Assembly: GCA_001179505.1 (NCBI GenBank)
Contig: CDMY01000371.1
Location: 33,460 to 97,459 of the forward strand
Direction of reading: 5' to 3'
Length of the DNA: 64,000 nt
Source: Vitrella brassicaformis CCMP3155
Lineage: Eukaryota; Protista; Chromerida
The position numbers were made by a program, and so were the translations under genes. Shown here piece by piece: positions 1-64,000 of the stretch. The notes beneath the pieces are model-generated. The model did no database searches. It saw only the letters and a program-made list of their open reading frames with translations, and was not told where the DNA came from. Each line of letters starts with the position of its first letter. Position 1 is the stretch's first letter.

Positions 1-1070
1 CACGCACGCCTGTCTGTCTCTTTGTGTGCACTGCAGTCAGTGCACCTCTTGCGTGAGCGAAGGTATGTATTACATATGCATATACATACAGCTGTACGTA
101 CGTACGTATGTGTATGTCTGCTTGCTTACTTACTTGGCATGCGGACGAGAATTGTTCCTTTTCGTCTTTGGATTTGCCTTGGGGATTGAAAGTCCGCTCG
201 CAGCCGCCGACGTATGACTGTGGGGCCTCGCAGACTGCACCATCGAAAACCCTGCAGTCAGTCAGTGACCCACATATATGGCATATATAGCAGGGATGCA
301 TTCAGACAGACAGACTCTTGGTGAGTCTCACTCACTCACTGCCTATCTATCTATCCCTCCCTCCCTCTCTCTCACCATCCGGATGGACACGGGTTGTCGT
401 AGTCGCGGCCGCCGTGTGGCTTGCATGCGTCGTCGAGACATGGCCACCTGAACTTGCAGTCATTGGCCATGGTGGCCTTCTGCTGGGGCAGCAAGTCCGC
501 CAGGTCCAAGATGTACGCACAGTCGCCCTCACTGGCATAACTCGCAGGGGCTTGGCACTCCCTGCACACACACGCACGAGTGCGTGATATGCGTCCATGT
601 CCCCCTCCCTCCTCTCCGGGCCCCGATGGCAGCCTGGCTGGCTGGCTGTGTGGCTGACCTGCCGCCCGGCAGTGGGCGCCATCCCTCTGGGCACACCAAG
701 CTGTAGTCTCTCACACAAATCGGGTCGGGTGTTGGCAGCAGGCCAATGGCTTTGGAGCCCTCGTCAGCCGCTCGCTGCACCACGGGTGCACCAAACAGCA
801 CCGGAGTCAGCCCAAACGCCGGCAGCTTCGTCGACGGAACCTGGCCGACACACACACACAGACACACAGATGGGAGATGACCGACCTCATGCGTTTGTTT
901 GTTCATGTGTGGTGCCCGCCTGCCTTGAAGGGTGGGACGAACCCTCCAATCAGTTCGCTGATTTGCGAGATCAGACCGGCCAGCATGTCAGCGAACAGGT
1001 ACAGACCGCCGCCAACATTCGGCACCGATGCGGGAGGCAGAGGAGCTGGAACCGGCACTGGAAGCAACAT
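1..1070 (-). CDS. CPW-WPC domain protein, copy 1 (multi-exon; 3' end runs off the window start)
   Basis: Spliced minus-strand exons read MLLPVPVPAPLPPASVPNVGGGLYLFADML..PFK | VPSTKLPAFG..CVRDYSLVCPEGW | ..KATMANDCKFRWPCLDDAC..RDYDNPCPSGW | VFDGAVCEAPQSYVGGCERTFNPQGKSKDEKEQFSSACQ. These are repeated CPxGW...WPC units typical of the apicomplexan/chromerid CPW-WPC family. Confidence 0.85.
578..1051. repeat. Left arm of a 474-bp inverted repeat (partner 3182-3655)
   Basis: Reverse complement of 3182-3655. The ORF track gives identical peptides on opposite strands (597..1127+ vs 3163..3636-; 529..906- vs 3327..4280+). No mismatch seen by eye, even in the intronic microsatellites. Confidence 0.95.
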
Positions 1071-1175
1071 CGTTCGCTTTTGAGCCCATTCCTCATGATT
1101 TCCCTGAAACCGCTGCAACTGCGATGATTTCACTTCGAATCTGCAAGAGCGATTTGTTGCTTTGGACTCTTATTG

Positions 1176-2761
1176 ATGCCTCCTCGTAGTCAGCAGAACC
1201 AGGTGTGTCGTTACTGGCAACAGGGAAACTGCCGGTTCGGCGATAGTTGCCAGTTTCTTCATCCCGGTGCCGGTATGGGGCCAGCGGGACGGCAGGGCCA
1301 GCCGTCCAATCCATTCGCGGCATTGGGACAGCCAGGGGGGAACGGAGGAGCCACCGGATTCGCATCGACCGCTGCAGCGGCAGGGAACCCCGCGGCAGAT
1401 TTCAAGGCATATCTCCGCTCAGGAGGCTTCCCCTACACATGTGAGCGACCACAGGCACTCGCATCATGCACGGAGGACAGAGATGTTCACAATGGACATG
1501 ATATGGTCTCTATCCTTTCAGGCCTGAAGGGCGCTCCGAACCAGCCGTTGCTGATGCAAGGTGCGACAAGAAGGGCGTGTCGGTGCAGTATGATTCCGAG
1601 CAGATCTCACTGCGTGCTATGGGATGTGTGCAGATTTGTTGAGTCCCGAGGAGCTGCGGTGGAAGTCGATGGAGGCCGCAGGCGGCCAGCTGAACCAGCA
1701 GGCATCCCAGATGGTGGAGCAACAGGCGCGGTACGGATGCAGAGGACACTACCGCTAGCCGCTTAAATTGTGATTGCGTTGCGCTTGCGCCCTGTCTGTT
1801 GATGATTTCAGTGCCCGTGTGGAGTCGAGTTTTGCGCAGCTAAGTCAGACTGCCCCCGCTCCGTCCAGCGCTGCATCGGCTGCAGGGCTCTCTGGCCCAG
1901 CCCCGCAGAACCCCTTCGCGCAGCTGCAAAGCGCACCGTCGCCCTTCGGCCAGCCACAGTCAGCCCCGTCGCCATTCTCTGCCAGCCCGACCCCACCCCA
2001 ACCATCGCAACCATCGGCACCGGTGTTCACTGCGCCACCGCAGCAGCCGACTGCGGGAGGGATATTCGGCTCAGCGGCTGGCAGTGGTGGTGTGTTTGGA
2101 TCATCAGCAGCGGGGATGGGGAGGGGTGGAGGGGTATTTGGGGGCGCTGGTGGGTCGGCAACAAGCAATCTGTTCGGCCAAGGGGGTGGGTCAGGTGGCA
2201 GTGTGTTTGGAGGTGGGGCTGCAGCACCTGCAGCACCCGTCGGAGGCGGTGGCGGGCAGGTCAGTGAATAAATGGATGCAATGCAAAGGGGGGAGGATGC
2301 ATGTGCACATCCCCATAGAGATGACTGCGTTGTGCCCCGTTTGGTCCTCGTGCGAATCACCCACACAGATAATGAATCCGTTTGCGGCGGCGCAGAGCGG
2401 CCCATCGCCGTTCGGCCCTCCACCAGTAGCAGCAGCTGCAGCAGCTGCAGCTGCTTCGTCTGCAACAACACCCACGCAGGGAGAGGCAACACCAGAGGTG
2501 AGTAACCCGATCCACGACAATCAATGGTGAATGATGGATGGCATGTATCCGTGTGTGGATCAGGTGGTACCGATCAGTGGGGAGTCGCAGCGCATCTTCG
2601 CATCCAAGGATCCATTTCCGGTGGGCTGCAGAAAGTGGCTGATGCGTCCATGTCGCTCGGTGGATGTCTGTTGTCTGTTGTGCGTTGCCCAGGCCCGGCA
2701 TGAGGGGAAGGGCGGCATTCCGGAGGACATGCCGCCAGCTGACGTGTGCACGGACGTTTGA
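1176..2761 (+). CDS. NUP42: NUP42/NUPL2 (hCG1)-like FG nucleoporin with N-terminal CCCH zinc finger
   Basis: N-terminal CRYWQQGNCRFGDSCQFLH (CCCH finger). The spliced motif DLLSPEELRW matches the NUPL2-type SPEELR. It also has FG/PF repeats (GGIFG, GVFG, NLFG, SPFG, NPFA) and a C-terminal GGIPEDMPPADVC*. Confidence 0.75.
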
Positions 2762-3015
2762 TTGGTGATGGTATGCTGTGCATGAGCGAATGGTCGAGAG
2801 GGAGGGAGGGAGGGAGGGAGGGCTGGATGTCGCATATATGTAGCTCAGCTGGTGGCGGGGAGGGTTGTGTGTGTATGTATGTATACGTATGTGTGTGTAT
2901 AGACAAAACAAACAAGCAATGGATTGATTGATGCACTCAATTCATTGACTGACGGACTGACGGACTGACTGACTGACTCGTTGATTGATTGACTGAGTGC
3001 TTTGCTTCACCAGCC

Positions 3016-4500
3016 ATGGTTCGCTTGAGTGTGTTGTTGACGGTGTCGCTGTGCGCGTTGGCGGCGGCCGGGTCACTCAAAGCCAAAGCAAACAAACAAT
3101 CCAAGGCAAGCCACACATGAATGGGACACCAGCCACAAACAAACACACTGCCGATGTCCCATTCATGTGTCTCGCAGCTGCTTCCAGCTCCTCTGCCTCC
3201 CGCATCGGTGCCGAATGTTGGCGGCGGTCTGTACCTGTTCGCTGACATGCTGGCCGGTCTGATCTCGCAAATCAGCGAACTGATTGGAGGGTTCGTCCCA
3301 CCCTTCAAGGCAGGCGGGCACCACACATGAACAAACAAACGCATGAGGTCGGTCATCTCCCATCTGTGTGTCTGTGTGTGTGTGTCGGCCAGGTTCCGTC
3401 GACGAAGCTGCCGGCGTTTGGGCTGACTCCGGTGCTGTTTGGTGCACCCGTGGTGCAGCGAGCGGCTGACGAGGGCTCCAAAGCCATTGGCCTGCTGCCA
3501 ACACCCGACCCGATTTGTGTGAGAGACTACAGCTTGGTGTGCCCAGAGGGATGGCGCCCACTGCCGGGCGGCAGGTCAGCCACACAGCCAGCCAGCCAGG
3601 CTGCCATCGGGGCCCGGAGAGGAGGGAGGGGGACATGGACGCATATCACGCACTCNNNNNNNNNNNNNNNNNNNNNNNNNNNNNNNNNNNNNNNNNNNNN
3701 NNNNNNNNNNNNNNNNNNNNNNNNNNNNNNNNNNNNNNNNNNNNNNNNNNNNNNNNNNNNNNNNNNNNNNNNNNNNNNNNNNNNNNNNNNNNNNNNNNNN
3801 NNNNNNNNNNNNNNNNNNNNNNNNNNNNNNNNNNNNNNNNNNNNNNNNNNNNNNNNNNNNNNNNNNNNNNNNNNNNNNNNNNNNNNNNNNNNNNNNNNNN
3901 NNNNNNNNNNNNNNNNNNNNNNNNNNNNNNNNNNNNNNNNNNNNNNNNNNNNNNNCTGCGAGCAGGACTTCGACAAACAACTGTGCCCGAAGGTGTGTGT
4001 GGTGTGTGTTATTGTCAACACGGATGTCTGTCTGTCTGTCTGTCTGCGTGTGTGTAAGGGGTGGCTGCATGTGGGCCAAGGCACCTGCAAGGCGCCTGAC
4101 GAGTACATCCGTAAGCACAACACAACTAACACACACACAGTGTCTGTCTGTCTGTCCATTGATGTGAGTGCATGTGTGTGTTGTGTGCAGCGCCTCGCGG
4201 CTGCCGGCCTGTCATCAATCTGCTGGGCTCACCCACACACAGAAGCGACAACTATGCGAAAGGTGGCTGAGCGGGCGTGAAATGCATTGCAATGCACGAC
4301 ACAGAAAGCCCAATACACAGATCCATCTGGGTATGGTCCGTCCGTCTGTCGGTCTGTCTGTCAGGAGGAAACGTACTGCAACAGAGAGGGTGTTGACTCA
4401 TCGATGGGCGTCTGAGCATGAGTGGACTTTGTTCAGTTTTCACTTGTCGGTGTCTGCCAGGTGTGTCCGCACATCCACATCATACACTCTAAGCTTAGAG
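3016..4500 (+). CDS. CPW-WPC domain protein, copy 2, with signal peptide (interrupted by gap; 3' end approximate)
   Basis: First exon MVRLSVLLTVSLCALAAAGS.. is signal-peptide-like, followed by an acceptor at 3177 and exons identical to copy 1. After the gap come CEQDFDKQLCPK and GWLHVGQGTCKAPDEY, further CPW-type units. Confidence 0.75.
3182..3655. repeat. Right arm of the 474-bp inverted repeat (partner 578-1051); ends exactly at the gap
   Basis: Direct reverse-complement comparison with 578-1051. Confidence 0.95.
3656..3955. other. Scaffold gap (300 N)
   Basis: Run of N. Confidence 1.
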
Positions 4501-6643
4501 TCAACGGGCAGACAGTCAGACAGTCAGATCAGCGCAGTCACTTCGTGCATGCAGCCAGCCAGTGGAGTCAGTAAGTGGTACAAGTGAGGTGTGTGAGGTT
4601 AGCTGGGGGTGGCATGGATACCTATGCACACGTGCATCGGATGGAGTGCATCACAGACAGCGGCGAGCAAAGAGGGGGTGTATGTCATGCAGGCGGCCAC
4701 ATGCAGAATCCACTCACTGCGTTTAGTAAGTGGCGGGAAGAGGTGACGACACACACGACCGACCGACCGACCGACCGACAGCAATTGTTCCCTCCAAATG
4801 TGAAACGCTAGCTAAAGCCTCCATCCACCCCGTTCCCTCCGACTCGCCTTGCCTGCCTTGCCTTCCCACTGGTGGGGCTCAAAAACGCCCATGCACCCTG
4901 CCTGCCAGCCACGAAGACAGGCAGACAGACAGACAGGCAGGCAGGCAGACCGGCGGCCTCACGGTGTCCTATCGTACAAGTTATATACGAATGTGTTTGT
5001 ATGTACCGATCTATGAATGTATGTATGTATGTCTGCATATCCATATATATATATATATGAGATTCAGTCATGGATCACGTAAGTATGGATAGAGGGCGAC
5101 AGACGCGCAGATTGCTGTGAGCGTGTGATCGTTCGGTGTCCGCTCCGATGCTCAGCAAAAGATCAAGATGGGTAGATAGATAGGTATACAGATGCCTGTG
5201 AGACTTGAAACAGATCCTTTGCTCCCCCCAGTGAGCTCATTCTCTCTCCTCTGTTGCCTCCAAAACGGCCCACCGACCCTCGAGACTCGACACACGACAT
5301 GAACAAAATTTCGCATCCGACGCACGCACTGTTCGTTTCTCTGCCTGCTTCCGCTTTTCTCGCCTCCCTTCCTCGCTCCCTCCGATCTTAAAAGCAGCTC
5401 AGCCACCGTCCATTTGTCGTCCCTGACCGATCGCCCGACGAACACATGGCTGGCCACACATCCTGACTGACACTCAGATTGACAGAAGGGAGACCGAGCC
5501 AGCCTTAAAAGAAGGCGGAGGCCTTCATTAGAAGGGCCACTGGTCTCCTCTGCCCGACAGACGCACAACGCCCAACACGCCGCCGACACACAGACAGTCG
5601 TTCAGAATGGAGAAGAAAAACGATGTATGGATGGATGGATGGATACAGACAGATGCAGACAGACAGACAAGGAGGCCTGGCTGAGCGGACACGAGTGAGG
5701 AGAGGAGAAGTGGGCGGAGTACAGAGCAGTGACGGACGAGTGAGTGCATTCATGTCATGTGTGCAGCAGCAGCACGTAAGTAGTCAGGGAGTTAGCGCAC
5801 ACGCACATGAAAAACTTTAGTTAGGCCTGAAAGGCATGACCTCCCGATCGTGCCTTTCGGGCCATTGATTGCACCACACCTGGCTGGCTCACCGGGAGAA
5901 AGAGGGAGAGAGGGAGAGAGTCGTCAAGCCAGGCAGGCAAGTGGATCGAATTGCAGGCAGACAGGCAGGCCACTGTGGGACAAAAATAACCCCTTGCTTA
6001 CCCCTCCGAAGTATTGATGTGATGTCTTTCCACAGTAAGGATGATGTATGTGTGACAAATCACGTGGCATTGCTGACCGACTGACTGACTGACTAATGTA
6101 CACGCCGCCATGCTCTTCTACCGAAGGCCTTCGCTCCCACAACGCACCCTCACACACGAACGAAAGCAGAGGGCCAGAGGGAAGGCCGACCAGCACCGGC
6201 AGACTGCCAGGCGGGCGAGCAGAAGAGATGATGTGCGATGGCTGGCTGTGCTGGACACCCACCCCATCGCTCGGGCCCCCATCAATCCGTCCCTCCCCCA
6301 CTTCTCATCTCATATGGATACATACGTACAGATATCTATCTATCTATGTGGAGGGAGGGAGGGAGTTAGGTACAAACATTCATTCACGGATGTATACACA
6401 TATTCATTCATAGGCTCTCTGAGTGAGTGAGTGAGTGAGTGAGGAGGGAGGGACGTACAGACAGACAGAGGCACAAGTCAGTCACTCATTCGTTGGTTGG
6501 TCATGCACTCTTGTTCTTGCAAAACCGATCTGTACAAAACTGCAGGCAGCCAAACCCAACCCCTCCCTCCCTCCCTCCGTGCGCACCCCTAGTCAATCGC
6601 TCTCAATGTCCATCCATCCATCCATGGGTGTGTAGAAGGGTAG

Positions 6644-8224
6644 CTATGATATTACGCATGCGTCATCCTGCGGTCTCTGTGTGGGTGGCGATGCGGCGAG
6701 TGCGTTGGCCATGGCGCTCATGTAAGTGCCCTTGCCGATGACGGCCCTCCGCTCCAGATCGTGCAGGTGGCCCAGTGAGCTCCGCAGCGGCAGGGCCTCC
6801 ATCTGGTGGTGGCGACTCTGCAGGTCTTGGAATGTCAGCTGGCGACCAGCCGGGGGGTCAGGACGGTCCTCAAACACAATGTGGATGTCGCACAATGGCA
6901 TGCTCAGCATCTCGTCGCGGAATGAAACCTGCCCCCATACATCCATCGACAGCGACCACATGGGCATACCAATGAATGCATATCATCCACCCCACCATTA
7001 AACAGATTGGTGGGACCCCCCCGCCCACCTTGTGTTTCTTGCCGTTTCTCGATATCCGTGTGCCGTGTGCGTCGAAGCGCATCTTCCTGCCCCGCGCGTC
7101 GAACTTCTGGAGCCGACCGAAGCTATCGGTGGGCATGGGCGGCCCGTGCACCGAGGACATCTTGAAGGCCTGCTTGCCAAGCGGCTTCTTAAGCCCCTGA
7201 GCCGCCCCGCCCTTGCCCTTGTCCTCAGTGTGGATTGTGTACCCCCCCCCACCGTTCCCCTTTTGGCTGAGTCGGTCCAGGAAGCCGTCCTTGCCCTTGT
7301 GCGCATGCACCCATGCGATGCAGGTGTGGGGCGACTTGACGCTGGGCGGGGGCTGGAGCCGCAACGCACCTTCCGAGCATGCAGTCGACACCTCCGAGTA
7401 GTCGGATGGCGGCTGGGATGCAGATGACCCACACTCAGTGGGCGATGCGGACGAGTCGACAGTGGATGACGAACCGGCCTTGTCCAGGGCCGTTCGATGG
7501 CCCTCGTGGGAGTCCAGACTCGCGCTGTGGCTCCGCTTGGTCTTAAGAAGCTCCACCGAGTCCACACGACGCATGAACGGCCGAGCCACACACCCACTGT
7601 CATCGTTCGCCGTGACATCATTCGTCGACATGCCACCCACGGCAGGGTTGGGCACTGCAGGGGCAGCTGCAGTGAGCGAGAGACCATTTGCCGTATGTGT
7701 GGCCTCGTGGGTGGTGTCGTCGTGTGTGTCCCGCTGCGTCTCGATGGCAAGACTGGTCATCCGCCCGGTGAGGAGGCCGATGGAGTGGCTCATGATGTCG
7801 GTGCTCTTGGCAGGGTATGCCGTCGACCGCTGGTGGAAGGCCACCTCGCCCTTGTTGTGGGTCCGCAGCCGGATCTCCCGTGGCGAAAAGGGTCTCAGGC
7901 TGAACTCACCACTCGAGCGAGACGAGGATGAAAACGAGTCACTACGGAACAGACAGACAGACAAGCAACACACACGCACATGAATGACGTGACGTGCACC
8001 GACCGCATCAGTGCTGACTGACTGACAAGACACATCAGGGAGTGAGTGAGTCTCTGTGGGAGGGACGGCGTACCGTACCTATCTGAGTAGGTCCGTACGG
8101 TTGACGGGTCGGGAATAGGGGGGAGGGGCGAATCATCATCATCTGCATCATGATCATGCTGGACCCCTTCCCCCACACGACCACCCATCTCCTCAGCCTG
8201 CTTCCGTGTCTCGGGGTCCTCCAT
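6644..8224 (-). CDS. Hypothetical low-complexity protein with RVxF-type (KKHKVSF) PP1-docking motif; 3 exons (8224-8079, 7941-7029, 6928-6644)
   Basis: GT-AG introns join in frame: MEDPETRK..YSD|SDSFSS..FDAHGTRISRNGKKHK|VSFRDEMLSMPLCDIHIV..VIS*. Confidence 0.7.
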
Positions 8225-8520
8225 CTTGCCTCCCAACTGCCTCAAAAGCTCCCCGCCGCGGTGAGTCAGTCAGTCAGTAAACCAGCAGAGGAATGAGATG
8301 CCGGACGTGCTCAGTCAATGCCTCGCGGGCTGATGCGGCACTGCGGCGACAGGGTGGGATGCGCGATGTGCTTGGACCAGCAGCTGCGATGTGTGATCCA
8401 CAAAAATAACAAATAACACAGCTGAGCAACAGTTGCAGCTGCGCATATGCGGTGGGGAGATATCCTTCGTCCTCACAAAAGGAGAGGGGAGAGGAGACAG
8501 CCGCGCTTCCCTTCCAAGCC

Positions 8521-8539
8521 AAGCTCGCCAGAAGCTCGC
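8521..8539 (+). promoter_or_regulatory. Two copies of candidate promoter/5'-leader motif AAGCTCGC
   Basis: Exact 8-mers at 8521-8528 and 8532-8539, 53-71 bp upstream of ATG 8592. Confidence 0.5.
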
Positions 8540-8591
8540 GCCTTCTTGGATCTTGGAACTTGGCGCTCCCTGCGCCCGCGCCAAGCAACTC

Positions 8592-9922
8592 ATGGACGCG
8601 GAGGAGGAGTCGCTTGAGCTGCTTCAAGATCTGCAGGCGTCGCTTGATCACTACAACAGTGAGTTGAAGGAGAAAACAGATTGTCTACCGCCGCCCAGGG
8701 CTGCGCTTGTTGAGGCCCTCTGCACTCATCTCGACAAGTCCGCCACCGAGCTGGCCAATGTCCTCCACAACTGGAACCAGCCAGCTGCTGCAGCGGCGGC
8801 ACCGGAGCCGTTGGCAGAATCCGCTGGAGGTGGGCTGCCTCGCTCTAGATCCAGGGGCGACTCTGCTTTCCCAGATGACAGCACCGTACCGAGTAGGCAG
8901 CATACATATATATGTTGCCGTTGGGGTCTGCCAACCCCCCACGCATGTGTGGTGTTTGTTGCCCATGGATCAGATTTCGGGAGTGTTGCCGAGATGCTGT
9001 CGTCTGCTGAGGGGATGGTCATGGCGGATGAGGGAGGAAGGCAGGATGTAGGCGGGGCATCCCAGGCGCCCGCCCCACCCCAAACTCCGCCCGATGAGGT
9101 GCTGGCCCGCCTGCCCGACCATGTGAGGCGCCGGTGGGACATGTGGACTGGCAATCCGGCGGCATTCAGCCTACAGGTCAGTCTACCACGGACGCGTGCA
9201 GGCAGAGTAAGAGGTGCAGGCAGAGCAAGAGGCAGAGAGAGTAAGAGGCAGGCAGGCAGATCAGGGGACACAATACATGCGCGATGACCGTGGGCTGTCG
9301 ACTCGCGCGCAGTATGTATGGGTCTGTGAGTGTGCTGCTGTATGTCCCCGCATGCAATGCATGACAGGTGATCCGTCAGGCGATGCAGCGTCCCTTCAGC
9401 AATGCATATCTGTCGGGCGACCCCTCCAGCCGCAACACCACACAGCTCATCCTGCCAGCACCGAACACATACCTCTCACTCAGGTGGGTGGGTGGCTGGC
9501 TGGCTTGCTGGGTGGGTGCCTCGCTGCCTGTACAGGCAGCACACACATCCGCACACCGCGGCCGATCGTGTCTGTCCTGTCTGCCTGTCTGCCTGTGTGT
9601 GTGTGTGTGTATACTGCATGAGTAGGTGGCATCGCACAGTGTCCCGCGTGGGTCTGCCTGACGCGCCACCCCCACCGGCAGAACTCAGAGAGGGATATGC
9701 TGCTGGTGAGGAGGAAGGGATGGGGCTGGGAGCCGGCAAGACACTCATGGGATGGGACTTGCTGTGTTTGATGCCTCCATCGTTGCAGCTCTCATCCGCG
9801 ATGTCGTCGAGCAGGCTGTCAGTCACCCAGATTACGTCAGTCAGCCTGACCGATATCCCAGCCTTCAGCGGGCTGTGGCTCTGTGCACAAAAAGCCACCA
9901 GTCTGACCAGCAGCCCAAGTGA
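8592..9922 (+). CDS. Hypothetical protein (~5 exons)
   Basis: MDAEEESLELLQDLQASLDHYNSELKE.. followed by intron-separated, coding-like blocks (DEVLARLPDHVRRRWDMW; VIRQAMQRPFSNAYLSG; LIRDVVEQAVSHPDY..LQRAVALC). No family recognised. Confidence 0.6.
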
Positions 9923-10124
9923 TCCCTAGGGCTCTGGTCCTTCATTCCCCTGCTGCTGTCGCGGCGCTTGTGCGTCTGTCACGGAGTGACTGTCGGTGTG
10001 AGAGGCATTTGTTTGAGCTGGGCTGGACAGACTCTATCTCAAAAAACGTGCTAAAGCTTGCTGCCGTGAAAGCTATCGATATTCTCCGCGAAGATCTGAG
10101 TGTGACAGAGGCCTGCAGGCGCAG

Positions 10125-13100
10125 ATGGAGGAGCCACCGTCAGATTCGGCGCAGATGAATGGCCCAGCGCCCGTCGAAAAAGTCCTCGAAGAACAAACGG
10201 CCACACAACGTTGATCACATGACGCATGTGCTGATTGTTCCCTGGTGCAGAAGGACGAGGGCCAGCTGGGAGCCACCATCGTAACCGGCGGAACAGTATT
10301 CCGGTAGGCAGGCAGGCATTGAATGCGCCACAAAGCGCCGCCTCTCGGACAGACAGACAGACAGATAGACCGACGACCTCCCAGCCAGTCAGATTCAATA
10401 CGTCTGTCTGTGTATCTCTGCATACATATGTGTGTCATGTGTGTCTGAGATTGTGGGCCCCTTATGCTGAGAAGGTGTGGGTGGTGCTCAAGGGTCAGGA
10501 CAAAGCCGAGATGAAGAAAGAGGGAGACAACAACCTCTGGTCCGTCAAGGTGGATGGCGTCGGTGCAGGCGCCGTCTACTCGTTTGAGATTCAGGTATGG
10601 ATGTATGTTTCTATAGTACTGGCTACACACACGGCCATCTGCTCTGCCATGGCCGGCCTCTCATGACGTGGATGGATGGCTGGGTGTGTCGTGCAGCCCT
10701 TCTGGAACGATTGCTTCCACACCGAGGGCAAAGTTCTGTCCCGAAGAGATCCATACGCACGGCAAACAGACTTCGACAGCAATGACTGGTACGGTACCCA
10801 CAGGCACCCACACCACGGAAACACAGACAGACAGACAGACAGTCAGACAGACAACAAAAGAACAACAGCTCCCTCCCACACTCTGCTCTGCAAGGCACTC
10901 ACTCACTATGTATATGTGTGTGCGCGTACATGTGTGTGTATGTTGTGTGTGCAGTGTGGTTGTCGACCCATCGTATTATGAGTGGGCGCCATTCTCAGCG
11001 CCAGGGTGGTCTGAGCTCATCATCTACGAGCTGCACTGCGGCACCTTCACGGGGAGGAACGACGGACTGGACCCCAACAACGCATTCAAACACATGATAT
11101 CGAAACTCGACTACATCAAAGACCTCGTGGGCGGGCAACACACATACATACATTGCGTGGATGTCGATGCCTGGCCTTTGCTCTGTGCGTGCGTGGGTGT
11201 GTGTGGGTGTGGGTGTGGGTGTGGGTGTGTGTGGGTGTGTGCAGGGCTTCAACTGCATCGAGATGATGCCTGTGCATGAGTTTGGCGGCCAGTGGGGGTA
11301 CAACCCACGGCTGCTCTGCAGTGTGCACGGCAAATTCGGCACCAGTACCGAGCTCCGGGACCTTGTCAACGAGGCACACAAGAAGGGCATCGCAGTACGT
11401 GTGCATGCATCCACACACGCACGAGGGAGGACCAACAGGCAGAGAGAGCACCACTGGCTGGCACACTAGGGAGGGAGTGAGTGAGTGAGTGAGTGACGGA
11501 TGCGTCTGTCTGCATCTCTGTTTGGTTGAAGGTCATCTTTGACGTCGTGTTGAACCATGGGTCGGCGAAGCTCAACAGCCTGTGGAATCACGACGGGTAC
11601 GGCAAAGACAAACAGGTACGCACACGCACGATACAGCCTGACTGACGCACAAAACCACGATGACCAAGGACATAAGGGAACCAACCAGAACATCCATCCA
11701 CCCACTTATCCATCTATCTATCTGTGTGTGCGCTTCAAGGGTGGCATTTACTTCGAGGGCGGCGAGGACACCCCTTGGGGAAAGAAGGTGAGAGAGACCT
11801 AAGGGCAGGAACGCCCAGGGCGGCAACATATGTATGTATGTATGTATGTGTGTATGTGTGTGGTCAATCAAGTTCGCTTTTCACAAGCGGGAGGTGCGCG
11901 AAATGATCAAGGCATCAGCCAGAATGTTCATAGAAGAGTACAAGTGAGTGAGGGGGAGGGAGTGAGTGCACCCGACAGACACGTCGAGTGCATCTATGGC
12001 TGTCTGTGTTGTCTTTGCCTGCTTCCCTCCCTTGTCTGTCTTGTTTCACTGCAGTGGCGATGGTTTGCGCTTCGACAGCGTGCACAACATGCCGGTAGGC
12101 TCTGTGTCTGACATCCACGTTCACTCACTCACTCATACCTTGACCTTGATGCCTGCTTTCTTGTGCCGCATATATCCCACGGGACGGCCGGCCGCAAAGT
12201 GGGACCTGTTGCAGGTTTGACCACGCCCATGCGGGCATTGATTGACTCGCACCGGGCACTAACTAGATGTGTTTGTCTGCCATCTATGTGTCGCGAAGGA
12301 GATTACCGGCGACATGCGGCACCGGTACCCAAACAAGATCAAAATTGCGTGAGCATCATCTAGCTACCGCACACGCACACGCACTCAGAGCTTCCGTCCC
12401 TGCGCCCATGTCAATCAATCGATGTGCCGACTGTGTACGGTGCAGTGAGGTGAATCTGTGAGTGCAGTGAGAATGTGACTGAGGGTATGACTCGGTCTCT
12501 GGTTTGTGAATCATTCCAAGGTCACTCCGGAGCATCCATCCATCCTCCACTCGGCAGGAAAGGCTCAGCTCAACCTGGCACACACGCACACAAGCTGTTG
12601 GTCCAGGCATCCATCCATCTGTCTGTCTTTTCTGTCATCACAACAGGTTTCGATTGTTGCTGGATCCACGCGACCTACTACGACACAGTCAAGATCATGC
12701 GCGACGAGGAGCGCGAACACCACATCGGCAAGATGATGGTATGTATGTGTCAACAAATAAATGCCTGCACGTCTTAAGAGGTGTGCGTATGTGGACGTAC
12801 ACATGGCCTGCCTTTCCGTCTGGCATTCGTGTCCTCAGGCCATGATCAATGGGCACGGGTGGGTGGGTGATGTATGTGGGGATTTGTCCATAACTTACTG
12901 CAATAATACCAGCCTCATGCCATCACTGTTGGATGTGTCTTGTCTGTCTGTCTTGTCCTATGGTGGTCAGCGGCTTCAAGACGTCGCATGAGAGCTGCAA
13001 CTCTATTCTCGGCAGCCATGATCAGAATGGCAGCAAGAAGGGGGGTCAGTCAGATGGGCGGGTGGGACGCTACTTCGTGGATCTCTTTGGAGGCCGCAAC

Positions 13101-14133
13101 AACTGGTCTGCATGCTCATGCTAGAGGCGTGACGAAACTTTGCTGTGTTGGTCTCTCTGTTCTTCAGGCACGCTCGGGCCAAGTGCCGAATGTGGTAAGA
13201 CACACACACGCACCTGCACACACTGGTCAAGCAACTCGCTCATTGTATGTGACAATATGTGTGGGGTGGCAGGTACGGGCTTCAGGCATTCAGCAGAGGC
13301 CTTCCGATGATCTTCATGGGCACCGAGACGCATCAGGGTGGATGGTGGGATGCCAATCCGTCCCAGGCATTCGACTGGGGCTTGCTGGAGGACCCCATGG
13401 CCAAACAGATGAATGCACTGGTGAGAGGGAGGGAGGGAGGGAGGGAGGGAGGGGGCTGCTGTAAGGAGTGAGCCAGCCAGCCAGTGACTGGCGGACAGCT
13501 GCTTACTTGTCTGTCCTGTCTATTTGGGCACACTTCTTTCTTCCCCTTCTTGACCGCGTGTTGTGTTGTGCGTGCAGGTGAAGAAGGCGAACGAGGTGCG
13601 GCTGGCCCACAAGGCACTGACAACCGAAAATGAAGGCGTCAACTTCACTCACAAGGACGGAGGACACAGAGTGCTCGGTGGGTTTGCAGAGAGAGGCTGC
13701 CAGGCCATTCGTTCACAACAGCAGGCACGGCACGGCATAGAAAGACTGCAGACGATGAATGCGGCTGTGTGCCTTGCCATGCATGCCATGGATAGGCTTT
13801 GTGAGAGGCAACATCCTGTGTGTTGTCAACGCATCCGACAAACAATGGGAGGACAAGGTATGAGGGAGGGATCGATGCTATCCTTACTTACGTCCATCAT
13901 GACCGCCTCACTGCGGATACATGTGGTCTGTCTGTCTATCTATCTATCAGGGCTACGGGGTTCAGACTCCTTTCGCCGGCAAGACCGTCACGCACGTCTT
14001 CAACAGCCAGGCCGAGGAGTTTGGGGGGTGGGCAGGTTCATGGACAAGTGACCAGCCCATCCAGGTGGGAGGCGATGGCAAAGTGCACTGTACCATTCCC
14101 AAGTGGAGCTGTTTGGCATTTGAAGCCTCATGA
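10125..14133 (+). CDS. Glycoside hydrolase family 13 enzyme with N-terminal CBM48 (TreZ/GlgB-like; roughly 20 exons)
   Basis: CBM48 start LGATIVTGGTVFR|LWAPYAEKV, then RDPYARQ, IIYELHCGTF, GFNCIEMMPVHEFGGQWGYNP and VIFDVVLNHG. Catalytic regions GLRFDSVHN (Asp), KIAE (Glu) and GSHDQ (Asp) are present, followed by GLPMIFMGTE. Start codon approximate. Confidence 0.9.
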
Positions 14134-14509
14134 GGTGCGAGTTGGTGGCCATATGCATGCTCACCTGCGATTTTCTCGTCGGCTATTCGGATGGCAGTTT
14201 TGACCTTTAGGCAGCCAGCAAGGGACTAGCTAGTAGGGTGGACCTTCTGTGATGGATGCATCCGTGATTCATTCATTCATGATAAAGAAGTTCGCACCGC
14301 TTCACCGGCATGCAGAAGCATGACCTCAGAAAAGAACTCACGTCTGTCTGATCCATGCATAGCAAAGTGCTCAGGCAGATCAGTGTCTGTCTATGCACAT
14401 ACGTAGACCCATTTCGCCACTTCGTCGGTCGGTCGGTAGCTCGCTACGGCCGACACCCACGCCTTGTGTCGTTATCTATATCGCCGGGTCTATGTCTCCG
14501 TCATCTCCG

Positions 14510-17500
14510 TCATACCATTCGAACCGTGGGGCCGAATGCTGGTCCTGCCATCCCCTGGTCTTCCTCTCTTTGTGCGCGCGTGACGCCCATGGCCTGGAGG
14601 ACGCTGACGCCCAAATCACCCAGGATGGAGTTTGGGGGGGCAGCAGCTGCTGGTGGTTGGTCGGCCTCATGGATGTTGCGGGACCGCTCGGCTGCTGTCA
14701 TATGGCCAGTGACAAGCACTTGAGGTACCTGACAAACACGGTTAGCTGCGGTGAGTAAGGGACACAGCCATGTCTACTCACCTGCGGCGGGTGTTTGTCG
14801 AGGTGGTCCTTGGACCAGAAGACGACAGCAGAGTCGCCCTGGAACTGTGTCTTCATAATGTGGGGCTCAGTCTTGACCAGCGCCTCCGCCACCTGTTGTG
14901 TGTAGATAGCGCACATGCACAGCAGATGCTGTCTGAGTGAGGTGTGTCGCGTGCAAGTGTGTGCGCGGGGATGGATGTGCTTGTGTCAGCCAGCCACCTG
15001 CCGCACGACACTGCTCGTGAGGTAATACCTGGAGGGAGGGAGGGAGGGAGGGAAGGCAAACAACACAGCACCCGCGACTGCTCGCCTGCCCCCATGTCTG
15101 CTTGCTGTGTGTGCTTACTTGTATCTGGGGAGGCGTTTCTGTGCTTCCCTTTCGAGCACCACCAGTGTGGGGCCGCGGCCCATGCGATTCTGATCACGAT
15201 GCGACTGAATGAACAACCAACACACACGTGCACAGTCGCTCATCATCATATGTAGATTGGTGCTAGATTGATCTGTCGACTGCCTACCTTTTCCTCAATG
15301 ATGTTTTTGATGGTCTCCCACACCATGTCGCTGCGACGACGATTGCTGGCCATCAAGTATAGCTGACACCACACACATTCACAGGTGGAGGGAGACACGT
15401 GTGTGCGTGTGTGGTTCACTCACCATGCCTACTACTGACCCCACGATGGTCCCGCCGAAGGTAAGATAACCGATAAAATGCCAAAACCTGACACACGGTT
15501 GCACAGGCCGTATGGCGGACGGCACGGCATACACTTCGTATGTGTGTCGCGTCGGTCACCGTACCAGCAGGATAGTCGTCGTTTGGCGGTGGCCGCCCTG
15601 TACTTGATGAGCTCGGGGGTCTCCCACAGCCCGTTGTCCTTCCGAACCATGCCATACCGGGACACTGATCGACCGACAACGAGCACCAAAACCACGCCAA
15701 AGACGACCAGGCGGGCAGAAATGGCTGGTTGCTGCATTCATTCTGCCGTGTCTTACTGACATTTGGTGTATGCCTGGTCGCTTCTATCGAGGAGGAAATC
15801 GTCGAGGGCCACACGCACGCACGTCGATGGGTCGCCCCAGCTAGAGGCACAGTGAGCCTCCACGAATGCCTGAAGAGAGGAAGGCGACCGACAACAGATA
15901 CAGCCTCGATGGATGCACCCGATGCATGAGACTGTTCGATTATCGACGGTGGTGCGTCAATCACTCATTCATTCACCTTGGCTTCCTTGAGGTTCATTTC
16001 GCCCTCCTGCGTGATACCGCACAGGCGGTCCCCCTCGCGATATGCTAACGCATCACCCAACGCCTGACAACAAACACACATACGAACGCATGACAGTCGG
16101 CCCCTGACAGAGGTGCCTGAGTGCACTGGAGTGCACTCACTTGCAGGCCTGTGTGAGCCTTCGATGCAGCCACACGGTCAGCCACACACTGACGGCCCAA
16201 CTGAACGACAGACAGACGGCCGCCTGCTGCCCTCATTCTTTGCACCTGCCCTCCCTTGTCGTGCTTCGTATACGGCATTCACCTGCAGGTACTTGGGGTC
16301 ACACGTAAGCTTGCCGTCGGCACAGGTGCCGTGAGGCGGGCATGGTACGCAGCCCGACACATCTGCACTCAATGCATTCCACTCAATGCATTCCAAGTGG
16401 ATGGACAGTAGTGGTGCCAATATTAATGTGGATATCTCCCCCTCCCGTGTGTGTGTGTGTGTGTTGCCGCTCACTGTTCTGTCCGTTTGTGTTGCAGAAG
16501 GTAATGCTCTGCGCCCAGTAAATAACGGGTATCAGCAGGGCCATCACACACACCACCCCACCCGCAAACCAACCACGCCTGACCACATATGTACATACGC
16601 ACGGGAGTCCATGCATGCGTCCGTCCATGAGCCAACAAAGGACCGATGGATGGGCACCTGATCCGACATCCGCTCGGCCACCTATGTGTCTTATGCATCG
16701 CTTCCTTACTTGTGTTGGTCCTGCACCCTGTCTGTTCGTGCCACGGCCACGGCAGGCGGTGCTGCAGTGGTCGTGGCGCTCCCTCGTGGCCCGTGTGTTT
16801 GGTGACGGTGAGCTGAAGCACGTCGACAAGACGGACTGCCCCCGCGATGACTGGCGGCCGCGGGACGGGAGCTGACACAGGCCATTGGAACACATGAGTC
16901 AATGGATAATGATCGGCCGACATGGACCAACAATGGATACAAACGGCAGTGCCCGCCTACCGTGGCAGGGGAGGCGGCTCGACCACAGGGAAGTCGACCT
17001 CACCTGCAACAGACGCACACACGCACACAAACATACCCACACATACACGCACACACACACACACACAACACGTGTGCCGACGGACATGTGCCCCCCGGTC
17101 CCCCCCTTGGTTATCTACATCTGTGTGTCCCTCGGTCACTTGTGCTCACTCACGTCCATCTGGTGTGAGGGTCTTTCTGGCCCCCTTGAGTTTCTTCCTG
17201 GGTGGCCGGCCCATCGAGTCCTTTCCCTCGCCGAGCTCCAGCCCAAGGCCCCCCGAGACCTCATCCCCGCCACCATTCGCACGCCCCTGCCGCCCTGCTG
17301 ACGACATGGCGGCCCGACCAGGCCTTGCTGGGGGGCCCTCCTCTTCTTCTTCCACCTCGTGGTACTCGTCCTCGTCTTCATCATCCTCCTCCTCCTCGTG
17401 GTAGTCGTTATCATCTGTGGTACGGTGCTTGAATTCATCAGGGGCAGGGGTCGGCGGACGCCACTTCCTCCGGCGGCGGCCGTGGCCAGCACCAGGGGGA

Positions 17501-18336
17501 GGAGTGCCACACACCGACCCTCCCGCTGCTGCTGCGGCGGGTGGGTGGGCAGCTTCATCCCCCTCATCGAGGTCCTGGTCCTCCTCCGCGTCGGCACCGC
17601 GTTGGGATTGCAGCGAGCTGGGCGCGAATGCCACCTCCTTTGGGGATGCCGACCTGGCGGTGGGACGCTTCACTCGACCCTGAAAGAACCAAGACCACAG
17701 CAATAAAGAAAGGAACAGTCACTCACTCACTCATTCACGCACACGTGTGGGCATGCGTCCATCTGCCCCACCGCAGCAGCTGTGCGCCTCTCTCTCGGCT
17801 TTGACGGTGTCCCTCCCTCATCTTTGACGGCGTCTGTCCGTTTCCGCCCCTCCGAAGGTGCCTTTCGCTTTCTGCGACGGAGGGCCTTGTCGTCGTCATC
17901 CTCATCCTCATCTTCACCGACCTCGTCATCCGCTGATCCTGACACATAGATGCATTAGACCAACACCAGGTCTGACTTGCGAATGCATTCATTCCATCAT
18001 GCAGTCACCTCACCCACCATGTGCGTGGGCGAAGCCAAGCGATGATACGCGGCCTCTCCGTTTGGCCGTTGCGTGCGAGGCTCCTGTGGCCGCCTGTGCT
18101 GCGGCAGGTGAGTGCCTTGGGGCCGCTGTCTGCCTCCTTTGCCGGGACAGCGCCGCGGCAGCAGCGGGCTGGCTCCCGGAGGGCCGCTTGCCGAAGCTGG
18201 CCTCACATAAGGCTATCAGTTTGCCCTTCCGAGGTGCATCTGGCAGGTCGATGTCATGGGCGGTGAGGAGCGACTTGAGTTGCTGCACAGTCAGATCCGC
18301 ATAGTCAACAATGGCATCAAGCGGTGGCGCAGACAT
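14510..18336 (-). CDS. Src1/Heh1/MAN1-like inner nuclear membrane protein (HeH/LEM N-terminus, two TM helices, MSC domain)
   Basis: N-terminal LTVQQLKSLLTAHDIDLPDAPRKGKLIALCE is HeH-like, followed by a basic/acidic disordered region with NLS-like RRRKRK. TM1 is GWFAGGVVCVMALLIPVIYW. The luminal CVPCPPHGTCADGKLTCDPKY is the MSC cysteine motif. TM2 is FWHFIGYLTFGGTIVGSVVGM, and the C-terminal KTQFQGDSAVVFW resembles the winged-helix end. Confidence 0.7.
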
Positions 18337-18360
18337 CGATTCTTGGACAGATCTGCAGCT

Positions 18361-18368
18361 GCGAGCTT
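18361..18368 (-). promoter_or_regulatory. Candidate motif AAGCTCGC
   Basis: 25 bp upstream of the Src1-like ATG (18336), in sense orientation. Confidence 0.45.
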
Positions 18369-18527
18369 GAAATCTCCCACTGCGATTGAATTCATCTTGG
18401 CGTGTTATTGGACGCAAAAGGTCGGAAGGGCGGGGCCCAGAGGCGGTCGTTACGTGGAACAAGTCAAAAAAGTGAATGCGGTCCTATGGCATTGATAGAT
18501 ACGACAGACGCTGCCGCCCTAGCACCC

Positions 18528-20700
18528 TCATTCGTCTTCGTCAAGATCGTCCTCATCAAACTCGATGGCACCGCCGTCTGCCAGCTTCAGCTTTTGGCTC
18601 CTCCGCGCCTCCCTCTCCTCACGCTGTCGCTTGTTCTCTAGCGCCTTCTGAAAGCACATACATACATACATCACTTTCATCCACCCGCACCGCTCCCCAA
18701 ACGCAACTGCGCACCGCTGAAAGAGGCCGCTCCCTGTGCCTGAGGAAGGACAGATCCACTCCAGGAAGGCAAGACGCAAGACCCTGAGACAACACACGGG
18801 GGAGGACGCATCAATGCAGGCAGGCAAGCAATCAGTGATCAGGACAGCAGTAAGTGAGTGGCTGGATAGCTGCTCACCACGTCCAGGTCGCCATCGAACA
18901 GTCGGACCAGATTCCAGAAAACCTGCGTGCGACACACGGGAGAGTGGGCACTGATGGTGTCGTGTCGGGTGGTCATCTTTCAAGTACGTGCCCACACGCC
19001 CGCCCACAAGTTCGGACCAGCGGGTTGCACTGCGCCATGTCGACTGGGCGAATGTTTCGCCTGACATGTTGAAGTGTCCACAGAAACACAGCAACGCAGA
19101 GAGCCATGTGAGCCGCATGTGTGTGTCAGCTGTTGGGAATCGCTTGGCGGTGGACCTTTGCTCATCCTCGCCGGAGTCCCACACGGCCTTGAGCACTGAC
19201 CCAATCAGGACCTTGGGAAACGCTGCAAGGACAGCGCAAATCTCCACTTGCTGTTTCTGGACATGCTGTGGGCGACGTACCAGTGTACGTTTCTCGTGTC
19301 TGCTTTCCGTCGTTGTCGAATGTCACGGTGAACTTCTGCACGGCCGCCCCAGCAGCAGCAGGTTGCATCTGCGGCAACATCCAGTCACAGGCACAGCAGG
19401 AACGTCGCCGCACGTCCAATCAGCATGTCAGCTGGCTAGAGGTGGTGTATACCTCCAGCTGGTACGTTCGGCCCATGACAGCCTTGTAGCGCTGCTCGCC
19501 AAGAAGCTGATCTGTCAACCAGCAAGCCACCGGAACCCATCACATGCACAGGCACCATCGCGCCACCCAGAGCGCTCCCGTGTACCATATCGCCGGTTGA
19601 GAGCATTCTTGAAGACGCCTCGGAGCTCGCGGTCCGTCGCGTTGAGCTGTCCGCTATTCTTAGTCTGGGAACGGGAAAGAGAGAGACAAGGAAGAGAGAA
19701 CGGGGGGGGGGGGNNNNNNNNNNNNNNNNNNNNNNNNNNNNNNNNNNNNNNNNNNNNNNNNNNNNNNNNNNNNNNNNNNNNNNNNNNNNNNNNNNNNNNN
19801 NNNNNNNNNNNNNNNNNNNNNNNNNNNNNNNNNNNNNNNNNNNNNNNNNNNNNNNNNNNNNNNNNNNNNNNNNNNNNNNNNNNNNNNNNNNNNNNNNNNN
19901 NNNNNNNNNNNNNNNNNNNNNNNNNNNNNNNNNNNNNNNNNNNNNNNNNNNNNNNNNNNNNNNNNNNNNNNNNNNNNNNNNNNNNNNNNNNNNNNNNNNN
20001 NNNNNNNNNNNNNGGGGGGGGGGGGGGACAGTGGGTGCAGAGATGGGGCGGGTCGTCTATCCAGCAACCCCACTCAGCCTACCATCGAGGTGAGGAGTTT
20101 CTCCGCCCAATCTGCACCACTCTGGCCCGGATCATCCTGCCGTGCACCCGCTTGGACTCTCCCTCCACCTCGGCTCTTGCCAGCCGATGGCAGCGTCCTC
20201 ACGTTGGACGAAGTAGCGCCTTTGCTCGCCCGCATTGTCTTCGGCGGCTGGGCGGTCGACATTGCCTGTTGACCCTCTGATGTTTTGAGATAACATCACA
20301 CCACTCTTCACGAAGACAAGTGTGGTTGCGAAGGCTGTCTCACTGAGGTCATTCTTCTGGACGAGAAGCGTGTCATTGTCCACAAATAGGTTCTTGAGCG
20401 GCTCTCCCTCCGGATCCTCCATGGCCTTGGGCGGAAAACCCTGGAGTACTGCACCAGCCATATGCAGGAACACGACGGTTGTGTCATCAAGTTGGTTGCG
20501 TGGCGTGCTGCAACCCACTCGTGAAGGCTCCTTTCTCCATCCCCGTTGCTTTGCACACTACACATACATACATCAAGAACACATACCCAGATCAGATCTC
20601 ATCCATCCGCACTACCTTCATCTTGCAGTGTGTCGAAACCCGCCTCCTGATCAACGATCACATCCACTGTCCCAGAGGGACTCTTCAACCGGAGCTTCAT
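18528..20700 (-). CDS. Hypothetical protein with N-terminal YOD1/OTU1-type ubiquitin-like domain (spans the second gap)
   Basis: Spliced N-terminus MKLRLKSPSGTVDVIVDQEAGFDTLQDE|VCKATGMEKGAFT|ILQGFPPKAMEDPEGEPLKNLFVDNDTLLVQ. C-terminal exons read VFWNLVRLFDGDLD..LPGVDLSFLRHRERPLS..KALENKRQ..DEDE*. Linkage across the gap is inferred from strand and order. Confidence 0.6.
19714..20013. other. Scaffold gap (300 N) flanked by poly-G on both sides
   Basis: G run at 19702-19713, then N, then a G run from 20014. Confidence 1.
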
Positions 20701-20761
20701 CCTTCTCCCTCTCACTTTGTCCGTTTCACGGGCAGAATGACACAAACTAAGAATCGATATG

Positions 20762-20782
20762 GCGAGCTTTAGCGGAGCTCGC
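20762..20782 (-). promoter_or_regulatory. Candidate motif AAGCTCGC plus an opposite-strand variant GAGCTCGC
   Basis: About 62 bp upstream of the UBL-protein ATG (20700). Confidence 0.45.
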
Positions 20783-20895
20783 GGCGAGGAACTTGTGTCT
20801 TCCCCCCCCCTTGATGGATGCAGACGAGAGCTTAACGCGTCTCTGTCTCTCGCTACGTGTCTCTATTGCCAAACAGCATATACCTTTACGTGCGC

Positions 20896-21846
20896 ATGAT
20901 GCTATTCACGTCGAAAAACTGTGCGGCACACGCCCAGATCAGAGAAAGAAGGAAAGAAAGAAGTACAAAGGACTACACGCAGATCTTGGATATTGTGGTA
21001 CAATGAATATCAGTTTCGATTGAGACATGGAAATTTTCAATTGACACCACCTCACCCACAACAACCACACACTTTCATGTCTCTTGTCTCAATTCTCAGC
21101 ACGCACCGGGTCGACACACATAACTCCTGTCAGATCCCGACAGATCCCGACACTGTGTGGCGGTGAGAGTGCTCCGCTGAGACTCGTCAATAAGCTGGTT
21201 CATCTTGATAATAATCTGGTCGATGCCCATTGCACTTCTGAGCGTTGCTCCTCTCTCTCTCTTTCGTTTGCGTGTCCTGCAGGCTGTGATTTGCCAGAAT
21301 ATTAGCTGCAGATTTCCATTGTAGAGAAGATGTGTGTTAGGCAGCTCGAGCCCAAGTGGAAATCCTCGAGGTAAGAGGAAGACACTATCTCGCTTCCACA
21401 GACAAGAATTCAGACACGAGAATTCAGACACAAGAATTCAGACACAAGAATTCAGACAAAAAGGAGCCTGCTACATATATCATGTCAGGAATGGCCACAA
21501 TGAGGACTCGTACACGGTCGCGGGCTCCGTGAAGGAGAAGAAGACGGTATGTAGGAAGCAGTGAGGCCACCTCACGTCCACTCCCTATGGCTGTCTTTGC
21601 CTTCCTTCTTCTTCGCATGGTGAACGCGAACTTCTACCGTTCGGCCAACCAGAGAGAGGCACTCGGGAACTGCGGCAACGCTGTCCAAGACGCTGGCGAC
21701 TGCCCAAGACGCGCTACGGGGACCCCGACAAAAGGTGATTCTCATTCGCATCATCCGCTGTGTTGGGCATGATCCGGTGTCTCCCGCATGTTCCACAGGG
21801 TGAGCGCTGCGGCAAGAGCGGTCGGTGGTTCAGAAAGAAGGACTAA
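20896..21846 (+). CDS. Possible small multi-exon hypothetical gene (start unresolved)
   Basis: Short GT-AG-bounded blocks can be joined in frame (..THRVDTHNSCQIPTDPDTVWR|QLEPKWKSSR|NGHNEDSYTVAGSVKEKKT|..|GERCGKSGRWFRKKD*). Alternative splice choices give stop codons. Confidence 0.3.
21401..21457 (+). repeat. Tandem repeat, 14-bp unit ACAAGAATTCAGAC x4 (one unit ACGAG..)
   Basis: gacaagaattcagac acgagaattcagac acaagaattcagac acaagaattcagac; head-to-tail with no spacers. Confidence 0.9.
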
Positions 21847-23696
21847 AGGGTTTAAGCTGCCGGCTCAGGTGGCAGGGAAGGGATGTCAGGACGTGCATTT
21901 ACACCGTGCAGGGGATTTAGAGTATCCTTTTCGGACGAAGGGATCCCTGCTCAAGGCCCTTCGTGCTACCAAGGCCCCCTAGTGCACGAAACATTCTCAA
22001 AGGTGTTGAGGGCTTCAACTGGTTGCGGAGCGAGTTGCATGCAGTAGTCGTCTTAACTGCTGGTTTCTCCATCATCTTGATTTACTTATGAAACATCTTG
22101 CCTGCACATGTATCGACTCCAGGCACATCATGGTGCCGCACTCGATCTCAACGCGCACGGTCTGTCTCGCCGTCATTTTTCCTGCCCGGCACAATCTTCT
22201 TCATTTTCCTGCCTGGTTACACTCGCTCTGCATTGATTGACATACAAATTGACGCCATGATTGACATACAGATTGAAGAGGAGGATGGGCAAGACGAGAT
22301 TGCGCCGCTTGCAGTTTTCTGCAGAGATTTTCTCGCTGGAAGGAAACAGCGGCGCTGGTTAGTTTCGAAACACCGAGACTCTTTCTCACCATCGATCGTT
22401 CGGATACTTTTTTTCCATCGCTGACTTTCTTCATAATCCTTTTCTTTTTACTCTTTTCTTTTCTTTTCTACGCTATCTCTCTCTCTCCTCCAAACGGTCT
22501 CCTACAGCCAAAGGCTGCTCGAATTGCCATTCCTCGTGGAAGATTTCTGGCTTATATGACATATGTGCGCACGTCATTTTTGGACAGTTACAAGTTGCTG
22601 AAACAAGCTGAAGTACCAGGCAAGAAAGGGTGAATCCGGGACAAACAAGCATCTCGGAGATCCATCTCGCAAAATCCTAAACAAAGCTACCAGATTGATA
22701 AAGCCGTAGATCTTTCGAAAACAGCTTTCGCTGACAATGAGCGCCCCAAAGATGACACTTCCTATCACCGGTTCATTTCTCTTCGACAGACTTTGGTCAA
22801 GAATTCGTCTTGATTGAGACGAAAAGCAAGCATTCATACAGGTTGTCTCTCGCTGCTTTTTGCATGTATGTTCGTCATGTCTGATTCGAGCGTGTGTGGC
22901 TTCTAATTTCAGCATCTGGCGAAATTGAGCGCTCTATCATGTCTCATGATTAATTGATCCATTGGTGCATTAAATGACTCTCAAGTATCTGATTCATCGA
23001 CCGAAGCTTGTCGACCACCGTTGGATCGCGCGCTGACCGCTTGACTGGAGGCCTGAACAGGTAATCGTTGGTCTGTCTGTCTGCCAGGTCGTCGTTTCAA
23101 TCGTTGGTCTACAGGGACCAGAGGCCACGAAAAACAAGAATGCACCTTGCAGCTAGCTTAAGTGCGACTCACAATGGCGGCGCCAACTTTCTTCTCTCCT
23201 CTGAGCTCACTATTGCGGAGTGTCCAGCAAGCTAGCGGGCTGGGGAAAACAGCACCTCTACCTTTCACTTTGGCCAAGATACTTTGCCGAGAACTCCTAA
23301 GAACCACGGTTCTAGTCTGGGTGACAACCTCTTCAGGGGGAGAGAAATGAGATGCATCAACCCTGCCACGTTCTTGACGTGTGCAAACAAAAACGAAGAC
23401 GAACTTTCCTACACTTCATGCTACATTTGTCGGAGCCACGATGCAACGCTGACGACGTGAAGCGTGAAGAGGGACGGGCACAATCCGCGGAGTGATCAAA
23501 GGCAACGTCAACGATTTCAGTACTGATTGCGTTTATGTTTTCAATTGGAATTGGTCCCTGCTGTTTAATTCAGGTCACAAGTGAATACGCCCTGCGTCGA
23601 AACAGTTATTGACACAAATGCATGGAAGTGTCAACGTAATCGAGAAGAACGTGCGATTGTCACATCGGATCACATCGGATAAACACCCAGGCGAAT

Positions 23697-26600
23697 CTAC
23701 CCAAGCCGCATGACATCCGAGAGAGGTTGACCCGAATCCGCGGGAGTGCTCTTCGTGTACCTGAAAAAGCCGGGGGGCACAAGACAGCAACCAGAAACGG
23801 TGCAAGCTGCCATCCAAGACTTACTTTTCCATGAGCTGAGCCATTTTCTGTTTGTGCTCAAGTGACGGTTCTTTTCTGTCTGCAATACGGTCGGAAAAAA
23901 CAATGAGCGATCGGCCTCTTCGTTTGACTTCATTGCCAATCGAGCATACCCTCTTGTTCGGGAGATGGGCTGCGCCTTTTATCCTCGTCCCTGGGCTGTC
24001 GATTTGGGCTTGGTGAACTGTTCTCAAGAAGTGCACAACAGACACATTGCAAGAATCCGTTTGATCGTCTGTGTCTTTCGGCAGGAAGAAAAGTGTACCG
24101 GGACTTCTTGCGAGTCGACTGGAGGATTTTTGCGGAGAGGGCAGACTTGTAGGATGTCGGCCGTCTGCACGAAATCGATGGAAATGACCGTAGAGCATAG
24201 ACAGCAAAGGGAGACAGATAAGAAAACAGTTCAACCGCCCTCAATATACTTGATTCTCTTCACCTGGCGTAGTCCTTCCCGCTCGCAAGTGCCTTGTTTC
24301 GTTCACGTTTCCGAAACTCTTCCATCAACTCCTCGTTTGTCTGAAAGGCAGCATGTCAGTTGCCAGGCCTAGTGGTGTGAATAACTGGACGCGGTATCCC
24401 TTCTACCGCCCTTTTATACCTTTGGGCGGTCACGGTCCGATCTCTCTCGGTCTTTTTCGTCCCAGTCGCGCCAGTCTCGTTTCGATCCTCTGTCCCTGTC
24501 CCTACTGCGGCTCCTTTCTCTCTTCACTCGCCGATATTCCGGCTCTCCCGAACCACTGCGGCTGCGGGCATGGTGGTCACGTCTGATTTCACGCAATGGT
24601 CGGACTTCTGTGCATGTAGGGAGAACAATGCATTTGTCGAACCTTCGTCGATCGCGTTCCACGTGTCTGCCGCGGCCATCGTCAAACTCCTCCGAAGGGG
24701 ACCTGAGCGGCAGGCGTGGGTAATATATGCCTTTGTTTGTCCAATACTGTTGCCACACCTTCGTCGTCGACTCGCGTCTTCGCGGCGACGCCTTTCCCCG
24801 TCTCTCTCTTTCCTCTTCTCGTGATGGTCACTACAAGTTACAAAGTCAGCTTGATGCATTCTATAAAAACAGAAAAGAAATTCGAAGCTTGCCTCTCCTG
24901 CTTGCGCCGGTCCTGCCTGTCTTCTGACTTCGATGCACTGCGTGACCGCGAGTACCGGACATCGTACTTCCTGTCCTTGAGATTCCCCCGCTCGTCGTTA
25001 CGTCTCCCATCGTCTTCTCTTGGTGCACTTTCATCAATTTCGGCATCAGCAGGACCATTGTCTCCCAAAGCGTCTTCCTCCTCGTCTCTACAAAACACGT
25101 TGGAGGGGACGACTCATACTTGCAAAATCTCCTGTTCGGACAGAAGGCCTTACGTTCGCAAGATGACGAGCCCGAGATCGATTGTCTCCTCCGAACCATC
25201 TTCCAGCGCAACTAGACAGGATAGGCGGCCAGCATTCTTGTCAATCACCCTCACGACTGCCCCTTCCAGCCAGTCCCCGCTGCAAAATAGCGCAGCCACA
25301 TTGCCTTTTCCCTTTTTTTTAAAAAGGGAGCAAATTGCTGATATCTTCTCACTTGGAGCAGGCATCCACCTTCGTTCCCGGCACAAATTCTTCGATTCTC
25401 TGCTTGTTGGACTTCTTCCGCTTCCGGTGCTCATCCATCGCGATTAGCTGTCAAGAAACAAAACATGAGAGGACGTCATGCGAAAGGGCCTTAGTAGTAA
25501 CAATCGTCAAAAACCTGTGCGCCATATTGCGTCTTGATCTTCACAGGCAGCCTCGGCAGGACTGCACCAACAACGATTCCGAGACGTGAAAAGCGTCTCT
25601 GGTTGTACGTCTCCGTGTACCTGTGGAGCTGTGTGAGCCGTACTTGTCCTCGGTAATCAGGCTCTCAACAAACTGCCCCATCTCCCTGAGGCAGTTGAGA
25701 AGAAAGCGACCGTGGACCGAAGAATTTGTTTCTTCGTATTTTCCAGGTCCGTACATCTTTTTGTTTTTGTCAGTGCCTGGAGCGAACTCTTCGTCGTCCA
25801 AGAAGTACGGCTCGTACCACTTCCACAGCTTCTGAGGATCCAGAATGTATCGCAGGTACAAGAACCCACAAGCGCGGATGTACGGCGAGTCTTGATGATC
25901 CAGAAGGCTCTTGACCTGTTGTTCACGAGACGCACCGTTGTAGAGTTCACGAGAATCCCAGTGCTCACCTGTTTTTCCGTAAGCCGCATCGTAAAGAACT
26001 TGTACAAACAGCAGAAGAGCGTGGATGGCGCCCGAGAGTTGCCCGCACAGTAAGGGTCTGAGGCAATGTAGGCGCCACAGATGGCATCAACGCACGGGAG
26101 AAAGACGTCAGTTGTTACCTGCGTGATCTGCATATTGGTAGATCTGAGACATATGGTAACGAAAGGAGATGTGCAGAAACACGTGTCATGTGTTCTCTGA
26201 CCGGCCACTCACCTCGTCCACGACTTCATGAAACTGCTTGAGAGCGAATAGGCTCTTGTAGTACTCGGAACTGAGGATGTTCTCGCGCAGCAGGGTGTTC
26301 AAATTGAACGTGGTTGGATTTGTCCTGACACAGCCGGAATGAAACAACGAAATGGCTGCTAGTATGCACACGAAGTCGTTCGTGCGACGTACATTTCAAC
26401 CATGTTTGGCTTTTCCAGCGAGTCGGACTGAGCCTCCTGCTGACGCTGCACCCTGCCAAGCTGGTGCTGATGGTGCACAACAACCAAAGAAACTCGGTGC
26501 CTCTTTCCTCATGTCATGTAACCGCTTACCACAGCAGTTTTGTACTTTCGACAGAATTTGCACGACAGCTGCGGCTTCGTGTGCAGATGGCACCTCAGAA

Positions 26601-27086
26601 TCTCAGGCTCTTCCTGTAGGTAACCAGTCGATTGCTGCGCACCCATGGCACTGCCTGCACTTCCTATACCCATCGCGCCAACAGCATCAACCATGGGAGC
26701 GTATGCCGCCCCCTGAGTCGCGACGGGAGCTGTCTCTTGCTGTGCTGGCGGAAGCTGGCTTGCCGTAGGGACGCTTGGGCCAGAGTTCTCGTTCGGAGCC
26801 GCGTCGTATGGTGACTCACCCCATGCAGCTGCGCAGCACATAGTCAATAGACAAAGGATGACAAGAGTCTGCTAAAGCTCTTTCCTCACTTACCCGCGTT
26901 ATACACCCCAAATGCTTGCTGCTGTGAAGACGTGACTGCAGGAGCGACACTAGCCTCCACAGGCTGCTGACCGCTTGCAGGAACAGGTTGGGCGCCGGTT
27001 GCAGCCTGTTGTTGCTGAAGCGGTGCTTGCATCGACATGTATGCTTGTTGAATGGGGAAGGGGTAAGGCCACGGCCACGGCAGCAT
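23697..27086 (-). CDS. PRP38: Pre-mRNA splicing factor PRP38 (PRPF38B/SRL1-like) with RS-rich C-terminus
   Basis: PRP38 core: TNPTTFNLNTLLRENILSSEYYKSL..FHEVVDE, RAPSTLFCCLYKFFTMRLTEKQ|VKSLLDHQDSPYIRACGFLYLRY, MGQFVESLITEDKY. This is followed by an RS/RD region, EELMEEFRKRE..GKDYAR|RPTSYKSALS and a terminal DVMRLG*. Confidence 0.9.
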
Positions 27087-27242
27087 CTTTGCTATTGCTT
27101 CACTCACAGGGTGTAGATGTTTCAGCCTAGAATGTGAAACAAGAAACCGCATTCGGTGGAACGGCTGCGCGTTTGGCCACCATGATGCTAGCGCTCAGTT
27201 ACGACTAAGATAACGAGTTCTCTGCGAGCTGCATCTGCAGCT

Positions 27243-27250
27243 AAGCTCGC
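27243..27250 (+). promoter_or_regulatory. Candidate motif AAGCTCGC in the divergent PRP38/FAM13-like promoter
   Basis: 80 bp upstream of ATG 27330. A variant (gcgagctg) lies on the other strand at 27224. Confidence 0.45.
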
Positions 27251-27329
27251 ATGAGAAGGAGGATCGGATCGCAGAATATCCACAGAGCGTGCACCGCTGG
27301 TCTCTTCAAGACTGTCTTTGGCAGTGGGA

Positions 27330-29086
27330 ATGGACGTCGACAATTGGTATCTCTCCGAGACGGTCTCAGGCTTTGCAAACAACTTACTGGTGAGCAAATG
27401 AGGTGTGAAAGCGTCCGGATATTTGGATCTGCGCCATCCGTTTCCTCCTTCTATCAGACATTCGAGATAGTGAGCGTGCCAAAGCCCATTCCACGACGCT
27501 GGGTCGAGGATGCGCCAAGTAGGGAAGTCATGCTAACGCTGCTGCTGCGCACTGTATTATCCGTGTGTACGATTGCTCCTCCTAGTTGAAGATTTGGCTG
27601 ATCTTGAGGTGGAGGTCGCTGACGAGAAGGCCCTGTTGGACGAGCCTTCTGCTGGCCTCTTTGGCGCAGGCGCGCTGGCAGCAGATCCGTGCCGGCCTTC
27701 GGACGCCCCGTCTCAACGCGAGAAGGAGAAGGAGTTGGGGGCTCAGAGCGATAGGAGGCGCTCTGCTCCTTTACCCTTAGCCAAGGCGCTGAGTGGAGAG
27801 GAGACCAAAAACGAGCTGGGTGAGACAGCCTGAATGGATCAGTGTTAGGTAATGTGTGTGTCTGTTCAATCAGCGCCTGGTTTTTCTGAGGAGGATGGCA
27901 AGGACGCGCTGGAGAAGGCCCGAATTCGTCTCGGTCTGGGCCCGCCTCGCATGATGTCCCAACCACGGAGAGACGCAACGGATGGTGATGCAGAAGATGA
28001 CATGGATGATGTACCGGTCGGGGAAGAACCTGTTCTGTGCCTTGATCGTCCCGATTTGGAGCGTTGGTCCAAGAACGATCTGGAAAGAGAGAAGAAACAA
28101 GTGAAGAGGTACACAGGCAGGCAGGGGGGCGAGGAAGTACGCGGACAGGCAGGCAAGGCTAGCAGCCAGGAAGGTAGTGGAGCCCCAGCTGGTACCGAGA
28201 GGATTGGCTTTCTCGTTCCTGTTGTCAGCGAGCTCAAGAAATATGACACCGCCTTCGAGTCGGCTTATGGAAGGCTGGTAGAACAAGGAGCGGTCACATT
28301 GTGACGACTTGACAGTCTACTCATTGGTTGGATGCATGTGTCCGTCGCTGCAGCCGAATCGGAAGGAGAAGGAGCCCATGCGTCCCCTGTATTGCTACTA
28401 TCGCAAGCTGAAGGCAATGATCGGCAACGTGTCGACCTCCCGTCAGGGGTACGCCCTCAGCCAGAGGAGCTCCCGCGATCGGCGAGCCACTCCATCCTCG
28501 CAGCAACAGCAGGGGGGCGCCAAAAGCGGGTCGGCCGTCAGTGGGCGGTCAGAGGTACCGCTGAGCGAGGTACCCTCGTCAAGGGGCGACTCAGCTCAGG
28601 ACCTAGGCGAGTCGGGCGCCAGGGCACCGCGGCACCGAGAGCCAGCTCGGCAACAAGGGGTGGATGTTCCCGCTGCGTCGAGCAACAACGACGAGGGGGA
28701 GCGCTACAGGCAGCGGCTGGACCAGCTATATCGTGAGAAGACTCGCCTGCGTCACGTGCTACAGGTAGCCACACACACACCGACGGCAGGGAATAGAGGA
28801 CACATCGTGTAACGGCTTCAACTGATTCAGAAATATCAGACCAAGTTCATGGCGGAGAACTCGCGCAAAATCCGCTTCCACAAGGACATTCTGCCGATCG
28901 AACGAGTAAGCGAACGGATGGTGGGGTGTGCGCGGCACACGAGCACTCAGATGGACTGCGAACCGTGTCTGGGGTGCCTTTATGCAGGAGTACAAGTGCT
29001 ACAAGCAGTGTAAACAAGAGATTCAGCGGCTGACGTCGCTCTTGGGGACGTCTGGCAGTGCAGAAGCGGTCTCTGATGTCGACTGA
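27330..29086 (+). CDS. FAM13-like C-terminal domain protein
   Basis: LKKYDTAFESAYGR..KEPMRPLYCYYRKLKAMI and LYREKTRLRHVLQ|KYQTKFMAENSRKIRFHKDILPIERE|YKCYKQCKQEI resemble the two helical repeats at the FAM13A/B C-terminus. Start approximate. Confidence 0.65.
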
Positions 29087-29472
29087 TGCTGGTTTCAATC
29101 CTTGCACGATTAGCTGAGTTGTGCCAAGAGTCCGTGTGCATCACATGGACACGATGTCTCTCGGCAGAAAGGAAAGGTCTGTCTCTGTCCTAACAGAAAG
29201 AGCCTAGGCCTGGTGCACAACATCCGTACACAGACGTGCAGGTGAATTACACAGACTGTATGTACATACGTACACACTCCTGACTACACAAGACAGACAG
29301 ACAGACAGTCAGTCATATGTACACGTGGCTGACAAATATACGCAGTGATGAATGAATGGTGAGTGGATGAATGAATGGTGAATGAATGCATGATCCGTCA
29401 TGGTTAAATCCATTCCCGCCCACACCCATTTCCACCCTCCCACCCACCCGCCGCCCGCCCGCCCAGACGCAG

Positions 29473-32400
29473 AGCTATCGTCCGAAGGGGCTACCCACGG
29501 CAGACGGAATGCGCTGCATGGTGTCGTTTAAGCCCAGAATAGCCCGTTCCACGTCGTCGATGTCAGGGCCTATTTGGGGTAGTATAAAGTTAGCTGAGAG
29601 ACACAGACAGACACCATACCCATGAGGGGGGCCCGTGTCGTTATTCGTTCATTGCTTGGAGGAAGGAGGTGTCGTTGCCCCGTGTGTGCGTGCATACCGG
29701 GGATGACTTGGCTTTCCCATATGTATGTGAACTGAGTGACACGCACCAGGGAATGGGGAGACAAATGGGCGAGTGAATGAGGGCGTTCGTCAGCTTACCT
29801 TGCCCACAGTGATGGAGTAGAGGAAGAGTCTATTGCCCTCGTCCTCTATGAAGTCAAAACCTACACCCACGTCTTCTGTCTCCACCTCAAACGAGGCCTC
29901 AGGAATGCCATCGTTCCCCACACCTACACAAACACACATGCCAGACGGAGCGTCCCTCACACGGACGGCGCCAGTCCCCCATCCCCAGCCAACACTCGTC
30001 GGCAACACTTACCAGCACCCGCAGACACGTACGCCGTGCCTGCAACAGACCAATGTCAACCAATCAGTGCCACCCCGGTTTGCACACACCCATCCATCCC
30101 TCGTGAGATCGTCGCCAAGCGTGCATTGCTTTTCTGCTTACCCAGGCGGCCATATCCCACTTGGATATAGACCTCCTCACTGAGCCAGAGCAGACGACCC
30201 CAGAGACACAAACAAGGATGAGTGGTGATGTGTCGCTGTGAGAGCAACCAGCCCAGCTGGAGCTGCCTTTTTGGTGTCTCTTCACCTCCGATTGTCCACG
30301 AAATCTGCACGGCAGGTGGCAAGCAACACACGACAGCGAGCATGGCATCCAGTGATGGATGATGCAGTGGCGTTAGCGCCCCTACCTCCGTTGAGCAATA
30401 ACTGCCACCCATCGCCCCAGTTCCCTGCACACGAATCGAGCGGTGGAAGCAACCAGGTAGGAAAGAAGAATGGATGTGCTGCCACTGAGCTGCCTGACCG
30501 TCATCGGCGGGCAAATCTGTGCGTCTGACTGACCTTGGAAGTCTGTCTCCCGCTCGTCAAAGTCACGGAGCACACTGAACTGGTATCCGAGCACCCCCGC
30601 ACTCACCGCAACCTCAGTGTCGCTGTCACGACCATTCACAAGGCATAGATGATGGATGGCGTGTGCTGTATGCCTGTGCGCGCAGGGTCTGTCCTCTTTG
30701 CCTCTGTCCTTTCTAGGTAGGACCCTCACTCACTTGAGGTCGGTTCCGACGGCAACTCCGATGGACTTGTAGCCAACGAATACCTCCGTGGCCAGCTCCT
30801 CATCATCACCAGTCTGCGCAGCAAGCAAAGCAAGAGGCGCACGCCACCCGCAAGCCCGTCGGTCCTGTGCTTGTACTGCACTGTGGGTGAGTACAGTACG
30901 TACGTACGTACCGTCGGGTCTTGGGTGTCCTCGAAGTCGTGTCTGACGGCCACTTCAGTGTTGCGCACCTTCACACGCTGACCGTAGTCCTCGTCGCGAA
31001 GGTCCACCAAAGTGCCGGACGAGACGCCACGGGCAACAACTGGTGGATTGATGATTGGATGCATGGTTCGATGGATGACAGGCACACAGGCGGTCAGACG
31101 CACAGCACACACACATGCAGACAGACATGCGTCGTCCGTGAATGTGTGAGTACGTACCCAAAACGTTGGTGGCCGGGTCATCAAAATCTCGATCGACCCT
31201 GACACCTGCCCACATAGAATACACGCAGAGAAGGCTCTGCTGCATTGCATCCATCTGTCACGTTCGACGGCGCGCTCACCGTATGCTCCGTATGTGACTC
31301 CGACCCCTCCCTCCAGGTCCTGCTCATCGGTAGAGACGGACACGGCCAACTTGCCCCACTCGGTGTCCACTTGTGTCTCACGGTACAAGGCACCAACACC
31401 CACACTGACCAACGCACACACACACACACACTTGTTGTTTGGCCCTCCTTCCCTGACTGAGCCAGTCCGTCACGAGTGAGGGGTTGGCTCACTCACCCGA
31501 CGCCTCCGAAGTCGTTTCCGACTCGGACAACTGTTTGTTGTTCGCCACGGTCCCTGCCCCAGTTGACGCGCCAGTTGTCGTACACGATGTTGTTGGCCAA
31601 CTGGTTGAACACGCCGTCATTCATACCAGCGAATGGCTCTGCCGCGGCCTGATGCATGAATGGATGGATGACACACGCATGAACAGCCACACACAAGGAA
31701 CAAGCGCCATGCGCGTGACGGTCCTGTCCCATCCCTCCCTCCCTGCATCTATATCGTACATACCGCATCGGCAAAGAGTTGGTCAACGGCGTTGAGCTGC
31801 ACTGGGGCCCTGCCGCCCTCGGCCTCCGTGGCTGCACTCCAGGCGTCGTTGTTGGCGGGCCCCGTCTGCGATGACACGGGCACAGCGGCCCCGGGGCCGG
31901 CCTGCTGCCGTGCATATGCGCTGGCAGCCTCAGCGAGGGCATCAGGGTGGGGCTGGCGGAACTCTTTCGATCCACCAAGCTGCTCCTTCCCCTCCTGAGC
32001 AAAGTGGCCCCCCGTGAAAGACACGCCCTTGTTGAATGACTCCCTGTCGATGGGTTTGTTGAATCCGCCCTGGCCGCCCAGTCTGCTGCCGATTCCCCGC
32101 TGTGCCCTGCCCCCACTGCGGCTCGACGTTGACACGCCGGCGCCAGCTGACGTGGCTGTGGTGGCCCCTCCGCCGAATGATTGGCCTGACGTGCCAGCAC
32201 TGGACGAAAAGGCGTTGGACGGGCTGTTCCGGGCCGGCACGACGCGACCAAGGGACACGTCCTCGAACGGGTCCTCTAATGTGTCCTGCCCACGTCCAGC
32301 GATGCCCCTTGCCTGGAAGAATTGGTCCGCTTGCCTGCCCAAGGCCGCGAGCACTGGGGGTGCGATCGTGGCTGCACCGCCCGGCGCCTGGAGGGGTCGA

Positions 32401-35100
32401 GCGCCTCCGATCGTGGGAGCACCGCCCGGCCCCGTCAAAAGAGCATCAACGGGCGCAGCCGGAGCTGGGGCTGTTAAAGCTGGCGGGAGAGCAACAGGTG
32501 GAGCCAGTCCCGGGGGAGCGCCGACGATAGGACCCTCCCCGGCGACGCCCCCCTCCTGCAGCGCCACAGCCATCGAGTCGGAGTCACCTTGGCGGCTGGC
32601 GGTCCTGGGATCAAGGAACCCCCCCGTCTCGATTGATGAAGACGACGACGGCTGGCGTTGGCTGTTCCACCGTGACGACCACACGGAGGCGTCTGAGGCA
32701 GCGTCCGACCGGGCCAGCCTGCGGGTGGGCCGGCCGATGTCGCCATCGCTGACGGTAGGCCCGGTCTCGTTGAGCTGGCCGCCGCCGGCGGTGGTGGCAC
32801 CTGTCGTGTTGGAGTGAGTCACCACGCCATTCGGCTGCGCCTCCGGCCGCGTGCGAGACCTCTGCAGTGCAGCAGCGATACACAGATACCACAAAGACAC
32901 ATGGACATCGTGTGGTACTCCTTGCTCCTCGCTCTGTTTGGTTGACTCTCGTTCGTTGACCCCACCGCCGGTCGTACCGTGGCCTTTGTGTTCCAGTTGT
33001 GTAATTTGTTTTTCAAGTTGCACATGAAGGTCTCGTTGACCTTGGTGGGGAAGACGATCATGTGGCACCGCACAGTGATGGCCAGGGAGTTGTTGAAGCC
33101 CATCGGGGGCCAGGAGAAAGTGATGCGGCCCGCTTCATTCCCACGAGTGGCTGAGTCGTGAACCTAAGGTGACCGATAGATACCACACAGACAGGCATCA
33201 AGGTACGTACATCCAGCACGGTCGGTGGTTTGGCAGGTGAATGAATGGTATGGGCAGTGCAGTGGTGCATGTGATGATACATACGAGTGTCCATCCGCTC
33301 ACTCCTTGATCGGTTCGGTTCACCCATCCATTCATTCATTTCTCACCTGGAAGAAGTCTCCGTCTGTGTGTGGGTCCCAGTCTGGCGGGACGATGGGACA
33401 TCCGTCGACGATGAGGTCGATAGGGTGGCAGGAGTTTGTGGGGGCTGGGTGTGTCTGATTGGAGCACGTGGCCTCACACGACATCGGCCACGGGTAACCA
33501 TCCACACCGAACACCCGAGACTCGAACACCAACCTACAGCAGCACACCATACATACATACATACGTGTCGACGGGCTCTCTGTCGTCACGGCTTTCCCTT
33601 CAGGCCCCTTGTATGTCGTGCGTCCGCCCCTACCTGTCATCGTTTGCCACAGTCGTCCTCAGCTCTTCTCCCACCGCATACTCAGCAGATAGGTGGTGAC
33701 CCAGAGCCGTCGCTGAAAAAATGAAGACACACCCACACAGTACAATGAATGCGGTACACGTCGCTCGCATCTCTCTGGTTGTCTGTCTGTCTGTCTATGT
33801 TGGTTGGGGGGCCCCCTCGCCTCGCCTCGCCTGGCCCCACGCCTTCCCGCCCTCCCGGCTCGCTGTGTCTGTGTCCGTCCGTTTGTAGGCTGCGTACTCC
33901 CGTACCTGACATGGCCGAGATGGGTTCCCTGCCCTCGTAGACGGCCGATGCTTGCGCCGAGGCCTCCCACTTGGCGTGTGGCGTACAGACCGACTGATCG
34001 CCCCCCCTTGCATCCCACCCCAGCGTCTCGTTGCCCTCCCGCAACGTGGCCGCGAGTATGTCTTTGTCGCAGGCACACGTGATGACAGCATTGTTGCGGG
34101 GCCCCACCGCCCGCATAATGCTGGTGTAGTAGATGAAGCCGTTGGTCTCGGACGAGGCCATGCTGGGGTCACTGTAGGGGCAGCTGGCCAGGAGTGCGTC
34201 CCTCCCCTTGCCGAAGAAGTCCTTGACAAACGACGCACCGCACCTCTTGTCGGCCCCCCTGAAGGAGCCCAGCGACCCGTCCCACGTCCCAGTCCGATTC
34301 GAGGCGGTCTTGTTGACGGTGGACAGAAAGTCAGAGGGCACGGGAATCGCACCCGTCATGCGCCGATCAGAACACCTGCAAGGGACGGACGGACGGACGA
34401 GAATGCAACGACACGACACACAGGAACGTTGTGGATGGCTGTGAGTGATTCCGATTCTCATAGTGAGTGAGTGTGGTGTGTGCGTTGTGTGGCTGGCTGA
34501 CCATGCTGCGGGAGGGAAGGCCTTTGGCATCATGCCCCGGTCCTTGAGCCAGAAGGAAGCCGACGGGCGGCCCCGTCGCCTTTTTCGACGATGTGCGGCC
34601 CGTCGGTCCTTGAGCCGCCCCTTGTCCCCACCATGCCCCCTCTTGCCCTCGTGCGTCTTGCGAGGCCGCCTCTTCCTGTCCGTCTTGAGCTGACGGGGTT
34701 GGTCATCCGGCGGCCTCTGCATCTGCAGCAGCCTGTCGGCATCAATTCTGCATCCCATCGCTGGTTGTCCCCCTTCCCCCCCATGGCCCCCTGCACCGCT
34801 CATTCCACAGTCCAGGGCGGTCGGACGAGGGAAACGATCAAGAGACAAAGACCGGTGGCCTCCAGTCGAATACGTCACTAGTGTTGCGTGGCTGGACAAG
34901 TGCTGGTCAGTCGGATCAACAGTCTCGTTGGCTGCTCGCCTGGGCCGGTCGAACGTCACAGAGGAGCTAACAGCGGCAGTAGCGGGCGGCGTCGTGATCA
35001 GCAGCGGCACCACCAGTAGCGCCAGTAGCGGCAGCAAGAGGGGGCACCCGTACCGCCGTGACCGTGAGCAGGCTTCCCCCCCAGCATAGTGTCGATACAT
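29473..35100 (-). CDS. Large predicted secreted protein of unknown function (many exons)
   Basis: The N-terminal hydrophobic LLLPLLALLVVPLLITTPPATAA looks like a signal or anchor. Exons join in phase through Cys-containing and NxS/T-rich blocks, a long Gly/Ala/Pro region (31749-32860) and a beta-strand-like C-terminal region ending ..PSAVGSPFGR*. Confidence 0.6.
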
Positions 35101-36236
35101 CCATGAAAGGACGGCAGCCAGGACCGGTCTCACGAGAAGAGCCACGGAGGGGCCCTCTCTAACATGGGAGGAGGCAGGATAGGAGCTCCACCACACCCAC
35201 ACAAACCCACCACCTACACGCTGCCGCCTCGCTCGTCAACACAGATGACTAGCAATGTATCGATGGCACCGCATCGGCCGTCCTATGCGCCGGGAAGTGA
35301 GGGAGAAAAGAAAACCGCAACAGCAAAAAGCCGGCGGCGTGGGACTCTCTGCGGCGGGCAGTCTTGCCACGCTCCGTGTCCTCTTCGTGTGTTCTTCAGC
35401 AAAGCTGTCGATTTCGCATACACATGCAGGCGTTGGGCGTCACCGTAAATGTTCGGTAAATTTGCGACCAAGGGTTCGTGGTTGGCACGGGAAGCCGCTT
35501 GGCATTGGTGCATTCGTGTCCGCGTTCGTTTGGTGCATGCCTTGTTGTGTGTGCTTGTGTATATGCACGTGGACGTCGCATTCATTCATATCCATCATGC
35601 AATGTCTGCGTATCGATCAGGTCGACAAACCTATGACAGGCCACTGTCCTGTCACACACCACACATCGCGTAAACCACACGGTCATGTCATGAAGACCGA
35701 CACACATACACTGCGATCCACACACACTCACGCACTGACACAGAGGGGCAGAACCAACGCAAAGCCCTGCACCAACGAGCATCCACAGCGGGCTGGATGG
35801 AGGGGTGTGTATGTGCGCGTGTGTTGGGTCAGCTGAGTAGAGTCTCACAACCACACCCTCTCCTTTTTGAAGGACGGCTAGAGTTTGTAGCGAAGGAGGT
35901 AACGGCGTCTCGCAGCCCAGGCGCAAACGTGACACCGAGAGGCGGCACACCCACCAGCCCGGCGCAACCAAGAAGCGCGCCCGACGGCCAGGCCCGGGGA
36001 GGGAGGCGTTGACGCTGAGCACTGTTACCCTGCGCATGTGCGGCGGGAAGTGTTTATCTGTACATCGTTGTCTGCAGCCGCTGGCGTCAGTCTGTCCGTC
36101 AGCCAGTCAGGCTGCCGTCGCATTGAAAGATTGTCGAGGGCACCAACTGAGTCCAGCAAGTGCATTGCACTGGACATGGGATACATCATTCAGCTGCGTT
36201 CGCAAACCATCCAGTCAGTCTCTGATCTCTCACGAG

Positions 36237-37207
36237 CTAAAAGTTGTTCTTGTACGCGAAAGGCACCTGCCAACCCACAGACAGACAGACAATCAGACGG
36301 CTTGAGCTCTGCCTCCCCGCTTGTGATGAGCCATGCTCTTCACTGACCTTGGTCCGTTGGTTGGCGTGGAATTTGTCGATAAGAAGCTCTGCCCCCCTCC
36401 TGGGGCTGCCCGATCCGAGTCGTAAGAGCTCTGCCTCCTCGCGTATGCCGTGGAAGAGGTTGTAAAGGGGGTCCTCCGTGGCCCTGTCGATCATGTCAGG
36501 GTCATAGTCGGGGAACCTGGGGGTGTCGACCGCATCGGCAGACCGCACGATCTCTATCCTATCAATCTTGATCCGAGTCATCTCCTGACGGTGGCCCTGC
36601 ATCCGACGGTAGTGCTTCTTCGGCTGATGAACAACACACACACACCAACCACACACACCACCAAGCAAAGCCTTGTGAGTGAGGGACGGGAGCATGTGTG
36701 GTGCAATGCAAACGGACTGACCCTGAATTTGAAGATCTTGAGCTTGGGTCCTCTGAAGTGTTCCTGTACTGTGGCGTACACCCTGACGTTCTCAAGGTAG
36801 GGTGTGCCGAACCACGCCTCGCCCTCGGGCGTGTTGTAGACCAGGACACGGTTCAAAGCCACGCGGCGCCCCTCGTCGGCCTGAAGGCGATAGACGTTGT
36901 AGAACCTCCCCACCTCCACCCAATGCTGATGACCGCTCAGCTCCACCACGGCAAACGAACCACTGCGATCTCGCCCATCAGTCCGCTTAGCAAGCCGCTC
37001 CTGTGCTGGAGATAAATACTCGGTCGTGTCAGCCACGGCGGCCGATGCTGCAGCGGTCCGCCGAGGTCCACGAGCTCCCACAGTGGCACTGTCCAGCCGT
37101 GCAGGGATAGATGAGAGGGGTGGGAGGAAGCCATGGCTGTGATGCTGGAACAGGAGGAAGGAGAAAGTAATCCCCACGCACGCCGTCCTTGTTGAATGCC
37201 AAATCAT
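36237..37207 (-). CDS. rpl21: Plastid-targeted 50S ribosomal protein bL21 (nuclear-encoded)
   Basis: FAVVELSGHQHWVEVGRFYNVYRL..VYATVQEHFRGPKLKIFKFR|PKKHYRRMQGHRQEMTRIKI is the bL21 signature. The bipartite leader has a hydrophobic signal, then G-FLPP, then a Ser/Ala/Arg-rich transit peptide. Confidence 0.9.
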
Positions 37208-37262
37208 CGCTCTTCCTCTTGGGACCGCCATGGGAGAGCGCTTTCACGGAATTGTTAGGCGT

Positions 37263-37270
37263 GCGAGCTT
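37263..37270 (-). promoter_or_regulatory. Candidate motif AAGCTCGC in the divergent rpl21/AP1M1 promoter
   Basis: 56 bp upstream of the rpl21 ATG (37207). Confidence 0.45.
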
Positions 37271-37354
37271 AGCTTACAAATCCTCTGGCTTTTTTGGAGG
37301 CCGCTGGCGCCGCGGAGCTTCCTGGTGTAGATCCGTGGTGTGTTTCCCGGGACC

Positions 37355-40300
37355 ATGGCTTCAGCATTGTTCATTCTGGATATGAAGGGCAAGACCATCA
37401 TCAGCCGCAACTACAGGGGAGATATCTCCTCGATGTCATCCGTCACGGACAGGTACAGGCAGTGCCTGCCACAAACAAGACCAGCGCATCTACTCGCTCA
37501 ACGAAATGACTCGTGCGTGTCTGTCGGGTCGGCCCCTGCCGCCATGTGTCCGTCCGTCTCGGATGTCATGTTTGTGTGTGCAGGTTTCAGCAGAATGTGA
37601 TAGAGCAGGAGGATGCGCTGGTCAAGCCCATTTTTCACGAGGACGGCGTCACCTTCTGCTGGATCACATACAACAACCTTTACTGTAAGTGAGCTGAGCT
37701 ACCTGGGAGGGTATGCGTACCGACACGCAGAAATACGACAGGCACACGAACGGGCTGGCTGGCAGGGGAGGGAGAGGCGGGTGGGGTGAATGGTGTGCCG
37801 GTAGGTAGGTGTTTGCTGGAATGGATGGATGGATGGATGTGTGTGTGTGTGTCAGTGTTGGGTGTGACTCAGCGCAATTCGAATGCCATGATGATCATGA
37901 CCTTCCTGTACAAACTGACAGAAGTAAGTACTGAGGGAGGGAGGGAGGGAGGGAGGGCGGTGACATGAAGATAGCACCGATCGATCGACCACCTGTATGT
38001 ACTGTATGCGTTGTTCATCCATCCATCCGTCTGTGTGTGTGTTGTGTGTGTTGTGTGTGTGTGTAGGTGTTTCGTGACTACTTCAAGGAGCTGGAGGAGG
38101 AGAGCATCCGCGACAACTTCGTCATCACATACGAACTACTCGACGAAATGGTCGACAATGGATACCCTCAAGCCACCGGTACGCAGGCAGTGAATTACCC
38201 TCGACACACACACCACACCCATGCCTGCCTGCCTCGCTATGCTGACATTGATTGTGATGGGTGCGTGGTGTTTGTCCCGGTTCCCTTCCAGAGGTGAAGG
38301 TGCTGCGTGAGTACATCAAGAACGAGGCCCACCAGCTGTCTGTCGACGCCATCAAACCACCGACAGCCATCACCAATGCCGTCTCATGGAGGTACGCAGG
38401 CAACGGAGGCAAGCGGGGGCGGGCAGACAGGGAAGCAAACGGACGAAACAATCAAAACCTTTCCTGTGTGCTCGGCGCGTGACGCGTTCCATGTCGACGC
38501 AGGTCTGAGGGCATCAAGCACAAAAAGAATGAGATCTTCCTTGATGTCGTTGAGAAGCTCAACCTACTCGTAAGGCCAAAGCCGTGCACAGCACCTTGTC
38601 GAGTGGTGGAAATTGTGACTGACTGACTGAGTGATGACTCGGTGGCAGGTGTCAAGCAACGGTACGGTGCTGAGATCTGAGATCCTCGGCTGCCTCAAGA
38701 TGAAGTCATTCCTATCCGGTAGACAGACAAGCAGGCATCACATCACCTGCCAGCCAGCCAGCTACCAAACCCACCCTCACTGGTCCGTCATTGTGTATCC
38801 AAGGTATGCCCGAGCTGAAGCTGGGCCTCAACGACAAGCTGCTCTTCGAAGCAACAGGCAGACGTAGGCAAGGCACAAGGAACGAAGCAACGAGTTACTC
38901 ACTGTACTTGCTTGTGCGTTCCCTCCCTCCCTCCCTCCCTGTTGATCTGTGTCAGCGATGGCGAGGGGCAAAGCGGTGGAGATGGAGGACGTCAAGTTCC
39001 ACCAGGTTACCTATGTGTGCCAACCACACCCACCCCCACACGACTTGCCATGCCATTGGGGTCCACTCGTGATCCTTGTGCAGTGTGTGCGTCTGGCCCG
39101 GTTCGAGAACGACCGCACGATATCGTTCATCCCGCCAGACGGGGAGTTCGAACTCATGTCCTACAGACTCAACACACACGTACGATAGATACGATAGATA
39201 CCGACCCCACACGCCAAGTGTATTGCAACAGACAGACAGACAGACAGACAGATAGATAGGCAGAACAGACGTACGTACATATTCGTGTCCTGCACTCATG
39301 GGTGTGCGTACGCGTATGAATGACCAGGTCAAGGCGTTGATATGGATCGAGGCGGTGGTCGATGCGGGCAGGTCAAAGTCGAGACTCGAATACATGATCA
39401 AAGTGAGGAGACACATAAAGGGGGACGAGCGAACACCATTTCTCGACCCAGAAGTGACCAACTGGCGTCTGTGTGTCTGTTTGTGCCTTGTCAGGCCAAG
39501 TCTCAGTTCAAGTCACGGAGTGTGGCCAACAATGTGGAGATCCACGTCCCAGTGCCCTCAGATGTCGACTCACCATCATTCAAAGTCAGCCAACCACGCA
39601 ACGCAGGAGGGACGGACGCAGGGAGACAGGGAGGCAACAAAGCAGCCAGTCACCCAGCCGGCCAGTGAAGCATAGGACTGACTGACTGACATGGATTCTC
39701 TTTTGCTCAGACATCAATAGGGTCGGTTAGGTATCTGCCACAAGAGGTGCGTCCCGTACGGACTGGAATGCGCAGATAGATGAGTACCCTGAACGTGCGT
39801 GTGTGTGTGTGTGTGTGTAGGATGTGATGGTGTGGTCGATAAAGCAGTTCCAGGGCCAGAAGGACTTCATCATGAAGGCCAACTTCGGACTCCCATCCAT
39901 CAGTGCCGGTCAGTCAGTCACTCACTTATCTGAGCCACAACCGGCCAGCACCCTCCCGCCTAAGGCGTGTGATGTGTATCTATCTATCTCTCTGTCTGTC
40001 TGTCTGTGTGCTGTTTGTGGGCCCGGCCAGATAATCGGGAGTCGTACACCAAGAGGCCAATCACCGTCAAATTTGAGATCCCCTACTTCACTGTCTCGGG
40101 TAGGGTACACATCACATCCACACCTACACCTGCAGACAGACAGACAGACGATGGATGGATGGATGCCCAGACGGACAGAGCAGCGACAGACACGGGTGTG
40201 CGGTGCGATGAGGGAGGGATTAATCAATCGTGGCTGCTTGCCCTTCTTCCAGGCATCACCGTGAGGTATCTTAAGATCATCGAGAAGAGCGGGTATCAGG

Positions 40301-40627
40301 TACGCACCCGTCAAGAGCAACACGCGACCAGCTGATCAGCTGTGACGTGCTTCTTCCTACCTCCTGGGTGCTTTCTGTCGTTCAGGCTCTCCCGTGGGTC
40401 AGGTAAGCAAACGCGCCATGCCCCTCCGACTACACAGATGATGGTTTGGTGTCTGCCTGTTTCTTATTTTTGGAAGATACATCACCAGGTGGGTCCCACC
40501 CACCCCACCCAGCGCAAGAAAGATATATACTCCGCCGCATATGATGGCATGGCATTCTCTACGCGTGTGTGTGACATCTGTCTGTTTCTGTTTCAGCAAC
40601 GGGGATTATCAGCTGCGCATGTCGTAG
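37355..40627 (+). CDS. AP1M1: AP-1 adaptor complex medium subunit mu1 (19 exons)
   Basis: [150 protein letters not shown]. All junctions are in phase. Confidence 0.97.
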
Positions 40628-41503
40628 GCAGGTCAGGTCGGTGGGCCGGCGGACAGGACACTCTGGTTGGTAGGGGGAGTCTCAAGCCATCCATCCATCC
40701 ATCGAGCATGTAGAGTAAGTAGCTCAGCTGTCCAGATGGCTTGGCTGCACTGCATGGCATGTGTTTGATCACGACACGACGTGGTGGGCACGTGACTTCC
40801 TGCGTACATGCCATCGGAGTGGACTGCGTGTTTGACCGATCAACGGAATGAGTGAGTGGGAGCAATAGTCATAATCAATCAATCAGTCATCAATCAATAA
40901 ATGTCACATGCTCATAAGGCAGGCCTGGCCTGGCCTGGCCATTCACAAAGTCCATCTCATCCATCGTTGGCATCGTTTGGCTGGTGACTGAATTGACACT
41001 TACACGCACACAAGCCACCACCAGCAGGCAGGCAGGCACCCAGTGTGTGTGTGTGCGGCCACTCAAGTCACTCGCGAATCCAATCCATATCACTGGCTCA
41101 CAAAAGACCACAGCAAGTGTTCAAGAAATATACACACATGCAGCTGGCTGGCTTGCCTGGTGGGCGCGCTGATCTATCTATCTAGATGGAGGGAGGGAGA
41201 GACCTAAACAGTCTGCGAGAGAGAGAGACACCACACGTATTTATATGGATGGACACACATACACACACACACGTGTGGACATAGATAGATAGATAGTTGC
41301 CCTACCGCCACGCGCACCGCACCGCACCGCACCGCATACAGCAAGCCCCCTTCCCCGCCCGCTTGCAGCCTGCTGGTAGGGTGCCTCTGCCAGTGAGTCG
41401 GCCGCGTGTGCATTACAATCAATACACGGTGTATGTATTTATTGTAGGTATGTATGTATGTATGTATGTGTGTCTGAATCGATCAGTGAGCGTGAGGGTC
41501 ATG

Positions 41504-44500
41504 TCAGACGCATGCGACGACCTGGAAGACGCATCGTGCCTCCAGCAGCTGGCCCTCTGAGCCAGCTACCGATCCCACGATCCGCAGCACCTCCTGGATG
41601 GGCTCACGGCATATCGGGCACTCTGGCAGGCTCGGACGGCGGTTGCCCCGCTTCCGCGCACGAGTCGTTAATGGCTGCACACATACACAGACACAGAGCG
41701 AGAGAGAGATAGGTGCGAAGAAGCAAGGCAGGTGGACGCAGCCAGCCAGCCAGCCAGCCAGCCGTGTGTGTGTGCCCCTCCGATCCGCCCACCCCACATA
41801 CATACGGTACGTACCTCTTTGAGGAATTCGCTGGAGCATTCGATGCAGAGTCCGCCATGGCCGCATGGTTTGAGCACCACATCAGCAGCTGCACTGCAAC
41901 AGATGGAGCAGAAGGGCATGTCCACCCCGGCAGACCCCTGCCGCCCATCCTCAGGAGGACCCACAAACACCGCCGGAGCCGCAGTCGGCCGGGCCATGGA
42001 CACACACACATCCGATGCTGACGAAGGGAACGGGTCGGGCCGCTCGTCCGGGAGATGGTCCGGCGGGCTGGTGGTGCTGGCGCCCACAACATCCTCACTA
42101 TTCACATTGCCGCCCCCACCCCCACCGCCACCGTTGGTCATGTCTGTGGGCCGCCCGATGATTGCCCGTCGTGTCGCCCGTGCAAAGATGGTTGCGGCCC
42201 GCGGGCGGGCGATAGTCACGACGGAAGGTGCGTTGCTGAGGCTGGGCTTGTCGGCTGACCCTGACCGTCTCCTCTTGAAGAGCGCCATGGCCCTCTCCTT
42301 CCAGGTGATGCGGATGCGGCTGGTCTTCCTCTCGAGGTCGAACCTGGGCGCAACGTCGTGGCCGGCCGGCATGACGTTGGCCTTGGCGCTCTCGTCAGCC
42401 TGCACTGTCACGCGAGACGGACACTCGGATATACCAGACGAGAAACCTAAGCAAAGCATCACAGACAGACCGAGGCGGTTGGCTTCGTTCGCTGTGTGCT
42501 GCGGTTGGTTGTCCGTGTGTGCGTCAGTGAGGTCAGTGAGTGCGTCAGTAACTGACCTTGTTCCTCTACGAGGAATTTGTCAAGTCCCCTTTGGAGTCTG
42601 GAGAGGTCACCGTAGAGGGCGTCGCTGACCTCCGACTGGTGGTCGCCCGGGTCCGTGTGCTGGTCCTTGTCGCCACCCACTGGCACCGGTGAGCCCGCCC
42701 CACCCTCTCCACCCTCCGGCTGCTGCTGCTGCTGCTGCTGCTGCGAGGAGGGGTCAGCTCCCTCCTGCTGCTGTCTGGATGTCGTGCATGTGGCACATGC
42801 GCAAGACGAGACCTTTTGGAGCCGCAAAGCTGGGCTTCTGCACGCCTCGGTTTCAGAGGCGATGGACCCCTCGCGATCGTCCGACTCGCCTTTGCCGCCA
42901 TTGGCCGGCTGGGGCCGGGGCTCGGACCCCTCACTCCCAGACTTGGCCGCCTTGCACGGCCGTCCACCCTGCCCCTGCCCCTGGCCCTGTGCACGGGGGT
43001 GGTTGTTGGCCGCCGAACGACGGGAGTCAGTGCTGCCGATGTCAGACGAATCGTCATTGAACCTGATGAAATAAATAGAATACACGGGGAGGAAGGAAAC
43101 ACACGTAAGTAAATGATACCTTCCTTGCTTGCTTCTGTCTACGTGCGGCACTCAGTTAACTGTCTGCGTGTTCACCTCACCGCCCGCCTCCCTCCCTCCC
43201 TACCTAAAGAAAGTGTTATTGACTTTAGTGAGAGTGGATCTGCCCGAGTCCGCTGGCGTCCTGAGGGCGGCGGCGTCGTGTGCCTCGGAGCGCGCGAGTG
43301 GCGAGGCCAGGTCCATGCGATCGAGCTTGGGTGGGGTGGCGGCTGGCATGAGGGAGGGGGAGGCCAGCTGCGACTGCTTCATGCGAGAGAGGGGGCTGAG
43401 GCCGCTGGTCGACGGAGGTGCGCCGCCGTGGAAGGCTGCCTGGTGCTGGGGGCGCTGGCTGGGCGAGATGACGTAGTAGTGTGTGGAGAAAAGCACCACG
43501 TCACCCAGCTGACCCGGCGACACACCCCCCCGGTTGTTGAGGCTGGTGGCTCCGTCGGGCAGCCCCCCCGACCCGCCCCACAGCAGCCCCGCACCCGACA
43601 TGCCCGTCACGCTGCTGGCAGATGGGGTGGCGGCGTCGACGCGGGACGAGGGGGTGATCATGTCGAGTATGTTGGATGACGACTGCTGATGGGGGCCGAC
43701 GGCCGGCCCCTCCATCCCGAACCCCTGAGGGCCGTACTCGACGTCAGTCGACGGCGACGCCGCATCGCGATCCTCTCCCTCAGCAGAACCTGATGGAAGA
43801 CACATACACAACGCAGGTGGCAGAATTCCCGACCCATACATCCCATGCCATGCAGCCAGGCAGCTGGGCCAGCCACGCCTTTTTTCGTGCATGCCATGCA
43901 TTGACTGTATGCATCCATCCATCCCTCCCTCCCTACCCCATGGGCCTTGTCCGCCTCGGTGTCTTTGTTGTTTGCCCTCGATGCGATAAACGGGTGGGGT
44001 GACGGTGGCCGAGTGTGTCGACTGCAGCTCCAGTGGCGTAAGGCACTGACAGTCGCTCGCTTTGCGGCACTGGTCGCTGCTGCACGAGGCCCTCTCATGG
44101 CGGCCGTCGTCGTACCGCACGTCCCTCTCGCGCAGCACTATGACGCGCCGCCTGTCGGGGTCCGACTGGTGGTCCTTGTCAGGCTGCTTCCGCAGCATGC
44201 CCTTCCTCGACGTGATGTGGGATGTTATCTCCTTAAGCGCACTCGAACGAGAACGCCCTGCACTCACACATACACACAAACATACATACCAACGTGGCAG
44301 ATGGCCAACGACGTCGATCGATCGATCAGTGAGTGTGTGTGTGTGGTGGGTATGTACATTGCCACAGTAGTGCGGCGGGTAGAATGATGATGACCAGGCA
44401 TCCAATCGGCAAGATCAAATAGTACACATACCAACCTAAACACACACACACACAGTCGACACACCCATAGATATTCGATCCCATCTGGTGTGTCCTGTCT

Positions 44501-45973
44501 GTCTGTCTGTCTGTCTGTCTGTCACTCACCGCGTTGCGAGCCCTTGTCCTTGTCGATGTGTGTGTCGGTGTCCCCACCGTCCGTGTCGCCCTCAGCCGTC
44601 TCCTTGGCCAGCACGAGGGAGCGCTGGTAGTTGTGTTGATTGAGCCACACCACTCCATCCCCGTCAGCACTGCTGGTCCTGCGCGCCACCTCCAGGTGCA
44701 CGTCGAAGCCCATCCCGCGGCTGCCCGTGCAGTTGTGGCCTGCAAAGGGCATCGCCTGGATCTTGATCAAGCGACCGTCCTCAGGCGGAGTGAAGAACGT
44801 CACGGAACTCACTCCACGCTGAGACAAACCATCACCTGCACCCAGCCAGCCACAGCCAGCGAAAGGAGGGGGATTGCCTGCCTGTGTGTGTGTGTGTGTG
44901 TGTGTCAAGTATGTGCCCGGCCTGCAAGCGTGACTGCCGCCCACCCACCCACCGACCCTTGTCTTTGCTGCCTTGGTCTTGGCCCTTGACCTCGCCCTGC
45001 ATGTGGGCGACAGCGGCTCGGCCGTTGACGTAGTAGCAGACACTCTGAGGTGTGCGGTGTTCTTTGGGGAATGTGATGGCGGCAGCGCTGATGCTGAGTG
45101 AGGTGGATGAGGGAACCTGCAGCAGCGGCACCTCAAATATGTCGTGGGACATGCTCGTCGGCGACTGAAAAAAGAACGACGGCGAGTCGGCCCCTACGCC
45201 ATTCACTGACAGACGGGATATAGCAAAACCTGAGTAATGAGTGGAGAGACAGACAGACAGACAGACAAGACAGCCAACCGATAGATAGGCAGATAGATAG
45301 ATACGTGGAATGGGAGCGGATGCCCCACACCACCCCTCAGCCCACGTCAGGTTTGATTAAGCTGACTGGCTGACTTACCGGCCTCTCCTTGGGTGGCATT
45401 GGCGGCTGCGTCTTGTTCGACTTGGCGGGCCTTGTCTGCGCCTGGCCCCTGGTCCGTCTGCCGCATCACGTCCTCGGGCCGGTTGACGGTCTCCAAGTTC
45501 TTGATGCGGGCGTCCTGACACTCCACGGACAGCCGGAACTCCCCGATGGCGTTGGAATACCCCGCAACCACTATAATGTAGTTGCCCGGCGGCACGTCCA
45601 CCGTCAGGCGGCTCTTGAGGTAGCCGAACGACTCGAAGGCCTCGTCGTTGTAACCCACACAGTAGTCGCTGCCGTAGGCCTCTCGGTGCCTGGCCGCCGT
45701 GGCATCCCTGTCCTTGTCGCTGCCCGAGAAGAGGGCCAGTCCAGCTGCATCGATGGGAGGGCCCCTGTCCTGGTGGGCCTTCATCTTGCCACTCGACTGG
45801 GCCCGCTTGGTGGAGTCCCGGCAGTCGGCCAGGACGGCTATGATGGTGTCGAAGGACGTCAGCAGGTGGTCCGTGCTCACAGTCAAAGAAATGCTCGCGT
45901 CCGACGCATTGATGTTGCCACGCGGATTCGACGTCCACGGCCGAAGCGACAACGAATACAGAATCTGACTCAC

Positions 45974-46006
<33 letters not shown>

Positions 46007-47399
46007 GCACACCACATGGCAAGAACAATCACTTGCAGAGGTGGCACTTGCTCTCCACCTGTGGGCTTCCCGATGTAAGCCCGCATCCAGCCACGGCCTC
46101 AGCCGTGCTGGCCCTGTTGGATGCGTCAATGACATCACCGCAACTAAGGGAGTTCTCTGGATGTGCCGTCAGGGATGCGGCCCAGGAGGGGTGTGGCAGG
46201 GGCGGCGACAGATTGGTGAGGGGGCAGAGGAAGGGCAGTGGCGTCCTGCCGTCATCGCCTGCGACCTCCTCATCTTCCTGTGCACTTGTCGTGTCGGTGT
46301 CGTTGGCCGTGTCGCTGGCGTCCTCATCGGTGGTGTTGAGTGCGGTGGTGGGTGCCGTCGAGTAGAGGACGATGCAGTCCCATTGTTCGTCTTGCTGTTC
46401 GTCCTTCTCTGCCATGGCCTTGACCATGCCCAGGTCGCCCCCCTGCCTCAGGAACCGCCCGTTGCGCGAGAGGGTGGTGGCCGTGGTCCTGGCGCGCTTG
46501 GGTGGGCTGCGGCTGGTGGTGCCGGGCGTGGCGTCCAGATCGGTGCCGTTGTTGGGACAGCCGTCCTCTATCGGCAGACATTGCGCAAACACCTGATAGA
46601 TCAATGGACACACGACACGACCTCGTCATGGTCACTGGCTGGTCAAAGAGTGTCTTGTCTGGGTGGGTGGATGGCTCACTTCGTTCTTTCGCAGACAGAC
46701 ATATCCCGGGGCATCACAGCATTGGGTGTCCTGACACTCATCCAGTGGACCAGACGAACAGGCTGACACACACACACACGCATACGGTCATCCACTCCAC
46801 GCAGCCCAGCCCCCCACACCCCATATGTCTGTCGGCTGTAATAGTGTGTGACCTGCTCTGGGCAGTTTGGCACAGGTCCAGCTGAAGGGGTCAGGTTCCT
46901 CGGGCGGTGGGCAGGGCTCGTTGAAAGGACGGCACTGAGCGTAGTACTGATAGAACCAAACGAGGGAGGGAACAGCGCAACGGTCGGTACACACGTGTGC
47001 ACATTCTGATTTGGTGTCGTGTGGTCCAGAGTGGGTTGCTTGGTTGCTTGCCTTGTCCTTTTCCTTGCAATGGAATCCGGGTGTGGAGCAGCATTGGCTC
47101 TCAAGGCACGGCTGGAAGGGGGGCGTGGAGCACTCTGACCATTCCATCCACACACACACACACACGTGGATGCACACACACCACACGCACAAGCAGTCCT
47201 TACTTACCAGGTTTGGGTAGGAAGCTGCAGGTCCAGTCGGCAGGCTCCGGGTCGAAGGCAGGCGGGCACGGCTCCTCCACCGGACGACACTGGGCGTAGT
47301 ACTGGGGGGATTCACACACACACAACCGTCACGTCAATGTCAAGCATCAATCAATAGTCGGGTGGGTGCGTGCGGTCAACGTCTGTCTGTCTGTCCGTC

Positions 47400-47430
<31 letters not shown>

Positions 47431-48001
47431 TTGCTGACTGCCTGCCGGACTTTGTTTTTTTCCTTGCAGACAAATCCCGCGGTGTTGCAGCACTGCATGG
47501 CCGTACATGCCTCGAAGGGACCGATGGGACAATTATCAGCCCCGTTGAACACTGACACACACAAACACCACACCAGCGCTTCACACTAACTAAGAGGCCG
47601 TTTGCTGTCGGTGTGCCAGCCTGTCCGTCTGTCTGTCTGTCTGTCTGCCTGACCTAAGGATGGTCGACCTGGAGCATCGGCCTCTTCGGGCAGAGCTGGT
47701 AGGTTCCGTTGTCGGGCGGTCGTCGCGTTGAAAAACGCCTCAACAACACCGCCGCCCTCAGTCACACTTTCAATCGCCTGACAGACAGACAGACAGACAT
47801 CGAAGGCCGGAGGGAAAGGAGGAAGGAAGGAAAGAGGCTTCAGCGCTTCGGTGAGCGTGTCAGACGCCTCTGTGCCATCTATTATCAGTCAGCCCAGCAC
47901 CACCCACCCACCTGAGTGACCACCGGTGCGTGGGCTGCTGGCCATATTGTGTATGACGGGAGGACTGCTGCTCCTGCCAGGAGGCGGACGATATGCCACA
48001 T
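41504..48001 (-). CDS. Single-pass receptor-like protein: signal peptide, 3 Cys-rich repeats, PPC-like domain, TM helix, C-terminal RING-HC (putative E3 ligase); ~18 exons, roughly 1500 aa
   Basis: All exon junctions were checked for phase. Signal-like MWHIVRLLAGAAVLPS..; three repeats C-x6-C-x4-CC-x5-C-x5-(Y/V)(Y/F)AQC; PPC-like FDTIIAVLADC..YNDE..SRLTVDVPPGNYIIVVAGYSNAIGEFRLSVEC; TM YVYYLILPIGCLVIIILPAALLW; RING CSICCSAAADVVLKPCGHGGLCIEC..|..CPICREPIQEVLRI. Confidence 0.8.
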
Positions 48002-48104
48002 AGCACAGCCACTCTGGCGTGCGAGGTCGGTTAGCCCAGCCCCTGCCCCATCGCGTCAAAATTAATAAATTAGGCCTAACGCTTCCTGTAAACTCATGCG
48101 CAAG

Positions 48105-51100
48105 TCAAGCTGCATTGACTCTTGTTTTGCTGTCGTCGGTCCTTGTGACATGGAGCTTCACACACTGCCCGCACCACACCACCGAGCCCGACGACCCACT
48201 CCCTTGCCCACTGGTATCATGGCCATCATGTGCACCCGAGACAGAGAGCACCAAGGCAAAGTACACCTCACCCACCACACAAGGCCTCATCTCTACACGC
48301 ATCGTGTGCCACCCGCTGTCTGCCTGCGGATCACCCTTCCTGTCAAATGTCCTCTCCATGTTGCCCTCGGTCTGCAGCCAAGCCTCGACGTCAGCTGGCC
48401 CAGCACCAGGGCCGCCACCATACACAAAGGGGAAGACGCCAAGCCTCGCCGTGGGGCCGACGCCTTGATCACACCCTCCAAGTGGACCACCGATAAGGGC
48501 CTTGCCCTCGAGCACGATGGACATGTCTGCTGGGATGGAGTAACACACCATATTGCCGGGGCCGACGCATCGCTGCACCGCAGCCTGTGCTTGCTCATCG
48601 GATGTCGCAGAGATCGACAGGTCCATCTGCACCTGAAAGACAGACAGAAGAAGGGCGTACGGAAAGACAGCAGGCGAGGCGGCTTGATTGACTCTTAAGT
48701 GTGGTACCTGTCTATGAGTGTCGTTGCCAGCCATGTCGGCCACATAGTGCGGCGATGGCAGCCCAATAAAGCCCCTGCGTGGCCTCCTGCGACCGTGATG
48801 GCCCCCCAGGATGTCTTGCAGCGATGCCGCCCTCTTGACCCCCGATGCAGGGTGGCCGACCATGGTTGCCTGGTCGGAGGGCAGGCTGAGCAGCACCCAC
48901 CCCACACCCAGACGCCTGAAGAGGTGCTCCAGGCCATGCTCGGGGGTGGTCTGGCATCTGTGGGTCAGATGCAGCACTGACTCGTGTGGGCCTGCCGCAC
49001 CCACCACCTCTGCCGTGGTTGGCGCCTCATGGTCAGGGGCCGCCTCCTGGATCCAGCAGACCAGGTGCTCGTTGGCCTTGGCCTTGGTCTTGATGGAGGC
49101 CGTGATGGCCACGTGGTCAGATACCACATCGGTGGCGCCGGGGGCCGTCTCGCGACTCAACGCTGCTGTCAAGGCGGGGCTGTACATGCCTGAACTCGAG
49201 GCTGCACACACAAGACAGACAGGCAGACCCGAAAGAGAGGGAAATCTGTATGCGCTCGATTATCTTTCTGTCTGCTTTGCAGCCTCTTGTGCCTGCCTTC
49301 CTACCTACCTAATTTGGCGAGCTGTCCGACGTCGAATGCGGCGAGAGGCGAGCACCGGACCCGTTCGACAGTGAGGACATCGGCCACCGACACCTCGATG
49401 ACCAGCGATGCAATCTTCCAACGCGCGAGGGCCGCGCAGTCGTCAGCTGGACTCGTGCAGTAGCGAATGCTGCATCGCATTCACGCAGAGAACCAACCAA
49501 GCACACAAATCATTCATTAAATCATTCACTCAGTGAGTAAGTAAGCTGCGGTGTGTCGGCTGACTGACTGACCTGACGATGCATCCGGGGTGTGCTAACG
49601 AGGCGACACATTTAAGGCCCAGCAGCTGCTCGGCGCCCGGTGCGAAGACCGACGTATTGGCACCGCTCTGAACGACCGCCCAGGCCTCATCAAATGGTAT
49701 CGTCCCCTCGCCGCCCGCCGCATTCTCCCACTCGTCAAGGGCCGACAGCTCTACTGACAGGGTCTGGGCCGGCAGGCTGGAGGCGTTTCTGATGACGACA
49801 TCGACATGCACCAGCTCGCCCTCATACAGCAGCGATGACGGGAGCGGCCGCGGCACCTTGCTGCATGTGAGGGTGGGCAGCTCTTCCACCACCTCAAATG
49901 CCGTCAGGTAACTCGCCGACTTCTCGCCCGCATCGAAGAACTGTGTCTGTCGACAGTTGAGGGCCGTGAACTCCACACCAATGAGCCGCCCCCTGCCCAG
50001 CTGGCCGGCGCGCATCCACAACTCACACACGACGTCGCCATCGTCTGTCCGCCTCGCATCTTGCGGCACGATGCGGCTCCCTGCCAATGGGCCGCCCGTC
50101 GGTGTGGGGGAAGTGGATGATGCAGCGCATGACGACGGCAACACGACCGATGTGGGAGGCGTCTCGATCGGCACACCGTTTCTCTCTGCGATGAGGTGCA
50201 GCCCGTCGAGCAGCAGTGGCAGAGGCAGGTACTGGCGAAAACACAGCTCCACTTTGCACATGTCGCCACAGGGGATGATGCACGGGCCGCCAGACGGGGC
50301 AGCAACCGAGACTGTGCTGCTGGCCCGCTGCCGTTTGCCGAAGGGTGCGAAGAGGAAGACATCCCGGTGTGCTGCGGACGGTGAGGGCAGGCTGACACGG
50401 GGGGTGGGGGAGGACTCATCTTGCTCTTGTTCGGGCACACTGACCTCCACTGTGGTGGCCCACGACATGGCCGGGGCGCCGGGGATGGGCTGCCGGTGGG
50501 AGAGGGACGGGGTGACGATGTTGATGCTCACGAGAAAGGGCACAGGCGGCACACACGATTGGGGGGACAGGTGGAGACGACTGGGGTCCACCGTCACGCG
50601 CATGTCGGACGGGTCGCTGTAGACGAACATCGAGGGCACACCGCAGCTCCCGCGGCGAGAGGTGCATCGGCAGCTGCTGAGTAGCCTCAGGGGTGGGTTG
50701 ATCTGCGCGGCGACGGCCTTGAGCTGATCGATAATCATCAGACACCGCGTGAAGTCACGCTGGCCTTTGCTGACGTCCGTGGCCGTGGCCGTGGCCGTGC
50801 GGCCCGCCGGCGTGGTTTCCCTCCTGGCGCGCTCATCCACATCGATCTCCAGTGCCAGCAGGGCATAGAGGTACCACGCCTGCTTGGCCTTGCTGGCCTC
50901 ATTGGCGGCCACACCAGAGAGGAAGGTGAGCATCTGCCGCTGCAGAGATGGCCAAGAGGGTGAGCTGCAGGGCCACACACCGCAGGGGGAGGGTGTGCAC
51001 GCAAAAGGGGGCGCGGAAGGGACGCACGACGCCCGGTCGCCCGATGGACTAATCGACGGCTGCACACTGGGCGGCGAGAGCCTCAGTTTCTGCTGGTGTC

Positions 51101-53638
51101 GCGCCAGATGCTGACGGGTGGTCCTCTCGCCACTCTTGGCAGCTAGCTGCTGGTGCGCCGGTGAGGTTACTGCGCCACTAAGAACCCCACCTGCATCACC
51201 AGGATGATGCAAGCACATGGGGTCAGCTATGACGACGAAGTGCCACCATGAGGCCAGCAGAGCCACGATCCTCTCGCAGTAGTGGAGGCTCTGGGACTGC
51301 ATCGCCAGCATGATGTACCAGCCAAAGCGGCGATAGGCACCCATGTAAGCACAGCACGAGCTCGCCTGTAACAAGGCCTCCACTCGTTCCATCGGGCCCA
51401 TGTCGAGGGTGGCTGACTGATGGGGCTCTTGTGGCGTTGAGGACTCCGGGATGGCGTGTGGGCCGTCTGTGAGAGATCGAGGGGCGGCAGGGGGGAAGTG
51501 GATGGCCGACGAGAGGGAGAAGGAGCCGTCAGCCACCGGGGAGGATGCGATGGTGGCGGTTCCTGAGCGCATCGGCGGGCTGGTCTTGAGGGATGACGTC
51601 TGGGGGTACGAGTGGGAGAGCGCACGGCTGGACAGGGGGAACACGTGCTGGTCCACCAGCTTGGTCAGCAGCTCCAGGGCGGCCCGCCTGCCCTCGTACA
51701 TCATGGCCGCAGTGGCGCTGCTGCTGGAACTGCTGCTGCTGTTGCTGCTGGGCATCCGCAGCTTGACGCTCCCCGTGACACTGCTGCCCAGGGCATGTTT
51801 GTGAGCCTTGCTGCTGGTGTAGGGGTCCTCGGGCAGCGGCAGGGGCACACCACATCTGGACAGGGTGATGTACAGCCGCACCAGCTTCAATGTCCCGTCG
51901 ATGTGCGGCAGAGCCCCCATCTTTTGGAACCGCCCGAGCGCCTCTCGCTGCCGGCTGATGACCGTCGCCAGGAGTGTATTGCCCGCCTCACCCTCTGCCG
52001 TGGTGGCCGTTGTAGGGGGGGCCGAGCTGGGTGCTGAGTCAGGCTCCTCGTCCGATCCACTCGCCGCTGTGGCACTGGCGCCACCGCCGGCCTTGGACTT
52101 GATGGCCACCCCTGCTGTGGCCGTGGCGACGGCGGGAGCAATGAACTGCATCATGATGCCGCCCATTTGCTTCTTGTGGCGGCTGTCGCACAGCTTCTGC
52201 ACCACCGATGGGAAGGACGGGCCAGGCATGGCCGACGACACGAGCGACTCGCCAGATGAGCCAGTGGTGAGAGCCCCCGTGCTGTTGCCGCCCTTGGCCT
52301 TGAGCTGCACCTCACCAGCCCGCAACCTGTGCTGCAAATAGAGGTAAAGCGCCCCGGCCTCAGCCTCCATCGTGGCTGCATGCCATAACGGGTCGCCCTC
52401 CGTGCCCGACGAGTGGGAGGGCTTCATGACCTCCACGGCCGTGGCGTAGAAGGAGAGTGCGTCGATAGGCGAGCCGACGAGCAGACAGAGGTCGCCCTTG
52501 TACTTGTGCTCCCGGTTGGCCTGCTGCTGCTGGTGAGGCGTGGCCCGGGAGGTGAGAAACTGGGGTGCGAGGTCCAGAGGGGTGTGCAGGGATGGGGAGC
52601 GGCCGAAGAGGGTGCCCAGCTGACGCATCAGGAAGGTGCAGAAATCATGCCTGCTTCCATCCATCAAGTGACAGACAAGAAGGCAAAGCAACAAAATGTG
52701 TGTGCGAATGAATGGACAGGGTGTGGCGTGGTGCGGTGTCCTTATTTATGTTCATACATGACGGTTGTGATGTAGTGGCTCAGGTGACGCTTATCCTGTC
52801 AGTCAGGACACACACGCACCCACACACCACACACACACACTCCCTCTCTGGTGGGTGGCTCATGTATGTTGTCAGTTAGTTCCTTGGTCACTCACTCACT
52901 GACTCACTGACTCACTGACTGACTCACCTGGTTGGGGAAGAGCACATAGTGGTCGAGTTCTTTCGAACGTGCCTCCCTCAGCTTGTGGGTCCCCTCCCCG
53001 CCACCATCACCATCCTCTTCCCTCTCAGGGAGCTCCTGCTGGTGGTCCAGTGGCTCGAACGCCAGCAGCCGGTGCACCAAGACGCTCCGCAGCCCACTCA
53101 CTCGCCTCTGGTAGTCGCTCTTGTAGAGCTCCCGCGGGTCGCCACCGCACGAGGGGCAGTGCAAGAACCCCAGGGCACCGTAGATCTGGTGCGACGGCCA
53201 CAGCCAGTCCCAGTCGCCGGGCTCATAGATGGTGGCCTCGGAGGTGCCATCGAGGTCATCTGCCTCGATGAATGACAGGCGGAGTGCGCCGTGCTGTCTG
53301 GGCAAGTGGTGGAAGGGCGACAGATAGGGGTCCAGCGGCGAGAGCGTCAAGCTGGCGAGGTCAATGACGCTGCACGACTCCCGGATCCAGCTGGCATACT
53401 GCAAACACATGATAGACGCATTCAACAGACCGATGACAGACAGCGAATGATGAATGAATGAATCAGTCAAGAGCCGGCGCTGCTCGGACATACGGCAGCC
53501 TCTCGTTCATTCCTCTCTTTCTCTGTCTGTCTGTCCATCACTTGGTGTCACCTTTCGGAATTGTGTGTGGTCTGTCTTGCCGACGGGGAAGAGCAGCACG
53601 CGTATTGTCCACGCCGATTCAAACGATGCATCCAACAT
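48105..53638 (-). CDS. TRAPPC9: TRAPP II subunit TRAPPC9/Trs120-like
   Basis: The N-terminal IRVLLFPVG..F..Y, SPF..GALRLSF and HQIYGALGFLHC match the Trs120 N-terminus. KYKGDLCLLVGSPIDALSFY..DPLWHAATME is the conserved TRAPPC9 motif. The C-terminal exons (49464-49309, ~49198 onward) join in phase. Confidence 0.85.
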
Positions 53639-53694
53639 CACTCTCACCGACAAACGTACCAGCCACCACCCTGGAGCTTCCCTCCTGCAATTCT

Positions 53695-53702
53695 AAGCTC
53701 GC
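53695..53702 (+). promoter_or_regulatory. Candidate motif AAGCTCGC near the TRAPPC9 start (antisense orientation)
   Basis: 57 bp upstream of ATG 53638. Confidence 0.4.
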
Positions 53703-53955
53703 AAATGGCAGGAATTTCATTCATTCATTCGTTTGTCACGTAGCATCCATGCATCGACAGAAGAGGACACTGTAGTGCCGAAAACGGCTCTTCAATCGAA
53801 TCAATCAAATCAATCACTATCGAGCCACACGTACGTCCATTTTATGCAGACGCGTGTGACGTCACAAGGCCATCCATCCATCTGTCTGTCTGTCTGTCTG
53901 CACATTCCCCCTGGAGGCATCCACGCCCTGCATGCAATCAGTCAGCCACAGTCAG

Positions 53956-56272
53956 TCAGTTGTGCATTTGGCGCCTCTGTATGGCATGCATCTTCTGCTC
54001 CAGCGGCGACATCTTCTTCTGGTCCCTCCCGCTCCCGCCCCCCTCGTCCTCACCATCCCCATTGCTATCCTCCTCCTTGTCGCTCCGCGACACAGACATG
54101 TCAGCGGGCGGCCGGCGCAACCGACGCCGCCTCTTACGCTGACCCTCCTCGCCCTCGCCCCCGTTGGCCTCATCGGCCTGGTCCTCTCCGTCGGCTCGTC
54201 GGAGGCGTCGGCCTCGCCTGGGCGGTGGATGACGGCCCTTGTCATCATCGATGAGCATGTCATTGTCGTTGCCCAGGGGTGGCATGTGTGTGGGGTGGGG
54301 TGGGAGGGGGGGCAGGAACGGGCCTGGTGCGGCACCTGCTGCCGACGATGCTGACGCTGCAGCTGCAGCACCAGCACCAGCCGCCGCAGCCTGGACCCAA
54401 AGGAAGGGGAAAGAAACGATGGCTGTTGTCGGTCATGTCTCTTGTGATATGACTGACCTGTCTGTTGTCACGGCGCCTGTGGTCATGATTAGGTTGTCTC
54501 TGGTCCGCTCGCCCCGCGCGTCGCCTGTGGTCGTCGGATGCCGATGAAGATGAGCACTCGATGACGTCGCCATTGACGATGAACCCACTAAGGGAACTAG
54601 ACGACTCAGACGAGCTCTGCACACACCACCCGAGACATACACCGCAACATGAAGGAATGAATCGACGGACGGGTGCATGTCGGTGCTGTGAGTGAGTGAG
54701 TGAGTGAAGGTGCATCCGTCTGTCTGTCTGTCTGTACCCTCCAGACATCGCCCCCATCCGTGGGTTCCCTCCTGCCTCTCCCTCTGCGGCCCCCAGGCCG
54801 CCCCACCCTGCCCCGGCCCCTCACATGCCCCTGACGCCTCACCGGCCGACCGCCGCGTCGCCCACCCCTCCCCCTGCCCTCGTCAGCACGACCTCTTTGG
54901 CTGGCCGCCACCTGTGCGTTGATGGCCGCTGTGCATTGGGGGCAGAACCACTCGCCCTCGGGGACAGCGGGGAGGCCAAGGCAGTAGGTGTGGTAGGCCG
55001 CTGGGCAGGGACGGTTGTCGCACAGCAGCAGCTGGTCCTCATTATCACCCGCACCGCACTCCCAGCAATACAACTGGTCCCACCCCTCCGCTGAGTGAGG
55101 GAGGGAGTCAGGGAGGGAGGGACCACACACCACAACACACAGACCAGGTGGCAGACCGGAGTGTTTCTTTCGCTAAAGGCCGGCCCCTCTGTCTGTCTGC
55201 CTGTCCCTCCCTGCGTATGTGTGAGGTGGTTCAACCTTACGGATCATGTCGTCGTCTTCAGCCTGGTCGACCTGCAGTTCCTTGGGTTCGACGGGCATGG
55301 TCTCGAGGACCTGACTGGTGGCCATGGAGACCTTCCCGATAGACGTGAAGCTCAGCTTGCACAGGGGGCAGTGGTTGGTCACGGCAGCCCACTTGACGAT
55401 GCACGAGTGGCAGTACATGTGGCCGCAGCAGTCCAGCAGACCCCGGTGCTCGATCTCACTGCTCTCCGTCAGGCAAATCATGCACGGGTCCGACGCCGAC
55501 GCATCACCGCCCCCCTCACCCTCTCCCTCTCCGCCTCCCTCACCATCTTCCACAGCAGCAGGCCTCCTCTTCCGCGCGGCCATCTTCTGTGCGAGCCGCT
55601 CATGCAGGGGTGGTGGTGCTGCTGCAGACGGGGCGTCACCAGCACCCAGGCCCATGACCTCGTCAGGCTGCTCATCTTGGCCTATGGCCGGTGCCGCTGC
55701 CGCTGCTGATGCAGATGCAGATGCAGATGCAGATGCCGCTGATGCTGCTGCAGCGTCGGCCGCTGAGGCTTGGCGCTTAAATGGTGGAATGAAGGGCCGC
55801 CTCTTGCGGATGGGGTTGACGGGCGGCTGGTGGGGCTGCTGATCTTGACACTGGGGGCAGTACTTGAACTCATCCAGGAACTGCAGCTCCTGATCATCCA
55901 CCTTGTCCTCGCGCTCCTGACCACCCTGACCGGCCTCTGCAGCCGCCGCTGGCTGCCGATCTGCCGCAAGTGAGGGTGTCTGGTGGGCCTGCTGCTGTGC
56001 CTCCCGCAGCGCAGGCCTGCGGAATGGCACGCGACGCAGCTCACGCCTGGGCCACAGGCGAGGGCGATGGGGCGGGCAGCCCGCGTCGGCATCGGCCTCG
56101 AAGGCACCACCCTCCTGCTGCTGGTGGTGCTGCTGGTGCTGGTGCTGATCTGATGGTGGGTTGTGTTGGTTGGCGTCGGGTGGTGGGGAGAGCAGCCGCC
56201 TGTGTCGTGGAGGGAAGCGGGGGTTGCTCCAGATGGTGATCAGGTCGGGGTTGTTGCACAGCACTCCCGCCT

Positions 56273-56324
<52 letters not shown>

Positions 56325-57292
56325 ATGGATTATGGGCGACGTCGTAGTTTCCCCTCCCTCAGTTGGCTCACTTCTCGAAGCTGTGCGAATACGGACATCC
56401 GACGCTGCCTGCTGGGTGGCGCTGGCTGTGGTGGCGGGCTGGGCTGCCCACCAACACCCGAATCACAACAGTCGCCAAAGATGGAGTCCAGCAGATCATC
56501 CGCACCACCCCGCTCCCGCACCTCTTGCCCCTCATCAGACGGTGGCCTCACGCCCCCACCTGCACCGGCAGCGTCACTGGCACCAGCACCGGCCATGAAA
56601 TTGTACATGGCAGCACCTCTCCCCCGCCCGCGGAAGGGTCGTCGCGCCAGCCGCCTCACTGGCCGCTCAGCAGCTGCTGCCGGCAGTGCATCAGAGGGGT
56701 GATTGGGGGGCTCTGACGGGTCTGCCACCTTGTGGTCGTCCCCAGCAATGGGAGAGGGGCGGGGCTGGAATGCGCTAGCTGAGTCGCTGGTGGCGTTCCC
56801 ATCAACGGTTGCGGGCTGGTCCACGGGCTCGGTAGCGAGGGAGCCCGTGGTGCCGACCTGATGATGACCAGATGCCGATGCGGGGGCCTCTGTGTCGGCT
56901 GTGGTCGTGAGCGTGAACCTGTAGATGAGCTCGGACTTGTTCCTCGGCCCAAACACCACCTCGTCGCCCTCACACAAATCTACAGTGGCCTTCCGGTGCA
57001 AACAGCCATTAACCTCGACGCCATTGACGCCCACCACCTCGAGCCGATAAGTGTAGCCATGGGAAGGGCCGTATGCAGACGATGAGGATGCGCTGGCAGC
57101 AGCTGTGGGTGTGCGGATGACGGTGGCGTGGTGGCGAGATATCATGTGATGGTGGCAGCTGTCCACACGCGCCTCGACCCATGGAGCACGGCCTATGCGG
57201 GTCTCATCCGACCTCAGATGGATGACACGGGGCTGCACAGTGGTTGCGGCACACGCCTCACCACCACCTCTCGCGGAAGACACAACCAGCAT
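53956..57292 (-). CDS. FHA + RING + PHD finger protein (5 exons)
   Basis: FHA: TRIGR..MISRHHATV..GVNGVEVNG..LCEGDEVVFG. RING: CMICL..CCGHMYCHSCIVKWAAVTNHCPLCK. PHD: CWECGAGDNEDQLLLCDNRPCPAAYHTYCLGLPAVPEGEWFCPQC. Introns join in phase. Confidence 0.88.
56275..56323. repeat. Compound (CA)n(GA)n microsatellite; representative of the many intronic SSRs in the window
   Basis: acacacac...agagagag within an intron of the FHA-RING-PHD gene. Confidence 0.95.
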
Positions 57293-57499
57293 CTAATCGA
57301 TGAATGGGCAATGCGCCGTCATGTGCCGCGCATCGTTCTCGGGGGAGGAGGGTTTTGAAACCCTGGACCCTAGCGAGCTCAGCGCAGTCCCTCTCCCTGT
57401 TCTTCACAGCTCGAGGAGGTATTCGGCGTGTTGAGGACGCCTGGCGCAGCCAGCTATCTATTTGCTGTCGAAAACACGGTGTTCGGCCTCTGAGCGAGG

Positions 57500-60060
57500 A
57501 TGCTGCAGCCTTCGGCGTCCTCATGGCAGGCCGCCCTGCCATTCGTCGACTCATTAGAGGGTCTAGGGCCCTACACACAGCTATTGGCCGTGGCGGGCGC
57601 CCTGTCCCTGCTGCTGCTGCTGGCGTACCTCGTGAGCCTTCTGCAGAAGCCCGTCGCATCTGTGTCTGGTGAGGCTCAGCCGTCGGAGAATGGCGAGGAG
57701 AAGGAGGGGGGAGCGAGCCCGAGCATCAGGGCAGCGCCGATTGGCCGAATGCTCAAGAACATGTCGGCTCAGAGCCTGCAGGCGCTCTTCTACCGCTCGC
57801 TTTCTGCGAACAGGGGCATGGCCGACACAAGTAAGTAAACCACATGTCGACGGATGCATCGAGGGAGGGAGGGATGGCACCGTGCTGTGCCCACCAGCGT
57901 TGATTGATTGACTAATCTGTGCTGTTTATGTGTCCTATATGTATCTCCTGCAACGATCTTTGGTCAGGTTCTTCGCCTCGCGAGACGAGATCTGAGTGTC
58001 CGTCGCCCTACCCCTCTCTGCCACGGCACCGCAACCAGCGGCCCCCACAAAACGGAGCCGACAGATATGACATACTCAACAAGTAACTAATATGCATCAC
58101 ACTCACACACACACACACAGAAAGGGCCGCATCGCCTCCCCTCCCCACCTGCCCGTCTGTGTGTCTGTGCACACGTGTGTGGGTCTGTCTGTCTGTCTGT
58201 CTGTCAGGTATCACCACTACTTGTACTTCTACCCCCGTGCTTTATCAGCGCCATTCTTCAACCCCCTTCTGCATCTGCAGCCCCCTATAGGCGGCCGCTT
58301 CTCTTTGCTGGGTCGGCGGGAGTCCCAGCAGCAGCCTTTGCAGGGGCTGGGCCCCATGCACCCACAGTATCTGCTCTCGGACCGAGGCAGCTGGCTTTAC
58401 ACCAGGAGGTGGCTGCACAACGCCGCCGACCCCACACACAAGACCAAGGCCATCATATTCCTCGCACACGGATGGGGTAACACAGACGCACTCATGGACG
58501 GACATTTTCTCTCCATATGATATCATGTGTTTTGCTGTGTGGCGTGTGGTGTGGTGTGTTGTGTTACGTTGCCCTCTCTCCCCTTTCGTCCCCCCGTAGG
58601 TGAGCATGGGTCTCGTTACGAGCATGTGTGTCAGGAGCTGGCCCGTCGGGGGTTTGACGTGTACAACATGGACTTCGAGGCACACGGCCAGTCGGAGCAG
58701 CCACACGGATGTATGGCATACTTCAAGGCCTTCTCAGACCATGTCAACGACATGCACAAATTCGTCCACACCGGTCAGTCAGTGCACTGCACTGGGCGCA
58801 GCAAGGGAGGGATGGCAGAATGCTGCAAGTGTGTGTGCGTGTGGTTGTAGTCATGTCGAATCGTCCTGACGCGCCTTTTGTGCCCAAGTACATTGTCGGC
58901 CACAGTATGGGCTCACTCGTCTCCTTCCACCTATGCCTCCAGGTAGCTACACAGAGTACACACACTCGTGTATGTGTTGATCCATCCATCCATCCCTGGG
59001 TGTGTGTGTGTGTGTGCAGCATCCCCGTCTGTTTGACGGTTTGGTGATGCTGTCTCCGTTCATCCAGGGCCCCCCAGACGTGGAGATCATCCGCAACTCA
59101 CCCACACTCAGGACACTCGCCAAACTGCTGTCCGACTACATGCCCAAGGTAGGTAGGGGACCACAACCACACACATCACACACAGCCGGAATGGAATGGA
59201 ATGCAGATCGGATTCCCTCTTTGTGGTGTGCTGTGTGTGTTCATTGATATTATACGTGTCAGTCTTGGTATAGGAAGGGCGACGTGTCTGTGGTGTCTCG
59301 TGTGAGCTCTGTGGTGGCGAGCTACATGAAGGATCCCCTGCTCTACAGGGGCGGCGTGCCCTTCCGGGTTGGCTGGGAATTGCTCGAAGCTGGCTCTAAA
59401 GCTAAGGCTCAGGCGCACGTAAGTCTCACACACACAGGTCAGCACACACAGGACAGGGAAGGGCCTGCATATCTGTGTGTGTGTGTGTGTGTGTGGAATC
59501 ACTCAGGAGTTGCGTGTGCCGGTGTTTTTGTGTCACGGCGAGATGGACAAGCTGGCCTACCCCGAGGGCACCATGTGGATGCTCCAGGCCCTCACAGGCA
59601 CTCAAGACAAGACTCTCAAAATCATCCCACAAGCCTACCACGGTATATACACGCAAATGAGCGCACCGCACCCAGCCCAGCCACCCACCACAGACAGACA
59701 CCTCATTGAGGTGTGCGTGTGTATTAATGTCTGTCGTCATGTGATTGATCAGAGTTGCTGCACGAGGTCGAGTGGCGTGACGTGTTGGGCGACATCATCA
59801 CCTGGATCCAGGTCCGCATCCACAGACACTCACCGCCCATGCGCCCGCAGCAGCCACACCCCCACACCCTTGCTACTCAACCTGACGACCAAGACCAGCA
59901 ACAAGACCCATCAGCACCACCACCGGAACCACGAGGCCTCTCCCCACAAGCGTCCTTATCAGGGGAGGACGTCAAGTCGTCGGCCGCCATTGCCGCATCG
60001 AGTGAGCAGCCGAGGACGTCTGTGTCGACACCGGAGGCATCGCCAGTGGACCGCGAATGA
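57500..60060 (+). CDS. Alpha/beta hydrolase, monoacylglycerol lipase/lysophospholipase family, with N-terminal hydrophobic anchor
   Basis: AIIFLAHGW|GEHGSRY, MDFEAHGQS, nucleophile GHSMG, DPLLYRG, LCHGEMDKL (Asp) and YH|ELLHE (His). The N-terminus carries LLAVAGALSLLLLLAYLVSLL. Confidence 0.92.
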
Positions 60061-60828
60061 AGGAGGCATGGCATGCAGGGCAGGAGGGAGGGGAGGGAGC
60101 ATGTGCAGCGCAGAGGGAGGGAAGAGGCCCGTCTCCCTGCCTGCCTGTGTGTCCGGCCCGCCTCACAAAACGGGTGTGGGCGGGCGGCCGATGTGGGCGG
60201 CGGAAGGGCAGGTCGATGATTCCCTCAGTGCACAGGGCAGAGAGGAGAATGTTGTGGGTTTGGGCTTGGTTTTGGCTGGCTGCCTGGCTGGCTGGCTGGC
60301 TGGCCCAGGGAACAAGGCCTATTTGTTCGTGGGGCGGTGGGGGAGAGGTGCGTGGTGCCGTTTACGTAGCAGGTACATACTTATATGATGCATTCTTGCA
60401 GGTAGCCGTGGCGTCTGTCCGCACGAGTGTGTGTGTGCGTACGTCAGTGTGTGTGTGTGTGGTGCGGTAGAGTTTCTCACAGGTGCCTCATGCGCTCGCT
60501 GCCATTCAGATAGACAGAGACCCAGTCGATGTGATGTATGTGACACTGACATGGGGTCGAACACACGCGTACACACAGCCATGGATGGATGGATGGATGC
60601 CTGCATAAAGTCACGAAAACAATCGCTGCCACCCCTCACACACACACGATATCGACAAATAGCAGACAGACAGAGAGAGAGCGAGACAAAAGGAACAAAT
60701 CGCCCATCCGTCACCTCAGCAGCCAATTAAAGGAAGGGCGCCCATCCCCCACCCCTTTAGTCAGACCTGTGTCTAGTATCACGACACGCCTGCCCCTCCC
60801 CCCCTACACACATCTACATAGCTGCATC

Positions 60829-63346
60829 TCACAGCTGGTTGTAGGGCTCCTCAAACCAATATATCAAAGCTGGCAGACAGACAGACAGACAACACGAAAC
60901 ACAACATGAGCGCGTTTGGTGGTGTGGTGTGGTGTGCGTGTGGTGTCCTAATTAGTGTACCAATGGCGACGTATGCGGTGAGGAGCATGGAGCCCTCCAG
61001 CCAATTCGAATGCCCGTCTTGCAACACACTGACACACGGACGGGATACCAACGCACGGAGAGGCATTAATTGTCACACGTGCGGCACACATGTCTGTCTG
61101 TCTGTCTCTCACCCCGTGACGACGAGCGTCGACAGCAGCAGCATCGTCACCTACACACACGACACAAGGGAACACAGTGGCCGCACCTGGGGGAGTGAGG
61201 TTCAGTTGTTTTGATGTATCAGCCTACCTGAAATGGGTGGAAGTTGAGTGTCATGGGCACGTTGAGGCACCACCCCATCAGCACCGCCAACGGAGTCACA
61301 AACAACGCCATCTGACACGATGAACCTGACAGACAAATGCGCCCACACACACACATATGAGGCCTTGTGGGTGTTTGTGGTGGCTGGTCGGGCACCCACC
61401 CACTCACTTACCGACAGCTACGCCGAGTGAGAGGTCCATTTTGTTCCGCATGGCCACAGATATGGCCGTGTAGTGCTCGGCAGCATTGCCTGACAACACA
61501 CACACATCCACATATATACGTCTGAGTCAGTGTCATCCAGCCAGTGGTGTGTGTACACCGACCGATGATGGGCAGCAGGATGATACCGATGAACTCGCGA
61601 CTCAAGTTACACTGATCCACCACACCTGCATGCTCACGCACAAAGCCATCAATCGCCGTCTCTCTCTCTCTGTGTGTGTGTGTGTGTGTGTTGTACCTAC
61701 CTTGTATAGAGTCGATGAGGAACTCTGAGCACACGGCTGTGATGACGGTGGCGACGGCCAGGAGCATCGTCGCCCCGGGGCAGGGCATCATCACCTCATC
61801 CTCCTCTTCCTCCCCCTCACCAGCGTCATCCGCCTCCTCTACCACATCGCCATTCTGCTGCTGGCCATTGGGGACCACCACACCATCCTGCTGCGGCCGC
61901 TGCTGCTGCTGCAGCTGTGGCGGTAGGATGGCTTTGTTGTTGTCTGCCGCCTGGTCGTCCTCCGCGAACATGAATGAGTGTGTGCTGAGCTGGAAATACA
62001 AATACTGGGCGTAGAGCGCTGCCAGAAGAATCGACACACCCCTGCACAGCAAACCATAGACGAACAGACGAACAGACAGACAGACAGAAAGGAAGGAGCC
62101 AAGAGAGAAGGAAGATGTATGTGAGGTGAGCCACCAGTGTGCGTGCCCTACCCTGCCCTGCCAGCCCAGCGGGTACATCCCACTAGCATGTGTGTGCCTA
62201 CCTACCTACCTTGATATAGCGAGTTCTGCGTCGACCTCCGACGAGAGAATGTAGGCGTACATGGTTGGGAGGACCAGACACAGACAGCTGAGCGTCAGCA
62301 GCGACGTGTTGGTCACTGCACCCAACGCACTGTACTCCTGCAACTGAATGAACCAATCACATCCACACACACACACACAAAACAAACAAACCACACGTGC
62401 GTCCATCAGTGCACTGAGAGGCAGACAGACCATCGCCAGCTCGGCTCGGTTAGACTAGCTAGCTGACTTTGAAGTAGTATCCGCCGGCGAAGAATGCGGT
62501 GCCCATGACGAGTAGGAGGTTGGAGAGGATGGACCCCACGAGGGTGCACTGGACGACCAGCACTTGGTTGTGGTACAGACCCCAGAAGCACAGCAGCGCC
62601 TCTATCACATTGCCAAACGACGCGTTGAGCAGCCCGCCAACTATCTGACCTGAACCAACCAACAGACCAATGGTTAAAGCAAGCAAAGCAAGCCATCAAG
62701 GAACAACAGCTTCCTTCCCTCCCTCCCTCTGGATGAGTGAGTCACTGCACTGACTGACTGACTGACTGACCCGTGTGGGCGGCCAGATCTTCTGTGGACT
62801 GACCAATCAGCCTGCACACACAGCAAGCCACACACACGCATTTTCCAATTCTCCCTCCATCCCACGTGCTGTGCTGTGCCGGGTGTTCTGACCGCTTCTC
62901 TTCCTCCCTCCCTCGCTCCCCAAGTGATTGAGATGCATACATACAGTAAGTACCTACCAAGCGAGTGGGATGATGGCGATGAAGTTGAATAGGAAAGTGA
63001 GTTCAGCGCCCCAGTCCTGGATGCCGCAGACGATGCCGATGGGCACAAACACCAGCAGACACGCCAGGATCAAGTTGCTCCTCAGCAGCTTCACGAAACC
63101 CTCCAAGTTGGCGCGGAACGACATGTCACAAAAGTGCGCCCTCTCGGCCTCCGCCCTCTCGTACGCCGTGGCGTGATGGTGGTCCTCGTGTGGTGCATGT
63201 GCCGCCCCTCCCCCAGCCCCTCCCATCTGGCGCATCTCAATGTCCCCTGCCGCATGTGCTCCATGCGATGGATGGTTGCCATCTTCGCGCTGCAGAGAGA
63301 TTGGGGGCGTCGGGTCCGACAGCAAGGCCCTGCTCTCGTCCGCCAT
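60829..63346 (-). CDS. CAX: Ca2+/H+ antiporter (CAX/VCX1 family)
   Basis: [11 protein letters not shown]|[14 protein letters not shown]|[17 protein letters not shown] (alpha-1 repeat), [12 protein letters not shown], an acidic loop, [10 protein letters not shown]|[18 protein letters not shown]|[11 protein letters not shown] (alpha-2 repeat) and [10 protein letters not shown]. Confidence 0.95.
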
Positions 63347-63360
63347 GGTCCGCAAGCACG

Positions 63361-63368
63361 GCGAGCTT
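63361..63368 (-). promoter_or_regulatory. Candidate motif AAGCTCGC
   Basis: 15 bp upstream of the CAX ATG (63346), in sense orientation. Confidence 0.45.
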
Positions 63369-64000
63369 TTTCAACGGTCAACGCTTCTGCACACGATTCG
63401 GAGATTTGATGCGGAGCCTCTTGGCCGCTGCCTTGCTCTCAGTATGGTGCTGGGCGCCCCTGCCTATCCGGGCCTACAAGGGTACGCACACAGACAAAAG
63501 TTCTGCCCTTCGAATAGCTCCTGTTGCGGCTGGTAGGTGCCCGCATTCCATCGGTGAAAAGGGTGCCACACAACGCGACGGAGGCAAGGGCCAGGCGGCC
63601 TATCGACCTCACACAACTGGCAGGGTGGGCGCTGCAGCACACACGAGGTAATTTTGTTTGCATCTGTCTGTCTTGTCTGGTGTGGTGCATCCATCTGGGG
63701 GGGAAACTGTCATTAACCGTAACACTCGTCTGTGTGTCCGTGATACTCATACAAATACAGTCCCATCAGCACGCAGAGTCAAACAGGCTCAAGGGGAGGA
63801 GGGATCAATCCCCGCCCCATCAGCACACCCCAGTCCCGCAAACCCTCCCCTCCCTCCCCCACGCAGACAGAAGCTAGTCGCACGCGCGAGGGCGATAGAC
63901 AAGCGAGAGCGAATCCATCCAGACACATGACTGAACCCCCGACCCTTCCACCCCTCCTTCTCCAACAGCGCATGAGCCATGTGGGCGATGAACACGTTGG

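What the first reader, a model, noticed from the sequence alone, without database searches (positions are those of the whole stretch)
41504..48001. Receptor-like transmembrane RING E3 ligase with extracellular Cys-rich (CBM1-like) repeats and a PPC-like domain
Seen: phase-consistent splicing of ~18 exons gives signal peptide, three Cys-rich repeats ending (Y/V)(Y/F)AQC (the first two followed by C...W-x-C), a PPC-like beta-sandwich, a further ectodomain segment, one TM helix, a long disordered tail and a C-terminal RING-HC of the C3HC4_3/MGRN1-IAP type. Established: the ..C..x..YY.QC end resembles CBM1 carbohydrate-binding modules, and single-pass RING ligases (RNF43/ZNRF3, plant ATL) control surface receptors. 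Inference: a ligand- or glycan-sensing surface ubiquitin ligase. I know no described family with this architecture, making it the best candidate for an undescribed signalling system in the window.
Basis: partly seen in the sequence, partly recalled or inferred. Interest (0 to 1): 0.75.

Follow-up and report, generated by a model that had tools for sequence, protein, structure and literature searches.

The report
Membrane RING ligase with wall-binding-type ectodomain
The alga Vitrella brassicaformis has one orphan gene for a single-pass membrane protein with cysteine-knot repeats and a PPC-type beta-sandwich outside and a ubiquitin-ligase RING finger inside; the layout is unusual, its function is untested, and the protein is already in public databases without a name.

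Summary
On the minus strand (48001..41504) a phase-consistent multi-exon gene encodes: signal peptide, three Cys-rich repeats, a PPC-like domain, a further beta-rich segment, one TM helix, a roughly 650-residue low-complexity tail and a C-terminal C3HC4 RING.

A public protein of Vitrella brassicaformis CCMP3155 (P0001, 1548 aa, "RING-type domain-containing protein") contains every exon peptide in order. That gives 17 exons and removes the fragile 23-nt micro-exon.

- **RING:** meets Pfam zf-C3HC4_3, and all eight metal ligands are present.
- **PPC-like domain:** the Pfam PPC model misses it. Support comes from phmmer hits to bacterial and protist PPC-repeat proteins and from the top fold matches (collagenase PPC and collagen-binding domains).
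- **Cys repeats:** they fail the CBM1 and hevein HMMs. They belong to a Vitrella module family with a conserved intron, found next to PAN, fasciclin and (in a divergent copy) PAN-GH3 domains. This fits glycan or wall binding.

No ortholog or same-architecture relative was found, and no close paralog of the PPC-like exon, exon 12 or the RING. Function is inferred only.

The scan earlier noted other receptor-like RING ligases elsewhere in this genome. Those are different genes, and I did not check the notes.

Verdict: a real gene, a new variant of transmembrane RING ligases, of moderate interest.

The parts
41504..48001 (-). Whole coding region, start codon to stop codon; 17 exons in the preferred (public) model, 1548 aa
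47912..48001 (-). Exon 1: start codon and predicted signal peptide (30 codons)
   Evidence: read from the sequence, no predictor run
47208..47551 (-). Cys module 1 (exons 3 and 4, split by a phase-0 intron just before the YYAQC motif)
46853..47134 (-). Cys module 2 (exons 5 and 6; the intron between them has a GC donor at 47051)
46557..46762 (-). Cys module 3 (exon 7 plus the first 12 codons of exon 8); it lacks the trailing W-x-C part
45506..46148 (-). PPC-like beta-sandwich domain, residues 367-549. It spans the exon 8/9 intron and has an insert of about 36 residues
44957..45229 (-). One exon in the public model.
44530..44835 (-). Exon 12: membrane-proximal ectodomain segment that looks beta-rich by eye; no family assigned
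44358..44435 (-). Exon 13: the single transmembrane helix (phase 1 in, phase 1 out)
41911..44257 (-). Cytosolic low-complexity tail (exons 14-16 and most of exon 17), rich in S, G, P and R
41609..41910 (-). RING-HC finger (C3HC4; residues 1461-1514), split by the last intron (41675-41814)

Best explanation
This is one gene of Vitrella brassicaformis for a type I single-pass membrane protein.

The non-cytosolic part carries three small eight-cysteine (knottin-framework) modules, a glycosylation-prone acidic and Thr-rich linker, one PPC-type beta-sandwich and a further unassigned segment. After the membrane helix come a long disordered tail and a catalytically plausible RING-HC finger.

The most likely mechanism is a receptor-like ubiquitin ligase. 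The outer modules bind a wall or surface glycan, or a glycoprotein. The RING recruits an E2 to ubiquitinate the protein itself or neighbouring membrane proteins, and so sets their turnover.

The gene structure, topology and domain identities are shown here. Ligand binding, location at the cell surface and ligase activity are inferred.
For: **Gene model**
- The model is phase-consistent and equals an independent public prediction.
- That annotation came from Augustus with strand-specific RNA-seq intron hints (PMC4501334).
- Codon bias fits the model frame in all exons of 90 codons or more.

**Topology**
- There is one hydrophobic span, followed by basic residues.
- Eight of nine sequons and most cysteines lie on the N-terminal side.

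**RING**
- zf-C3HC4_3 scores 30.5 bits against a cut-off of 27.
- All eight ligands are in order, and the two halves lie on two exons.

**PPC-like domain**
- phmmer against 1.84 billion representatives gives 123 hits down to E 1e-16.
- 16 of 31 short hits carry Pfam PPC.
- An iterated profile covers residues 367-446 and 483-549.
- The AF2 core strands have pLDDT 70-87.
- The best fold matches are PPC domains and collagen-binding domains: Z 7.0-7.8, rmsd 1.8-2.5 A over about 80 residues.

**Module context**
- Both halves of the module, with the same intron position, occur at other Vitrella loci.
- These copies sit next to a fasciclin domain and a PAN domain.
- A weak, divergent copy sits next to PAN plus GH3.

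**Wall chemistry**
- Chromerid walls are reported as mostly cellulosic. This was measured in Chromera, not Vitrella (PMC9293442).
Against: - I saw no transcript data for this locus, so continuity of the ectodomain and RING halves rests on prediction.
- The Cys modules fail both the CBM1 and the hevein HMMs.
- No solved structure is related by sequence.
- The PPC assignment is transitive. The Pfam PPC model itself does not hit.
- Fold Z scores under 8 are in the range the tool calls common.
- The RING lies about 650 residues from the membrane, unlike known receptor-type RING ligases.
- There is no ortholog, so conservation cannot argue for function.
- The gene starts only about 100 nt after an upstream same-strand open frame ends.
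Confidence: 0.55

Rival explanations
1. It is an endomembrane RING ligase. The protein stays in the ER, Golgi, endosome or vacuole with the Cys/PPC part in the lumen. It would act in cargo sorting or quality control, as the PA-TM-RING proteins RMR, RNF13 and RNF167 do, and would not sense anything outside the cell.
For: A signal peptide plus one TM helix gives the same topology for lumenal and extracellular exposure. Many single-pass RING ligases are endosomal; this rests on established knowledge, not tested here. No surface-targeting signal was identified.
Against: The same Cys module is found in genes with fasciclin and PAN domains, and a divergent copy in a PAN-GH3 gene. These are typical of secreted wall or adhesion proteins. 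There is no PA domain.
Confidence: 0.2
2. It is a gene-model fusion. A secreted Cys-module/PPC protein and a separate cytosolic RING protein have been joined by prediction. The TM exon, or exons 14-16, would not be part of one mRNA.
For: No transcript evidence was available. If intron 12 is read through, a stop follows at once, giving a secreted product of about 785 residues (read).
Against: Exon 13 encodes a clean 24-residue helix and keeps phase on both sides. Exon 14 opens with a basic stop-transfer stretch. Tail exons show coding-frame codon bias. The independent public model makes the same joins.
Confidence: 0.12
3. It is a wall-anchoring or adhesion protein, and the RING only controls its own turnover by auto-ubiquitination and endocytosis. 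There would be no signalling or substrate role.
For: The ectodomain is built from adhesion or binding-type modules. The long tail shows no recognisable substrate-binding domain.
Against: Nothing here separates this from the main reading. It is a narrower version of it.
Confidence: 0.13

Closest known systems
RNF43 / ZNRF3 and the wider PA-TM-RING group (GRAIL/RNF128, RNF13, RNF167, plant RMR)
   Same: Signal peptide, a ligand-binding domain on the non-cytosolic side, one TM helix and a cytosolic RING. They control turnover of membrane proteins.
   Different: Those proteins have a PA domain and a RING-H2 close to the membrane. Here there is no PA domain, the RING is RING-HC of the zf-C3HC4_3 type, and it lies at the far C-terminus after a tail of about 650 residues. 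No sequence relationship was found.
Pre-peptidase C-terminal (PPC, PF04151) domains, including the collagen-binding domains of clostridial collagenases ColG and ColH
   Same: Residues 367-549 match PPC-repeat proteins by sequence. The model's best fold matches are these domains.
   Different: The Pfam model itself does not hit. The domain has an insert of about 36 residues. It sits in a eukaryotic membrane protein instead of a secreted bacterial protease or T9SS protein.
CBM1 (fungal and oomycete cellulose-binding module), and Phytophthora CBEL (CBM1 plus PAN/Apple; from my own knowledge)
   Same: A small disulfide-rich module ending C-x3-(N/D)-x-aromatic-aromatic-(A/S)-Q-C. In other Vitrella genes the module is paired with PAN domains, as in CBEL.
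   Different: It has eight cysteines with a CC pair and a shorter first loop. The CBM_1 HMM gives no hit. The fold could not be tested.
Yeast wall-stress sensors Wsc1 and Mid2 (from my own knowledge)
   Same: A Cys-rich head, a glycosylation-prone linker, one TM helix and a cytosolic tail: the layout of a wall sensor.
   Different: There is no WSC domain, and the output would be a RING ligase instead of Rom2 recruitment. This is only an analogy of layout.

Membership tests
RING finger, zf-C3HC4_3 (PF13920) | HMM score above the curated cut-off | tested here: met
   30.5 bits against a cut-off of 27 on P0001, residues 1460-1521. Exon 17 alone scores 31.3 bits on model positions 4-33, and exon 18 covers positions 37-49.
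RING finger, zf-C3HC4_3 (PF13920) | Eight metal ligands in C3HC4 order | tested here: met
   C1461, C1464, C1476, H1478, C1482, C1485, C1511, C1514. The last loop is long, at 25 residues.
RING finger, zf-C3HC4_3 (PF13920) | E3 ligase activity with an E2 | not testable with these tools
   Needs an in vitro ubiquitination assay.
CBM1 (PF00734) | HMM match | tested here: not met
   No hit on the contiguous public protein at E<=10. No hit on the window's exons in a six-frame genome scan at E<=1.
CBM1 (PF00734) | Four-Cys spacing plus a flat aromatic face | tested here: inconclusive
   The end motif and its spacing agree. The first loop is shorter and there are extra cysteines (the CBM1 pattern is from my own knowledge). 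The fold was not predicted, because the modules are split by introns and the public protein exceeds the folding size limit.
Hevein / CBM18 (PF00187) | HMM match | tested here: not met
   No hit in the window in the genome scan at E<=10, and none on P0001.
PPC domain (PF04151) | Direct Pfam HMM match | tested here: not met
   No hit on exon 9 or on P0001 at E<=10.
PPC domain (PF04151) | Sequence homology to proteins that carry PPC | tested here: met
   123 hits down to E 1e-16. 16 of 31 short hits carry PPC. The iterated profile covers both halves of the domain.
PPC domain (PF04151) | Beta-sandwich fold like collagenase PPC and collagen-binding domains | tested here: inconclusive
   The top five matches are PPC-type domains, Z 7.1-7.8. 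However, Z stays under 8, the model's mean pLDDT is 61.6, and exon 9 lacks the first part of the domain.
PA-TM-RING ligases (RNF43/ZNRF3, RMR, GRAIL) | PA domain in the ectodomain and a RING-H2 near the membrane | tested here: not met
   There is no PA hit. The RING is the HC type and lies at the C-terminus.

The most novel reading that the evidence does not exclude
The protein is a cell-wall or surface-glycan sensor whose output is ubiquitination. On this reading it is one of several unrelated ectodomains that Vitrella has fused to a TM helix and a RING. Earlier scan notes, which I did not check, describe two other such types in this genome. Chromerids would then use receptor-like E3 ligases as a general class of surface receptor.
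Probability: 0.2. Interest if true: 0.7.

Novelty: new variant of a known kind. Interest (0 to 1): 0.4.

Why it matters
Known single-pass RING ligases with a ligand-binding outer domain (RNF43/ZNRF3, PA-TM-RING) control receptor abundance in animals and plants. No such system has been worked out in alveolates.

This gene pairs a RING with modules that, elsewhere in the same genome, sit beside PAN and fasciclin domains, and in a divergent copy beside a glycoside hydrolase. That gives a concrete, testable candidate for coupling wall or surface sensing to ubiquitination in a free-living relative of apicomplexan parasites.

The claim has limits. It is one orphan gene in one species, known only from prediction, and nothing about its function has been tested.

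Tried and rejected
**Searches that gave nothing**
- Exon-by-exon Pfam scans gave nothing except the RING.
- The CBM_1 and Chitin_bind_1 HMMs over the whole genome gave only chance-like hits elsewhere.
- The exact AG|YYAQC exon-start pattern occurs only twice in the genome, both times in this gene.
- PDB sequence searches with the module profile and with the whole protein found nothing.
- The ESM Atlas gave only weak PPC and galactose-binding-like leads for exon 9, and an unnamed ciliate cluster for the module region.
- Foldseek against PDB gave no match at E<=0.001.
- Word-index searches with residues 60-810 and 1400-1548 found only the protein itself.
- I searched with an intron-read-through reference to fetch the annotated protein of a module-bearing paralog (contig C333).
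- A second PPC-like copy in residues 592-785 was looked for and not found.

**Steps not taken**
All whole-protein tests used the public protein id returned by a search.
- The Cys modules could not be folded. Each is split by an intron, and the public protein (1548 aa) is over the 1200-aa limit.
Full report
**Source and setting**

The window's assembly has 72,700,666 bases in 1064 contigs. This matches the published Vitrella brassicaformis assembly of 1064 scaffolds and 72.7 Mb (PMC4501334). The protein search also names Vitrella brassicaformis CCMP3155 for the product of this locus. The gene lies on the minus strand.

On the same strand, an upstream open frame ends at 48105, about 100 nt before the start codon at 48001. 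It lies downstream of a 1054-codon frame with a weak TRAPPC9/Trs120 match.

**Gene model**

I read the minus strand and checked the exons by coordinates. Sixteen introns are GT-AG and one is GC-AG.

A phmmer search with exon 9 alone returned a public protein, P0001 (1548 aa), that is 100% identical over the exon. A script showed that all exon peptides occur in P0001 in order and at the expected offsets.

The one difference is that P0001 reads straight through 45206..45165. All other introns here are 73-149 nt, and the 42 nt are in frame and open, so I prefer this version. What still matters is use of the acceptor at 45230/45229, which no data available here can show.

The public annotation was made with Augustus using strand-specific RNA-seq intron hints.

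Codon statistics were trained on the neighbouring 1054-codon frame. They give positive log-odds only in the model frame, and GC3 of 0.71-0.83, for every exon of 90 codons or more. This includes the low-complexity tail exons.

**Topology**

A hydropathy scan of P0001 finds a single span at about 786-809. It is encoded by its own 78-nt exon (phase 1 in, phase 1 out), and basic residues follow at the start of the next exon. Exon 1 reads as a signal peptide; I ran no predictor. Eight of nine N-x-S/T sequons, and 32 of the 54 cysteines, lie on the N-terminal side of the span. This is a type I layout.

**RING**

Pfam zf-C3HC4_3 matches residues 1460-1521 at 30.5 bits against a cut-off of 27. Exon 17 carries model positions 4-33 and exon 18 carries positions 37-49, which also supports the last splice. 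All eight ligands are present in C3HC4 order, with a long (25-residue) last loop. The closest RINGs in the same genome are only about 35% identical over the core.

**PPC-like domain**

Pfam PPC does not hit directly. The evidence for the domain is as follows:
- phmmer against 1.84 billion cluster representatives gives 123 other proteins, with E down to 1e-16. All match residues 95-160 of exon 9, usually several times per protein.
- Of 31 short hits, 16 carry Pfam PPC. Others carry related galactose-binding-like or T9SS domains.
- A profile iterated locally on these hits (121 positions) aligns to P0001 at 367-446 and 483-549. This is one complete domain that starts in exon 8, crosses the intron and holds an insert of about 36 residues. 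No second copy is present.
- An AlphaFold2 model of exon 9 with these hits as its alignment has a mean pLDDT of 61.6, with 70-87 in the strands.
- Foldseek gave only weak matches.
- The exhaustive aligner ranks these first: the Tk-subtilisin C-terminal jelly roll, the collagenase pre-peptidase C-terminal domain, and the ColG and ColH collagen-binding domains. Z is 7.0-7.8 and rmsd 1.8-2.5 A over about 80 residues.

Each line is modest. Together they support a divergent PPC-type sandwich.

**Cys-rich repeats**

The three repeats share all their cysteines and are 44-61% identical by halves. Each has a phase-1 boundary before the first Cys and a phase-0 intron just before the aromatic-aromatic-A-Q-C motif.

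The framework, C-C-CC-C-C, is that of knottins. Its end motif and spacing resemble CBM1, and its first part resembles hevein; both comparisons are from my own knowledge. Neither HMM detects the modules. The full public protein shows no CBM_1 hit at E<=10, and the genome scans give no hit in this window.

Profiles of the two halves find the same split module elsewhere in the Vitrella genome:
- Contigs C333, C236 and C585: signal peptide, one module and an unassigned region estimated from one paralog at about 150 residues.
- Contig C179: two modules flanking a fasciclin domain.
- Contig C338: a module followed by a PAN domain.
- Contig C365: a weak, divergent copy (E about 1) lacking the CC pair, followed by PAN and a GH3 glycosidase.

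This company is typical of carbohydrate-binding modules. Chromerid walls are reported as mainly cellulosic, measured in Chromera (PMC9293442). Glycan binding is therefore a reasonable inference, but it is not a tested property.

**Relatives**

The PPC-like exon, exon 12 and the RING have no close paralog in the genome. Word-index searches with the ectodomain and with the RING region against 5.8 billion proteins returned only P0001. These searches see only proteins of 851-2709 aa. None of the 123 PPC-like hits has a RING pattern or the Cys module. No solved structure is related by sequence. By these searches the gene is an orphan with a private architecture.

**Mechanism**

What is shown: one predicted gene, type I topology, a competent-looking RING, a PPC-type domain, and a Cys module family used in wall-type and adhesion-type proteins.

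What is inferred: the outer part binds a glycan or wall component, and the RING ubiquitinates the protein itself or its neighbours.

The rivals are an endomembrane sorting ligase, a prediction that fuses two genes, and an adhesion protein with self-turnover only.

**Comparison and novelty**

The protein works like the receptor-type RING ligases (RNF43/ZNRF3, PA-TM-RING) but fails their defining features. It has no PA domain, and its RING is RING-HC at the far C-terminus. I rate it a new variant of a known kind.

Earlier notes of this scan describe two other receptor-like TM-RING types in the same genome. I did not test them. If they hold, this gene is a third case of a theme in Vitrella.

**Limits**

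No transcript data were available. The modules and the membrane-proximal segment could not be folded, for the reasons given under Tried and rejected.

Noticed in passing
L009 (G000:C333:27325-30387), L016 (C236:83480-86539), L018 (C585:42801-45863): A small paralogous family of short secreted proteins: signal peptide, one copy of the same Cys module (same intron before the aromatic-S/A-Q-C motif), then a conserved region with no Pfam match, estimated from the C333 gene at about 150 residues.
   Followed up: partly
L010 (G000:C179:88937-92002): Two copies of the Cys module flank a Pfam Fasciclin domain on the minus strand. Further repeated segments around them are unassigned.
   Followed up: partly
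L021 (G000:C365:23587-26655) and L019 (C338:88238-91303): A module copy is followed by a PAN domain. In C365 a more CBM1-like, divergent copy without the CC pair precedes PAN and a GH3 glycosidase. That module hit is weak (E about 1).
   Followed up: partly
window 48105-52694, minus strand: The upstream same-strand gene is a 1054-codon frame with a weak TRAPPC9/Trs120 match (19 bits, below the cut-off) plus a 368-codon frame. It ends about 100 nt before this gene's start codon, which is a very short intergenic gap.
   Followed up: partly
window about 47400-47440, 47630-47660, 45975-46015, 45250-45270 and 44495-44530, minus strand: Runs of the tetranucleotide CAGA/GACA (or its complement) sit inside many introns of this gene. 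They give the DRQTDRQT-type peptide repeats seen in spurious ORFs.
   Followed up: no
window 47050-47051, minus strand: Intron 5 uses a GC donor (GCAAG) instead of GT. It is the only non-GT donor in the gene, and the public model accepts it.
   Followed up: partly
window about 43980-43991, minus strand (P0001 residues 898-901): A P-P-x-Y motif lies in the cytosolic juxtamembrane tail. It could recruit WW-domain ligases, or it could be chance.
   Followed up: no
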